A DNA stretch of 64,000 nt from Pelomyxa schiedti (taxonomy: Eukaryota; Protista; Evosea), in the NCBI GenBank assembly GCA_020536535.1, contig JAHLWZ010000818.1, positions 49,666 to 113,665 on the forward strand, read 5' to 3'. Made by a program: the position numbers and the translations under genes. Positions 1-64,000 of this stretch are shown one piece after another (positions within the stretch are counted from its first letter, which is position 1; every line of letters begins with the position of its first letter). The notes below the pieces were generated by a model. The model worked only from the letters and a program-made list of their open reading frames with translations. It made no database searches and was not told where the DNA came from.

Positions 1-2341
1 AAATACGGACAAAGAGGGGGCTGGCAATGCACCGTGGCTTTCGTATGTTACATTTTATCAGTCCAACTTGTTTACTCAGTTTGCTCAAAAGTTCTGACAC
101 ATTCGGAGTATTCTGAGCACCTTTTTGGTGCAAAAGAAGAACCTTTTTTTGCTTGGGTTCCTGAACTTCCAGTGAAATGGTCCTTCAGCACTGGTAAACC
201 TGGAAGCTCCAGGCCCGACCTGTATGGCATCCTAGCTGAGAATTTCCAAACTTTGAAAAAAGTAGCAAAAAAGGCCCATGTGCCCATTTGCTATGAGCTG
301 CGTGATATCCACGCAGAGATGAATTCGATCCCAAATCGCAAACCTGACTTCGCATTTTTTCTGTCTGGACAACCCTCCTTTGGGTTCTATTCTGTGTAAG
401 TGCTGCTCTTTCGTATCCCCCTTCCATTCTTTTTGGTTTGCACTGACCAAGCCCCAAACAGGTTTTTTCTGGAAATTGCTGCACAAAAGGGGGGAGATTT
501 CCCATCCAGCAAGTATAAAGGGAGGGCCTTGGATTATGCGATAAAGTTCTTGGATTCCATGCCTATGAGGATGTGTGTGCACGTGGCAGTGACCAACTTG
601 CAGGAAATTTGGTGTCTGAGGGTGACACGCCGCGGTGCCACTAACAGTAGAAGAGGTGACCTGCATTTCTGCATAATACAGGAAGATTATGACCTTGCAG
701 TTTCCGGGGCAAATTCGTGCGGATCTGTCAAGTCTGTGCTGCTCAAGGTTCTAAACATGTCTGAGAAGGAACTTACTGGGTGTTACCGCGGTGATTATTC
801 CTTCAAGGTTAGCAGTTTTGGTTGTAGATCTCTGTTGCTGCTGGCTACGCTAGCTTTTCATTTTTTCCCTACCTGTCTTCTAACTAATACTGTCCGACAT
901 AACTAAAATCAAAACCAAAAAAGAGAAGCAATAAACATCATCATCCATGGAATAGTTGGGGAGGGACCCACCTCCGTAGCTTTTTTGTGTGCTCTTGGTC
1001 CCTGCAATGTAGCTGCAGGTAGCCCAACCCACATTTTGAAGGTACCAAAGAGAGAACATGTGGAGGACAGTGTGGCAGTACTTCAGCATGAATGTGACAT
1101 CTTACAAGCTATTGCAACAAAAATCAGAGGAAACCCATCCAAATATATTCCCGCAACAGAAGGGCTCACTGACCAGCGTGATGCTTTGATTCTGGAGCCT
1201 ATTGGGAAGTCACTTGATGATAGACAATTTCCAAAACACGTGACTACTATCTTTTTTTTTTGTTTGTTCTAACCTGATGTGCTCAAACAACAAACACATG
1301 AAGGGCTTCCTTGCATATTTCTGTGGACTTGTTGAAGCTCTGCAGCACGTGCACCTGGAGGCAGGCATCGTGCACAGGGATGTGTGCCCAGATAACATCG
1401 TTTTCTGGGAAGGCTCAAAGGAGAGGCCTCAGTCACTTGTTCTCATAGATTGGGGTTTTGCTCAGAGGCTCCCATGCAATCAACCTTTCAGTGGAACAGT
1501 GCCCTGGGCTTCAGATGAAGTTTTGAAGCAGCTTCTGCAGAACCAGTCCAATGGTGATGAAATGGCGCCAGTGAAGTACACACCTGCTGATGACCTTGTC
1601 TCTCTCGTAAGAACCCTTCTTACAGTTTTGGATGACAACAGCTGCACTCAACAAAAAGTTTCTAAGTACTTGCAATGCCTCCCTTGTCGTGACCTTGGAA
1701 TGGTGTGTTATTTTTGGGAGCGCGTGCTTAAGGTTTCATCCTCTCCTTTTCCTCCATCTGGTGGCTGCTTTCAACACTGTTTTACCGTCAGCAATTTACC
1801 TCCTCAGCCACCAGACTTGACATCCTCCCCTTCCGAAGACAACAAAGCCTCCTCAACCAACCTCCCAGACAGAGTGTACCACCAGTGGTACCCAGCTGCA
1901 CTGCAATTTGCCCGGTCATGCCAGTACAATGAACTGCGCCAGCTTATTGCAAGCATTTCCAACTCCTTTGTCGCCACCTATGCACCACCGCTATCAACAA
2001 CAACAACAACAACAACAACAACAGACACGGCCGCAGCCGCAGCAGCAACAGCGTCGGCGTCGTTGGAATCCTCCGACACAACTGCACCACCGCCGGAACC
2101 TCCATCCACGCCACCGACGAGGACGATGACGAGGCACAGCAACCTCCCAGCCCCGCCCGCACCCTCGTCCACAAGAGTGCTTGCTCACACCCGGCCAACT
2201 CGTTCGCGTTTGTCCACCACACTCACGTCGTCGGCACTGCCCGTGCGTGGGGGCTTCTCCAGAACACCAACCAGAGTGCGCCGTGTTGCATTCTTCTCCA
2301 GACCGCTAAATTTGGAGCAACAGCAGAACCATTGTACCTGA
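1..2341 (+). CDS. Crinkler/FunK1-type protein kinase with N-terminal restriction-endonuclease-like region (5' partial, spliced)
   Basis: Kinase motifs GEGPTSVAF (Gly loop), ILKV, HRDVCPDN, LIDWGFA, GTVPWAS and DDLVSL. Upstream KPDFAF...FLEI...KGRALDY...R...VAVTN resembles the REase-like domain preceding these kinases. Low-complexity S/T/P tail. Confidence 0.75.
1997..2023 (+). repeat. (ACA)9 microsatellite encoding poly-Thr
   Basis: Directly visible in the kinase tail. Confidence 0.9.
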
Positions 2342-2430
2342 GGTACAAAAAACAACCAAGAAACATACAATAGACTTTCTTTTTTGCCCCTTTGGGTGTG
2401 GTGAGACGGAGGGAAGAGGGATCCTTGGTG

Positions 2431-4564
2431 TTACTCTGGATTCAAAGAGTGTGTGCGGAGTAAGGGATTGAAGCAAATGCCTTCTGGTGTGCAGGATAGT
2501 GCTACAGGCACCTCCCACAGAGACATAGGGACTGTGGCGTGTGACTGGCACCACGGGTCAATGCACTGGCTCAGCTTGGGCTTGTTGCTGTTGTTGGGGT
2601 TCGATTGGTTGTCTGTGGGTGATGACTCTGACTCGAGAAGTGCGTGTAGCATGGTTGTTGATTTGGGTGGGTGCCATACTTTGTCCCCTTTGTGAGGGGA
2701 TGTTGTTGACGGTGGCAAGTCAAAACTGAACGGGTGACCTTCGGTGGAGAAAACCCACCCCTTGTGTATCCAGTTGGTGTCGTCGAAAATAAGATAGAGG
2801 TATTTCAGTGTCTCGGCAAGGAAAAAGCTGTCCATGCGATCCAGCAATTTCCGCGATCTCACGTCATCTATCTTTATGTGATCAATACAAGACAAAAATG
2901 TTACAGTAGGTACCCCACAAAACCCACAAGGTTTGTGTGTATAATGATCCAAAGATTCAACCATGGTTCTGGCCATTGAGCGCCACTGCATGTTATTTGG
3001 TTGCACTCGAGATATATAATATAAACTTTCCGCCAGCTCGGGGCGGAGAGGATATGCCGGTCTCAGAGGTGAAGGTCTCTGTGAGGGGATATCTATAGCA
3101 GATGTTGGAATTCCAATTGTTGGTTGGGGAAAAAAAAAAGAGGTAGATACCCCAGTAATCCGGTATCATCCCATACCGCAACCACACGTAGTAAAATGCT
3201 GCAGCGGTGCCTACAGCGTCAGAAAAGTCCCCATGAAGTGCTTGCATCCCAGGCCAAAATGCCATCAAGGAATCAAATATTGTGCTTGTTAACTGACCAC
3301 TATTCATATCTTTCGGGAGAGTTAAACGAAACACCAGTAAATAACTGCTCAAGGTTGAAAGTGTTCCATGAGAACAATTTTTGGATACTGACATTAATGT
3401 ACCACAAACCAATACGGAGGTGTCTCTGTGCGGATTTATAGGACTCCTCAAACATGGTTTGGTATTCTGCGTCATTGAATAACATTGAAGCCTTCAATAA
3501 GTACTCATAGAAAGAATCTGTTGCTGAGCCCACACTCGCATCATGGGCAGTCCACTTTCCATTTGTTGTATCGATGTGGTTTCCCAAAAGACCAAGCATT
3601 GACCTGTAAGACCAAAGTGCATGCACAGCTCTTCGAGCCACCTTCTCAAATCTTGTATCGCCAGTAAGAAGTGTCAATAGCCCAAATTCAAGTGTGAAGG
3701 AAGACCCACAAGCTGTACAGGTGATGGGAGTTTCATTTGGAGGGACACCATGCCGGAGGTTGACAGTTCCATAAGGAATTCCAGTGACAGTATCAAATGC
3801 AGGTAATAAACGCTGCCCAAGATCATGTGCGACATGCAATAATTTGTCAAGTTGTTCCTTTGTCAACAGGTCAAACTTACTTCCGAGTAAATAGGTACTG
3901 TAAACAGTCAGGACACGATGAGAAAAGGAAGGAGGATAAACAATCATGTGATGAGGATGGCAGTGAGGTTAGTGATGGTGTAGGTGCACACGTGAGTCAA
4001 ATGACCTGAGGAGCCCGCCAAGCACACGTATGTTTGTCTCGAAAACGGAAACGTTCATATCCCTGTCAAACTCCAAAGTTTCCAGCAAGGAGCTGGCTGC
4101 CCTGGTAAACTCTTGTGGAAAACCGAGTACCACAAGGCTATCCAAGGAATCAATTAAAGTCAGGGAGCAGTTCCCCCAAGAGGTCAATCCTCCACAACTT
4201 GAAAATAGTGAGGTGGCATTCCTCACAAGAAGTGGAAACAACCAAATAACAATAAGAAAGGGGGGAAATAAAAACAACCTTACAACCTTACAGATTTTAG
4301 TTCGTCTTTAGGATACGCATAGGTCATGTAGGAAGTGTAGGCATGAACAAACATGGATCTGACCTTTTCTCGCAACGCCAGCACTTCCTCGTCTGACATC
4401 AAAAAAACACCACCGGGTACAGGCGGCTGAGCACAAGAGTACCATTTTCCAGAGTCGGTTGCGTGCGGATCGTACGACCCACGAGAACCAAGAGGGGGTC
4501 TTTCCCACGTCACATGAGGGTGCAACGTGCATATCAGAAGGAAAATGATGGCTCGTTGTCGCAT
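2431..4564 (-). CDS. EDEM: ER degradation-enhancing alpha-mannosidase-like protein (GH47, EDEM family)
   Basis: Signal/anchor N-terminus; [93 protein letters not shown]. Confidence 0.93.
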
Positions 4565-4857
4565 ATTCGGAGCCGTGTTCCGCGCCGTCGTTGACTTGCA
4601 GTCACGTGAGATCTTACGCCAAGTGGCACTCCTTTTCCTCTCCGAAACAAGATAAAAAAAAAACCGAATAGAAGCCGGATAGAAACGGGTTTAGAAAATC
4701 GGCAGTTGCACTCGGTTCTAATTGCGCCTCACGTCAGGCCAATATTGTTTTTCGTCTTTTACGAATTGTTTTTTTTTCTTTTTTTTGCATTTCGCCATCA
4801 TCCACACCGTTGGTGCTCACCGGCCACCCCTTTTTCGTGTTTCTTTTGTGAGTAGAG
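4565..4857. promoter_or_regulatory. Short bidirectional promoter between EDEM and RPL32
   Basis: Two divergent ATGs 293 nt apart; contains palindrome TCACGTGA (~4602) and TCACGTCA (~4728). Function is inferred. Confidence 0.5.
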
Positions 4858-5654
4858 ATGGTTGTTGCCAAAAGCAAGATCAAGATCGTTAAGAAGAAGC
4901 GCTCGCGGTTCAACAGGTTCGCGTCCGAGAAATGGGTCCGCTTACACGTACGTATCACCAATTTTTTATTGTGTGTGTCGCTTTTTTGCCACACCCTTTC
5001 GTTTTAAAAAAAAAAAACGCACTCTCGTTCCATCGCGTTTTTTTTTTTTTTTTTTTTTTTGCCCAGTGCAGTGTTAAAGAAGTTTTTCTTTGCCAAACTC
5101 CACCTCGGTAATTTAATGCACACAAACAAATACAGCCCAACTGGCGAAAGCCGAGGGGTATCGATAACCGCATGAGACGCAAGTTTGGCGGCACAGCAGC
5201 CATGCCAGGCATCGGATTCGGGTCAGACAGACGAACCCGGTTCCGCCGCCCCGACCACTTCTACACATTCCACGTCAACAACCCAAAAGACATCGACCTC
5301 CTGTTGATGCACACCGGCACCTACGCCGCTGAAATCGCCAGCACTATCGGTGCCAAGAAGCGCAAAGCAATCCTCAAACGCGCAGCCAAGATGGGAGTGA
5401 AGGTCGAGAATGCCAAAGCACGCGTCCGCGCAGTGGTGTGTATTATTTTCCCACACATACTACATACATGTTTCTATATAGTATTATTATCAGTTCCTCC
5501 CTCTTTGAGTTTTTGGCCTTGCTCTCCGCAAACACATTTTTCACACACTACGCACCCGCACCGTTTCCTTTTTCTCTCTGTTATTAACAATCAATCCTCC
5601 ATTACAATGCCGTTTCTGCAAGTTCTTACCTTGTTTCTATAGGAAAAGGAGTAA
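4858..5654 (+). CDS. RPL32: 60S ribosomal protein L32 (eL32), 3 exons
   Basis: MVVAKSKIKIVKKKRSRFNRFASEKWVRLH | PNWRKPRGIDNRMRRKFGG...MPGIGFGSD...YAAEIASTIGAKKRKAILKRA. GT-AG introns 4948-5135 and 5436-5642; last exon encodes EKE*. Confidence 0.96.
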
Positions 5655-5813
5655 AACTATATTTTTCTTCCTGTTCATTGTCTTTTTTAATTGTTATGCT
5701 GGAACATGTCCTTTTTCCCGTTTTTGTAGTTGTTTCTTTCCATTCTTTCGGGTGGAGAAGGTTTGCCTTGAAGCTGTCCCTTTGCTTAGAAGTCGGAACT
5801 GAGTTCCTCTTCA

Positions 5814-8800
5814 TTAATTACAGACTTCCCGCCTGGGTAGAATGTTAGTTTTAGTGGTGCGCAACCAAAAATGTGATGAGGGAAGCATACAAGGGGGTGA
5901 TGTTGCTGTGCTGAGTGTGGGTAGGGAATATGTTGAAGTTGTTGCTGCCATTGAGCCTTCTACAAAGCAAGAAAGCTGCGACCCCGGGCAGGCGTGGCCC
6001 AGGTGGGGCTCTTCACTTCTGCCCTCATAGTCTCCATCAACACTGCCGGCACTGGCTCCAACACTTATATTTACACCAAGGCCTGTTGCACTGATGCTTG
6101 AGGCTGAGCCTAAGGCTGCTACAGCACTGGGTGTTGGAGGGGACGATCCTTTGTTGAAAATGGGTACAGTAACCGCACTGATGGGCGGTGTGGTAGTAGC
6201 AGGAACCACGACGAGAGTGGTTGTTGTTGTGGTTGTTGTTGCTGTAGGAGCGGGAGGTGTCACTTGGGGAGAAGTTGAGGCTACTTGTTTGTGCACATTT
6301 TTTGGATGCACTGTTTGGTGTTCTTGATCTGCGTTTTCTCGGCTGTCATCTTTTTTGCTCTCAATATGTGCACTGTCAACTTCACCTCTGTCTGCAGCGG
6401 AAGGGTGGATTTTTGAAATGATCACAAATTTGTTGTCATTTGAGGCCAAGGCGGATTCTTCTTGATTGTATGCATGCTGTCGAGTAGTAGAAGAGGTTGT
6501 TGTGACGGGGATCCCGTGTTTGTTGTGTCGATGGTGGTGATGGTGGTGGTGGGTGTCCATGTCATCTGTCTCATAAAAGGAACTTGATACAGATGGCAGC
6601 CTTAGATTTCCCGTTTCAGGTGTGGGGTATGCAGGGAGGGTGGGTGCACGTGGATAAAGACGCATCGCTGTTGTTGGTGGAAGAAAAACTGGAGAGCGGC
6701 CTCGGTGTGTTGTATCCATTATGCGAGAAAGATGAGTGCAGAGAAGACGGAGTTCCCAATCATATTCGTTGTAGCGAACCTGAATGTAATTAATCATGTC
6801 AATCAGGCATAGGCATACATCGTATTTTAGTAAAATAGACTTCTTTTTCTTCTTCAGGGGCTTCTTTTTCCCCGAAAACCCTTCTGGCAAGTATTGCTCA
6901 AAGAATTCGAACTGGGCAATTTTATTGGAGAAATCCCGTGAAAACCACTGAACTTGTCTGGGTAAATAGACCTACGAGAGTTTATTGATTTGGAAGTCAA
7001 TTCCCTCATACCTGCTTTAGATTGCTGATGAAGTGTATGTTTTGGGCCGAGTAACTGCGCATTGCTTGGTTTAATTGCTCCTAAGGAAAAGGTCAAGCTG
7101 CATTTAAAGAGTGGTAAATTACATTAAGACTGGCACTGTGGAAAATACAAACTCCTGGGCTGCTCTACTGCATGTTAGGGTCATCTGACTTAGTGGGATT
7201 ATGAAATACCACTGTGCACATGGTGATTGCAAAAGGAATTCGTGGATCTCGGGTTTCAACTGTGAAACGGCTTCTTGGATCGGACTCTTCAAACTTAGAT
7301 GGGTTCAATGCAATTCCTAATGATGTGAGAACAAGCTAGATATTATTTAATTGACCATTTTCAGGAAGAGGCATATCACTTCTCAACAGGGAATATTCCA
7401 CATCCCAGTGAGAGAAGGTGTGACCCCCAATAGTATATAGAAATTGTTGCATAAGCGATGCCTATCAGTTTGTGAATCACTACTGTATACATTCACTTGG
7501 AGATCACCTTCTCACGTAACTTAACGCTTATAGGCTCACTCGTGGGTAAAAGAGTGGTGACAGCAACACTATGCAGTGCCATGATATTGTAAATATTGAG
7601 CCAGAACGCAAGCTTCTGTTCTAAAGTTACAAGTCGTTCTAGTTGTACCTTGATATCGAAAGTTAGTAAATAAGGTTTTTGAGGTTCTAGTAACTGATTG
7701 GAGTTCACTTAAAGCAACAAGGAACTGGGAAAAATCTGAATGGTAGGATACAGCCACAATATTCTCATCCAAACAGATTCCCCAGTAACCACAGCGAAGG
7801 TAGATTTTCAGAATACTTTCCAGCAGATATATCGAAACTGATATTGAATGAACAATTGTTGATGAAGGGTTAAGTACGTTTCTCAGGGTCCCGAGCAACA
7901 CCATAAAATCTTGGGTCTTTAACCAGAATCAAAAAGTAAATACTACTCTGAAGTCTAGAAGCTTACCTGAATTGACTATCCCGGAGCAAGGAAATTTTGA
8001 ACCGACTCTGTTAAATTGGTTATTTTGAGTTATTTGGACAGTTGATATACACAGTCAAAGCTCGATCCAAAACATCAGAAGGGAAAAATTGGGAGTGAAT
8101 GGCATTGGCGGCAGCAATTCTTGTCAATTCTTGGGCCACTGTGGAGTTGTGCCAATGTCTACTATCACCTTCCATCCCATCAAACAAGGGAGGGAGAACA
8201 ATCGGCTGATCCATTACAGATGAAGTGGCACTACTCCCGCTGGCTCCAGCGCTGCCATAGGTGCCAGCAGCAGATGATGAAGCCAAAGCCGATGATGTGT
8301 GTTGTTGCTCATGCTGACTGTGAGATACAACTGTGGGAACAGAAGGCGTTGCTATGGGAGGGTGGTGTGGGAGAGGCTGGGCATGACTATGCATGTAAGG
8401 AGTGGGTGTCACTGTGTCTGCAAGTAGATCCACCCGGAATGTCGGTGCGAGCTGAAATAAAAATAAGAAACTTAAGAAAAATAGGCACTACTAACCCTAT
8501 TGTCTTGGGAACTTTTATCAAGACCAGACTTAAAAACTGACAGTTTTCCATCTCGTATGAATGATGTATTGAACCTATGTTCTGTGAGTTAGGAAAAAAC
8601 TTACTGAGAGAGACCAGAAATTAAAGAGCACTTCCTTTAAAATGAAATGAGAAAGGGTGGAGAATTGGTAGTACAAACATTGGAAGACGGCGAGGCAGTG
8701 ATAATTTCAATATTGATATCTCCACACAATGGCACATTTGGTATATTCAACTCATGGAAGTCACTGCCCCAACTGCTAGCTTCTGATTCTTTGCAGTAAT

Positions 8801-10280
8801 TTTGAAAGGATAATAGCAAGGAGAACTGAGAGGAAATGAGAAAAAATTTTTTTGAAGGTGGTTACAATGTTGGCATTCTCGTATGGATTGTCACTCATGA
8901 GTTGAAGGATTTTATCAAAAAATGTGTGCTGTACTACAGATGCATCCAGGTCCTCCTCAGGATTGTCAGAAAATTTCTTGGGCTTCTCTCTCCCTTTATC
9001 CAACTTCTTATTTGCTGTGCTGTTACTGGCCCCAGCACTGCCACCAGCACTTCCAACAGTAGTTGTTACTGCTCCTCCACTGCCGGTTGCTGTTGTGCTA
9101 CTACCACCACTCACAATGGTAGATGTTGTTGTCGGGGGTGTAGCGCTGCTTGCACTAGCAGTTTCGGGTGACCTTTTATCTTTGTGCCACTTGCCCTTCT
9201 TTCCATTTGTTTTGTGATTGCCCTCTTCTCTTACTCTGAATGAGTAGACAAGAGATTTCCAGGAAAAAACTCTGCAGCCAATTTCTTTCAAGAATGAGAT
9301 GATCTCTCAGGGCACTCACATACCAGTATTTTTTGGAAGTTTTGGCCTTGGACTTAGTACTATTTTCTTTAGCATTACCATTGCTCTATTCATGGAAAAG
9401 CCAGATTTCACGTACTGGGAAAAGTACTGTACGTACCGTATCTGACTTGGGATAGATACACACTATTTGATTGTCATACCCCAGCAATTCAAGGGAGCTC
9501 AAACATTACTTGCTTATTTACAGCTCGAGATATTTCAAAAAAAGCCAGGGCCTCTTCTGCTGTCTCCCACTCCCCTGTGAAGAGCAAGTAGGAGCAAATC
9601 ATAACTCCCGTTCGGGCCTTGGTACAAGTGAGAAACAAGTGCGTAACCAAGGTCTGTTAACCTTTCCTTCTTTGCAATGAACAACAATGACGTTTTGGGG
9701 GTCACTTTTCAGCCAGGCGTCCTAAGAAGTATCTAAGCTCACAATTATTTAGGACCTCAGAATTACCACATCAACACAGAAGTGATTTATTAAATCTAGA
9801 GGCGGGACACTATTTTCGTCAAAAGGAAAAATAGCAACTTGAAATTAGTTAGGATATTTGGAAAATAATGATGAAAACCAACCTCTCTCGTGGAATTTAG
9901 CGTGATCGTACGTTCTCTCTGAACACCTACGCGTGCTTTTATTACTTATAATAGTTTCGAACCTAAACTTACAAATTGTATACCTAATAGATAGGAGACA
10001 GTGAGAAAAGTTTGAGAGCTTTTTAATGAAGGCTTACTCTGTAGTGATCCTTGTGAAAAGTCTCAAGAAACCTCAATACTTCCTTGTAGGGATTTCTGTT
10101 TGCGCCCTCTGTGCCCTCACTAGGGTATGCCATTGCTATTATTCTCGTTCCAATATCTTTGTCCCGGAAAAGTAAGGAAACAAACAGACCAGTTAAAAAA
10201 CGGTAGCCCGTTTCAGAGATTCAGCCCACACAGGTCAGATCCAGATCAAATCCATTGTGACAGTATCGTCGTTTGTTCAT
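5814..10280 (-). CDS. PTEN-like phosphatase + C2 + DUF547 fusion protein
   Basis: NKRRYCHNGFDLDLT, IIAMAYPSEG, VYNLCSERTYD, spliced HCKEGKARTG, IPSQIRYVQYF; C2-like LCGDINIEI; DUF547-like EQKLAFWLNIYNIMALH and DPRIPFAI; low-complexity tail. Confidence 0.85.
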
Positions 10281-10416
10281 TGCGCGTCGCCGTTTATTAC
10301 CCCCGTAATTAATAAAAAGTTTAACGTAGATCCACTGTCTAGAAAAACAAAAATTCAAAAATTTCTTTGCGTGCCGCCAGTTTTTGGGAAGTGATTGTTC
10401 ACTGTTTTTTCGTCTT

Positions 10417-12307
10417 TCACATAGTAGAAGAGGTGTTGGTGGTGTGACTGGGAGTGGAATGAGTAGTAGAAATGGTCATAGTTGTGGTCTTGGGTTTGGA
10501 ATTAGAGTCGGAGCTGTTTGTGTTTGTATTTGGAACGGTGCTGGAATTGGAATTGGAATTAGAATGTGAAGTTGTGGGTGTGCCTGTGCCTCTGTTGGCG
10601 TTTTGGTGGTCAATTGGGCTGCATTCTATGAGAAGGTTGGTGGCCGTTTGCTTGATGTGATTGATCATATCGGAGAAGCGTGTCTGGGTGTCTTCGCGTT
10701 CACGTCCTTCTTCGAACTCTGGGACTGGGATGAGGGTTGATTGTTGGTCCAGGAGAATTTTCTTGGGTGTGTTGTCCAGGAAGAGCAGTGGGGTGCTTTG
10801 TTGCACTTGCGCCCCTCTTTTCACCAGGATGCTCCTCAGGAACTGTGTATCCTTGAAGCTGAATGGGGCGTCTGAGGTCCGGAAGCGGTTGGCGGCGCAG
10901 GATTTGGAGTCCAAAACGAAGTCCCATTCGCTCCACTCAAAGTCCGGTAGACAATACTGTTGTAGGCCCGCTTCTATGAAAGAAAGGAATTCGGATGAGC
11001 GGCTTGTCCACCAGCCGATTATTATGCCACCGTGCCATGCGGATTTGAGGTCACGGAAGCATTGGATCAAGTCTTTTGCTTGCCGCCGGATGTACATACA
11101 TCTCTTAAGTGATTCTGACACTATCGCTGGGTTCGTACTTCCTAAAAGAGGGATTGATTGTCTGAGAATGTTTACTATGACCCCGTTGATGTCGACAACA
11201 ATAATCAGTCTTGGACGAGCGGAAAAGTCGGGACTATTTTGGAGAGGCAGGCGTGACCACGCATGCGATGGATCATACCACAGATGTTTTTGGAATTGCT
11301 GAATGACTGCCTGAGGTTTTGTGCACGGGTCTCTGGTGAACATTTGTAGCATTGCCATACGTTTGAGAGCCTTTTGACGTTCCACACCTAAAGTCCGAAA
11401 AGCAAGGGATATTCTTGAACCATATGTTAACACACCTTCCAAAGATGCGAACTTAGTAAGAGTGACATTAAAGTCAAATAACTTTCTCGGAACCAATACT
11501 ATTCGCTGTATCTGCGGCGGAGGGAGGTGCGTCTTATATCTGATAAATTGTGCAGTCCGACCCCAGCTGAGTTCCATGGAAGCCACTTGCGCAAAATCAT
11601 TGAAATAGTCCCATATCTATGTAATCAAATGCCGGGTATTATTGAGGCATGTAACGACGTGAATTCATACCTTGTCCAGGGCAGACTGAAGCTCTCGTTT
11701 AGCAGATGTTCCTTGCGCGGTGTGTTTAAACTGCCCAAGTATTCGTCAGCTTTGTTGAAGAGGTTCTAAACGTTCTAAAGTACCCTTTTTGGGAGGGACA
11801 GGTCATACTGGATGACAGAGTCATCAACATCGATGTCGCAGAGCACCTGGCGTGGCGGGCACCGCCTTTCCGCATCCACTAGAATATTACATTTGGGGAA
11901 AATATCTTGTCCCAGCTTGTATTTGGTTGAGATTTCTCACAGTAAAAAAAAACAGAGAACACACCCTATGTAAGTAAAAGTAGTCCATAGAGTTGTCCTC
12001 CCACCTGACCCAAACACATTTCAGTTCTGGATCCCTTGGTGAGCCACCCATGAAAATTTGAGATGCCTTCCGAATGCTGCTCGACTGGCGGGCAATCATA
12101 GCTGAAATTACCTTTTGGTCCTCCGGGTGTATAACCTCACCAAAAGAGTAATAAGAATGAAGCTTGTTGCTGTTACAGAAAAGAGTGAGCAATGTAGGGG
12201 GAGTGGGAATCAAAATGGAAAATGAAATTTCACATGTAGAGCAATAGGTCCGCAGAAGAGAACGAAAAGTCGGACAAAAGAATGGGCTGGCCGAAAAGGC
12301 AATCCAT
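10417..12307 (-). CDS. DUF3223(DeCL)-like domain + FCP1/NIF-type HAD phosphatase-like protein
   Basis: N-terminal YYSFGEVIHPEDQKVI...CVWVRWEDNSMDYFYLHR resembles DUF3223. C-terminal IIVVDINGVI, IGWWTS, FKDT and LFLDNTPKK match FCP1-type HAD motifs I-IV. Confidence 0.6.
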
Positions 12308-12679
12308 AGTGCACATTCGAACCGGCTAGTTTCAAGTGTTAACTATTTCGTGCCACAAAACAAAAAAAAAAAAGAGAGAGAGAGCCGAACACCAACAAAA
12401 CAAACCACCGTAGCAAATTAAGCTACCACACCACAATAATAAGGTGAGGAGTTGAAGGAGCGAAGAAGGTTGGTAGGTAGGTGACTGGAGCCGCGAGGGA
12501 ACCACGCAACAAACAGTCCCGGGGGAGAAAGAAGTGACGGCAAAGAGAAGCGTCGATGCACATTTGGTTGATTTGAGACAGGCTAGCCACGGGCGCTTTG
12601 CCGGTGCCAAGGAAGAATTTCAAGGAAAGATCACTGTTTGTCAACAAAGCAAACAAAAAATCAGGAAAAGGGAGAAGGG

Positions 12680-13226
12680 ATGAAAGTTGCCTGGGTCGTG
12701 TTGCTTGCCTCGCTCTCTGTTTGCTGTGGCTCGGTTCAAAATGAAGTAAATGGTCTTTTTGGGGCCGCAGTTGAACCAACAACTGTAGGCTGCTTGGTCG
12801 CACGATGTTTCTAGAAGAACGATGTTTGCTGAATCAAGCGACTCACAAGAAGGCAGTTTTGGGGAGTGCCCAGATTCGTATGAATGCGAGTCTGGCAACA
12901 GTTGCTGTTGTGAGGAAATAAACGACGTGCAGTATTGTGCCACAACACCTGACGGGTGAGTTCCTGTGCCTCAAGTACACACAAATCTTCCATTATCTAA
13001 CCAGACTTTGCCCCAAAACAGGGAGTCCTGGTTGTGCATGGACACAACAACGTGGGAGTGCTGTGGATGCACAGAAGACTACTGTGTGGAGTGCAACAAC
13101 TCTGAGGGCTGGATCTGCGACGTAGATCTCGACGCAGAGCAGTACATCTGCGTGAGTGGTGCTTCTGTGTCCATTATATCCTCGCTCTTCGTTCTGTGTT
13201 GTCTGTGCCTAGTGGCCTTCATTTAA
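12680..13226 (+). CDS. Small acidic cysteine-rich secreted/GPI-anchored protein
   Basis: Reconstructed with 2 GT-AG introns: signal peptide MKVAWVVLLASLSVCCG, Cys-rich core (CPDSYECESGNSCCC...WLCMDTTTWECCGCTEDYCVEC...WIC...YIC), hydrophobic C-terminus after VSGAS. Confidence 0.7.
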
Positions 13227-13382
13227 ATAGGAAAATTGATTTCATCGAAATCTTTATCCTTCTTCCTTTTCTTTTTTTTTGACACGCGGACCGGCAACTT
13301 AAGGTGTCAATTCGAGGTGCTGTTCTGTGGGGCATCGTTTGTTTTTGTTGAGAAGGCAAAAGCAAGATCTAAATCGAAGAGG

Positions 13383-15433
13383 ATGAGGGGAGGGTCGTTG
13401 TTGGTGTTTGTGTTGGGGGCGCTGTTGGCCTTCGTCAGTTGTATCGAACTTCCGCAATACGACAACTCAATGGTGAACAAGCAGTTCTCTTTCGCCAAGC
13501 CGTTTCTCAGGGGTACCCTCTCATAACTCCACTATGCGCAATGTAATTTCTCGGAGCTGCTATATTAAATTATCCCTCTTGAAAAAAGGTCACGGGGCAA
13601 TACAGTATTGGAGTTTTGGAGGTACCACAGTTGTGACGGATGACTATATCCGGCTTACTCCGGCCAGCCCTTCGAGAGCTGGTTTCATTTGGACTATCTC
13701 TGTATGTTAAATTTGTCTGCCCTTGTTGTATTGATAGTTATGCTTTAAGCGGGTGAATCTGGAAGATTGGGAAGTCATTCTTGAATTCAAAATAAGTGGT
13801 GGAGGTAGATTGGGTGCTGATGGGTTTGCGTTCTGGTACACCCAGGAACCCATGAAAGAGGGTCCAGTTTATGGGTCTAAGGACTTTTGGACAGGCCTCA
13901 TGATTTCCTTTGATACATTTGATAATGACGGTCAGGTGTGCTTCCTCTTTTGCTTTAGTCACTAATGTCTCATCTGTATTAGAGGAACAATCCAGCTATT
14001 GTCGCAATAGAGAATGACGGAACAAAAAGCTTTTCTGCCGCCACAGATGGAATGGATTTGCAACTAGCAAGCTGCCAAGCCTACTTCCGCTCAACCTCCA
14101 AAAATACCAGAGCAAGAATACGATATGAAGGTTCCACAAACCGTCTCTGGGTATCAGCACTCTGTATCTTTATGCTGTGACATTAATTCAGGTGTGGACT
14201 GATAGCTATTTTGATAACAACTGGATCCTATGTATTGATGGGGAGTCTGTTGTTTTACCCCCTGGTTATTACTTTGGGTTAAGTGCTGCCACTGGTGCCC
14301 TTTTTGGTAGGACATAATCTTAATTTCTTTTCTTTCTTGTTCTTTTGGTCACATGTCACAGATAATCATGACATTTACTCTGTGACTACCTACAGTCTCA
14401 GACAGGTATGTCTTGCTGTATTTTTATATTTCTCTTATTCGATTACAGGCGGAACCCCTGGGCCAAGCACGCACGGGCCCTACACTTTCACCAGCATCAC
14501 CTAAACCCCCAATTTCCGTACGTGTAGCACCACAACAAGAACCTGAACAACCAGTGCCTCCACAACCAGTACCTCCACAACAAGTTAGAGGAGACCCGTC
14601 CACGCAACAAATGGATCCCTACTACTCGGTACTCTTTTTACTCCCGTTATCATATGACCTCTCTTCAGGCCATTTTGGACAAATTAAATAAATTAAAATC
14701 GGAAGGTTCTGAACAGATCCCACAAGAACGACAAGACTACCCTCCTCTCCCCCAATCTGTATTGACCAATAATTTTACTCTTCACCAACTTAATTCCAGG
14801 GTGAGACAAACGTAGAAAATTACCTGCAAAGTTTACTCTCTTCCTCATTAGAAGCATTCCAGGTATAGTTATATTCCTCTTCTTTTGGTATATTTGATGA
14901 AATCTAGAGACTTGAACAACAGCTTCTCTTAATTGTTGAAGTTCAACGAAAACTCGCGGAGTCCTCACTGACAGAGGCATACATGCAAACAGAACTTGAA
15001 GCTGTAGAACTTCATTTTTCTTCTATCAATGCCGCCAATACTCGTGCAGTCGAGAGTCTTACGTAAGCCCTTCCGCTGAATCTTTTTTCACCAAACAGTA
15101 CTCAGGAGTTTCGTTCAAGACCTGAAAACAAGTGCTGGAAGGATTGGTGAGATTGCTACAGCACAAGTTTCCCTTTTAAACACTATAAGACAGCAAACCG
15201 AGGTAAGCCCATATCCCGGCTCCACTGCATTCACATTCTTGTAGTCTCTTGCCCGTGAGACCAAATTGCTGAACGATAAAATCGGCTCCACTGCAGCCAA
15301 CACACTGCGTACCATAGAGAGTAGAACCTCTCTTGGATTTTGGGTGTTCTTTGTGCTCTTCCAAGTAGCCATTGTCGCCGCCTTGGTCATCTGGAAGAAG
15401 CTCCGCGACGACATTGCCCGAAAGATTATTTGA
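13383..15433 (+). CDS. L-type (legume-like) lectin cargo receptor, ERGIC-53/VIP36 family
   Basis: Signal peptide; DYIRLTPA, WEVILEFKISG, GADGFAFWY, GPVYGSKDFWTGLMISFDTFDND, GYYFGLSAATG, DNHDI; coiled stalk; C-terminal TM and short basic tail. Confidence 0.9.
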
Positions 15434-15528
15434 TGCCCATGAAAGACATTCCTCCTCCCATCCTTTCCATGTCCGTTATGTAGTAATTTTCTGCCAAATA
15501 ACAAAGCCACAAACAAAAACACAAACAA

Positions 15529-16584
15529 ATGGCCGCTGCCGATTCCACAAGGCACCGAGCCGGACTCAAGCTTGTGTGCATTTCTGACACACACAACAAA
15601 CACCAAACAGTCTCGTTCTCGCACCTCCCGCCTCCCGACGACTCCACCTTCGTGCTCCACGCAGGTGACTTTTGCAAATGGCCCAACACACAAGGTAAAA
15701 AAGGCCAAGGGAGGAGAATAGGGGGTTTTATATATGGGGGGTCAACAACAAAAAGGAGTGTGAGTTGGTGGGTCTTCTAGACACATGGGATGAATGACAC
15801 AGGGATAAAGAACAGGTTGTGGAGTTCAATGACTGGATGGGGAACGAGCCTTACCTGAGCCTGATACCTAGAGAACGGAAGCTTGTTGTTGTTGGGAACC
15901 ACGACCATCACCCGTTGGTTCCTTGGCGGGCTCCGTGGAGGGCTGTGAAGGACTTCAATTTCACACTGCTTGACAACCGGTCTGTGTTCTTTGATGTGCC
16001 TGATTTACCAGGTGATTTATTGATACACCTACTGGACTGACTGTAGAAATCTTTTTTTGTGTGTTCGTGTGCTGTGTGTGGCTAAGTTAGTTTGAGTTTT
16101 ACTTACTTGAGCGTTTTCGTTTGTGTCTTATGTTATACTGAAAGGTGGGTGGAATTCTATAGGATAAGCCACTCATTATGGTTCCAGAAGGTGCCAACAG
16201 AGTGCACTTCTTTGGTACTTCCTACCACAAGCCAATATTGTCATCATGGCAATCCATAATACCTTCAGACTGTGATATTCTCATCACTCACGCGCCCTGC
16301 CGATTTGGTTTGAACTCTATCTTAACCATATACCTCTCTAATTCACTGAATTCCAAGGAGACCGGCTTGCAGATGATGAACTGTGCCAAGCAGTTGCAAG
16401 GCTTGGCAGGCCTCATACACTTCCATTTAGAGTTTGCCTTTCTGGGCATGCACATGAAAGGCACTTTCTGGAGCAAACACCCTGTGTTCCCGGTGGGGAA
16501 TTACATTGGTGGATTGGGGCAGCAATGGGCCATCATCCCCCTCCTCTTGTTGTTGTCACACATACTGGTGTTGAGTACTTTTGA
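15529..16584 (+). CDS. Calcineurin-like metallophosphoesterase (MPPED1/2-like)
   Basis: VCISDTHNKH, LHAGDF, VVGNHD, ILITHAP and GHAHE metal-binding motifs. Confidence 0.85.
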
Positions 16585-16609
16585 TAGAATAAAAATAACT
16601 GAATTGTTT

Positions 16610-17911
16610 TTACATAACAAGACAACAACGGATTGTGTAGGTGTACTTCCTCGCTGGCTTTCTGTGTTGCCTGGGGCTGCGAGGTGGTGAGATTATTTTT
16701 ACAGTTTTTATGTGTTTTGGTGTGGATCCATTTGGGTTGGATAGTGTCATACTCCCTCTGGTGCGGTGGGGTGAGTCTGTAGTTTGCTTTGGAGAAGAGT
16801 GTGTAGATGGTTCTTTAAGCGGAACGAAAACGTAGTCTGGTGACAGAGGGTGTGTATTTTCGTCGGGGTCTTTGTTGGCATCAGTAACAGAAGCAGAAGT
16901 AGAAGCAGAAGCTGCATCGCCACTGCTAGAACTCAGTTGAAGGCGTGTGATAGTGGGTACTGAGGCGAACGCGATCGCCGATGTAGGGGGAGTGGAGGAA
17001 GCTGGAGCGGTTGTCATTGTGGGAGAAGGGGTGAGGCTGTGTGCCGCGGCGGCGCTGGAGACTCCACCAGGTGGTTCCCGTGCACTGTCAGAAGGACAGG
17101 GCGCCGGGGTTGTGGTGGTGGTAGTGGTGGTGGTATTCGAAGTATTTCCAGTGGCAGGCTGTGATGGTTTTCCGCTCGGATGAGGTGCTTCATCTTTAAT
17201 AACCTGGGTGGTGAAAAGGTGCTCTGGTAAGTGAATGGTACAATTTTACTAGGAAATAAAAAGAAAAAGCAAAAGTAAAAACTGTACCATTGCATTCACT
17301 GTGAATTTACCGGAATCGGACAATTCAGGGCAGTCGTTGAACGAAAGGGGCTCCCAAAGCCTGTGCCCATCCAAAGTGAAAAGCTGCGTCCTTTCAAACG
17401 GCATATGTTGGTCCCCAAATCGATCACACACTGCAGCCTTGAGATTGAGAAAGGTGTCCCCAATGGACATGTGCAAATTTACAACTTGGCGCCCCTCGCT
17501 GCCTCCCAATCCGCCAGCCTCCGTGGACTGAGGCTGAGACTGAGAGGAATCATACTGGACCAATACAGTGATTTCACACATGTGCTTGACCTCAGGCTGA
17601 TCGTCGACGTCGGAATTGTAGCCGACAAGAGACGTGAGGTTGAGTTTGGCTTGTGGGAGATTTTTGTGTTGAGGGGGAGAGGGCGTGACGACAGTGGGGT
17701 TTGGATCGACGTCGTCGTCGTGGGGGGCTTGTGGGGGGCTGAGGGTGGGCGACTTGAGGATGGGAGGAGAGGAGTCGTGGCTGGGGATTATGGGTGGTGG
17801 GCCAGTGGGGGAGGCACCGTCGGGCTCGGAGGGAGTGGGCGAGATTATGGGACGAGCAAGGAGGTGCCCCGAGGGAGACGACGTCACGCCCTCGTTGGTT
17901 GTTGTGGCCAT
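16610..17911 (-). CDS. Ubiquitin-like-fold protein with Pro/Ser-rich flanks and C-terminal CaaX
   Basis: EITVLVQY...VVNLHMSIGDTFLNLKAAVCDRF...QLFTLDGHRL is a beta-grasp pattern; one phase-0 intron; ends RKPARKYTYTIRCCLVM*. Confidence 0.6.
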
Positions 17912-18392
17912 GCCCAAAAGGAAATAAAAATAATTAAAAAAAAAAAAGGGTTGTACAACAGGTATGATGGTCCCACCACCAACAAAAAAACAGGAAAGAC
18001 GGGAGGAGAAAACCAAAGAGGAAAAAAAAGTTGTAATTTTTGTTGGATCAAAAACGGACAATTTCGGGCCTTCTTTTGTTTTGCTTTGTAGCCTTCCTCA
18101 CCTTTTTTTGGACGTTTTCGTCTTATCCTAATGGCACTTTATCTTCAGATCAAGTACAACGTGATATTTCACGGGCGTCTGCAAAACCTGAGGGGAGGCC
18201 ATTGGTGGGAAGCACTTCCCACAACGCGTGTGTGTTTCTCTCCTCGTTGTTCAGAGTACATTCGAGATTTTAGTGCAGAAGTGATGATCAAACCATTTCC
18301 CCACACTCTTCGAACCAAGTGTCAAAACAAGTGTAATTTTGTTGAAGAGGCGGCCGTGAAGAGGTCCTCGAAGATCCTACAGTCTCATCGTT

Positions 18393-19536
18393 ATGAGTTT
18401 TCCGTACGAGTACATCTTCAAGTATATTGTGATCGGTATGTTTGTCTGGTGCATTCTCGTGTGTTTGTTGCTGATGATGATTTTTTTTTTCTTTATATGC
18501 ATAGGAGACACTGGCGTTGGGAAGAGCTGTTTGTTGCATCAATTCACTGAAGCGAGATGTTGATTTCCCCTCTCTTTGCTTCTCTGCAATATTCTTCCTA
18601 TATATTTCGATATACCTTACTTTTTAACTGAAGATATTTGTGCAACCTAACACACAAACAAGTCGTGGGAGATTGTCAACATACTATTGGTGTTGAATTC
18701 GGTACTAGAATAGTTGACGTTGATTCTAGGAAAGTCAAACTACAAATTTGGGTACCGTTTCTCTTTTTCGTAGTGGATCGTAACAATAACAGGATACTGC
18801 TGGACAAGAAAGATTCCGGTTGGTTTGTTGGCCAACACTTTTCTTTTCTTCGGTAGTTACAATTTTCCTGCAGGTCTGTATGTAGAGCTTACTATCGCGG
18901 AGCTGTAGGTCACTGTTTTATCTTATTGTCTTAGTTCCTCATCTCTATTTCTCCACCCTTCTTTTTATTAGGCGCCCTTTTATGTTATGATACTAGCAGG
19001 TCTACTTCTCCATTTCCCGTTTTTCGTCTTACGGAATATCTGTTGAACAGGCGGGACACCTTCAACAATATATCCAGTTGGTTGTCTGATGCCCGCAGCT
19101 TGACAGGTATTTCTGTCAGTGGACCCTCCTAATATCACAAAGGAACACACACTGTTATAATGCTCATTGGTACAAAAACTGACCTTCTAGAACAACGACA
19201 AGTCTCATACGACGAAGCAAGACAGTTCGCTGAGGATAATGGTACCCTGCTCGCACATGTCTTCTTTTTCCTCACTGCAAATAAGGATTAATGTTTGCGG
19301 AAACGAGTTCGAAAACGTGAGTGTGCAAAGCAATTAACATTATTTGAAAACATTTTCAAATACAGAGGTGAAAATGTTGAAGAAGCCTTTCTGCAGACAG
19401 CATATACTATATACCGAAATATTCTGGAGTGGTAAGAAACTATGAAGAACTAAACCCAAAAACACTTACTCCTCAAAGTACGGAGCCTGATCAACCCCCT
19501 CTGCCACCCAAGAATGAAAATAGTGATTGTTGCTAG
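18393..19536 (+). CDS. RAB14: Rab GTPase, Rab14 subfamily
   Basis: [77 protein letters not shown]; ends DCC*. Many short introns. Confidence 0.9.
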
Positions 19537-19729
19537 AACACCTTATGTAACTTTTTGTTAAATGCCAATAAAAAAAAACAGAAACAAAACAATACAACTA
19601 TTCTTCTTTTTTCTGATGTTTACACTGAACTTTCTTTCCCTCCCATCCCCGCTCTACATAGTACAGTACAGCACACACCCTTCTTTAGGGTCTGGAAATC
19701 CAGTCGTTTAGTGACAGCCATTCCTTCCT

Positions 19730-22709
19730 TCATGTGCCACTTTTCTCGGTGGTGTCTGAGCGCCGTAGTTGCACCACAGGGCGGGTGTTTATCTGCCGCT
19801 GAAGTATCTGGGGTGTGCTGCATGCCGTGATGGATGCAGGGGGTGGTGTGGCTGCGGCATTGGCATGGTCTTGGTTTTTCATGTGGTGTAGCAGTGATGC
19901 AACTTCCTCAAAGTTGGGTCTGTCATCGGGATTCTCGGCCCAGCAGGTTCGGATCAGCTTTTGTTTTGTTATGTTATGATTGGCAGTTTGCTGGGAATTT
20001 GAAAGTACCTTGAGGAACAGTACGGGTGGTGGTGCAAAGTCACTACTCTCAAAGTCCCAAAGGGGACGGCCACCCTCTCTGACATATGTTTCTATTTCAT
20101 GTTCGTACTTGAATTCCGCGTAGGGAATCTGTAGCTTGGATATTTCCCATAGAACAATACCAAAGCTGTACCTGGAACAATGTTATTTGAGAGTGTGACT
20201 GGGTGCCACATACACGTCAGCTTTTGCTGTGTATTCTCCCGAGTTTCGTAGTACCTCAGGGGCGCTCCACCTCACTGTACCGAGAGTCTTTGACATGATT
20301 GTCCGTATATGTGTGGAAATTCCTGTGAACATGATAAGGTCACAAAACTGTCGTGATTGGCATTACCGAAATCTTTTGGGTATTAGTAAGCCTGTGAATT
20401 TTGAGAAAAAAAGAGGATACCAGCTATTTTTGCAGTCAAAGTATCGTCTATTAGAATATTGGCTATAATATTTTCGTTGTTATAGAGAAGTGCATAGAGA
20501 AGGAAAACAAACCACTCTTTAGATCGCGATGCATCAGAGGGGGGGTCAAGGAATGAAGGTATTCCTGAATAAAGTTATAAGGTGAATGACTCAGTTTTTT
20601 CACACCATCCCAAGGGCCGAATCCAAAGCAATTTGAAGTCGAATTGACCAGTCCCATAGTTTTTTTGTTTGAGTCTGAATGACATCAAACAAGCTTCCAT
20701 TTGCAGCAAGCTCAGTCACGATGCTCAATGGAGGGGTAACGGTGGCTCCAATGAAGAGAACAATATTTGGATGCCGCAAGGACCTTCTATGATAAGATGG
20801 AAAATTGGAGATGTTGAGACGAACTGTAAAAGGGAGACTTCTTTTCGAAAGCTCTCTACACTCCCATCAGATATATTAGCTTCCACAAACGTTTTGACAG
20901 CCACAATTGAATGCTGTGCAAGTTCAATAAAAATTTCAGGTAGGAGATTAGAAACCCGGTAGTAAGCCTTGCTTACAACTCCAGAGGCACCCATGGCTAT
21001 TGGTGGGAATACAATTTTTAGATCCTTGTGCTCAATAACAAAGCCACCAAAGTCCAGTGTAACCTCGGTTTTAAATCCTAGCTTATGTAAGAGATTGATG
21101 GAGCAGTGCGTAAAACTACTATTGTTTTCTACAAATATTTGTGGTACGGTTTCATCTTGTTGTATCTTGTTCTTCCTCTTGACAAATATAACTGATAATA
21201 CGATTCCCTTGTTCAAGTCAAGAATTCCAATTGCAGAGGTAGTTATACCAATAATAGGATCGCACAGAAACATAAAGCAGAAGGGACAGCAATCCAAACA
21301 ACAGGTAATGGAGTAGCAGAGCAATTAGGTAGCCACTGTGTCCATACGTCAACATTCTGTTTCACCCAATAACATGCAGCTTCCTCGATACTGCACTGTT
21401 TCTAATTGAAGTTGGAAACATTTCATGCGGAAACACCTGTAGAGTACCGCTTTTGCCAGCATTTGGATTTGGTCGTTATTTGTATAACTGAACTTCTGTA
21501 AGAGATAATATGCAGATGGTGACTTCCTCTGCAAAAATGGGGAAAGCACTTTCAGTAGGACATCTCCTGGGTAATCACAATAGATTCCTCCCACAGCTGC
21601 TCTTGAATAGCATTCCACTGTTACCTTTATATTGAGTGCCATGCTTTAGTTTTGTGGAGTTGAATACCGCTATAAGGTGGCAGTGAAACACGAGTCAAAT
21701 CATACTCCGTAAAAATATAATGGGGTGTCCACCAATAGAAGAGTGCGGGTGTTGGTAGTGCAATACGGGAAAGCATATCCGCTTCATCTTTGACCCTTGA
21801 GATACTCAGAGGGTACCGGTTGTTGGTGATAATATCTCCATCGTAGCTTTTCTATAAAATCGTCAAGAAGTGGCACAAGTCCAAGCGCTTACCCAATCGG
21901 GTGGGCCTTCAAGTAGGGTATCATTAAAAACTGACGAGACCTGGGCTATTTCTATTGTACTGAGTGCAGACCAGTCTCGTGCATTTGGCCAGTCTGTAAG
22001 AACAAACGATTGGAAGTACCATCCTGAAATCGGTGAATAAAACGCTGTGGACAGCATTTAAAAAAAAACCTATTTGGCCAATCACTCCAAGAGGGGAAGA
22101 TTGCAGGAATCCTGAAGAAATGTATTCATAGATACTGGCTTTATTGTTCTCGGTCCTGTGAAAGTGTGAACATTGACAGCGGTGTCAACATATTACCATA
22201 ATTCAAGGCATACATCAAGCTGGCTGTTGTTCAAGAGCGAAAACATTGCATACTCATCTAAAACAAGAATTTGAAAATAAAGCATAATGGTCAGGACAAA
22301 GTTTTGATTCGAATCCTCCTGGCACACCAATGTCAACGATGTTGACACTGACATCTAGGATTTGTGTGAGTAGAAGCCTGGCCACTTCCACATTAAGAAA
22401 ACTAGAATCCCACGCCTGCCGTGCAATAGCAACACCACCTTGACTTGAAAAAGAAATAAAACGTGTGAGTTTTCAGCTGAACTCGCAAACGATACCCAGA
22501 CCATAAGTGGGGTTCCCAAGATACCCGTTTGAATCAATTTGGACAGTGCACGAGGGCTTGGGCACCACGCACTCATAGGGCACCGGGCCGCAATCGTCCT
22601 GGTCATCGTCGTCGCCGCCATCACCGTCCCCGCACCGCACAAGCTGCGTGCACAGCAGCAGAAACAAGCCCAACGCAACAACCTCCACACCAACTTTCCT
22701 TCCGATCAT
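19730..22709 (-). CDS. Receptor-type (signal peptide + TM) tyrosine-kinase-like protein kinase
   Basis: Signal peptide; Cys-containing ectodomain; TM followed by KRKNK; GASGVV, VAVKTF, LRHPNIVLFIGA, HRDLKS, spliced DFG, GTVRWSAPE, DVYSFG, CWAENPDDRP. Confidence 0.88.
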
Positions 22710-22847
22710 TTGTTGTTGTGTGTCTCCGTTTGGGGTGCGGTGATGTGTTTGACGTGTGGACAACGGGGAAAGTTTGTTTCACTGATCAATGAACCTAACA
22801 CGGAGGATCTTTGGTGAGCTTCCGTGGTGTTGCTGGTATCCACTCAA

Positions 22848-25755
22848 TTACACTGCGGAGGCAAGGGGGAGGAAGCCGTCGAGGGGCTGCATGGTGAAAC
22901 CGGAGGAGTCGTCTCCCGAGTCAGCGTCTAGGAAGTGCATCTCTATCTCCTGTGCGTGGTCCATGTCGTGCAGCGCGTAGTGGTGACATGCGAGGGTGTT
23001 GGTTGTATTGCCTTCTATGGCCCAGCTGCACAGCACTTTGCGAACGCCGCGATGTGCTCTCTCCAAGAACCCCCAGACGTGACGGCGGAAACTCGTGGTG
23101 CAAGGAGTGTTTTGCTGCCACTTCCTAGGTAGAAGAGTGGCACGCTGTGTTCCCATCTTCTGTAACGCAGTCACCGATTGGCAGCTGTCTTCACATATGA
23201 ACAGACTTGCAGTGATTACAGCAGCAAAAGGAATAAGCATAACGGAGCAACAATCGACCCTAAACTGTATTATAGTCAAGTGATGGAGTAGTAACAATAC
23301 AGTGTTAAAACCTGCATATTCCACAGTTTGGGCAAGTAATATGGAATCCATCTCACTCCAGGGTATGCAATGTGATCCACGGAGTACAGTATTATGAAAA
23401 TCATGAACTGAATCAAGCACAATAAAGCACAATAACACCGAAATAGGTAAAACAGGCCCGGCACTCTTCCTCTGCTGACTGTACAAAACAAACAGTGTGT
23501 AACGAGCCCATACCCAACGCCAAATATAAATCCTGCACCTGATCTGGTTACAATTTGGTGCAACAAGTAAGACTTACCAAATACTTTGTAGGCTCGCTCA
23601 TAGGAGCACAGTATTGAAAAAGACCAACTCCAATTTCCATAAGGTACGAGAAGACGGACAAAAATAATGAAGGATGCCAAGGAGAGACCCCAAAAAGATA
23701 TGAACATAGCTACGGCAAGAGCGCAAGCTGATCGATTGACGAACTATGAAGAATGAATAAAAATGTCATCAGGTATTGACGATACCCCATTGGCACTTTT
23801 GCACATTACAATGGAAAAGAAATCTAAATATGTCCATCTGTAGAGACAGAATGCGAACAAGCACAACAACGTGGCGCAACCAATAACAGTCACGATACTG
23901 TTAGTTACAATACGACCCCACATATCCCAACTCTCCAGTTCTCCAAATTTTTGGATAAGAGTCTTGGTTTGCATTTGATAGAAAATGATGGCATCTTTTT
24001 ACAACGGGAGAGCGCCTGACAAATAGCCAAAAAGTGAGAGTAAAAGGTACCTGGATCATTGAATCCTTCTAAAAAAGGTGTATCACTCTGCAGTACTAGC
24101 TGGCTCTCAAGGTAAGTTTCTTTTCCTACTTTCTTTGCAAAATGGGCAATAAACCTGTTCAAGTTGGATTTTTCTCAGCTTCATATTTTACCTTTGTTTT
24201 TGTTTCCACAGTGCTTGCCAACTGAGTCTTAACTCTTTTTCAGTAAGTAAAGGTAGAGCAGTGTCCACAATTAATCCTTCAGATTGTGCAGGGGGAGGAA
24301 TTGAAAGCAATGCGGATATTGTGGCACTGAGATCTGTAATGTGGGGAATTTTGTTCACGTCGCTTCCCAACTGCTTGGATTTCAATTTCGTATCCTTTGA
24401 GTATATTACCAAAGGTATTTGCATCACAACTATGAAGAATTTAGCTTCTCGGTGGTGCACATCACGAACTTGTTTCAGGGCCTCCATGTCCGCCAGGGGG
24501 TATATGCCCATGATCGGCAGCAATGATAATCACTGTGTCTTTTGCTGCTGCATTGAGAATAGATTCAAGAAAGTGTGCCAAGGATTTTATCGCACTCTGG
24601 AATCTAATATCGGATAAATAAATAGAATGTTTTGGGGAGAATACTCTTGAGATCTCACGCCATGATCATGTGCAACATAGTCCGTATTTATCAGAGAAGC
24701 AAATGACAAACGTGACTTATCACTCAAGGCCAGATGTTTGACAAGAACCTTTGGGAAAAATGATGGCAACGAAAAAAACCACTGCTCTCACATCTGTAGT
24801 TAGTCTATCGTGGTGTATCCATGTTGCCCCATTTGTCGTATCTTCAATGGCCCCAACTATTCCGTACCCTAATAAAACTCAGGACCAGCAACGGTTCAAA
24901 TTATTACCGTCAAACGGTTCCAGTGACAATGTTCCTGCCCAGAATCCTTCCCCTGTGGCAGTTAAACCGGGTTCAAATTAAGAAAGCATACCTATTACCG
25001 AGCGGGAAATATTGTATTGCTTTGCTTCCCTGAGAACGGAATCCTCTACAATAGCTCGAGGCCCATTCCCAACGAACCTAAAAGTGTCAGGTTTTTAGGT
25101 CAGGAGTGTCACAAACCCTGTGAAACCTACACGCATTAAAAAAGAAAAACGCAAGAGATTTACTTTCCTGGGGACATTCCGGTTAACATGGATATCCAAG
25201 CACCATCACTTGAACTTGGCAAAACAGATTCCATTATGGAAAGTGCCATGTCATTACTGAAACTCGAATTGAAAAGGAGTGTATGCAATGCATTATCTTC
25301 CTCTACCGTATACCACCTATAGGCCTGTGAGACCAAGACCATTTCCATCAGAGAAATCTTACGGAATGCCATCTACAGTAATGTACACCACTTGTCTGTG
25401 GATCGTTTCCTTGGGCAACGGTGGGTTTGTGTTGGTTTCATTTATCATATCAAGCAACTCATTGGTATTCCAGAAAGATCCCTTTTAATGTCTGAGAAGA
25501 CTCATGTAAAAGAAGAATGTTACGTGGCTCGAATCTTTGAAAAAAACGGACATAACAGTGCTTATTGAAAACAGCACACTAAAACAGAGTAGGATTACAG
25601 CAACGGTTCTTATTCCCGAGGCATGCAGATGATCTCTGTTTGTGTGTGATTTTCGAGATCCGTTACCAACAGCACAACGAGAAAACTACTCACTTTCTTA
25701 TATGGGCACATCTCGTATGCTGCACGACCGGCTTGTTTGGATGCTGGGACCACAT
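22848..25755 (-). CDS. Multi-pass membrane protein with alkaline-phosphatase-superfamily domain (GPI ethanolamine-phosphate transferase-like)
   Basis: N-terminal TM; VVYITVDGIP, PSSSDGAWISMLTG, DYVAHDHG, ITDLSATISALLSIPPPAQSEG; several C-terminal hydrophobic helices. Confidence 0.7.
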
Positions 25756-25959
25756 TTTGTTTCTGTTTGACAGTACAGATCTCGCTTTTTTTAAAACACA
25801 ACTGAGATGTAATCATTCCGGCAATTTATTACCCCCACATTTTTATGGACTGGTGTGTTGTAGTTTTCAGAAGCTGAAGTGAAGAGTTCGGTTCTCACAG
25901 GGGTGAGACAATCAAGAAACCGAAACGATCACCCGTTGTTTTCAAAGAAAAAAATAAAG

Positions 25960-27116
25960 ATGTTGGCGGATCTGCAGGCGAGGAAGGAACGGTTAAGATC
26001 CCACCAACAACAGCAGGAAGTAACGCAGTTGGTGTTCGACGGTGCCGCATGGCAAGTGTGCATGCAACCGAATCTGGGTGGATCTCGTTTTTTCTTTCAC
26101 TTGCGGCTAACTCGCGTGCGTCGTTTTTTTTTTTTTTTTATTCGCAGACCGCACCTCCGCTGCCGCCTACGGAAGAACCTGATGTGCTGAAATTTATTAC
26201 GTTCAACATCGACTGCACTCCACCACTTCGCGAGGAGAGGGCGCAGGCGCTGTCGCTGCTAATTGGCGGCCTGAATCCTGATATAATAGCACTGCAGGAG
26301 TGCACGCCGCCTGCGCTGTCGTGCTTGATGGCAACTCCGGCAGTCAGGAGGTACCATTTCCTGTCAGTACCTGTATCTGGGGCAGAGGGTTTTATGGTGG
26401 GCATGCTGTCGAGGTGGCCACTCTCGGACCCACGTGTTGTGGATTTAGAGGGCAGACCAGCTGTATGTTTTTTTATTATTATGCTGATGATAGGGAAAGT
26501 TCCGTTCGCTGACAGGTTATCCTGTAGCTTACTGCCTCACTTAATGTACGGAAGTCAGATAATACCACCTACCCCATTGGAATAGGATGTTGCAACACAA
26601 TTTTGACTGTGAAGTGTTTTTTTAAACTCCGCTTTTAGGTGTGCATCTAATAAGTGGAAATAATCCGTTTAGGAGAGAGCAGCAAATCAAATCCATGGCC
26701 ACACGCCTGGAATGCTTCGAACACAATTGTAAGTTGTTTTCATTCATGCTCACGTGACCATTAATGAAGTGAGGTAGTTGTTATGGGGGACTTCAATGCC
26801 TGTATACCTGAAGAAGACTCGCTGTCCGTTCAGAAAGTAGGGTATGATGACGCTTGGGTTACCCTTCACGGGAAAGCTCCTGGGGCAACTGGCTTTGGAC
26901 ATAGGTTCATTTCCTTTTATTGTTACCCATCCATGGTTTCCCCCTCCCTCAAGAATACACAGGCTGGACAAAGTCATTTTCAAATCCGCGGCGTGGCTAC
27001 CCCTGACAATTGACATTGTCGGAAATACCCCAGTCACCGCACCCGGGACAGCAAAGCCATTTTTTATCTCGGACCATTTCGGTCTATGTTGCTCATTCAA
27101 AAGAAGGAGGATCTAA
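25960..27116 (+). CDS. EEP-family phosphodiesterase, TDP2-like
   Basis: KFITFNID, DIIALQEC, MLSRWP, VHLISG, MGDFN, RLDKV, ISDHFGL. Confidence 0.85.
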
Positions 27117-27190
27117 AAACAACAAATTGTGTTATCTGTTTCTGGCCTCTTCAATAATTAGCAGTTCCAGCCAATAATGGGTCTCTGTTC

Positions 27191-28527
27191 TTAGGCAGAG
27201 TAACAGCCTTGTGGGATAACGGCCTCGTTGCCGACTCCACACTCGTTGTTGCCACCGCACATGCGGAAGTAGCCACTCTCGCCCCAAGTAGCACCCCATG
27301 AGTTCCTGTGCGGAGACAAGTTGTCAGTACAGAAAAAAGGAGTGCAACACAGTCTGGGGATACTCACTTGATCGTGTACGAGTTGGTGGAGGCTGTCATT
27401 CCAGCCACAAGGACGGCGTGGTCAATGTTCTTTGGGTCGCACTGTTGGGGAAAGGGTTACTTACTTGCAAGGAACTATGGGGTTGTGGAAAAGTACCACA
27501 GATGGGCACCAGACTCCGCTTGAATAGTCGGAAAGAGTCTCTGCGTTAATGCCTACATCAACAGGCTGGACCATAGCGGCAGCTTGGAGATCTGCTTCGG
27601 TGGCGATTTCCTTGAAGGATGTAATATACCCCACATACTTCTTTGCCTCTTCCCTGTTAATATGTTAGGCACAATTGTTTCCAGTGACGTCACACATACG
27701 CGCATTTGCCAGCTTTAAGAACTGAGGTGTAAGGATAATCGTCCTCTGTCTCCAAGCCTACCTTGTTGTCAATCATCCATTGCATGGCGCCACTCTCCAA
27801 GCCACCCTCGCACCCACTGCAGTGGTATTTTATTCCGGAGACACAGTCCACGAGTTGTTGTTCAGAGAAGGAGGTAAGAGTGTATCCAGCAAGCTGGTAG
27901 CATCCCTCAATTGACCTAACAAAGTCAGGGAGGAAAGACAAAAGGAAAGGTGGTATGCACGTACTCAGCAGTGCCAAACGCCCAGCTTTTTAAGGTAAGA
28001 ATTAGCACAGCAAAGATTAAAACGTCATTCATACCAGCTGCCACATTCTTTTTGGTTCTTAACTGAAGTCACAGCCCCCTTGGCAACCCAGTCAATAGTT
28101 TGTGTGATGTTTGTTCCACTAGCACCAACGGCACGAGAACGGCGTGGAGCCATCAAATAATTAGCCTTGAACTCCTAAGTTGCAATTGAGAACAAACGAA
28201 ATGTGCGGGAATATGTGGTACCTCCGCTGTGAGGTCGGAGAATTGGTTAATGCCCTTTTTCCATGAGTGACCCTCGGCATTAAAGCGCTCAATTTCGGCG
28301 AGTTTGGCTGTCCAAAGAGTCTTGCGGTGCTTATATTCGGCCAACGAGTGATAAACTGCCCACAAAAGTTAGTCCAGATCTGGAAGTATGGACACACAAA
28401 CGCAAAACCATAAGAAACCAAGACGAGAGTAGGACGTACCCTTGCCATACTGCTTCACCCATGAATCAAAGTCAGAGAGTGCCGCAACGGCCCCAACGAG
28501 GAGTACCAACACAAGGATCTTGTTCAT
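27191..28527 (-). CDS. Papain-family (C1A) cathepsin-L-like cysteine protease precursor
   Basis: Signal peptide; I29 propeptide (GINQFSDLT); VKNQKECGSCWAF; SEQQLVDC; GCEGG; IDHAV; RNSWGATWGESGYFR. Confidence 0.95.
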
Positions 28528-28948
28528 CTCTTTTTGTTTGCTTTTTCTACAGTTTTCCACGACGTTTATGTTCCTTTGAAAACAACGAACTTTCCGACTA
28601 AAACCCCAAGATTTGGGGATCAATCAGATGACAGAAGAGATCACTTGCTCCGAGTCCCAGAAGCTTAAATTGGTCTCATAAATGGCAGCCACAACATAAA
28701 TCAGGTACCTTATCAAAGTCACAGATTCCAGAGGAGTATAACCTCCCGGTGAGTCCTCACATCTCCCAGACCCCATCACACGTCAGTCTGCCCCAAATCT
28801 CCTACTCTGAAGACCGGGGCGGTGATGATGAGAAGAAGTCGAGCAAAAGTGAATTTTTGATTTTTGTCGTGAGTGGCAGTAATTACCTGCGCCGTGACCC
28901 CTCGGCGGCTGCATCGACAAATTAATCATAAATACAAATTAACACAAA

Positions 28949-31900
28949 ATGGATGTGGTTGTGGGTGGTGCCAAGGAGTTCGCGGGGCAGAACGTGATGC
29001 TGCTGTATAAGACCTTGATACAATGGTCACGCAGGTGGATAACGATGCTGGTGAGGCTGTTGCTGCCAGTGGTTTTGGTGATCTGCATGTGGCTCACCGT
29101 GGAGATGCCGTCTTCCACATCGACTGGCACGGGTGACGGCAAGTTGATTGGTGGAATCCCTAAGTGCACGGTTTGTTTCCCCCGCCTTGCGAAGTTACTG
29201 TGTTTATAACAGCATCAAATAAAAAAAAGACGTGCAGAGACATCACTTGCGTAACTTTGCGGTATTCTCCAAACGACGATGTCGATATTTACAACATCAT
29301 GAGTCAAGTTGCCACTAATAATGACCCGCCCCTCACCATAGCGTATGTACTTTCTCTGTGCATTGTGGCACGCTTGTATTGTGTCGATAAGCATGAAGCC
29401 ACTTTCAGTTGTTCATTTTTCCACACAGTCCATTTCTTGCAGTGGATCAAAAGGGATATGATGTAGTAGCAATGGCAAATGGTTGGGCTCTTCAAATATT
29501 CCTTGGGAATCCCAACAACACAAACGCAACACAAGCTGGTGTGTAGCATTTTTATCAAGAGAGGCTTATGGCGGTTAGGTGTTGTATTTGACGTGCCCAG
29601 AGACTGGGCTTCCTTCCCAACGGGCGTGTTATCGACCTCTCCAGAATACATGCTCTTTTTGCCAGATGAGTACTGGGACCCATATCTGGTTCGGTATACC
29701 CAAGATTTGGATATCCAGCAGCCGCTTCAAGTTGCTCTCGACAGAGCAATCCGTATGACGAAGCACAGTTGTGGTCTAACTCATCTCAAATTAGTTAGTA
29801 CCTATAGCGGCAAGAATGTGGACCTTCAAGTAACTGCCTATGACGTTTATGGTGGAGATCCATATGATGAGTACTCATCAGAAGGTTTACTTCATACAGG
29901 GTCACTGTGCATCTCACTCCATGTCACCAGAGTTACTCGATGCTTTTATGATACCGTTATATATGTATACTATTGTAACAGTAGATTCTTTGGCAATTAC
30001 TTCTGTCATAAACAGTGATAGGAGTAGTAATGTTATTCTCGGTCTCAAAATGATGGGATTACAAGTTAGTACTGTTGATAAGAAGTTTAGTTACACAAAT
30101 AACAGAGTGCACCCTACTGGATCTCCACGTTCCTTATCAATGCTATTTTTGCCATCATTCCTTCTATCACCGCCATTGGTATCAATTGATTAATCCCCTT
30201 CCATTCACATTCTCTGAAGTGACTGGCATTATATGTGGGCTACAATTCTTTACATCATGTTCTTTCATGGTCCTTTTTTTCTTACTATGGCTTGGCTATA
30301 TGTGCTCCACAACCTATACTCTGTGGCTTAGTGCGTGGATACATCATCCCACAGCCAATAGTATCTTGTCTTAAGTAGTCCACTCCACTTCGATTTATCC
30401 CTCCATAGTGTCTCTTCTGGTTTGCTCGTATTTAGCTGGTCTCTTATTTGTTCTCCTTGATGTATTTCTTCCTTTCTTTGGACTTGACGAATCTTCCAAT
30501 GCAATTTGGGCTTTCAATTGGCCACTATCTTTTGCAGAAGTTACTAAATACGTCTTTTATCTGTATTCATTTCCTCCCTCTATCATTGCTCAGTCAATCA
30601 AAAAAGGACAACTGACACAGTAAATGGGACCGTGAGAGGTTGTTTGATATCTTTTCTTCCAAACTTACAGCTCAAAAGGTTTTCATTGGTCTGATTTGTA
30701 CGTCAATACAACGGCTCTCATGCCCAATTCGGATTATTACTACCCCAACCCCATTACCCTTTCTGACAACTTGCTTTTCCTCGTATGTGTGTCCGCTTGT
30801 CCTTCACTTAATTGATCAAACATAGATGATGACAACTTTTCTAGCCCTGTGGTTTGCCTGGTACTTTGATGTCGTATGGCCAGGAAAATATGGCGTTCCT
30901 CAGAGACTAATCTTCTTCTTCCTTCCACGTGTATGTTCACTAAGTCAGTTTTTCGCTCACAATCTCAGTACTGGGGATTTGGTGGGGCACCAGAGCCCAT
31001 TGTGGAAGTTGACAAGTTCGATGCTTCTAAACTCACATCTGTATTGGAAATGTTTCTTCATTCTTTGTACTTACCACACGAAGGTGATGGAATCCCTAGA
31101 CCAAGACGTTCAACGGGAATATAAACAAACAATGAAATTGGCCAAAGGTAAGGGATCCTTTTTTTGTTGTTGGCTTACATATTCAGACGATGATCCTGAC
31201 ACTCTTCTTCGTGTGCTGAAGATATGTAAGGTCTTCAAAAAAGGAAGAACAAGTAGTGGTCAAGACTGTAGAGCTCTGGACTATGTTACTTTCTCTGGAA
31301 CACGCGGTACCCCACGAACTAAAACACACCAACTTTAACCTGTACAAGGTACAATTTTGGGAGTGCTGGGACATAATGGAGCTGGCAAGACCACTACTAT
31401 CAATGTTTGATCGTTAGGCTAAATCATAAATCTTATAGCTTTCCATAGCTCCTGACAGGAGTATATGCCCCTACTTATGGTGACGGATTTATATGTGGCA
31501 AATCTATTATTACCGAAATGACTTCAATTCAAAAAAGAATTGGCGTATGCCCACAGGTATACTGTTCCCCTCACTGTAATGTGACCTTATGCCATCACCA
31601 GCATGACATCGTATGGCCGGACCTAACTGCTCGCCAGCACCTTAATGTCTTTTGCCTCCTCAAGCGAGTCCCTCTCAAACAGCTCAAAGGAAGTGTAGAA
31701 AGTGCACTAGCCTCTGTTCAACTTACAGAAGTAATACCTTTATTGTGTCCTTGTCTCACTTGAGGATAGTTTGCAGATCGAAGAGTAGAGACGTTCAGTG
31801 GTGGAATGAAGCGGCGTCTGTCAGTAGCCATAAGTGCTATTGGGAATCCAGATGTTATTTTCATGGATGGTTTGTACCTTTGTATTCAACCTTCTGCAAA

Positions 31901-33056
31901 ATTCACATCACTTTAGAACCAACCAAGGGTCTTGACCCATCGTAGGAATCCTTCATATATATTTGTTTTAACTTTGGTGAAGTAATAAGAGGGAGCTCTG
32001 GAATGCAATAGAAACAATGAAAGTGAATAAACTCATTGTTCTTACAACACATTCTATGAGTGAGGCCGAGGCACTTGCAGATAAAATTCTTATACTTGCC
32101 CTTGGCAGGTTATTGCTCCCACCCTTTTCTATCCCCTGATCCTGATGATCACAAAGGTTACGTGCTGTTGGTTCTTCTGCGCACCTCAAGAAGCGTTATG
32201 GTGCGGGATATAACATTAACGTTGTCGCAGAGGATACAACTGCCGTCAGGAATGGTATTCTTCAAATTGCACCTGGCGTAAAAGTACTTGCCGAGACAAG
32301 CGGGAATCTCTCGGTTGGACTTGGTACAACAGCAAGCAAAACAACTGTGAATGTTCTCAGGTATTTGGAGGAATGTGCTTCTTCTGGAAAATTGAAGGAT
32401 TGGGGCTTGTCAGAAACAAGTGTGAATTCCATTCCTTCATAGTGAAAACCAATGTAACCTATCGGAAACCACACAAAAAAGCAATGGAACAGGTGTTTTT
32501 AAGAATCACACACGGTGAGTACCTCAGTACTGATGACGCTGAGTTGGACGATGAAAACATCAAGGTCAAGCTTGCTGTTATTGTAGATGGTGAACCAGAT
32601 GTACTTTCCCTCACTGTTTCATCATCTCATACTGAAATTTCATAGCCAAGAGGACTCATCCAAGTAACGCGGGCAACATCACTGCTTGATACCAGAGCCA
32701 TCATAGAGCAGAATATCCCAGACATCTCACCAGAATACAACTTTGTGTACAACGGAGCAATCATTACCAGCCAGCAGGTAACTTTCCTCCTTCTTTTTGG
32801 AGTACTCTAACATTACCAACAGGAAGCTGACATGATGGCAGCAGACTTCACACCAAACCTTGTTATTACCTCAAAGATGCAAACACCCGTACCTTCCTCC
32901 AGTGCATCAGCGGCCGTCATTGACCTCCAGAAAAGACTCGACCAAGTAACCACAGAAAGAGATGCACTAGCACACGAAGTATGGCAACTACGGGCTGCTC
33001 TGCAAGCCATGAAAGGAGGACCTTCAGCAGTACCACAATTACCACATTTGCCCTAG
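28949..33056 (+). CDS. ABCA-subfamily half transporter with C-terminal extension
   Basis: LAWYFD-like WFAWYFDVVWPGKYG; Walker A GHNGAGKTT; IGVCPQHDIVW; signature FSGGMKRRLSVA; Walker B VIFMDEPT; LTTHSMSEAE. Only one TMD and one NBD seen. Confidence 0.92.
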
Positions 33057-33256
33057 ACCATTCATTGTCCACGTGATTCCAGCACCATAACCAGCTCCCA
33101 TCTCTTTCTTTCTTAGTTATGTAGAATTGCGAACAAATTGTTTTTTGACACTCAATTTGGTGGAAAGATAGAAGAAGAGTGGTTAGACAAAAAACCCAAA
33201 AAGGTGTTATTTATAAACACTCTTTTCTTTACTCTATACACTCCTAGTGGAACACC

Positions 33257-36200
33257 TCAAAACAGAGGGTGAGAAATCCTGCTTCTGATTGAGGGTGATT
33301 CACTGATGGTCCTTGCAGAGGACCTAAGTTCCTGGCTGGGCCTTATCAGGAATGCGTCAACCCGAACACCGCCTTTGACTTGTATCTCCCCACGTGGTTC
33401 GAGCGCAAACTCGCCCTTCAAGATCTTGGCTGTGTGTAAAGTGATCTAATTTGAGCCGGTGTGAGTTTGGCTAGAAATTCTGGTTTGGAATTTTTACCTG
33501 AATAACATCAGCAACTCCACTGCTTTCCATTCTTGAGGCCATGTTTACAGAGGGGCCCTTTTTTTGATAGAAAGCGATAGTGAGAAAAGACCAAAGAAAA
33601 GAGAATGGATGGAGTGGTTAAGCATACCCAGATATCATACATGACCTTGGACTTTCCAATTACCCCAGCTACAACGGGGCCGGAGTTTATTCCTACGCGA
33701 ACATGTAGGTCAGTGCCATTTTCCTTGTTGAACTCGACAAGGCTCCGAATCAGCTCGACTCCAAATAGAACCAAAGTTCTGGCGTGTGTAGTGTTGGTTT
33801 CAGGACAACCGCATACAGCCATGTAGCAGTCTCCAATTGTCTGGGTGGAGTTACTTGGAGATCTTTCACGAGTAGTGCTTGGAAGTTACCTTGATTTTCT
33901 CCACACCAAATATGACAGCTTTCTCATCCCACATAGAAAAGAGCATATCAAGGAGATGGACAAGCCGATCTGCGTCTATTGTCGTGCTCCAAGAACTGAA
34001 AGCCACAATATCTGCAAAAAGAATTGACACCTATTGGTTGAAGAAGAATAAGTCAAAGGTGATTGTAACATTTCGAGAAAAACCTCAGAATGTTGGTCGG
34101 CGATTGACTGGTGTTGCCCCTTTAAGGCCTTCAGCCTCTCAACTATTACCTTTGGTAGCATTGACTGTAGTAATGATTCATGTCGATCAAGGAGGTCTTT
34201 GTACCCTCGAACATCACGTAGATCTCTCACTATAGCAATGGAGACATCTCCACCTAATTTGTCGAAAGAGAGTGTATTAAGAGACAATGTCAATTTATTA
34301 AAGAACTTACTTTCGAGAATGGCAATAGACTTCGACACTAGAACAGGAAACTCGGAACCGTCTTTGTGAATGGCGATTGTTTCCGTATTTTTCTCAGAGG
34401 TTGTATCCCTCTGTGAAGTCACCCAATTGGCACCCAGAATAGCACTAATATCTTGCCCAATGATGTCTGCAGAGCTCCATCTTCCACAATATAAGATAGA
34501 AACAAATTGACTTCGAATTTACCCAAACATGGCCTCTGCCGCAGCATTCACTGTATCTATTTTCAAAGTAGTTGTGCTATAGAGTATTATTGCATCGGCT
34601 GCGGCTTGAAGAATGCGGTCTGTCTTTGTTTGTGCCTCTCTTAAAACTCTGCTCATTTGGGCTGTATTGGTTAGGCGGTCACCGGTCTCCAGGAAGTGGC
34701 GGATTTCGGGAGTTGAATTGATCACATCAACAGGAAGGAGTAAGAACATGCGCAAGGTGTGTTCAACTTCCTGTTGAATTTGAAGAAGTGGCCCTCGAAG
34801 TGACAAATATTGGAGAAAGGAAATCAGAGCCGAGATAAGAAATAGAGAGACTAGTATCCCTTGTGTTTTATATATCTTCCGAAGAAAGGCATCATATAAC
34901 GACTTTTCCTATGTTACAGATTAGAAAGGCTTTTCTGTAGGGGAGGTTCTAACGAGTTCCAGATGCCAAGGCCAGATTGCACCCTCATTGATAGAGTCAC
35001 AGGTTAGGAAATTCTGGTTAGCCAGTGTAAGATCCTCCTCCAGATCGGTCTTAAGAGAAAATTATAAACCCAGATAATGCCCAGAAGTTGGGAGGCGTAC
35101 ATTCAGCGAAGCTGCACTTACCATATATATATTATCAGCTTCCTATATCCCTTGTCAAAAAGAAAGAAATTCTTTGTAAAACTCACATCAAGTCCGGCAC
35201 ATCTACCTTCTGGAAGGAAGGTACTACAGTTACGATTATTTAGAATTTCGTCAAAGAGACCCATTTCAAGTCCAACGGAAGAAGTTTCCAACCTTTTTAA
35301 AAGTTACTGCTGCATTGCTCCAAAAGTTATAACCTTGGTGTCTGAGCGTAGTATGTGGCGACACTCTTTGAAATTGAGACGTGAATTGTGGTCAGAGAGC
35401 CATATGTTACAACATCCTTGAGAATTAGAGCAATGCAACGAACGTGAGTCAGCCTCATCGCAGAACGAAGAAGAGTCCTTGGACTGTTATAGGGTCTTTG
35501 GGAAAAAACAAGGAGGGACCTTGACATTGTGTAATCAAGAGGCACGAGGAATTGCTTGAGCTCTATTACTCCAAAAATAGCAATTATAACAACGAAAAGT
35601 ATGCAGGTGGCAGTTCCTAACAAAGCCCTATACTGTGTTAGAGGAGGAGGTTCGGTAACGGATACCTGAAGGAGAGTTGGGAGATATATTTCCCCTTTTC
35701 TGTACGCAGTAATTTGGATGAACTTCCGCCTGAATTAGAGGACGGAAAAAGGGTACTATCTTTTGAAATGTGAGAGATGTGTTTGAACTCACTCTTTCAA
35801 CCTGCAAGCTCTTTTTTGTTTTCTTTCTGAATTCTCATTACTGTCATTTGGGGAATACATAAGAATAGCCGTAGAACAGACTGTTGCTCCTAGGAAAAAA
35901 TGAGAATTGTACTAGGGAGAAGGAGGATAACTTTTTGCATCAATAAAAGTGACCGATACAGTAGACAAAGAATTCCCAAGGTGAGAAGAAAAACAGTGAC
36001 AGGAAGCACAATTGAGAGAATTTTTTTATCTCGTTTTTCGATAACCACTGCTTGATCCTATGTGTGCAGCATTAATGAGACTTTTCGTTCTTAAAACCAT
36101 ACCCTATAAGCACGAGCAACCTGATCTAAAACAGGTCTTACAATAGCATAACCATTATCCTGCGGGAATGTATTAATAAAAAAAATAACAAACGGATAAC

Positions 36201-39200
36201 CCTGTACCATAAGGAATCTTAGATTTTTATCTGCGTACCACTCTTCAGTTGTGGTGTGGTTTTTCATTGCTAGATCTGCCGCGTTCCTACTGAACTCCCG
36301 CAAGACCATTCTGAAGTCTTCCGTCATCCAAGTTTTGGTACCAGTAGTTGGATTGTATATTGAGACATTGAACAAGGACTGGCTCCAAATGTTATCTACG
36401 TCGTGCTTAGCGTCACTTTCTATAAATCAATGAGCTCGGCGGTATGTTGAAAAGAACAACCAAGGGTCTCCTCCAGTTTCAGAAAAGACTCGGATGAGGC
36501 AGTGAGAACTCCTTGGATTTGAGACAGGGTAGAATAAGAGGAGTCCTGGGAGTGTGCAATAAGCCTTTGACACTGCAAACCAATTTGAGGAACAAGCCTA
36601 CGCTCTTATGAGATGTCTTGTTTTAGAACAAAATTGGTGGTATACATACGCGCTGAGGTTTGATGCAACATATGCATTTCGGAAAGAGAGAGAAAAATTT
36701 CTGGAAAAGAAATTAAGAGAGATCAAGTGCTTGGGAGGAAAACTTTATCCCATGTTCGGTAAGAGCGAAGGCAACGCAGAGATTTGCCAGAATTACTTGG
36801 AAACATAAAAAAAAAAAAAAAAAAGTACAGAACCCTACCAAAAAGTAATGCAATGATAGAGAAACTGAGTAATCTATAACTTCAGAGTAAGAGAATATCC
36901 TTGGCAGGGGATAATGGGACTGACCTGAACTGGAAGGAATGCATGTCTGACAGCCGCTCCTTGTATGCCAAAAGCTGTTGCTGATTCTTGAAATTCCTCT
37001 GACTGGATTCTGCTTGGATTACATCTGTAAACAGTGGTGAGTATGTATTGCATGTAACACGATAAAACCTTTGAGTGAGGCGGCACTTTTAGCAGGTAAC
37101 TCGATATCTTCGTCATTGATGGGTTTTACTTTGATCCTCCGGCCTGTGAGGTGGGACCGGTGCTCTGTTGCCTAAATGAAACTGTTGGCATTATGCTTAA
37201 TGAAACTTCAAAGTCTCACATTGCGTTCCTCCATGGAATCGGCCAAGGATAGAAGTATATTGGCCTCCTGGTAGTCATGCTTGATCTGGAAGAGCACATT
37301 TTCACAATACCTCTGTAGAATAAAAGAACACACTTCGTCTAGGAATTTTGCGTATTGTCTGAGTACGTTCACAGAATTTGGGAACTTTAGTCTCAAATTT
37401 TTGTAAATTTGCTCCGCACAAGACTCGGCGTGATGAATTTCAGCGACTGTAGTGGTAACGTCCGCGAGGTTTTGGAGTAATAGTTGTTGCCAGAATCTGT
37501 CTTGTGCTTGTTTTGCCTTGTAATTAAAACGTGCTGCTTCTTTAAATCCCTGCCATCTAATAAGTGAAAAAAAGCAATACAAGCAAAGACACTTACCAAC
37601 TCTATTTCTTCCCTTCCACCATCAATTGCCTTCATCTTCTTTCTTCTTTCTTCATCCAATCGGAAGAGCAGTAATTTGGAATCTGGCCACTGTTTGAGAG
37701 AGTGCACGTGGTGAATAGTTTTCGCTACAGTTTGTAACTCATCCGTGGCCTCAATTGTGAACAAACAGAACACCTGTAATCAATTGTCTATAAAACAAAG
37801 CAAAAGAATGGCACGTACAATGCGAAGGCTAGTCCACGCGGGGTACGAATCAATACTTAAAAGGAGTATTTGAGTCATTCTATCAGATGAGTCTTTGCAC
37901 GGTACCTAATTTTAGACGGTGAGTGAATTGAGGGAAAACCAGGGAAAATACACACTCTTTCCTCCTGCTGATCAATAACTTCCCAAAACAGTTTTGTTGC
38001 AGCCAGTGTCACAATCCTAGGCTTGAGTGCAATGTCTCTAATATCACCTTCAGCAGTTCCTGCCCGGCACACAGCATTATACAATTTTCTGGTTACTTGG
38101 GTTAGTACCTTGATCGAGGTTAAAAAAGATACCTCTTCCATGGCTGCAGATAGCAGGTGAAGGCAAGCTTTGAAAAAACTACAGCTAAAATTCCTACCGG
38201 TACAAAGGCAGCCAAAATGCATATAGCAATTGTGCCACTGTGAAGAAATGCCTTTCATGTATTAGATGAGTATCCAGGATTTCTCTTCATACCCCTATCA
38301 GAGAGACAATAGCACTTATAGCAATAGTGAAAAAAGAAGCTATTTTGAAGTAATTCGTCCACCAGTGATGATAAGGCAAGCACCATATTAATTGACATAA
38401 TTCAATTCCACAGAAGCATAGTAATACAATGTTGCTCTGTGGAAATTTATTGGTAAATATGATCAAGTGAGGAACCATACAAGGAGACGAGGAAGAAGGT
38501 CCGTGGAGGAAAAAAGAGGGACAAAAGAACTCAGAGCTGACAAAATAGCTACCTTTTAGAGAGTGAACTCAAGAAAAGGAGAGGACCAAAACCATGAGGA
38601 ATTGGACCGTCTCACATCGAGAGAACAGGCGAGAAAGGGGATGGTTTGATTTCAAGTTGAACGGATACTGGATGGCTGCTCCACATAACCCAATAACAGC
38701 ACCGAGAATAATCCCAATACAAGACAGAACAAGCAACGCTAAAGCCTTTGGAGGCGTGTTACTCCCAGTCCACACTGAAGGAAAGAAACACACCGAATTT
38801 GAAGAAGGACAAGAACCGGACTGGGTCTTAATGTAACATGATACAATATGAAACATGACGTGCGTAAATGGTGCCCATAGGATAGTGGAGAGTAGTTCCA
38901 CCTTAATACAGTTATTAGCTAATCATTAACAGATATGGTAAATACCAGGCATCCAAAAATTTTCCTGCCAAATTTGGGAACATGGCCACTATCCCTAGAC
39001 TTCAAAAACAGACCAATCCCCAGTAATGTGGAAAACAGCACATAGCCAAAGAAAAGGAGCCAAAGTGCAAAGTATTGTTCTGCAAGTCACAAAATAAGAT
39101 CAAATCAAAGAGCCAACACAAGCAAGTGAGAGGAAGTACGATACTGTATAATATCCCATAGGTTAAGTTTCTTGGAACAGAAATGCCCTCAAGTGCAGAA

Positions 39201-39733
39201 TTGAGGATTTTATCATCCCCCCAATCCCATTGAGGATCCAAACAGAAGCTCAGAATCTAATCAAAGTAAGTGATCAGCCAATAAACAATAAAAGCGCCGG
39301 GGTTGATCGGAATAGTCGCGATATTTTAGAGATCCGGATATACCTGAATGAACTGGATGAACTCAAGCACAATAACCAGTTTTGGAGGCACCACATTTGG
39401 AGCCTGGGTTACGAATTTGAGCCAATCTCCGCCGCTCTGGACCACCTTCCTCAGAGGCTCAGGGCTGCTTGCCGACGAGGAGCTCGAGTTGCTGGTCGAT
39501 GTGCTGGCAGAGTTGGTCGTGGTCGAGGAGGACAACGAGCCGTTGCGCTGGCGGGTGACCGAGCCCGAGGCCGAGGAGACTGAGGCGGCGTCGGCCCCTC
39601 CTTGGGCCGATTCTCTTGGAGAGCCGGTGCACACGATGACCGAAGTTGCTCCGGGCCCGCAGTTGGCACCGTTGATTGTGGGACCGTCAGTGGGTTCGTC
39701 CTGGTAGCCGTCGGTCTCACCATCAGACTCCAT
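33257..39733 (-). CDS. Multi-TM TmcB/TmcC-like protein with PAS domain and class III adenylyl cyclase domain
   Basis: N-terminal TM bundle; IYKNLRLKFPNSVNVLRQYAKFLDE; PAS (ADAII...NAAAEAMFG...HKDGSEFPV); cyclase motifs FADIVAF, EKIKTIGDCYM, RVGINSGPVVAGVIG, YDIW, VNMASRME. Confidence 0.9.
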
Positions 39734-40327
39734 AATTCTGACCTCTGCGTGCTTTTGGTGCATGTATTAGCTTTACACAATGCTTTCTGTTGTCTTGTGA
39801 TACTTGGTGTCACGTGGTGTGTTGGGGCGTTTGGTTGTGTGCTGGTGGTTTTTTTTTGTTTTGTTTTGTTTTTTATTGATCTGCTTGAAGATTAGGCTGT
39901 TGTAGTTACTCCCTCCCCAATCGTAGGGAACGAAAGTTCCGCTGTTGGATTTTATCCTAATCTAACCGTGATCGGTTGATCCTTTCCCTTCATTAATCAA
40001 CAGGAACTTGGCTATTCCGCTGATCAGCCCGAAAGACAACCGACCCCACGAAGGGCGATTCCACGAAGTGCGATGGGTTAAAAAAAAAACAAGCCTCTCC
40101 ACTGCGAAAAAGGTACCTTGAGAATGGCCCAGAACGGAAAAATCCAGTGACATAGGCTAGTCATTTCAATGACGAGAACGCCTTTCGTTACTGGCAGAAA
40201 AAGAAAAAACCTGACACTAAGATAAAGACATCTTGCATTTGTTCAATAGGGAACTAGGAAACAGGGCAGAGGAGGGGTTTGTGTGGTTGCGTCATAGGTG
40301 TAATTTGTATGGAAGAGGAGGAAGTTC

Positions 40328-43138
40328 CTAGCAGGATGCTGATAAGTGGGCTGCTTTTCTGATTAGGTCTGCCCAGCAAATCATTTCATTCAGTCCAACA
40401 ATGAGTTTCTTCTCCCTCTCCTGTTTCTCCCCTGGCCGGATGCGGGAAACCATCACACAACCTAACAGTGAGGTGAGAAATTATGCTTTAATGGGAGGAT
40501 GTAAGTGGGTAGATAGAATAGATACCTTTAGAGGGAGTTTGCTGCACAGTTGTAACCTTGGTAATCTTGTCACACATTAGCAGTGAGCATATCTTCATCT
40601 CCTCGGTCCGTTTTGTCTTTGTTCGTTGCACAAGCACTAGGCACTGGCTCAACAGAACACAGTAATCCACACCTTTTTTGGCTTCCACAGGCCCTTCCTT
40701 AATGACCTGAAGATCGGCATGCCAGGCAATCATTTTCTGGGTACCGGTTACGGAAATGAAAAAGGTGAAGAAAGCAATAAATGAAAACTCCAACCAAACA
40801 AAATAGAAGTAAGGTCACACTTTAAGGTCTCCTTTGAAGAGAGTATACAACTGGGACAGTCTTTCCAAGTGTTCGATATGCCTCTTTGTCTCATTGAGTC
40901 CGGTTGTAAGCTCGAGGACAATTTTTTGTGCCTCTTTGAGCTGTTCGATGTATTTACTTTTTGCACGTTTACGAGTGTAGTCCTGTGAAAGGCTCAGTCA
41001 ACATTACTTGCCAAGGAGAAACTATCCCACCTGCAAGAGTAATAGGTCTATTTCGTTCCAACAGCAATCAAAATATTAATAGGTGCTTGGGAAAAGAAAA
41101 AAAAACATACATCGGGGAAGCCTTTGCACAGGCTGAATGAGAAAACCGCCAAGGCTTGTGCCGGTCTAAAGGAAAATGAAATTAAGAAGATTTTATTCGT
41201 TACCTTGGCAACAGCTTGCTTGCAGTGTGCACTGAAAAGCTCATTTGATGCAGTGAGTTGTGAGATTTTGGCAAGGCTTGTGTCATAGTTTAGGATATAC
41301 GGAAGATAGGACTTCATAGCAGCCATCTAAAAGTTTGAGTGACTTAAGAGCTTGGAAGAAAAGTCACTACTTGGGGACTAGAAAATACAGAAGCAACTTT
41401 TTTGGATAGATGATTCCTATTGTTTATTTCAGAGATAGCTTTAAATTTTTCACCATACATTTCAGCAAACTCAGTGGTAAGAAGCTCGTAAAAACTGACA
41501 TTCGTTTCATAGATCTTACTCCAGTTGGAAAAAACTTGTAAGATCTCTGCTTCTGTCAGTATAGGTGGGTTTGCAACTTTAAGTGGATTGATGTAATCCT
41601 GATGGAAACGTTGCTTTTTGAAATGGCTCAGTTGGGAGGGTAACCTCAAGAACTGTCTGTAAGTTCTTTACATAGGATTGCTCCGTTGCAAGTAGTTCTT
41701 GGATAACATTGCGCCGGTACGCTGCACTTAGTGAACAAAATACAACAACACATACATAATACAGGTAGCATCATATTTTGCTTGTGTTGCGTGAGCAACA
41801 ATTATTGCCTGGATTTCTGGAATAGCTTCTTCTAGTTGCTGGAAATAGTCAAGTTAGTTCGATAGCTGTGAGTAACAACTGAGACTTGTGTGTTGGGGGG
41901 TGCTAAGAGTCTTTCCAAGCTAGTAGACTCCCTGATTCTCCTTAGGTATTTCTAGAGAAAGTGTTTCATCCTTTCTTACCTCAGAAGTGCCGGCATTGGG
42001 CTCCCACAACTATTCCTGAGCTCATCCCTTCAAGAAAAAGGTTATATATATTGGGAGGGAAAATCGTACGTGGAAGACTTTTGAACAAGCTTCTTTGTTT
42101 CATCCACCCTGCAAAATTTCATTAGGGAAATACCAACTAAGAGACCATACTTTCTAGCTAATGATGTAATTGCCTTTACAAATTGAGGTTGATTGTCTAC
42201 AAAATCTTGCATCTTTTCTCTAATCTTCTGTAAATTTCTACTCCAATTAGAAGAGCGGTATTTGCTTTAGAGCAACTCTTTTGTAGAACGCTGAGCCGAC
42301 TCTAGGGATTTGAATATAGCTTCAGTAGATTCTCTCATCAGTTCCACTCTATTGAGACATGATTGTTAAATTTTCGAGCAACAGTAGGTAACTACTGAGA
42401 AGCCAGTTGTTTATCATTTGCTGCTAACACATCACAATTCAATTGTACTGTTTCCACTCTGAATAAAGGAAATAAGCATCAAAAACAACATGGAGTGGTA
42501 GAGAAACTTTGTGGTCAATTCTTGAACTTGTTTTGCCAACTTTGAAACAGAAGCTTCAGTATCAGTAAAATGAGAATCCACCTTGGTTTGCAAATTTTCA
42601 ATACACCCCTTTCATTTTTTTTTTTCCGTTATTTTTTGCCAAGTCTATGACTAAAGTTACTTTAACTGAGCAAATAAGACTGTTTTGGCACTCCATTTTG
42701 GAGCAAAGTGGCTCCAAATGTTGGGACATGGATTGTTCTCTGCAGAGTGTTAATAAGAAAGAAGTTGAAGGCACAGTACAGCTGAAGGCCTTTATTGGTG
42801 AATTCAGATAAAGCTCTGCGTAGAGTCATCGAAAGTGTGACCAGTTAAAACAAAACACACAATTTTAAGGCACTCAGTTGCTCCTTCTCCATTTGTTTGA
42901 GTGCCTGATAAGGTAGGAAGTAACATAAAAACCATCTTATTGAAAGTCACCTCACTTAAGGCTGTGCGCACACTAAGATGCAAACTTTCCAAGGAAGGGG
43001 TATTTGTCTTTGACACTTCTCTTGATACACTGCAGTAAAAACCAAATAAATCAAAGAATAGGACCAAATAATCAGAAACTTTGAAACAAACTGAAAATCA
43101 TTGCGCAGCTCATTCAGGGAGTCTTTCACCAAAGACAT
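40328..43138 (-). CDS. RhoGEF (DH-PH) with long N-terminal helical region
   Basis: RRNVIQELLATEQSYVKNL, ILTEAEILQVFSNW, YLPYILNYD, PVQRLPRY, VNTSN, followed by a PH-like segment. Start codon uncertain. Confidence 0.85.
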
Positions 43139-43587
43139 AAGCACCCCCAGCCCAACACAAAGTAGCCCGAATGTGCACACAACCTTCAGCACTGCACCAG
43201 CAAATATCAACTACAATAAAAGAGAGAAAAAAAGGGAGAAGAAAAAGAAAAAAACAAAGGGAAAAAAAAAAAAAAAGCAGCCAACTGTTATTGATGGGGA
43301 TAGTAGATCCCATTGATAGCGCCAATGCTATCGTAACCACGCACCCAACTTCAACCCTCCTCGTCCTCAGTTTTTCCCACCACATTTTGTTTCTGGTTTC
43401 CCGTTTCTCTCGTAAACCAACCTTTGGCTGGTTTGTTTTTTTTTCTTTTTGTTTGTTTTTTCTTGTTTTTCGTGAATGAAGTTGTGATGGCTCGCAAGCT
43501 TTTTGGGAGATGAGGAAAAAAAAAACTCAGTGAATAGATAAATAGATGTTTTGACAATGAGGTGTTTGGCGGGATAAATAAAGTAAT

Positions 43588-46500
43588 TCACAGGGTGAAG
43601 TCTTTAGACAAGGCCTTGAGCATTGTGATGGCCTCCTGCTTGAATTCCTCGGTCCATTCTGATTGGGAGCCCAGGATACTGTCTAGAACGCGCTCAATGC
43701 ACACTGCTGAGTGCACTAGCATGTTTACAAAGTGCTTGTTGTTGTCCTCGTCCTTGGCGGGTGGAGTGATGGGTGTATACACAATGTTTTTCTTGGCCGC
43801 AAATTCTTGTACCGACTGTTTGTTTGTGTGAGTGGGTGTTTGGGGTGGATTATTAGTTTTGAAGGGCTTCAAAGGAGGGTGGACACGCGAACCTTCAGCA
43901 TTCCTATAATAACACGCATGTGTGGGAGCAGTGGATCAATATCTTCCACTGGATGGGTGCTGACAGAGTTCCTCTCTTCTAAAAGTTTGCCCTTCAGTTC
44001 CTTAATATACATCTCCGGTGTCTCCGGAACTGCTTTGAATTAGTCTTGGCTTAAACGGTATGAGTGGATACATAGATTGGCAATGGCATTTCTGGAAAAT
44101 TCTCTACTCTCACGGTATTTTCTATCCCGTTCTCTGGGCCTTTCCCTGTCCCTGCTATCTCTATTATCCCTGCTGTCTCTCTCCCTGTCCCTACTATCCC
44201 TATCTCGACTATCCCTACTGTCCCTGTCCCTATCCCTGTCTCTATCTCTGTCCCTATCCCTGTCTCTGTCTCTATCTCTATCTCTATCTCGGTCGCGGTC
44301 TCGACTGTGTTTGTCTCGTTCTCGGTCTCTGTCCCGATCCCTGTCTCTGTCTCTATCCCTAGGTTCTCTCTCGCGATCTCTATCTCTGTCCGTCCTGTCT
44401 CGGTCTCGGTCTCTGTCCCGGTCTCTATCTCGATCTCGGTCCCTGTCTCTATCTCGATCTCTATCTTCTGGTACGAGTTGAGACGAAGAGGAACGTCTTC
44501 TCTGTCGGATGGAGTTATCTGCTTCACAGGGAGGTGTCATGGGCATCAGAGTGGCTGGAGGTGCTGCTGTAGGTGGTGGTGACGCAGGCGGGACACTAAG
44601 AACAGATACCTGAGGAGGGGGAGTGGGTGGTGGGGCCGCAGGAGGGGGAGCATTAAGTGCCAGAGAAGGAGGTGGGGTGGGAGGAGGAGCAGCAACACGC
44701 GGGACTGTAGGTGCAAGTGTTGTAGGTGGAGGGGTTGTTGGAGGTGTGCGTGGGGGGGCCGCTGGAGCAGGAAGTGTAGGCGGGGCAGTCACAGGTGGTA
44801 GAGGGACGGAGGGAGGTGGACCAGTTGGCGGTGAAGGGGCTGTGGGAGGGGGACCTGTGGGTGGAAGAGGAGAAGTGACTGTCACAGAGTCCAGTTTAGA
44901 GGGAGGCATCACTGGAACTGTTTCAATTTTTGAGAGCAAAGCAGGCATCGATTCTACTTTCAGACCCTCTATCTTGGTAATTTCATCTTTGGGTTGAGTT
45001 ACAGGTACTGATTCAACATTCACTTTAGGTGTTTCAGCTGTGTCTGGAGCTTGTGTTTCAGGTAATGGTAGGTGATGAGAAGTTTTTTCTTGGCTTGTTT
45101 CAGCCTGTTTTGAGCCACTGTGCTCACCAGAAATCGGTTCAGATGAATGAAGGGATTCCGGTAATGAAGTTGAAGGTGGAACGGTTGGTTGTGAACTATG
45201 GAGAGATGTGGATGCTTGAGTGGCTCTCTCTTTCTCCGCAGGAATTGGTGGAAGTGGAGGGAGAGGGGGTCGATGTAAGGGCAGGGTAGGTCGCATTGCG
45301 GAAGTAGGTGCTGGTATGGCAGGTGGAGTAGTAATTGGAGGTGTTTTTACTGGTATTCCACACTCCATAGATGGTGCTACGACCTTGCCGTCATTTGATG
45401 TCCGTGGAGGACTAGGAAGAGGTGCTTGAGGCGGAAGAGGATGAATATGGGGTGGTGCAACAATTGGTACAACTTCTGAAGGGGGAGGTATCACTTGTTG
45501 TTCGGAGGGGTGTGGTGGGACAATTGCCGGTAAATCGGTACTTGGTGGTCCCTCTACCGGAGGAGGCACTGAAGGTGGTGTGATGAGATCGGGTGGGGTT
45601 GTTGGTGGCTCAACAGGGGGTGTTACACAGGGAGGACTAATCGGATTACTGTCAGTTGTTATTGGAAGAGTGTTTTCAATAGGATCAATGGTATTCAAAG
45701 CTGTTTGTGGAGGAACAATAGCAGTAGCACCACCTGAACCATTCTCATGGAAAGCAGGAGGTTCTGGTAGGGTCACGCCTGGTTCTTTAGTATTTGAGTT
45801 CGTGAAAAGATAAGGAGAGGATAGTCACCTGAGGGTGGTTCTATCACGCCACTGTTACTCAAACCCACGGCAGACGTGGGTTCTTCTGGCTGAAATGGTG
45901 GTGGGTTAACAGGCTGTTGAGTTGTGGTTTGAAATGGCGTAGGAGGTGGTGTTTGTGGTGCTGCAGGAAGAGTTGCTATGAGAGGTGTTGTACCTGGAGA
46001 TGTTGCGACAGGCGCACTACGTGCAGGACGAGGGGGTGGACGACTAGACGGTGGTGCTGGCTTTGCAGGAGGCAGAGTTGGGGTGGTTGATTGTTGCAAT
46101 CCAGGCGGCAAAGGAAGGGGGGTAGATGGAGGTGGTGGTTTCTTTTTTTGGTCTGTTGCCGGCTTTTCTGTAACGGCCTCTTTTGTTTCCACTTGAGCCA
46201 GCGCAGAGCCACAGCTGCTGGACATCGCCATTAGAAATTCGGGTGATATTACAAATTCATCATCGGAATTTGAGGGAGTTGAGGGAGAGGAACCAGAGTT
46301 CACAGAAAGTGGAGAGGTTGCTGGTGCAGTCGAGGCAGAGGTAGAGGTGGAGGTGGACAAGGTGGACGAGGTGGCGGCACTTGGGGAAGGCGAGGGTGTT
46401 GTAGTTGATTGAGAAACATGACTGGATTCCGCTTTCCCAATTGACTTTATAAATTAGTTTTGTTTAGGAGAGCATCATTCAACCTTGATGGCAGTGATTT

Positions 46501-48881
46501 GTTCTTCAGTGAGTTGTTCAAAACCCTTTCCGTCATAGGGTTCCTCAATCCCTTTGGAATTCATGCGAGTTGGAAGTTTTGAATTTAGCGATGTGAAAAT
46601 GTTTGGTGGCATGTGGTTGATCATAGCCATGATAAAGGCTTTCTCCACATCATAATATTGCATCATTTCCATTGCGTTACTCACAGGGCATCGCAAGAGG
46701 CATGGTGCCAAAATCATTGCTTGAATTTAAAGTTGGTAAGCTAATGACTGAGACAATGAGATAGAATTTATCAAAATAGGCACTAAGTACATAGATTGCT
46801 GAGATCCATCTTTGTCTGCGATGAGACAGCAGACAGTTCACGAATCATTCGCAGTATATAAATGAGAACATCTTTGTGATTTTCGGGGAGCTGTTGCAAA
46901 ACGAGAGGTTCTATGTTCTCTGGTGTGAGACTATTTATGAAGTCCTGCTTGACAAAGGAAAAACTAGGGACATTAGTCCTTCAGGTAAATTATGTCATGG
47001 AACCCACTATAAGGACTGTGGGACAACAGGCTCAGGCAACTCTCGAAGAAACAGCTTGAGTAATGCACACATAGAGTGGACTAATGCTGTAGGCATAATC
47101 CAAAACTCTTCGTTATCAAAAGCTGCTCTATAGCGGTTCATTTCTGCTTGATCACCAGGAATTCTGAAAAAGAGTTAGAACAACTCATAAAATAACCTCT
47201 ACCTAAATATGCCTTCGGTATTTTTTGCTTGAAGGGGAAAATGTGGGAGGAGAGCGGAAGTCAGAGAAAAAAAGAAAAAAAAAAAAAAATACCATCAAGG
47301 GTCAACATGGTATCATGAAGAAGGATGAGGAATATGGGAATATGTAACCCTGGGTAGCGTTCTTTTTGTCTTGAAACTAGTTCATCCAGACATGTGCAAT
47401 ACGTCAATGTGGACTTTTGGGGAAGATTGTCTGCACCCTGTGAAGTAATGTTATTATCACAGAGTCTGTGAACTCAGATACTTTGCGTCCACGTCCTAGC
47501 TTTCCCAACCATTTGGTTTTTTGTTTGGATTTTTTGGCCTTGTCTGTGGAAATGGTTGGTGATCCAATTTTCTCTTTTCCTTCCGGCTTTGTGTCTTTGA
47601 ATTCATATGGCTGAGGTTGTGGAGCTATGGATCTGTTTTGGGTAACATACTGCGCTAAGTCTAAAGAAAGCTGTCAACAAGGAAAAGTTTATACAATGGC
47701 AATACCTTCTTCGTATGACGTTACAAACCGCAAGTTTTGACATTTTAAGGAGTAGTCTTGCAATTGACTTGGTATGGAATCTTGAATCTAGTGCAATATG
47801 AGAGGAAAATTTGTACGTAGTGTTTTTCACACAGTGAAAAAGGAGTTGAGGTATTTTCTGAGAAGAATTGCACGTTTGGAGTCAAGTTTTTGGAGATCCT
47901 GAAAGATGTAAATAAAAATCTCAAGAAACAAAGAATACATCAAGAATTCTTCTGTTATCTGCCAGAAATTTACTTTGACACACATTAGTTTCTTCAATTT
48001 GGGCTTGGTAGTCCTTGGTTACTTTAACTAAGTCTACTTGTATCTTTGCCCGTTTCTAAGGTAGTGTGGGTTCAAATAAAAAAAAGAGAGGGTGCCAACA
48101 TCTGGTTTGGATTCGGACTCTTCAAGCTCTTTATTAAGACGCAAATAGTGCGCTTGCAACTGTTGATAAATTAATGTGGTAAATAAATAAATCAATTACG
48201 GAAAAGAATCACCTTATCAAGTTTTGATACTGATGCCTTATAATCATGGTTTATTTTGGTGCCTTCTGTAATAAGCTTTTTTTTTTATAGCGTTGGACTT
48301 GTGTTTATTCAGAAAAGCAAGGAAGTACTAGTTTTATGGATGCCTCGAGCTCTGGAAGACCTTGTTCAACAGGATCACAAATCTAATAGGCTATAAGAAG
48401 AATTCGTGCTCTAAAGAATACCTCACCTCTTTGGTAATTTGAACGGAAATATCCAGAGAACTACTACTTTCAAAAGAAATAGAACTAGATACAGCCATGT
48501 ACGAGGAACCTTGCATTGCTATCGCTCTATAAAGAAAAAAAATGAACCAAACAAATGGGGAATACAAATAAACGAGTGCTCACCCATCAAGCCTGATGTC
48601 ATCCTCAAATTGTTTTGTGATAAGCTGCAAAGCCCTGCCGTGTTCCTCCTTCACTTTTGACAACCTTCGCAAGTTTTTTGCAAGGTGCTTGCACATTGTC
48701 AGATTCGAGGTGACAACTTTGCACGCGGCATCGAAGTTGTCCTGTTCACACACAAACAAACAAAAAATGAGAACAAAAATAAAAAAAACGCAAAAAAATA
48801 AGAAGAAGTAAAAGGACACGGGCGTAGGGCGTGTTTGTGGATCTTGATTGTTGGTTGTACCCAGAGATCGGTGAAGGACAT
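43588..48881 (-). CDS. F-BAR (FCH) + RhoGAP protein with long Pro-rich region and RD repeat
   Basis: MSFTDLW|DNFD FCH start; EEHGRAL; coiled coil; EGIFRIPG (arginine finger), LLKLFLRELPEP, NLAMILAPCLLR-like. Confidence 0.85.
44118..44466 (-). repeat. Degenerate hexanucleotide repeat encoding (Asp-Arg)n
   Basis: Minus-strand translation DRDRDRDR... over ~115 aa with mixed codons. Confidence 0.95.
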
Positions 48882-49131
48882 GCGCTGGTTGGTTGTGACT
48901 TTCGATTTTTTTTTTACCTGGATTTGGTGCAGCACGAATTACCGGCGTTACACTAAAACCTGTGAGGGCAGCAAACTAAAGTGTTGCCTCCTTTCTGGAA
49001 TTTTCTGAAGGACTTGTGCAGGGGTTGGAAGCACACCCACTCTTCGTCGCTTGGCTCTGTGCAGTTGATCTACTCAGATCCATGCTTCATGCTCCACCGG
49101 TGGGACATTTCTTCCCGTAAGTGCAACCAAC

Positions 49132-50618
49132 ATGGCTGCAGACAACAACGACCGGGGTGTGATGCTTGTTCTCCATGGTGAAGATGGAGTTTTGCATGGG
49201 TAAATTTATCTTCATGTGGATGGAACTGGGAAGGTGGCAATCTGATAATGCCCTAGGGATGCAGAGGAAAGAAAACAGACTTTGCTGTACAGAAAACTGT
49301 TTGAAATGGACAGTTACATTCACCACTTAGCTGTGTGTTAACTTCTAAAATGAAATTCTCGTGATGCTCATACAGTTAAACTAAATGTGTTCTTTTTTGG
49401 TGTCTTGTTAGGGGCATACATTCAGAACAAGTTTTATTGATGTAACTCTAGAGGAAGGAATTGCATGGAAATTATTCAACATGGGACGTTCTATTTCCGA
49501 AATGACTTCAGCACAAGCCACAGCATTCCAAAATTTACACACCAAGTTGGAATCTGCAATATCTGAAATGCTCCAAACAGCACACTGTGATAGAGTTTTT
49601 GTAAAGCTTTCCACCAGAAGGTTGGTATTTTCACACAGTTCAGCGTTTTTGCCAATCTCACATAAAACAAAGCCCAAAAGATGCGGTTGATAAAGTTCCT
49701 GAGAAATTGTTGCCCTTCCTCAAAAAAATAATGGCTACTGCGTCCTTTACTGGTTCTTCTCTCAAATCCAATTTCTTTTTTTTTTTTTTTTTTGCTCACA
49801 AACGTAGGTATGACAGAGTTGGAACAATCTAATGCAAAGCTAATTATTCTGCGCAAGGCTTTCTTTCAAACTATGGGGTGTTCCAATGCAGATGATGCAC
49901 TCTATTTGGTACCTTTTATGCAACAATACTTAACCGTAATAAAGATATTATAAGATTTCTCGCAGCTATCGAACAATTAGTGATATTAAAATAGCCATGG
50001 ACAACCTAGATCAAGTGGAATGGCATATGAAGGTAATACCGTGACTGCCTTGAAATGCCAACTCCAACATACCGCAGATTATTATACGGGAGTTTGTGGA
50101 TATAGATATAGGAGGGGAATTCCGTGGATTTGTGCACAACCGGCAGTTAAATGCTCTGTCACAATACTATGCAGACACTTTCTTCCCCAGAACAACAGCC
50201 AATGTGCACCAAATTGCTCCATTGGTTCAGAAGTTCTTCAATGACGAAATCCGAGACAAAATTCCTATGGATAACTGTCCCCTCCTCTTCGGCCTCTTCC
50301 CACAGTCTAATTTACATCCCAGATGTTATCGACTTTGCTGTGAGCGAGGACCTACATAGCGTGAGTGTTGTTGAGCTGAATCCATTTGCCCGAACCACGG
50401 GTAGTTGCCTGTTTGACTGGGAAAAAGATGCTACCGTGATTCAGAATGGACCCTTTGAGTACCGGGTCATCCAGGCACCACTAGAGAGTGTGACAAACTT
50501 ATTAAGTGTGTGGGATAGCATTTGGGAGCAACTGGAGGCCGGGTCATCTTCGACCACTATAACAAAACCAACACCCACTCCTTCTGCTGAGGATGCACCT
50601 TGGTGTATGGTTATGTAA
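49132..50618 (+). CDS. CDC123/D123-like (R2K) ATP-grasp protein with C-terminal CaaX
   Basis: HTFRTSFI, VFVKLSTRSPKD, SRSYRTISD, EFRGFVHNRQLNALSQY, VIDFAV, VELNPF, GSCLFDW; ends PWCMVM*. Confidence 0.85.
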
Positions 50619-50774
50619 CTAAGAAAAAACGAAAAATTGCGAAAATGCCAAATGTTTATTTTGGTTTCGTCTTCATTTGTTTGGAAAGTGACACGGTACA
50701 GGAACGGCAGGTAGAGAACTAATACAAGCAAATGAGTTTCACCCTATCTAACAATTTCGGGTAGTTACCTAGTA

Positions 50775-53130
50775 CTAGGAACTCTCAGAAGTATCAGGTT
50801 TGCTCTCTTCCTCTTCTTTCTTGATAGGTTTTTCTTTCTTGATAAGTTTTTCAGTATCTTTCTTGACAGTGCTAGCTGTTGGGATTTCACCCTCTATTTC
50901 ACTGTTGGCGTTCTGCTTATCACTGGGATGTGGCTCTGTGTCCTGCTTTGCTGTCGCTACTGTTGTTTGGTTAGTGCCGGGAGTTGTTGTGACATTTTCC
51001 TCTGGTTGTGGCTCTGGTTCAACTTTGTGGTCTTGTGAATTGGAAGAAGAATATTCGGCAGGTGGCGGGGAAGCAGTGGCACTGGGATTATCAGTGGAAT
51101 TATCTGTGGTAGTGGTGTTGGTTGTCTGAGCTGTGTGGGTGGGTGAACTGCTGGTGGGATGGTTATGCAAGTCTGCCAAAATAGCATTGTATGCAGATTC
51201 AGTTGCGGCGTCATTCTGATCATTGCTTAACTGGGGGTCTATGGGCTCAGTTTGGAGTGCGTTCATATTTTTCCCTTGTGAGGGGTCTAGGCTGAGGTTT
51301 GTTGGAACTTGTGTTAAGTTAGTGGAATCCCCCTGTGAGGGGTCCAAGCTGAGTGTTGTAGGAACTGGTGGTAAGCCATCTGGTGTTGAAGCGTCTGTGG
51401 TTGTTGGTTGAGCAAGTGAACCTAACCTATACATAATTCCAGTAATAATTATTAATCAAATTTTTACACTATTCCTCCAGTGTAAAATGCTAAAGTTGTT
51501 TTTTTTGTCCTAATTCCATTTTGACGGAAATCGGCTATTTCAGGCTACTCTATTTGTGCTCGAACTGTGCGTGCGGTACGCGTTCAAGTGCAAGTGCGAT
51601 AGAGAATGGGTGTACACACATTTGACCTTGTGCTCCATATGGATGGTACCTCACACCAGGGGGGAACCGGGGCAACCCACGTCTGCGTGTAAGATTGAGA
51701 ATATCAGCTGGTGACAATACTACGGGACTCAATCCAGGCATAGTTGGAGTTAAGGCCACTGACGGAGTAAGTCCTGACATAGTTGTAGCGAGAGTAGAAA
51801 CAGCAGGTGAAAGGTTGGCAACAGATTGTGTAAGTCCTGCAATGGAGAATGGGCCTAACACACATTAAACTCAAACAAGTGCCGGCGAAAAAAATGCACA
51901 CGGTGGGCAATGAGTTCCCATTCCCCATGAGCAAAAGTGCACTTTGGACCCCTAGCACAACCTCCAGCAGCCCAAAACTGGCACATTCTCGTCTTGGCAT
52001 TAGGAGGTGGTGAAGAAAGAGACGCCAATCCTGTATTTGTAGGGCAAAGGGAAAGTAAAGGAAAAAGATAAGTGAGGATTTAAAAATAACAAGCCAAGCC
52101 AAGAAAACCAACCTGGAGGCCCCACAAGCTCCTGCTCCCCATGGGCGTAAGTGCAGTTGGCACCCTTTGTGCACTGTCCCCGCAGCCAGTAGTGGCACAG
52201 CTTCGTCTTCGCGTGCACCACGTCCAAGGGCGGCTGCGCCGGCTGCTGCTGCAGGCCGTCGCCCGGGCCCCCGAGCCCCAGCCCCACACCCCCTCCCACC
52301 CCGTTCGCCCCTCCCCCCTGTTGCTGCTGCTGTTGCTGTTGCTGCTGCGACTGCTGTGGCGGCGGCGGCTGCTGCTGCTGGCCCGGGATGGCCCCGCCGC
52401 CCCCGCCTCCTCCTCCTCCCAGAGCAGCGGCGGCCGCGGCGGCGGCTGCGGCGGCGGCCGAGGACCCGTTGTACTGGCGCAGCTCCTGCTCGCCGTGGGC
52501 GAAGGAGCAGGCGCTGCCGCGCTGGCAGAAGCCCCGCTGCCAGTAGGTGCACAGTCGCGTCTTGTACGGCATGATCGCGGCGAGGTAGGCCTGCTGCTGC
52601 TGGGCCTGGGCCTGGACCTGCATCTGGACCTGCTGGGCTTGCTGCAGCTGGACCTGCTGCTGCGCCTGGGCCTGCGCCTGGGCCGCCTGCTGCTGGTAGA
52701 TCGCGGCGGCCGTCGCGGGGTCGAGCGCCGCCAGCGCCGACGCGGCGGCGGCGGACGAGGACGCGGCGGAGGACGGCGAGGACGACGACGAGCCCGAGGA
52801 GGCCGCGGCCGAGGCGCCGGTGGCCGAGGGGAAGAACGCGAAGGGGTCGACGACGACGGCGCCGGGGTGCTGGGGTTGCTGTTGGTACTGGTAGGGGTAT
52901 TGGTACTGCTGCTGTAGCTGCTGGAGTAGTTGTTGCTGCTGCTGCTGTTGTTGGGACTGGGGGGACTGAGATTGGGCGGATTGTTGTTGCTGGTACTGTG
53001 AGGACTGCGTAGGGCTTTGTGGAGTCACGCCGCCGGCGGCGAGGTAGTCCGCGGCCGTCTGGGCCGTGACCCATTGGTTGCCTAGGTAGACCATGCTCTG
53101 CCCGGGACCGAACGGAATTATGGGTTGCAT
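50775..53130 (-). CDS. CCCH zinc-finger RNA-binding protein (3 fingers) with polyQ/A/G tracts
   Basis: YKTRLCTYWQRGFCQRGSACSFAHG, KTKLCHYWLRGQCTKGANCTYAHG, and a third finger KTRMCQFWAAGGCARGPKCTFAHG; RYHPY motif; acidic tail. Confidence 0.88.
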
Positions 53131-53360
53131 GTAGCGGAAGTGTGACGCGGTGTTGTCGCTGTGTCGCTTTTATTTATTTTTATTTTTATTTTGATTTTGA
53201 TTTTGATCTTTTTCCTCCTCTTAGCAGATAAGATGCCACTGCAACAAGATTAGAGTGGGCGACGCAGGCACTGGGGCGAGTCATTTTGGAATTGCGGTAC
53301 TCTCTAATCTACTCAGACGATTCTCACCCTGGGCTGTTTTTACCAACCCCAAGATTGTAG

Positions 53361-54337
53361 TCAGGAAATGGTGCAATCATCTTTTCCCTTTGCACTGACT
53401 GGTGGGCTTGGTGGAGTAGGTGGAGTGACTCCCTCAGGAACAGCAACTAATGTATGATCCTGTGGTAATGTTATATTGAGGTCATTATTCTATGAGAGGC
53501 ATACTGGTGGGTGCGATTTTCTCCACAGACCTAAATCCTGCAGCAAAGTGAAAAAAAAAAAAAAAAAGAACTCGAAAATAAACATACACAGCACCGATCC
53601 AGAGCCCAGAACAGTGTTTCGAAAATTCCCTGAATTGAGCGTGCAGAGCATTCCCTGTAGCAGGTGCAATCGATTCGTTTCAGTGTGTCATCAATCTCTT
53701 TCTGTGTTACCAGAGTTCCAGCCAGCTCGGGATTGGACCGCAAGTCGCCCTTTGTTCCCACAAGCACAAAACCAGCCCGCGGGGAGTGACTTCTAATTTC
53801 AGGTGCCCAGACATCGGCAATGTGTGCAAGTGACTCCTTGCTATTTATAGCAAAGCACAACAGAAATACATCAGCTGAGGGATAGGAAATCACCCTTAGA
53901 CGTTCGTAATCTGGCTTGGTTATAAACAAGGCCAGTCAGTAACAGTACAGGAAACAAACTTGAGCAATTCATTTCATAATGGAAAAAAAAATACCTCAGA
54001 CAAGGTGTCCCATAAACTAACACCAATTGGCTTTCCAAATACTGTAGCAGTAACAGAACACAAATTCAAATCCATGGTCTTCGCAACTGTCTCGGGAAAA
54101 ACACCCTAAAATCCCCATTAGACACGTTACACACGAAACAGGACAAGCCTTGGGAAATTTAGGTCTGCATTTGCAAACAAAAAGTCAAACCCATCCACGG
54201 ACAACACCCAACCATCAAGAACAGAACAAAAATGATTGTATCCTCAAACGGCACAGAGGTACCTTACAATACGTGGCAATAAAGGAAGTCTTTCCCACCC
54301 CACTATCTCCAACAACCACACAACGAACTGACAGCAT
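53361..54337 (-). CDS. Atypical Rho/Rac-family GTPase
   Basis: RCVVVGDSGVGKTS, LWDTLSE|PDYERLRVISYPSADVFLLCF, LVGTKGDLR, YRECSA; ends CTIS* (CaaX). Confidence 0.88.
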
Positions 54338-54492
54338 CCCCCTGTCCAACAGTAAAAAAAACTGAAAAATCAAAACCTCTCACAACAGCGAAAAAAGAAA
54401 AACAAACAAAACGAACCGCGTTTGGCGTGTTGAGTTGAAATCAACGCAACTCGTTCTGTTATGTATTAATATTTCTTCCCAACGTCCTGACT

Positions 54493-55781
54493 TTACTTTG
54501 CCTTTGTGTTGTGAGCATGCATGTACTCTACCACGAAGAAGTGCACAAACAAGCCCAGGAGTGACACACTGAAAGCCAACGAGGCCAACATCACCCAAGG
54601 GTCTCCAGGGCATGAATCCAACTTGGCTAGGTTGCTGACAACGAAAGCTAAGTCCACCCAGAACTGAACCAGCTGACACACAGTGAGGTATGGCTTCCAT
54701 GATGGAACGTGGCCGGATATCTCCCTCATTCCAAAGTAGTAGTACATAAACACCTTGTGGGTTGGTTGGTTGATGCTGGGAAATTATTATTATTATAACT
54801 CTGATTTGAATGCATGGACATAGTAGGAATCAAAATGTTAGGGGGTTTTAACTCTTTGGAAAATACTTACATGAACACAGGTGTTTATGGTCATTGCAAC
54901 CCAGGTTGGAGTCCAGCAGGCCTTCATCCAGTACCATGAGAGAGGAAGGACAACACTACAATTATGTTGAGAATACCTCATTTGAAATGGGGGAGTTTCT
55001 TGCCTGTGATGCCACACATGTAATACTGATAACTTTCGCCCCTTCAACATTAACAGGATGGTATCTGCCAGTTCCCAGTATTTACTCAAGTAAAACATGT
55101 AGCACCAAAACCCAAGAGTCCCCACCATGGACATTCCTCCTTGTATCTCACATGAATCACAAAACAGAGTTCTCCAGCCAAAATTCCGTGCTTTCTCACA
55201 AGCTCCGTATATCAGCCCGCACAGCATGGCAAGGGAGGCAATAGACAATGCGAAATTGTGAACTGCTGTAACAACAGTGACTGAGTTTTGCCAAGAATCC
55301 CAGTGTTTGTCAACATCTGCATTTTCTAATTTCCGGCACCTCAATTTGTACGATGCAATTACTCCAGGGAGGAAGACAGTGAGTACTGAGTACAGAACCG
55401 CGGTAATAACTGGTAGCTTCCAACCACTCCTACTTTTTGAAAAAGAGAAGTTTCGTATAGCGTTTGTCTATGGGCTTTCAACAAATAAGAAAGAGGTGAA
55501 GAAATTTACAAGAAAATTTCCCTTCCAGCTGTTACTGGCTGTTTGACCCTAACAAAATATAAGTCATACAACGTTAATACTAGGGATAGTACTGGGTGAT
55601 AGACCGGAAATATAACCGATTCACTACTGCCTCCCATTTCAACACCATCCAGTACCTTTGAAGCTGACAATACCACAACAGTTAAATAGAAAATTCAACT
55701 ACAAAGGATCATTATACCGGTTCTAGAACCCAAGAAAGTAAGTGAAACTATCACAGCGGCAACTAGCACCGACCATACCAT
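54493..55781 (-). CDS. Very-long-chain fatty acid elongase (GNS1/SUR4/ELO family)
   Basis: HNFALS, FYLSKYWELADT, LHVWHH, NTCVHVFMYYYF, LTVCQLVQF, LFVHFF; ER-retrieval-like KAK* end. Confidence 0.93.
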
Positions 55782-55945
55782 ATCTGCACAATTCTCGTTG
55801 ATATGCTCTATTACTAACACATCACACAAGATGTACGCACTTCGATTTGCCATTGATGCCAACACCCAAATCCTCTCACACTGTTTTTATCATGAAATGA
55901 TTGACAGTGACAAACCACCATTTCTTGTTAGTTTGTAATCAATAC

Positions 55946-57881
55946 TCATCCATTTCCGAAAAGACTTTTCGATCGTTCGTGTAAAGTTTTGTTTTTCTCA
56001 CAGACCCATACTGGCCCACAGCAAGGAGCGAGAGCGAAGGCACCCGAGACCTTGCTCCTCGTATTCTGAACGCGATATCCACCATGTGGAGGGAGTGGCG
56101 GGATTGCTTGCGGTGGCTGCAGCACCCTTCCAGACACATTGCAATGGTTGGGCTGTGTGGTGCACTGTCACATTGGTACTGCTATTAAGGTTGAGCTCGA
56201 ATTCCAGGCGTTTTATAAATCCTGTTACTGTGGAGCAACCTTTTTAATGGTGTTAGGCTAATAGCGGCTACGAATGTTACCTCCCACTACTATAACGTTG
56301 GAAACTGGCTTGTTGTATTTCCGCCATGTGTCCAGAGTGGTTTTCACATCCTGGGAAATGCCCTCCCCTCCCCTTCGGCAAAAGCCTGGGTGGAACAATG
56401 CTTCGCCCCAGAATATTTTGTCAGCTTTAGTTACAGTAAATTCACTGTCGCTGCTCCAACCTTGCATTCTCTTGCTTTCGGCCTTGGAGAAATTAATTAC
56501 AACCAAGTTTATGACTACAAACAGTATCATCTGTGTGGAATTCAAAGGATTCACAAGATATTCTGCCCCACATTGGAGGTGACGCCTCACGGAGTACCTG
56601 AGAAGATTGAGAAACGTATTTCAAGGTGGAGCTTACTTGTGTGCGATGAAGCTTGTACAGTCTGGTGGAGGCAACGTCATTACTGCAACTGTGCCAACCG
56701 AGCTCACTCAAACTCTGGGCACATATCCCAATTTTCCTGTGCTTATCAGCAGAAATGTGCTGGATAATGCGTTCCAGGATATCCACAGGAAGTTTCTGGA
56801 AGAGTGATGTAGGTGACTGGGACAGCTTGTAAATAGTGTCGATTGTCTGAGTAGTATTGTAAAATCCAGATTTGTACAGCTCGGCATGAAATGACACTGG
56901 AGAGGGGCATATTTCACAAAGCGAACGAAGAGTGTGGGGGGCACCCAAGACAGAAGTTGTTGCAGGTGAGAGAGGTTCGGGAGCAAGTACCTTTTGGTTA
57001 TTGTATGAAGTTGCCTCAAGTCATCTTTTTTTTAGGGTATGTTTCATGCTTGTTATTGGTGTGTGATCTGATTTCTTACAGTTGCTGAAAAGAGTTTATC
57101 ATGCACAGATTCAGCAAGGATAGAATCCAGAGCCATCGGTTCAGACATGTTGTAGCTCACAAGTCTACCTGAAAAGTAGGTAACGTTAGGGATAAATGTA
57201 TACAGAAATACCCGTTCCAGAGATTCCAGAGACTTGAGTGCAAGAGCCACCAAAATCCGCCAAAATGAATGGCTGGGATGAACTAAGAGTTACATCAGAA
57301 CATCCAACTCGGGCAACAATAGCATCAGAAGGCAGTGAAACACCAGAAACTGGAAACTTTTCGAGAACCTCCTTTTGTTTGTATCAAAAAGGGAAAAGAC
57401 TTGACGATGTGGAAAACGCACGGGGAGTAAGACAGATCTGTTGTGAGTAGGTTTGCAAGTCAGAACAAGTCGTGAATTGCATCCGAACCAATTTGTTTCA
57501 CACACATTCGTGAGTATACTTTCTATCAAATCAGTTGGAAAGGGATCGTTGGCATCAGCTTCTTCTTTCCGCAAGAAAGAGGGGGCCCTAAGAGCCTGTA
57601 TTTCCCCAGCATAAACAACACGTGTGGTGCTAATAAGAAAAAAACAAACCTCGAAGCCGAACCAAGTACTCTTACAACCAGGCAAAGAAACCTCAGTACA
57701 AGCCGACACAGTAGGAATAATAGCAGGCTTGGCGTCACCCGAAAGACCCACCTGCATCTCCAAGTTAAAACAAAGCAAAGTGACCGTAGATCTCGGTTTT
57801 TGTTATGCACGCTGCCTTCAAAAACTTGAAACCGCAGTCTACAACTACATCAGTTCCCTGCCCAACCGTCAAACTCGCCAT
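55946..57881 (-). CDS. Divergent actin-related protein with F-box-like insertion
   Basis: VVVDCGFKFLK|VGLSGDAKP (phosphate-1), LFVFDTNKRRFSK-region, LADFGGSCTQV (phosphate-2), GEALFHP, NVIVVGG, GAFALA...WV. Confidence 0.75.
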
Positions 57882-57936
57882 CTAGTCTTTTTTTTTTTTC
57901 TTCAAATAGAAATCTGAATAGAAAAAACGAAGAGTG

Positions 57937-60900
57937 TCAGGACGAATTCTGTTGTGGTTTAGAGGGGACAACTCTTGGTGGTACTTTGGGTGTTCCATTT
58001 GATGCACTGGTTGTTGTGGGTGGTGATTGTGAGATTGGTCTCACAGCACTCTGTAGTTCCTGCACGAGCTTCCTCATTTCCATCAAATCCTTCTCGTTCT
58101 GAGCCCGGCTCTCATCTAGTGCCGTCCTGAGCTTCTCAATTTCGCCCTTCTGGCTTGCCAATTCCTCCCTCAGAAGGTCAATTTGCAACTGCATCTTGGC
58201 CGTCTGCTGCGCTGCCCCTTCCACCGCCTGCTGCGCGCGAGTCCGCTCAAATGCCTCGTGCTGCAGTTGCTTTTGCAGCAATTCCGTGGTTGACGCCATC
58301 TCGCCGGCGGTTTTGGCCATCGCCTGTACATGTTTTGATGTGGAGGCTGAGGCTGAGGTGCCTTTTTGTGCCGCAGTCGACGCTTCCAAGATTAGACCGC
58401 GGGCCTGGGCTGCTTGTTGGGCGCTCGAGGAATCGGGTGATGTGCAGTAGCCATATTTGGAAGTGTCACATGTTTTGGGGTTGCTGTATTTCGAGGTGCC
58501 AAACATAATGCCTGATTTGGTAAACACTTCAGCAAGGTCCCAGTCTATACCAACGGTTTTGGTTGGTACGATTCCAACACCAGCTTTCTGCAATACTGCA
58601 CCTTTGATTTCTTCAAGTCTAGTAGGTGCCTTATGGTGAAATACAACGTTTGCAAGCTGAAGTCCGAGGGGGTTGGCGGGGTCTGGGGAAAAATCCCCCA
58701 AGGCATCCAGAACCCACATCACAGATAATTCTGCAAACTGTCTGGCCGGAGGGTACTCTTCCGCTTTGAAAACGGAACTCTTCACCTTGAACAAAGCCTT
58801 GTCACTGAATGGAGGTCAGTGCGAGAGTTGATTTTTTTTTTTACGAGTACCTAGTTGTTTGCCTGGATTTAATATCTGCAGCTGTAGCCAGTTGTGCGAG
58901 TTGCGGTGCAAACCACTTTGTCATCAGAATTGCTGCTTGTTCCGAACAGTGCTTCATTTCAGATACAGTCATAAGCGCTGAAATGTGCTTGGCTGTATTC
59001 GTTTGCCGTTTTTCATCAACCAGCTCCAGTCCTTTTTGTGTGCATAGAGTCACAGCATTGACAACGCCACTAGCTACTCCAGTTATATCCAAGATTGACA
59101 TGACATTACCAAAGAATCCAACTGCGCCAGCGACTTTCCCTGCAGTCCCTGAAGATGCAACAACCATCTCACTAGCAACAGCCTTAGCTCCGATTAGCAC
59201 TTCCTCCAGCTTAATTTGTATTGTGCGATAAAAGAGCCAGAGATTGGAGTCACCCTCAAACTGTCTCAGGGCTTCTCGTTTCTGCTCCTTCACTCTATAT
59301 TCTTGCCAGAGTACTTGTTGATAACACTCGATTTCCTTTACTTTTTCTTGGAGTTCCTCGATTTGTTGTTGCTGTGCTTGAGCCGTAGCAGAGTCTGATT
59401 TGGGCAAGGACTCAGATAGATTTGCGATGTGCTTTTCTAATGCTACTCTGTTCTTATCAGTAAGTGTGATATCGTCAGTAGTTTCTTGGAGGGTTTGGTT
59501 CAGAGAAGCAGCTAGACTGGAGATCTCACAATTCATCTCTGACTGTGTGACTTTGATGTCTTCAACTGTCGTTTTAACAGATTCAAAGGCTGCCTGCATT
59601 ACAGTGCTGATAGACGTATCAGCCGGTGATGATTGTGGCAGTTGTTTCAGTAGTTGGGACATTGTAATTCTGTTAGTCGCATCTACCACTGAGCGAATAA
59701 TTGCATGAAGGTTCTCTCCAGTTATGCCACCTGAATTTTGTACAGCCTTTTCAAGTTCAGAACTGCAAGTAGCCAGGTCAGATCGTAGAGAAATCTAGTT
59801 TTGGCATCAGAAAAAAAAATATTGTGACAAGATACCACTGTTGCAGGAGCTGAAGTTCGAGGAGGAATAGGGGGTGAAACTGGAGGAGTTGAGGGTAGCG
59901 CCATTGGTGATGGTGTGGAAGCTGTAGACTGCGGTATTAGCTGCTGGGGATCTGGTGGATACGAATACGCGAACTTACTGAGTCTGGATTTTAGCAAGGC
60001 TTTGTCCTGACGTTTCTTTGGGAGAGATTTGGCGTAGTGAATGAAGAAAGCAGTTACAGCCGCTGCAAAAGCTTCAAATACACCATTGATTGACTGGCGT
60101 GAGCAACAGCATTCTACGTAGAACGTTGCACCTATCTGAATAAGTTAGTGCCCTGGCATTAATTAGCTGAAAGTGCCTACTTGTCGCGCAACTTCTTCCC
60201 CTTGTTCCATAGATACACATTTAGTCTTGGAGTTGGGCCTCAGTCGTGATTCGCAGCCAATTCCAACCACAATGAAAGGGGCCCCAGAAGGCCCGTTTGA
60301 CTTCCACTCAGATCCCCAAATTTTAGATACACTCTCCAAGGATTCCGGTTTGGCAATGTCGAAAACGATCATGAGCACATCAGTGCTGCGGACCCTTGTG
60401 TGGCACTAATCCCAGGTGTTGGGTATTATACATACATTTGATAGATTTTTGAAAATTGTCCAGTTGTTCGGTTACGTCCAAACCGCTTAGCATAAACTAG
60501 AACCAAAACACAGCCAACAACAAACAAACAGAAAAAAAAAAGACAAGTGAAAATCAGATCAAAACCTGCTGAAGTGAGTCAGCCAGACCGACACCATCCT
60601 TTAGTTGGAGGAGAACATCCGAGTTGCAGACTGCAACTCCCATTGTGGTGTCATCAAACACAACCTTGGTGGTTTCGGGTAACCCACCTCCCAGCATCGT
60701 ATATAGGAACGTGGTCTTGATGTCGCCCCACCCCGAGATGTCCTCCCCGTCGTCCCCAACAACCAGGACTTGGATCAGGTCGTAAAGGACAACTTCGTAG
60801 ATGTCGCCGTTGTTGATTGGCCCGGTGGCTAGGATCCCATCATTGACTTTGGTGGGGGGATTGGGGCTTGGGGTGGTGGGGGTGGGACTGGGACTGGGAC

Positions 60901-61087
60901 TGGGCGAGACTAGCACGAGGGAGATGGCATCGATGCGATTGAGGGACAGCGCCGCGCAGGCTTTGGTTCGCAGCTCCCATAAGTCGTCTGTGGGGAGCAG
61001 GGTAACGTGGGCAGTGGTTGGGGTGGTGAAGGGAATACGGTTTCGAACCGTAACCGTCACTTTGTTGGCGTTTCCTCGCGCAAACAT
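57937..61087 (-). CDS. Ubl + degenerate Rho-like GTPase + coiled-coil multidomain protein
   Basis: N-terminal VTVTVR...VTLLPTDDLWELRTKAC (Ubl-like); VLVVGD...KTT, DVLMIVFDI...SLESV...W, PFIVVG, FYVECC (Rho-like); exons join through a Pro-rich linker into long heptad regions. Confidence 0.65.
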
Positions 61088-61841
61088 TCAGTTCAATGAA
61101 CAATCATCGGGATCTCACAGACCCAGTTGATCATCCAAGCGTCATTGCCCCTCGAGTACGGCACACCCGATGTGTAATAATGCTGCAGGCCTGAGAGTTG
61201 AGAGTGAGGGTGATCTCGGGAATCGAGAAAGGGAAAAGTTCAGGTGAAGTACTAATGGGGGTACCGAGAATAAGGTTCACTGCAGAAGTTACACCCCCCG
61301 CTCTAAACTTACATTTTCAACAAATCAAGAGTGCCTGTGTGATGTAACGAGAGTGAAAAACAGAAAAAATATCCTGTCACAAGCACTTTTCCGTAAAAAC
61401 AAACAACCGCTTCTTAGCCTAAAGCCTGCACAAAAAGAAAAACTAAACAAAAAAAAAAAATCTCATGCTTGGGCTGGCGATGCTCACTACGAACTCACGA
61501 GGTTTTTTTTTCCCCTCGCCGCGAAACGACGTCTTCCGTACAACGTTTCGTCGTTTCTTGCTAATTTTTCTTTTCTCCTCCCTTTGCTCGTGTACTTTTT
61601 TTTTTCCCCTGTAACAGAACAGAAACCATGGTACAGACACGTTAAAGGAATACCAGGACTGTTGGCTACGCTCGTTAACAAAACGACGTCACCGGTTGCT
61701 CCGCGAGCGACGACCGGTAGCAGCGCCAGCCACTGTCCTTGCGTCCCACAATCTCTGATTGACGAGCAGCCCTCGCAATCAGCACCGCTGCCTCACATCA
61801 GCGAAATCACGTTTCAAAATAACCACCCACACAATCACAAC

Positions 61842-63084
61842 ATGCCGCAAAACGACGTAATCGAATCACTTCACACTCAGCCTGTGGTACAGCAACCTCA
61901 GGCTCACATCAGCCCAATCGCATCTCACGACGTCACGATAATCACCTCTCCTGCTCACAGCGACGGTGAACAGGCTACGTTTCAACAGCCCCGGGAAGAG
62001 TTCGATCTCCTTTCCGACTGTGTATCACTACCACAAACGCAAAATCTGTACCTACACGACACACAAAAAATCGATCTTCTGACCCCCGGAAAAATCGACT
62101 GGTTTGCACGATAGTCCTTTGATTTCCTTCTTATCTAATCGCTGTGGTAGCTTATTGCCTCCAAAATACTCGCCTCTGAAAAAAACCCTGGTGCTTGACC
62201 TCGACGAAACCTTAATGCACAGCTCTGTGGAAGTTCGTTCATCTTCGTTATGGCGAAGTTCTTATTTATTTACAGCCATTACCACACACGGATTTCCGTT
62301 TCGAGGTTACTGTAGAAGGCGTTACAGCTACGATTTATATCGTAAAACGGCCCGGAGTTGAGGAATTTTTATCTGCACTGAAAGACAAGTTTGAGATAGT
62401 GGTTTTCACAGCAAGCATTCCCGAGGTTCTTACTCCTTACAACTTTCGACACGAGTTTTTGATGTTATCTGTATAGTATGCGGATAAAGTCATTGACTAT
62501 TTGGACACTAATCGGTCTGTTTCTTCGCGTCTTTATCGCTCTTCGTGTACCCAGCTTTTCGGAAGCTATGTTAAGGTTGGAGAGCGTGTAGGGTGATGAT
62601 TTTACCTCACCACAAATATTAGGACTTGGATAAACTGGGGCGAGACCTGAGCAATACAATAATCATTGACAACACACCAGCCTCCTATGCCCTTCATCCC
62701 CAAAACGCCATACCAATCAGTTCATTCATCACCAATCCCAATGACACCGAGTTGATGTCACTGGCCCCCTTGTTGTGCGAGCTTTCCGTCTACGACGGAG
62801 ACGTTAGAAAGTTTATAAGCGACCGCATAACAAACCCCACTTGTAACCTGATCAGCTTCACGCCAAACAACAACACCACCACAACACCACTCGCGCAATC
62901 ATGCATCGCCGCGACCAATAACAACAACAACAACAACAACACACAAATCCCCAACACACATACAACCACCACAACAAGCACAGCGACAACCACCTCAGTC
63001 ACACCCTGGTTCTTCAACCCACTGCAACAAACCGCTCTTATCCCCCTCGACGAAAGCGACGACGATGACGACGACACCAGATAG
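61842..63084 (+). CDS. CTD small phosphatase / NIF (FCP1-like HAD) protein
   Basis: KTLVLDLDETLMHSS, KRPGVEEFL, EIVVFTAS, KDLDKLGRDLSNTIIIDNTPASYALHPQNAIPI. The true start may lie upstream (acceptor-like site at ~61617). Confidence 0.9.
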
Positions 63085-63246
63085 TGCCTCCACCCCCCTT
63101 TTTGTTTATACACTAGACAACAACAATCCAAATCCTATTTTCTATCCTACTTTTCTCCACACGTTTTTGTTCTTCTTTTTCCTTTTTTTTCCCGGCTACG
63201 TTCATTCACCTAAGTCGAAGTTCACCAAACTCTCACGAAACCAACC

Positions 63247-64000
63247 ATGAGCGGCGGTGCGCATCACTACGGAGGAGGAGGCGGCAGCGGCAGCGGCAGC
63301 AGCCCAGGGGGCGGGTGCGGGTTCAAGAGGGCCGTGTATCCCCCGGCGTCGGCGTCGTACCACCCCACGCCCTCCTCGCCTACGAGCGGCCCGGCCGCAA
63401 GCACCACCACCACCACCACGGCGAGTACGGGGGGAGGGCTCCTGGGGGACCTGCAGCCCCCGACGAGCGCGGCGCCGGTGCCCCCGCCCCACCACCCGCA
63501 CCCTAGCGGGGGGTCGACGCACACAGCGGCGCTGGTAGGAGGGGGAGGAGGGGGAGGCGGGGGCGCGACTACGGGGGGGCAGCAAATACCCGGGCGGCCG
63601 CCATCGCCGGCGGTTGTTGGGGGCGGGGCCAGCGGGACTGGTACTGGTACTGGGACGGGGACGGGGACGCAGGGACACAGGCCGCTGCCGCCCACGACGG
63701 CTTTACCTCCTTTGCCTCTCATTGGTAGGTACTTTGTTTGCTTCTGGCCTGTGTGGGCTGGTATTATTGAGTGTTACTGGCATTGGCACTGCCACTGTGA
63801 CAGTGATGTGATATGGCTGTATTGTGAGACTTGTTGCCTTTGTTATCATCTGTGTCATTGACAGTTTCATTAAGCGGCTTCTTCTCCGTGGATTACCGCA
63901 CACGTTTTTTTACAGGAGTTTATACTAGTTGCTGAAAAGTACTTTTTTTTTTTTTTTTTTTTCAAAACCTCTCGGCAAGGGTTTTGGTTTTTTTTTTTTT
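63247..64000 (+). CDS. First exon(s) of a Gly/Pro/Thr-rich protein (3' partial)
   Basis: ATG after an A/C-rich leader, GC-rich low-complexity ORF, GT donor at ~63725, followed by intron-like poly-T sequence. Confidence 0.55.

What the first reader, a model, noticed from the sequence alone, without database searches (positions are those of the whole stretch)
20367..20372. Kinase DFG motif depends on a 6-nt microexon: possible kinase/pseudokinase splice switch
Minus strand reads ...AAA ATA GCT G|gtatcc...tactaatacccaaaag|AT TTC G|gtaatg...cacag|GA ATT TCC..., which gives K-I-A-D-F-G-I-S. Both flanking introns are phase 1, so skipping the 6-nt exon gives in-frame K-I-A-G-I-S and removes the Mg-binding Asp and the Phe. 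Established: the DFG Asp is essential for catalysis. Inference: the receptor could produce active and dead (decoy) isoforms through a 2-codon splice choice. At minimum, automated annotation would likely miscall it a pseudokinase.
Basis: partly seen in the sequence, partly recalled or inferred. Interest (0 to 1): 0.75.

Follow-up and report, generated by a model that had tools for sequence, protein, structure and literature searches.

The report
Six-base exon completes kinase active site
A real six-base exon supplies two essential active-site residues of a predicted receptor kinase in a free-living amoeba; the public gene model misses it and so makes the enzyme look dead, but all the RNA examined includes it, so it is likely an always-used exon rather than an on/off switch.

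Summary
The microexon is real. Minus-strand 20372-20367 lies between GT-AG introns of 48 and 44 nt. RNA contigs of 3 of 3 runs carry these six bases at the joint (one sample, one study; two runs meet the 31-base bridging bar). With it the kinase reads K-I-A-D-F-G, at the Asp-Asp spacing seen in 327 of 351 homologous domains, and has a full catalytic set. The public protein (P0001, named Pelomyxa schiedti) lacks D-F and uses a 98-nt intron, so the mis-annotation claim is confirmed. The switch is not supported: no skipping joint was listed. Contigs drop minor isoforms, so low or conditional skipping stays untested. The microexon's own splice sites score lower than the outer ones. No second DF microexon turned up among 65 pattern hits. 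One kinase shares only the upstream intron, suggesting the exon arose by gain of a second intron. The host protein is a predicted solute-binding-domain receptor kinase. This is a new member of a known kind (closest: the plant invertase 9-nt mini-exon). The scan's earlier notes showed no DFG microexon elsewhere.

The parts
20367..20372 (-). 6-nt microexon: last two bases of the DFG Asp codon, the Phe codon, first base of the Gly codon
   Evidence: Sequence; included in RNA contigs of 3 of 3 runs
20373..20420 (-). Upstream intron, 48 nt, GT…AG, phase 1 inside the Asp codon; same position as an intron in the L043 kinase
20382..20388 (-). Branch-point-like TACTAAT just upstream of the microexon acceptor, likely offsetting a poor pyrimidine tract (inferred; consensus recalled)
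   Evidence: Sequence
20323..20366 (-). Downstream intron, 44 nt, GT…AG, phase 1 inside the Gly codon; absent from the L043 kinase
20421..20462 (-). Upstream exon, 42 nt, ending in K-I-A
   Evidence: RNA joints; model mapping
20214..20322 (-). Downstream exon, 109 nt: activation segment and APE motif
   Evidence: RNA joints; model mapping
19730..22709 (-). Host gene: 18 exons with the microexon; 714 aa (public model 712 aa); predicted signal peptide, OpuAC-type solute-binding domain, one transmembrane helix, TKL kinase
   Evidence: RNA covers only 19685-20868; the upstream part rests on the public model
21357..22433 (-). Region encoding the OpuAC (PF04069) ectodomain, residues 74-328, with introns
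   Evidence: Pfam E 9.3e-13; PDB 4xz6 E 2e-9
21181..21299 (-). Region encoding the predicted transmembrane helix, about residues 348-373, with one intron
   Evidence: Hydropathy peak at 19-residue windows starting 344-358; helix 348-385 in model
19892..21000 (-). Region encoding the TKL-type kinase domain, residues 412-659 of P0001
   Evidence: PF07714 E 4.3e-46; best solved relative CTR1 E 4.5e-45

Best explanation
The six bases are a true exon that is spliced into the main transcript and supplies the Asp and Phe of the DFG motif, and it is likely constitutive, so that the gene likely makes an ordinary active receptor kinase and the DFG-less public protein is likely an annotation error. Shown: the exon, its inclusion in RNA, the complete catalytic set, the missing D-F in the public model. 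Inferred: each flanking intron has the normal length for this genome (48 and 44 nt; median 46) and is removed as its own unit by intron definition, one after the other, so the exon need not be recognised across its six bases. Inferred: the exon arose when a second intron was gained six bases from an older intron in the Asp codon. Inferred: the protein senses a small solute outside the cell through a domain of bacterial type and signals through a TKL kinase. Any skipping would be low-level noise.
For: Inclusion in 3 of 3 RNA runs, no skipping joint listed. HRD-Asp to DFG-Asp spacing of 18 with the exon, as in 327 of 351 homologous domains. In a 10-protein alignment D and F are present in 9 of 10 rows, and K433, E451, H527-R528-D529, K531, N534, G547, E569, D582 and R650 are invariant, so nothing else marks a pseudokinase. 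The model's 98-nt intron is the longest of its 16 (one search lists 16; the other 15 are 41-70 nt). The 20 other RNA-supported introns I scored are 40-84 nt. All four splice-site scores lie within the range of 30 other introns. L043 shares the intron in the Asp codon but not the second one. Literature: exon skipping is raised only in bilaterians, lacks a 3n bias in nearly all non-animals, and goes with long flanking introns (PMC6142364, passages). Intron retention predominates in Acanthamoeba (PMC12404691, passages). Plant microexons are mostly included and often unannotated (PMC8831610, passages).
Against: The RNA is assembled contigs at low depth (2.7-9.6) from one sample and one study; such contigs drop minor isoforms, and no second condition was seen. 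The microexon's own acceptor and donor each outscore only 9 of 30 other sites, while the outer donor and acceptor outscore 25 and 26 of 30 (crude 30-intron matrix), the pattern that favours skipping. PMC6142364 links short exons and weak sites to skipping in all groups. Introns near 100 nt can occur here: 84 nt is RNA-supported, and about 104 nt is read by eye in the neighbouring Rab gene (not RNA-checked). The species' genome paper says models were improved with transcript data (PMC8887013, passages), so the DFG-less model could reflect a real skipped transcript. The L043 match was selected by my own pattern, so it is weak evidence for intron age.
Confidence: 0.84

Rival explanations
1. Regulated switch: under some condition the exon is skipped, giving an in-frame receptor that still binds ligand but lacks the Mg-binding Asp and the Phe, and would act as a decoy or scaffold.
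For: Skipping is in frame. Inner splice sites are weaker than outer ones. The public model is the skipped form. Precedent: the invertase 9-nt active-site mini-exon is skipped in the cold in potato (second-hand, via passages of PMC8483784 and PMC3340406). An unchecked scan note reports a microexon array elsewhere in this genome (e1-10417779).
Against: No skipping joint in 3 of 3 runs. Flanking introns are short and of ordinary length. No conserved DF microexon was found among 60 metagenome and 5 viral-contig pattern hits. Frame-preserving skipping is not enriched in most non-animals. A 6-nt exon is in frame by its length alone.
Confidence: 0.07
2. The control point is intron retention: splicing around the microexon is slow, and retaining either intron would give a truncated or decay-prone transcript that turns kinase output down.
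For: Retaining the 48-nt intron reaches a stop in frame (ORF 20383-20574 ends …NSQAY), and the 44-nt intron shifts the frame. More than 72% of 69 constitutive plant microexons have a detained flanking intron (PMC8831610, passage). Retention is the main alternative form in Acanthamoeba.
Against: No RNA piece lies on either intron in the piece table. No regulation was observed.
Confidence: 0.08
3. The public model is right: the gene has one 98-nt intron and encodes a DFG-less pseudokinase.
For: P0001 as deposited.
Against: The six bases are in the RNA contigs of 3 of 3 runs; chance of the motif in that intron is about 1 in 6,000 or less; all other catalytic residues are intact.
Confidence: 0.01

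Closest known systems
Plant acid invertase / GH32 9-nt mini-exon (D-P-N of the NDPNG motif)
   Same: Tiny, phase-1, frame-preserving exon that encodes part of a key enzyme motif, is normally included and is often missed by annotation (PMC8831610 passages; PMC3340406 passages).
   Different: The invertase exon is conserved across plants and has reported cold-induced skipping (Bournay 1996, seen only as cited). Here the exon is 6 nt, in a kinase DFG motif, found in one gene of one species, flanked by introns under 50 nt, with no skipping seen.
Arabidopsis APC11 single-nucleotide constitutive exon (PMC4674806, passages)
   Same: Constitutive tiny exon, mis-annotated in databases, explained by intron definition with sequential removal. 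The paper gives 6 nt as the smallest constitutive exon known before it.
   Different: That exon is 1 nt and not frame-preserving. The size found here sets no record.
TKL-group kinases (CTR1/Raf-like, TNNI3K, TAK1, Dictyostelium Roco4)
   Same: Best solved relatives of the kinase domain: CTR1 E 4.5e-45, TNNI3K, TAK1, Roco4; full catalytic motif set once the exon is included.
   Different: Single-pass receptor layout with an OpuAC ectodomain. No other protein with this ectodomain came up, a search limited to 391-1246 aa and to shared words.
Bacterial OpuAC/ProX solute-binding proteins (PF04069; PDB 4xz6, 7yle)
   Same: The ectodomain matches PF04069 over profile positions 3-257 of 257, 4xz6 at E 2e-9 and an unnamed tandem protein P0156 at 36%.
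   Different: Fused to a membrane helix and a eukaryotic kinase; ligand untested. OpuAC as a eukaryotic receptor ectodomain is already reported for glutamate-type GPCRs (PMC3971589, one passage).

Membership tests
Internal coding microexon (15 nt or less) | Flanked by canonical GT-AG introns | tested here: met
   48- and 44-nt GT…AG introns
Internal coding microexon (15 nt or less) | Present in spliced RNA | tested here: met
   3 of 3 runs, 2 of them above the 31-base bridging bar
Constitutive microexon | Inclusion near 100% across conditions | tested here: inconclusive
   Only the included form was listed, but from contigs of one sample
Regulated cassette microexon (splice switch) | Skipped junction seen in RNA | tested here: inconclusive
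   Not listed in 3 of 3 runs; contigs show presence, not absence
Regulated cassette microexon (splice switch) | Inclusion changes with condition or stage | not testable with these tools
   No raw reads and no second sample were offered
Regulated cassette microexon (splice switch) | Exon conserved in orthologs or paralogs | tested here: inconclusive
   No whole genome held; no close paralog among the best 120 and 150 hits; 0 of 65 pattern hits had both introns in a kinase
Active eukaryotic protein kinase, TKL group | VAIK Lys, alphaC Glu, HRD Asp, catalytic-loop Asn, DFG Asp, APE Glu | tested here: met
   the glycine loop reads AMGASGVV, with Ala at the first Gly position (motif definitions recalled)
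Active eukaryotic protein kinase, TKL group | Phosphotransfer activity | not testable with these tools
   Needs an assay
Pseudokinase | Main product lacks a catalytic residue | tested here: not met
   The main RNA form restores DFG

The most novel reading that the evidence does not exclude
A unicellular amoeba toggles a solute-sensing receptor between an active kinase and a ligand-binding dead decoy by including or skipping just the two codons for the Asp and Phe of DFG, the smallest possible kinase-to-pseudokinase switch.
Probability: 0.07. Interest if true: 0.72.

Novelty: new member of a known kind. Interest (0 to 1): 0.27.

Why it matters
As shown, it is a clean, RNA-backed case of a public kinase model that lacks its DFG only because a 6-nt exon was missed. 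Pseudokinase counts in intron-dense protist genomes (this species has 7.43 introns per gene, PMC8887013) can be inflated this way. It also shows two introns of under 50 nt spliced six bases apart, a handy natural test of intron definition. Only if skipping proved regulated would it be a new signalling mechanism.

Tried and rejected
(1) Whole-genome paralog survey: no genome is held. Protein searches gave no other protein named for this species among the best 120 and no other hit to the ectodomain. The 50%-cluster search carries no names. So 'same exon in paralogs' is untested, not negative. (2) Pattern scan for K-[IVM]-[AS] | intron | DF exon | intron: 60 metagenome loci, of which 59 had no kinase match by tblastn. 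One (L043) is an intron-rich TKL-type kinase, but its D-F-G continues into a 60-nt exon, so it has no microexon. Five viral-contig loci had no kinase. The pattern is narrow and these collections hold little eukaryotic DNA. (3) search for related loci in viral contigs: nothing. (4) A second joint with letters between (16911/17259): rejected as another transcript, because both anchors are short low-complexity stretches and the contig has 188-255 loose letters on each side. (5) AlphaFold of the skipped form P0001 with a 10-row kinase alignment: the kinase lobes fold, residues 549-560 and the ectodomain are under pLDDT 50. There is no included-form control, so it says nothing about decoy stability. 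(6) RNA folding over the microexon: no unusual structure (z = +1.09). (7) Protein Atlas on the ectodomain: OpuAC clusters at 0.82, a lead only. (8) Lack of RNA cover upstream of 20868 is not evidence about the 5' part of the gene. (9) Paper searches for a DFG microexon or a DFG-lacking splice variant listed nothing that describes one. I saw listings only, and most subscription papers are not searched.

Full report
Observation. The minus strand shows an exon ending at 20421, a 48-nt GT-AG intron (20420-20373), six bases (20372-20367), a 44-nt GT-AG intron (20366-20323) and the next exon from 20322. Both introns are phase 1. With the six bases the frame reads K-I-A-D-F-G-I-S; without them, K-I-A-G-I-S. 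In 200,000 shuffles of the 98-nt composite intron the motif AG-AYTTYG-GT arose 32 times, 8 times with both flanks of 35 nt or more. Across the whole window the 10-mer is expected 0.71 times, so its place, not its existence, is what exceeds chance.

RNA. Three RNA runs (X1-X3; one sample, one study; assembled contigs) and one further run (X4, which holds the stretch in one piece and may be this DNA's source) were found. In 3 of 3 RNA runs the joint across 20323/20421 carries five extra letters that, with the base shared by 20323 and 20367, are the reverse complement of the microexon. The shorter side is 42, 42 and 23 bases, so two runs meet the tool's 31-base bar. Depths are 9.6, 3.96 and 2.7. 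No direct skipping joint was listed, and no RNA piece lies on either intron. Contigs drop rare variants, so inclusion is shown to be the main form and minor skipping is not excluded. RNA covers only 19685-20868 of the gene. Over 20 kb the tool showed 15 of 44 joints and listed two with letters between: this one, and 16911/17259, which I reject as a low-complexity match of another transcript. Many rows are marked 'between: not known', so this is no census of microexons.

The gene. A search with the 3' reading frame returned one protein, P0001, 712 aa, named 'protein tyrosine kinase [Pelomyxa schiedti]'. It maps exactly to 22709-19730 with 16 introns; 15 are 41-70 nt and one, at AKIA^GIST, is 98 nt. 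The deposited protein therefore lacks D-F. Pfam finds OpuAC at 74-328 and a kinase at 412-659, with a hydrophobic N-terminus and one transmembrane peak. The closest solved kinase is CTR1; the ectodomain matches a periplasmic betaine/proline-binding protein, 4xz6, at E 2e-9. In a 10-protein alignment the catalytic Lys, alphaC Glu, HRD, Asn and APE Glu are invariant, and D and F are present in 9 of 10 rows. Among 384 HRD-type motifs in 264 retrieved proteins, 351 are followed by a DFG-type motif and 33, including P0001, are not. The Asp-Asp spacing is 18 in 327 of the 351, and 18 here once the exon is included. The link between ectodomain and kinase rests on the public model, not on RNA I saw.

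How it likely works. Twenty other RNA-supported introns from the displayed rows are 40-84 nt, median 46, so the two flanking introns are ordinary and the skipping intron would be long. In such a genome introns are likely defined across their own length and removed one after the other, as proposed for the APC11 and invertase tiny exons (PMC4674806, passages). A branch-point-like TACTAAT lies just before the microexon acceptor. Against this reading: on a crude matrix from 30 introns, the microexon's acceptor and donor each outscore only 9 of 30 sites, while the outer donor and acceptor outscore 25 and 26. An intron of about 104 nt is also readable in the neighbouring Rab gene (not RNA-checked). 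Skipping is thus physically possible. The prior for a regulated in-frame skip is low: across 65 eukaryotes only bilaterians show raised skipping, nearly all non-animals lack a 3n bias, and skipping goes with weak sites and short exons between longer introns (PMC6142364, passages). In Acanthamoeba, retention predominates, though skipping events were also found (PMC12404691, passages).

Origin and conservation. No genome was available for a paralog survey, and protein searches showed no close paralog. A pattern scan for the two-intron layout gave 60 metagenome and 5 viral-contig loci; one, L043, is a kinase. It is 38% identical (98 of 255 aligned residues) and shares 2 of this gene's 8 kinase-region intron positions, including the one in the DFG Asp codon, but not the one in the Gly codon. 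So 0 of 65 loci carry the microexon. This fits an older intron in the Asp codon plus a newer one six bases on, but my pattern demanded the first intron and this is one example.

What is known. Microexons of 15 nt or less that encode key motifs, are mostly included and are missed by annotation are well described in plants; kinase domains top the list in Chlamydomonas (PMC8831610, passages). The nearest analogue is the invertase 9-nt exon, whose cold-induced skipping in potato I saw only as cited. The species' genome paper reports 149,016 introns and gene models from Augustus improved by PASA and EVM with transcript data (PMC8887013, passages); the word 'exon' does not occur in its main text, and I did not open its supplements. 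I infer that P0001 comes from such a pipeline; whether its skipped form reflects a real transcript cannot be told. Searches for a DFG microexon or DFG-lacking splice form (listings only) showed none. The scan's earlier notes hold no look-alike, but one unchecked note reports codon-sized exons elsewhere in this genome.

Verdict. Observation confirmed; annotation error confirmed; switch unsupported but not excluded. Constitutive exon 0.84, regulated retention 0.08, regulated skipping 0.07, true pseudokinase 0.01. New member of a known kind; interest 0.27.

Noticed in passing
window 21357-22433 (-): The receptor's ectodomain is an OpuAC/ProX-type solute-binding domain; its best non-self match in the 50%-cluster search is an unnamed tandem protein of bacterial type (P0156, 36%). 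A bacterial-type ligand sensor on a TKL kinase; no second example was found, origin not tested with a tree.
   Followed up: partly
L043 152-1498 (-): Intron-rich TKL-type kinase from a metagenome contig sharing two intron positions with this gene (before LRHPN/LSHPN, phase 2; in the DFG Asp codon, phase 1).
   Followed up: partly
window 18393-19490 (+): Rab-like small GTPase gene, convergent with the kinase gene, with a roughly 104-nt intron (18559-18662) and a short exon for D-T-A-G-Q-E-R-F; the Rab14-like label is recalled, not searched.
   Followed up: no
window 27150-28530 (-): Papain-like cysteine protease gene (label from reading the ORFs) with the deepest RNA contigs in the 20 kb laid, a 23-nt exon (27963-27985) and an 84-nt intron (28356-28439).
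   Followed up: no
window 16888-16911 and 17259-17280: A contig in X1 and X3 joins two low-complexity anchors with 7 letters between; most likely another transcript, not a microexon.
   Followed up: yes
window about 21060-21050 (-): A second D-F-G tripeptide (TLDFGG) sits just before the kinase domain; no role suggested.
   Followed up: no
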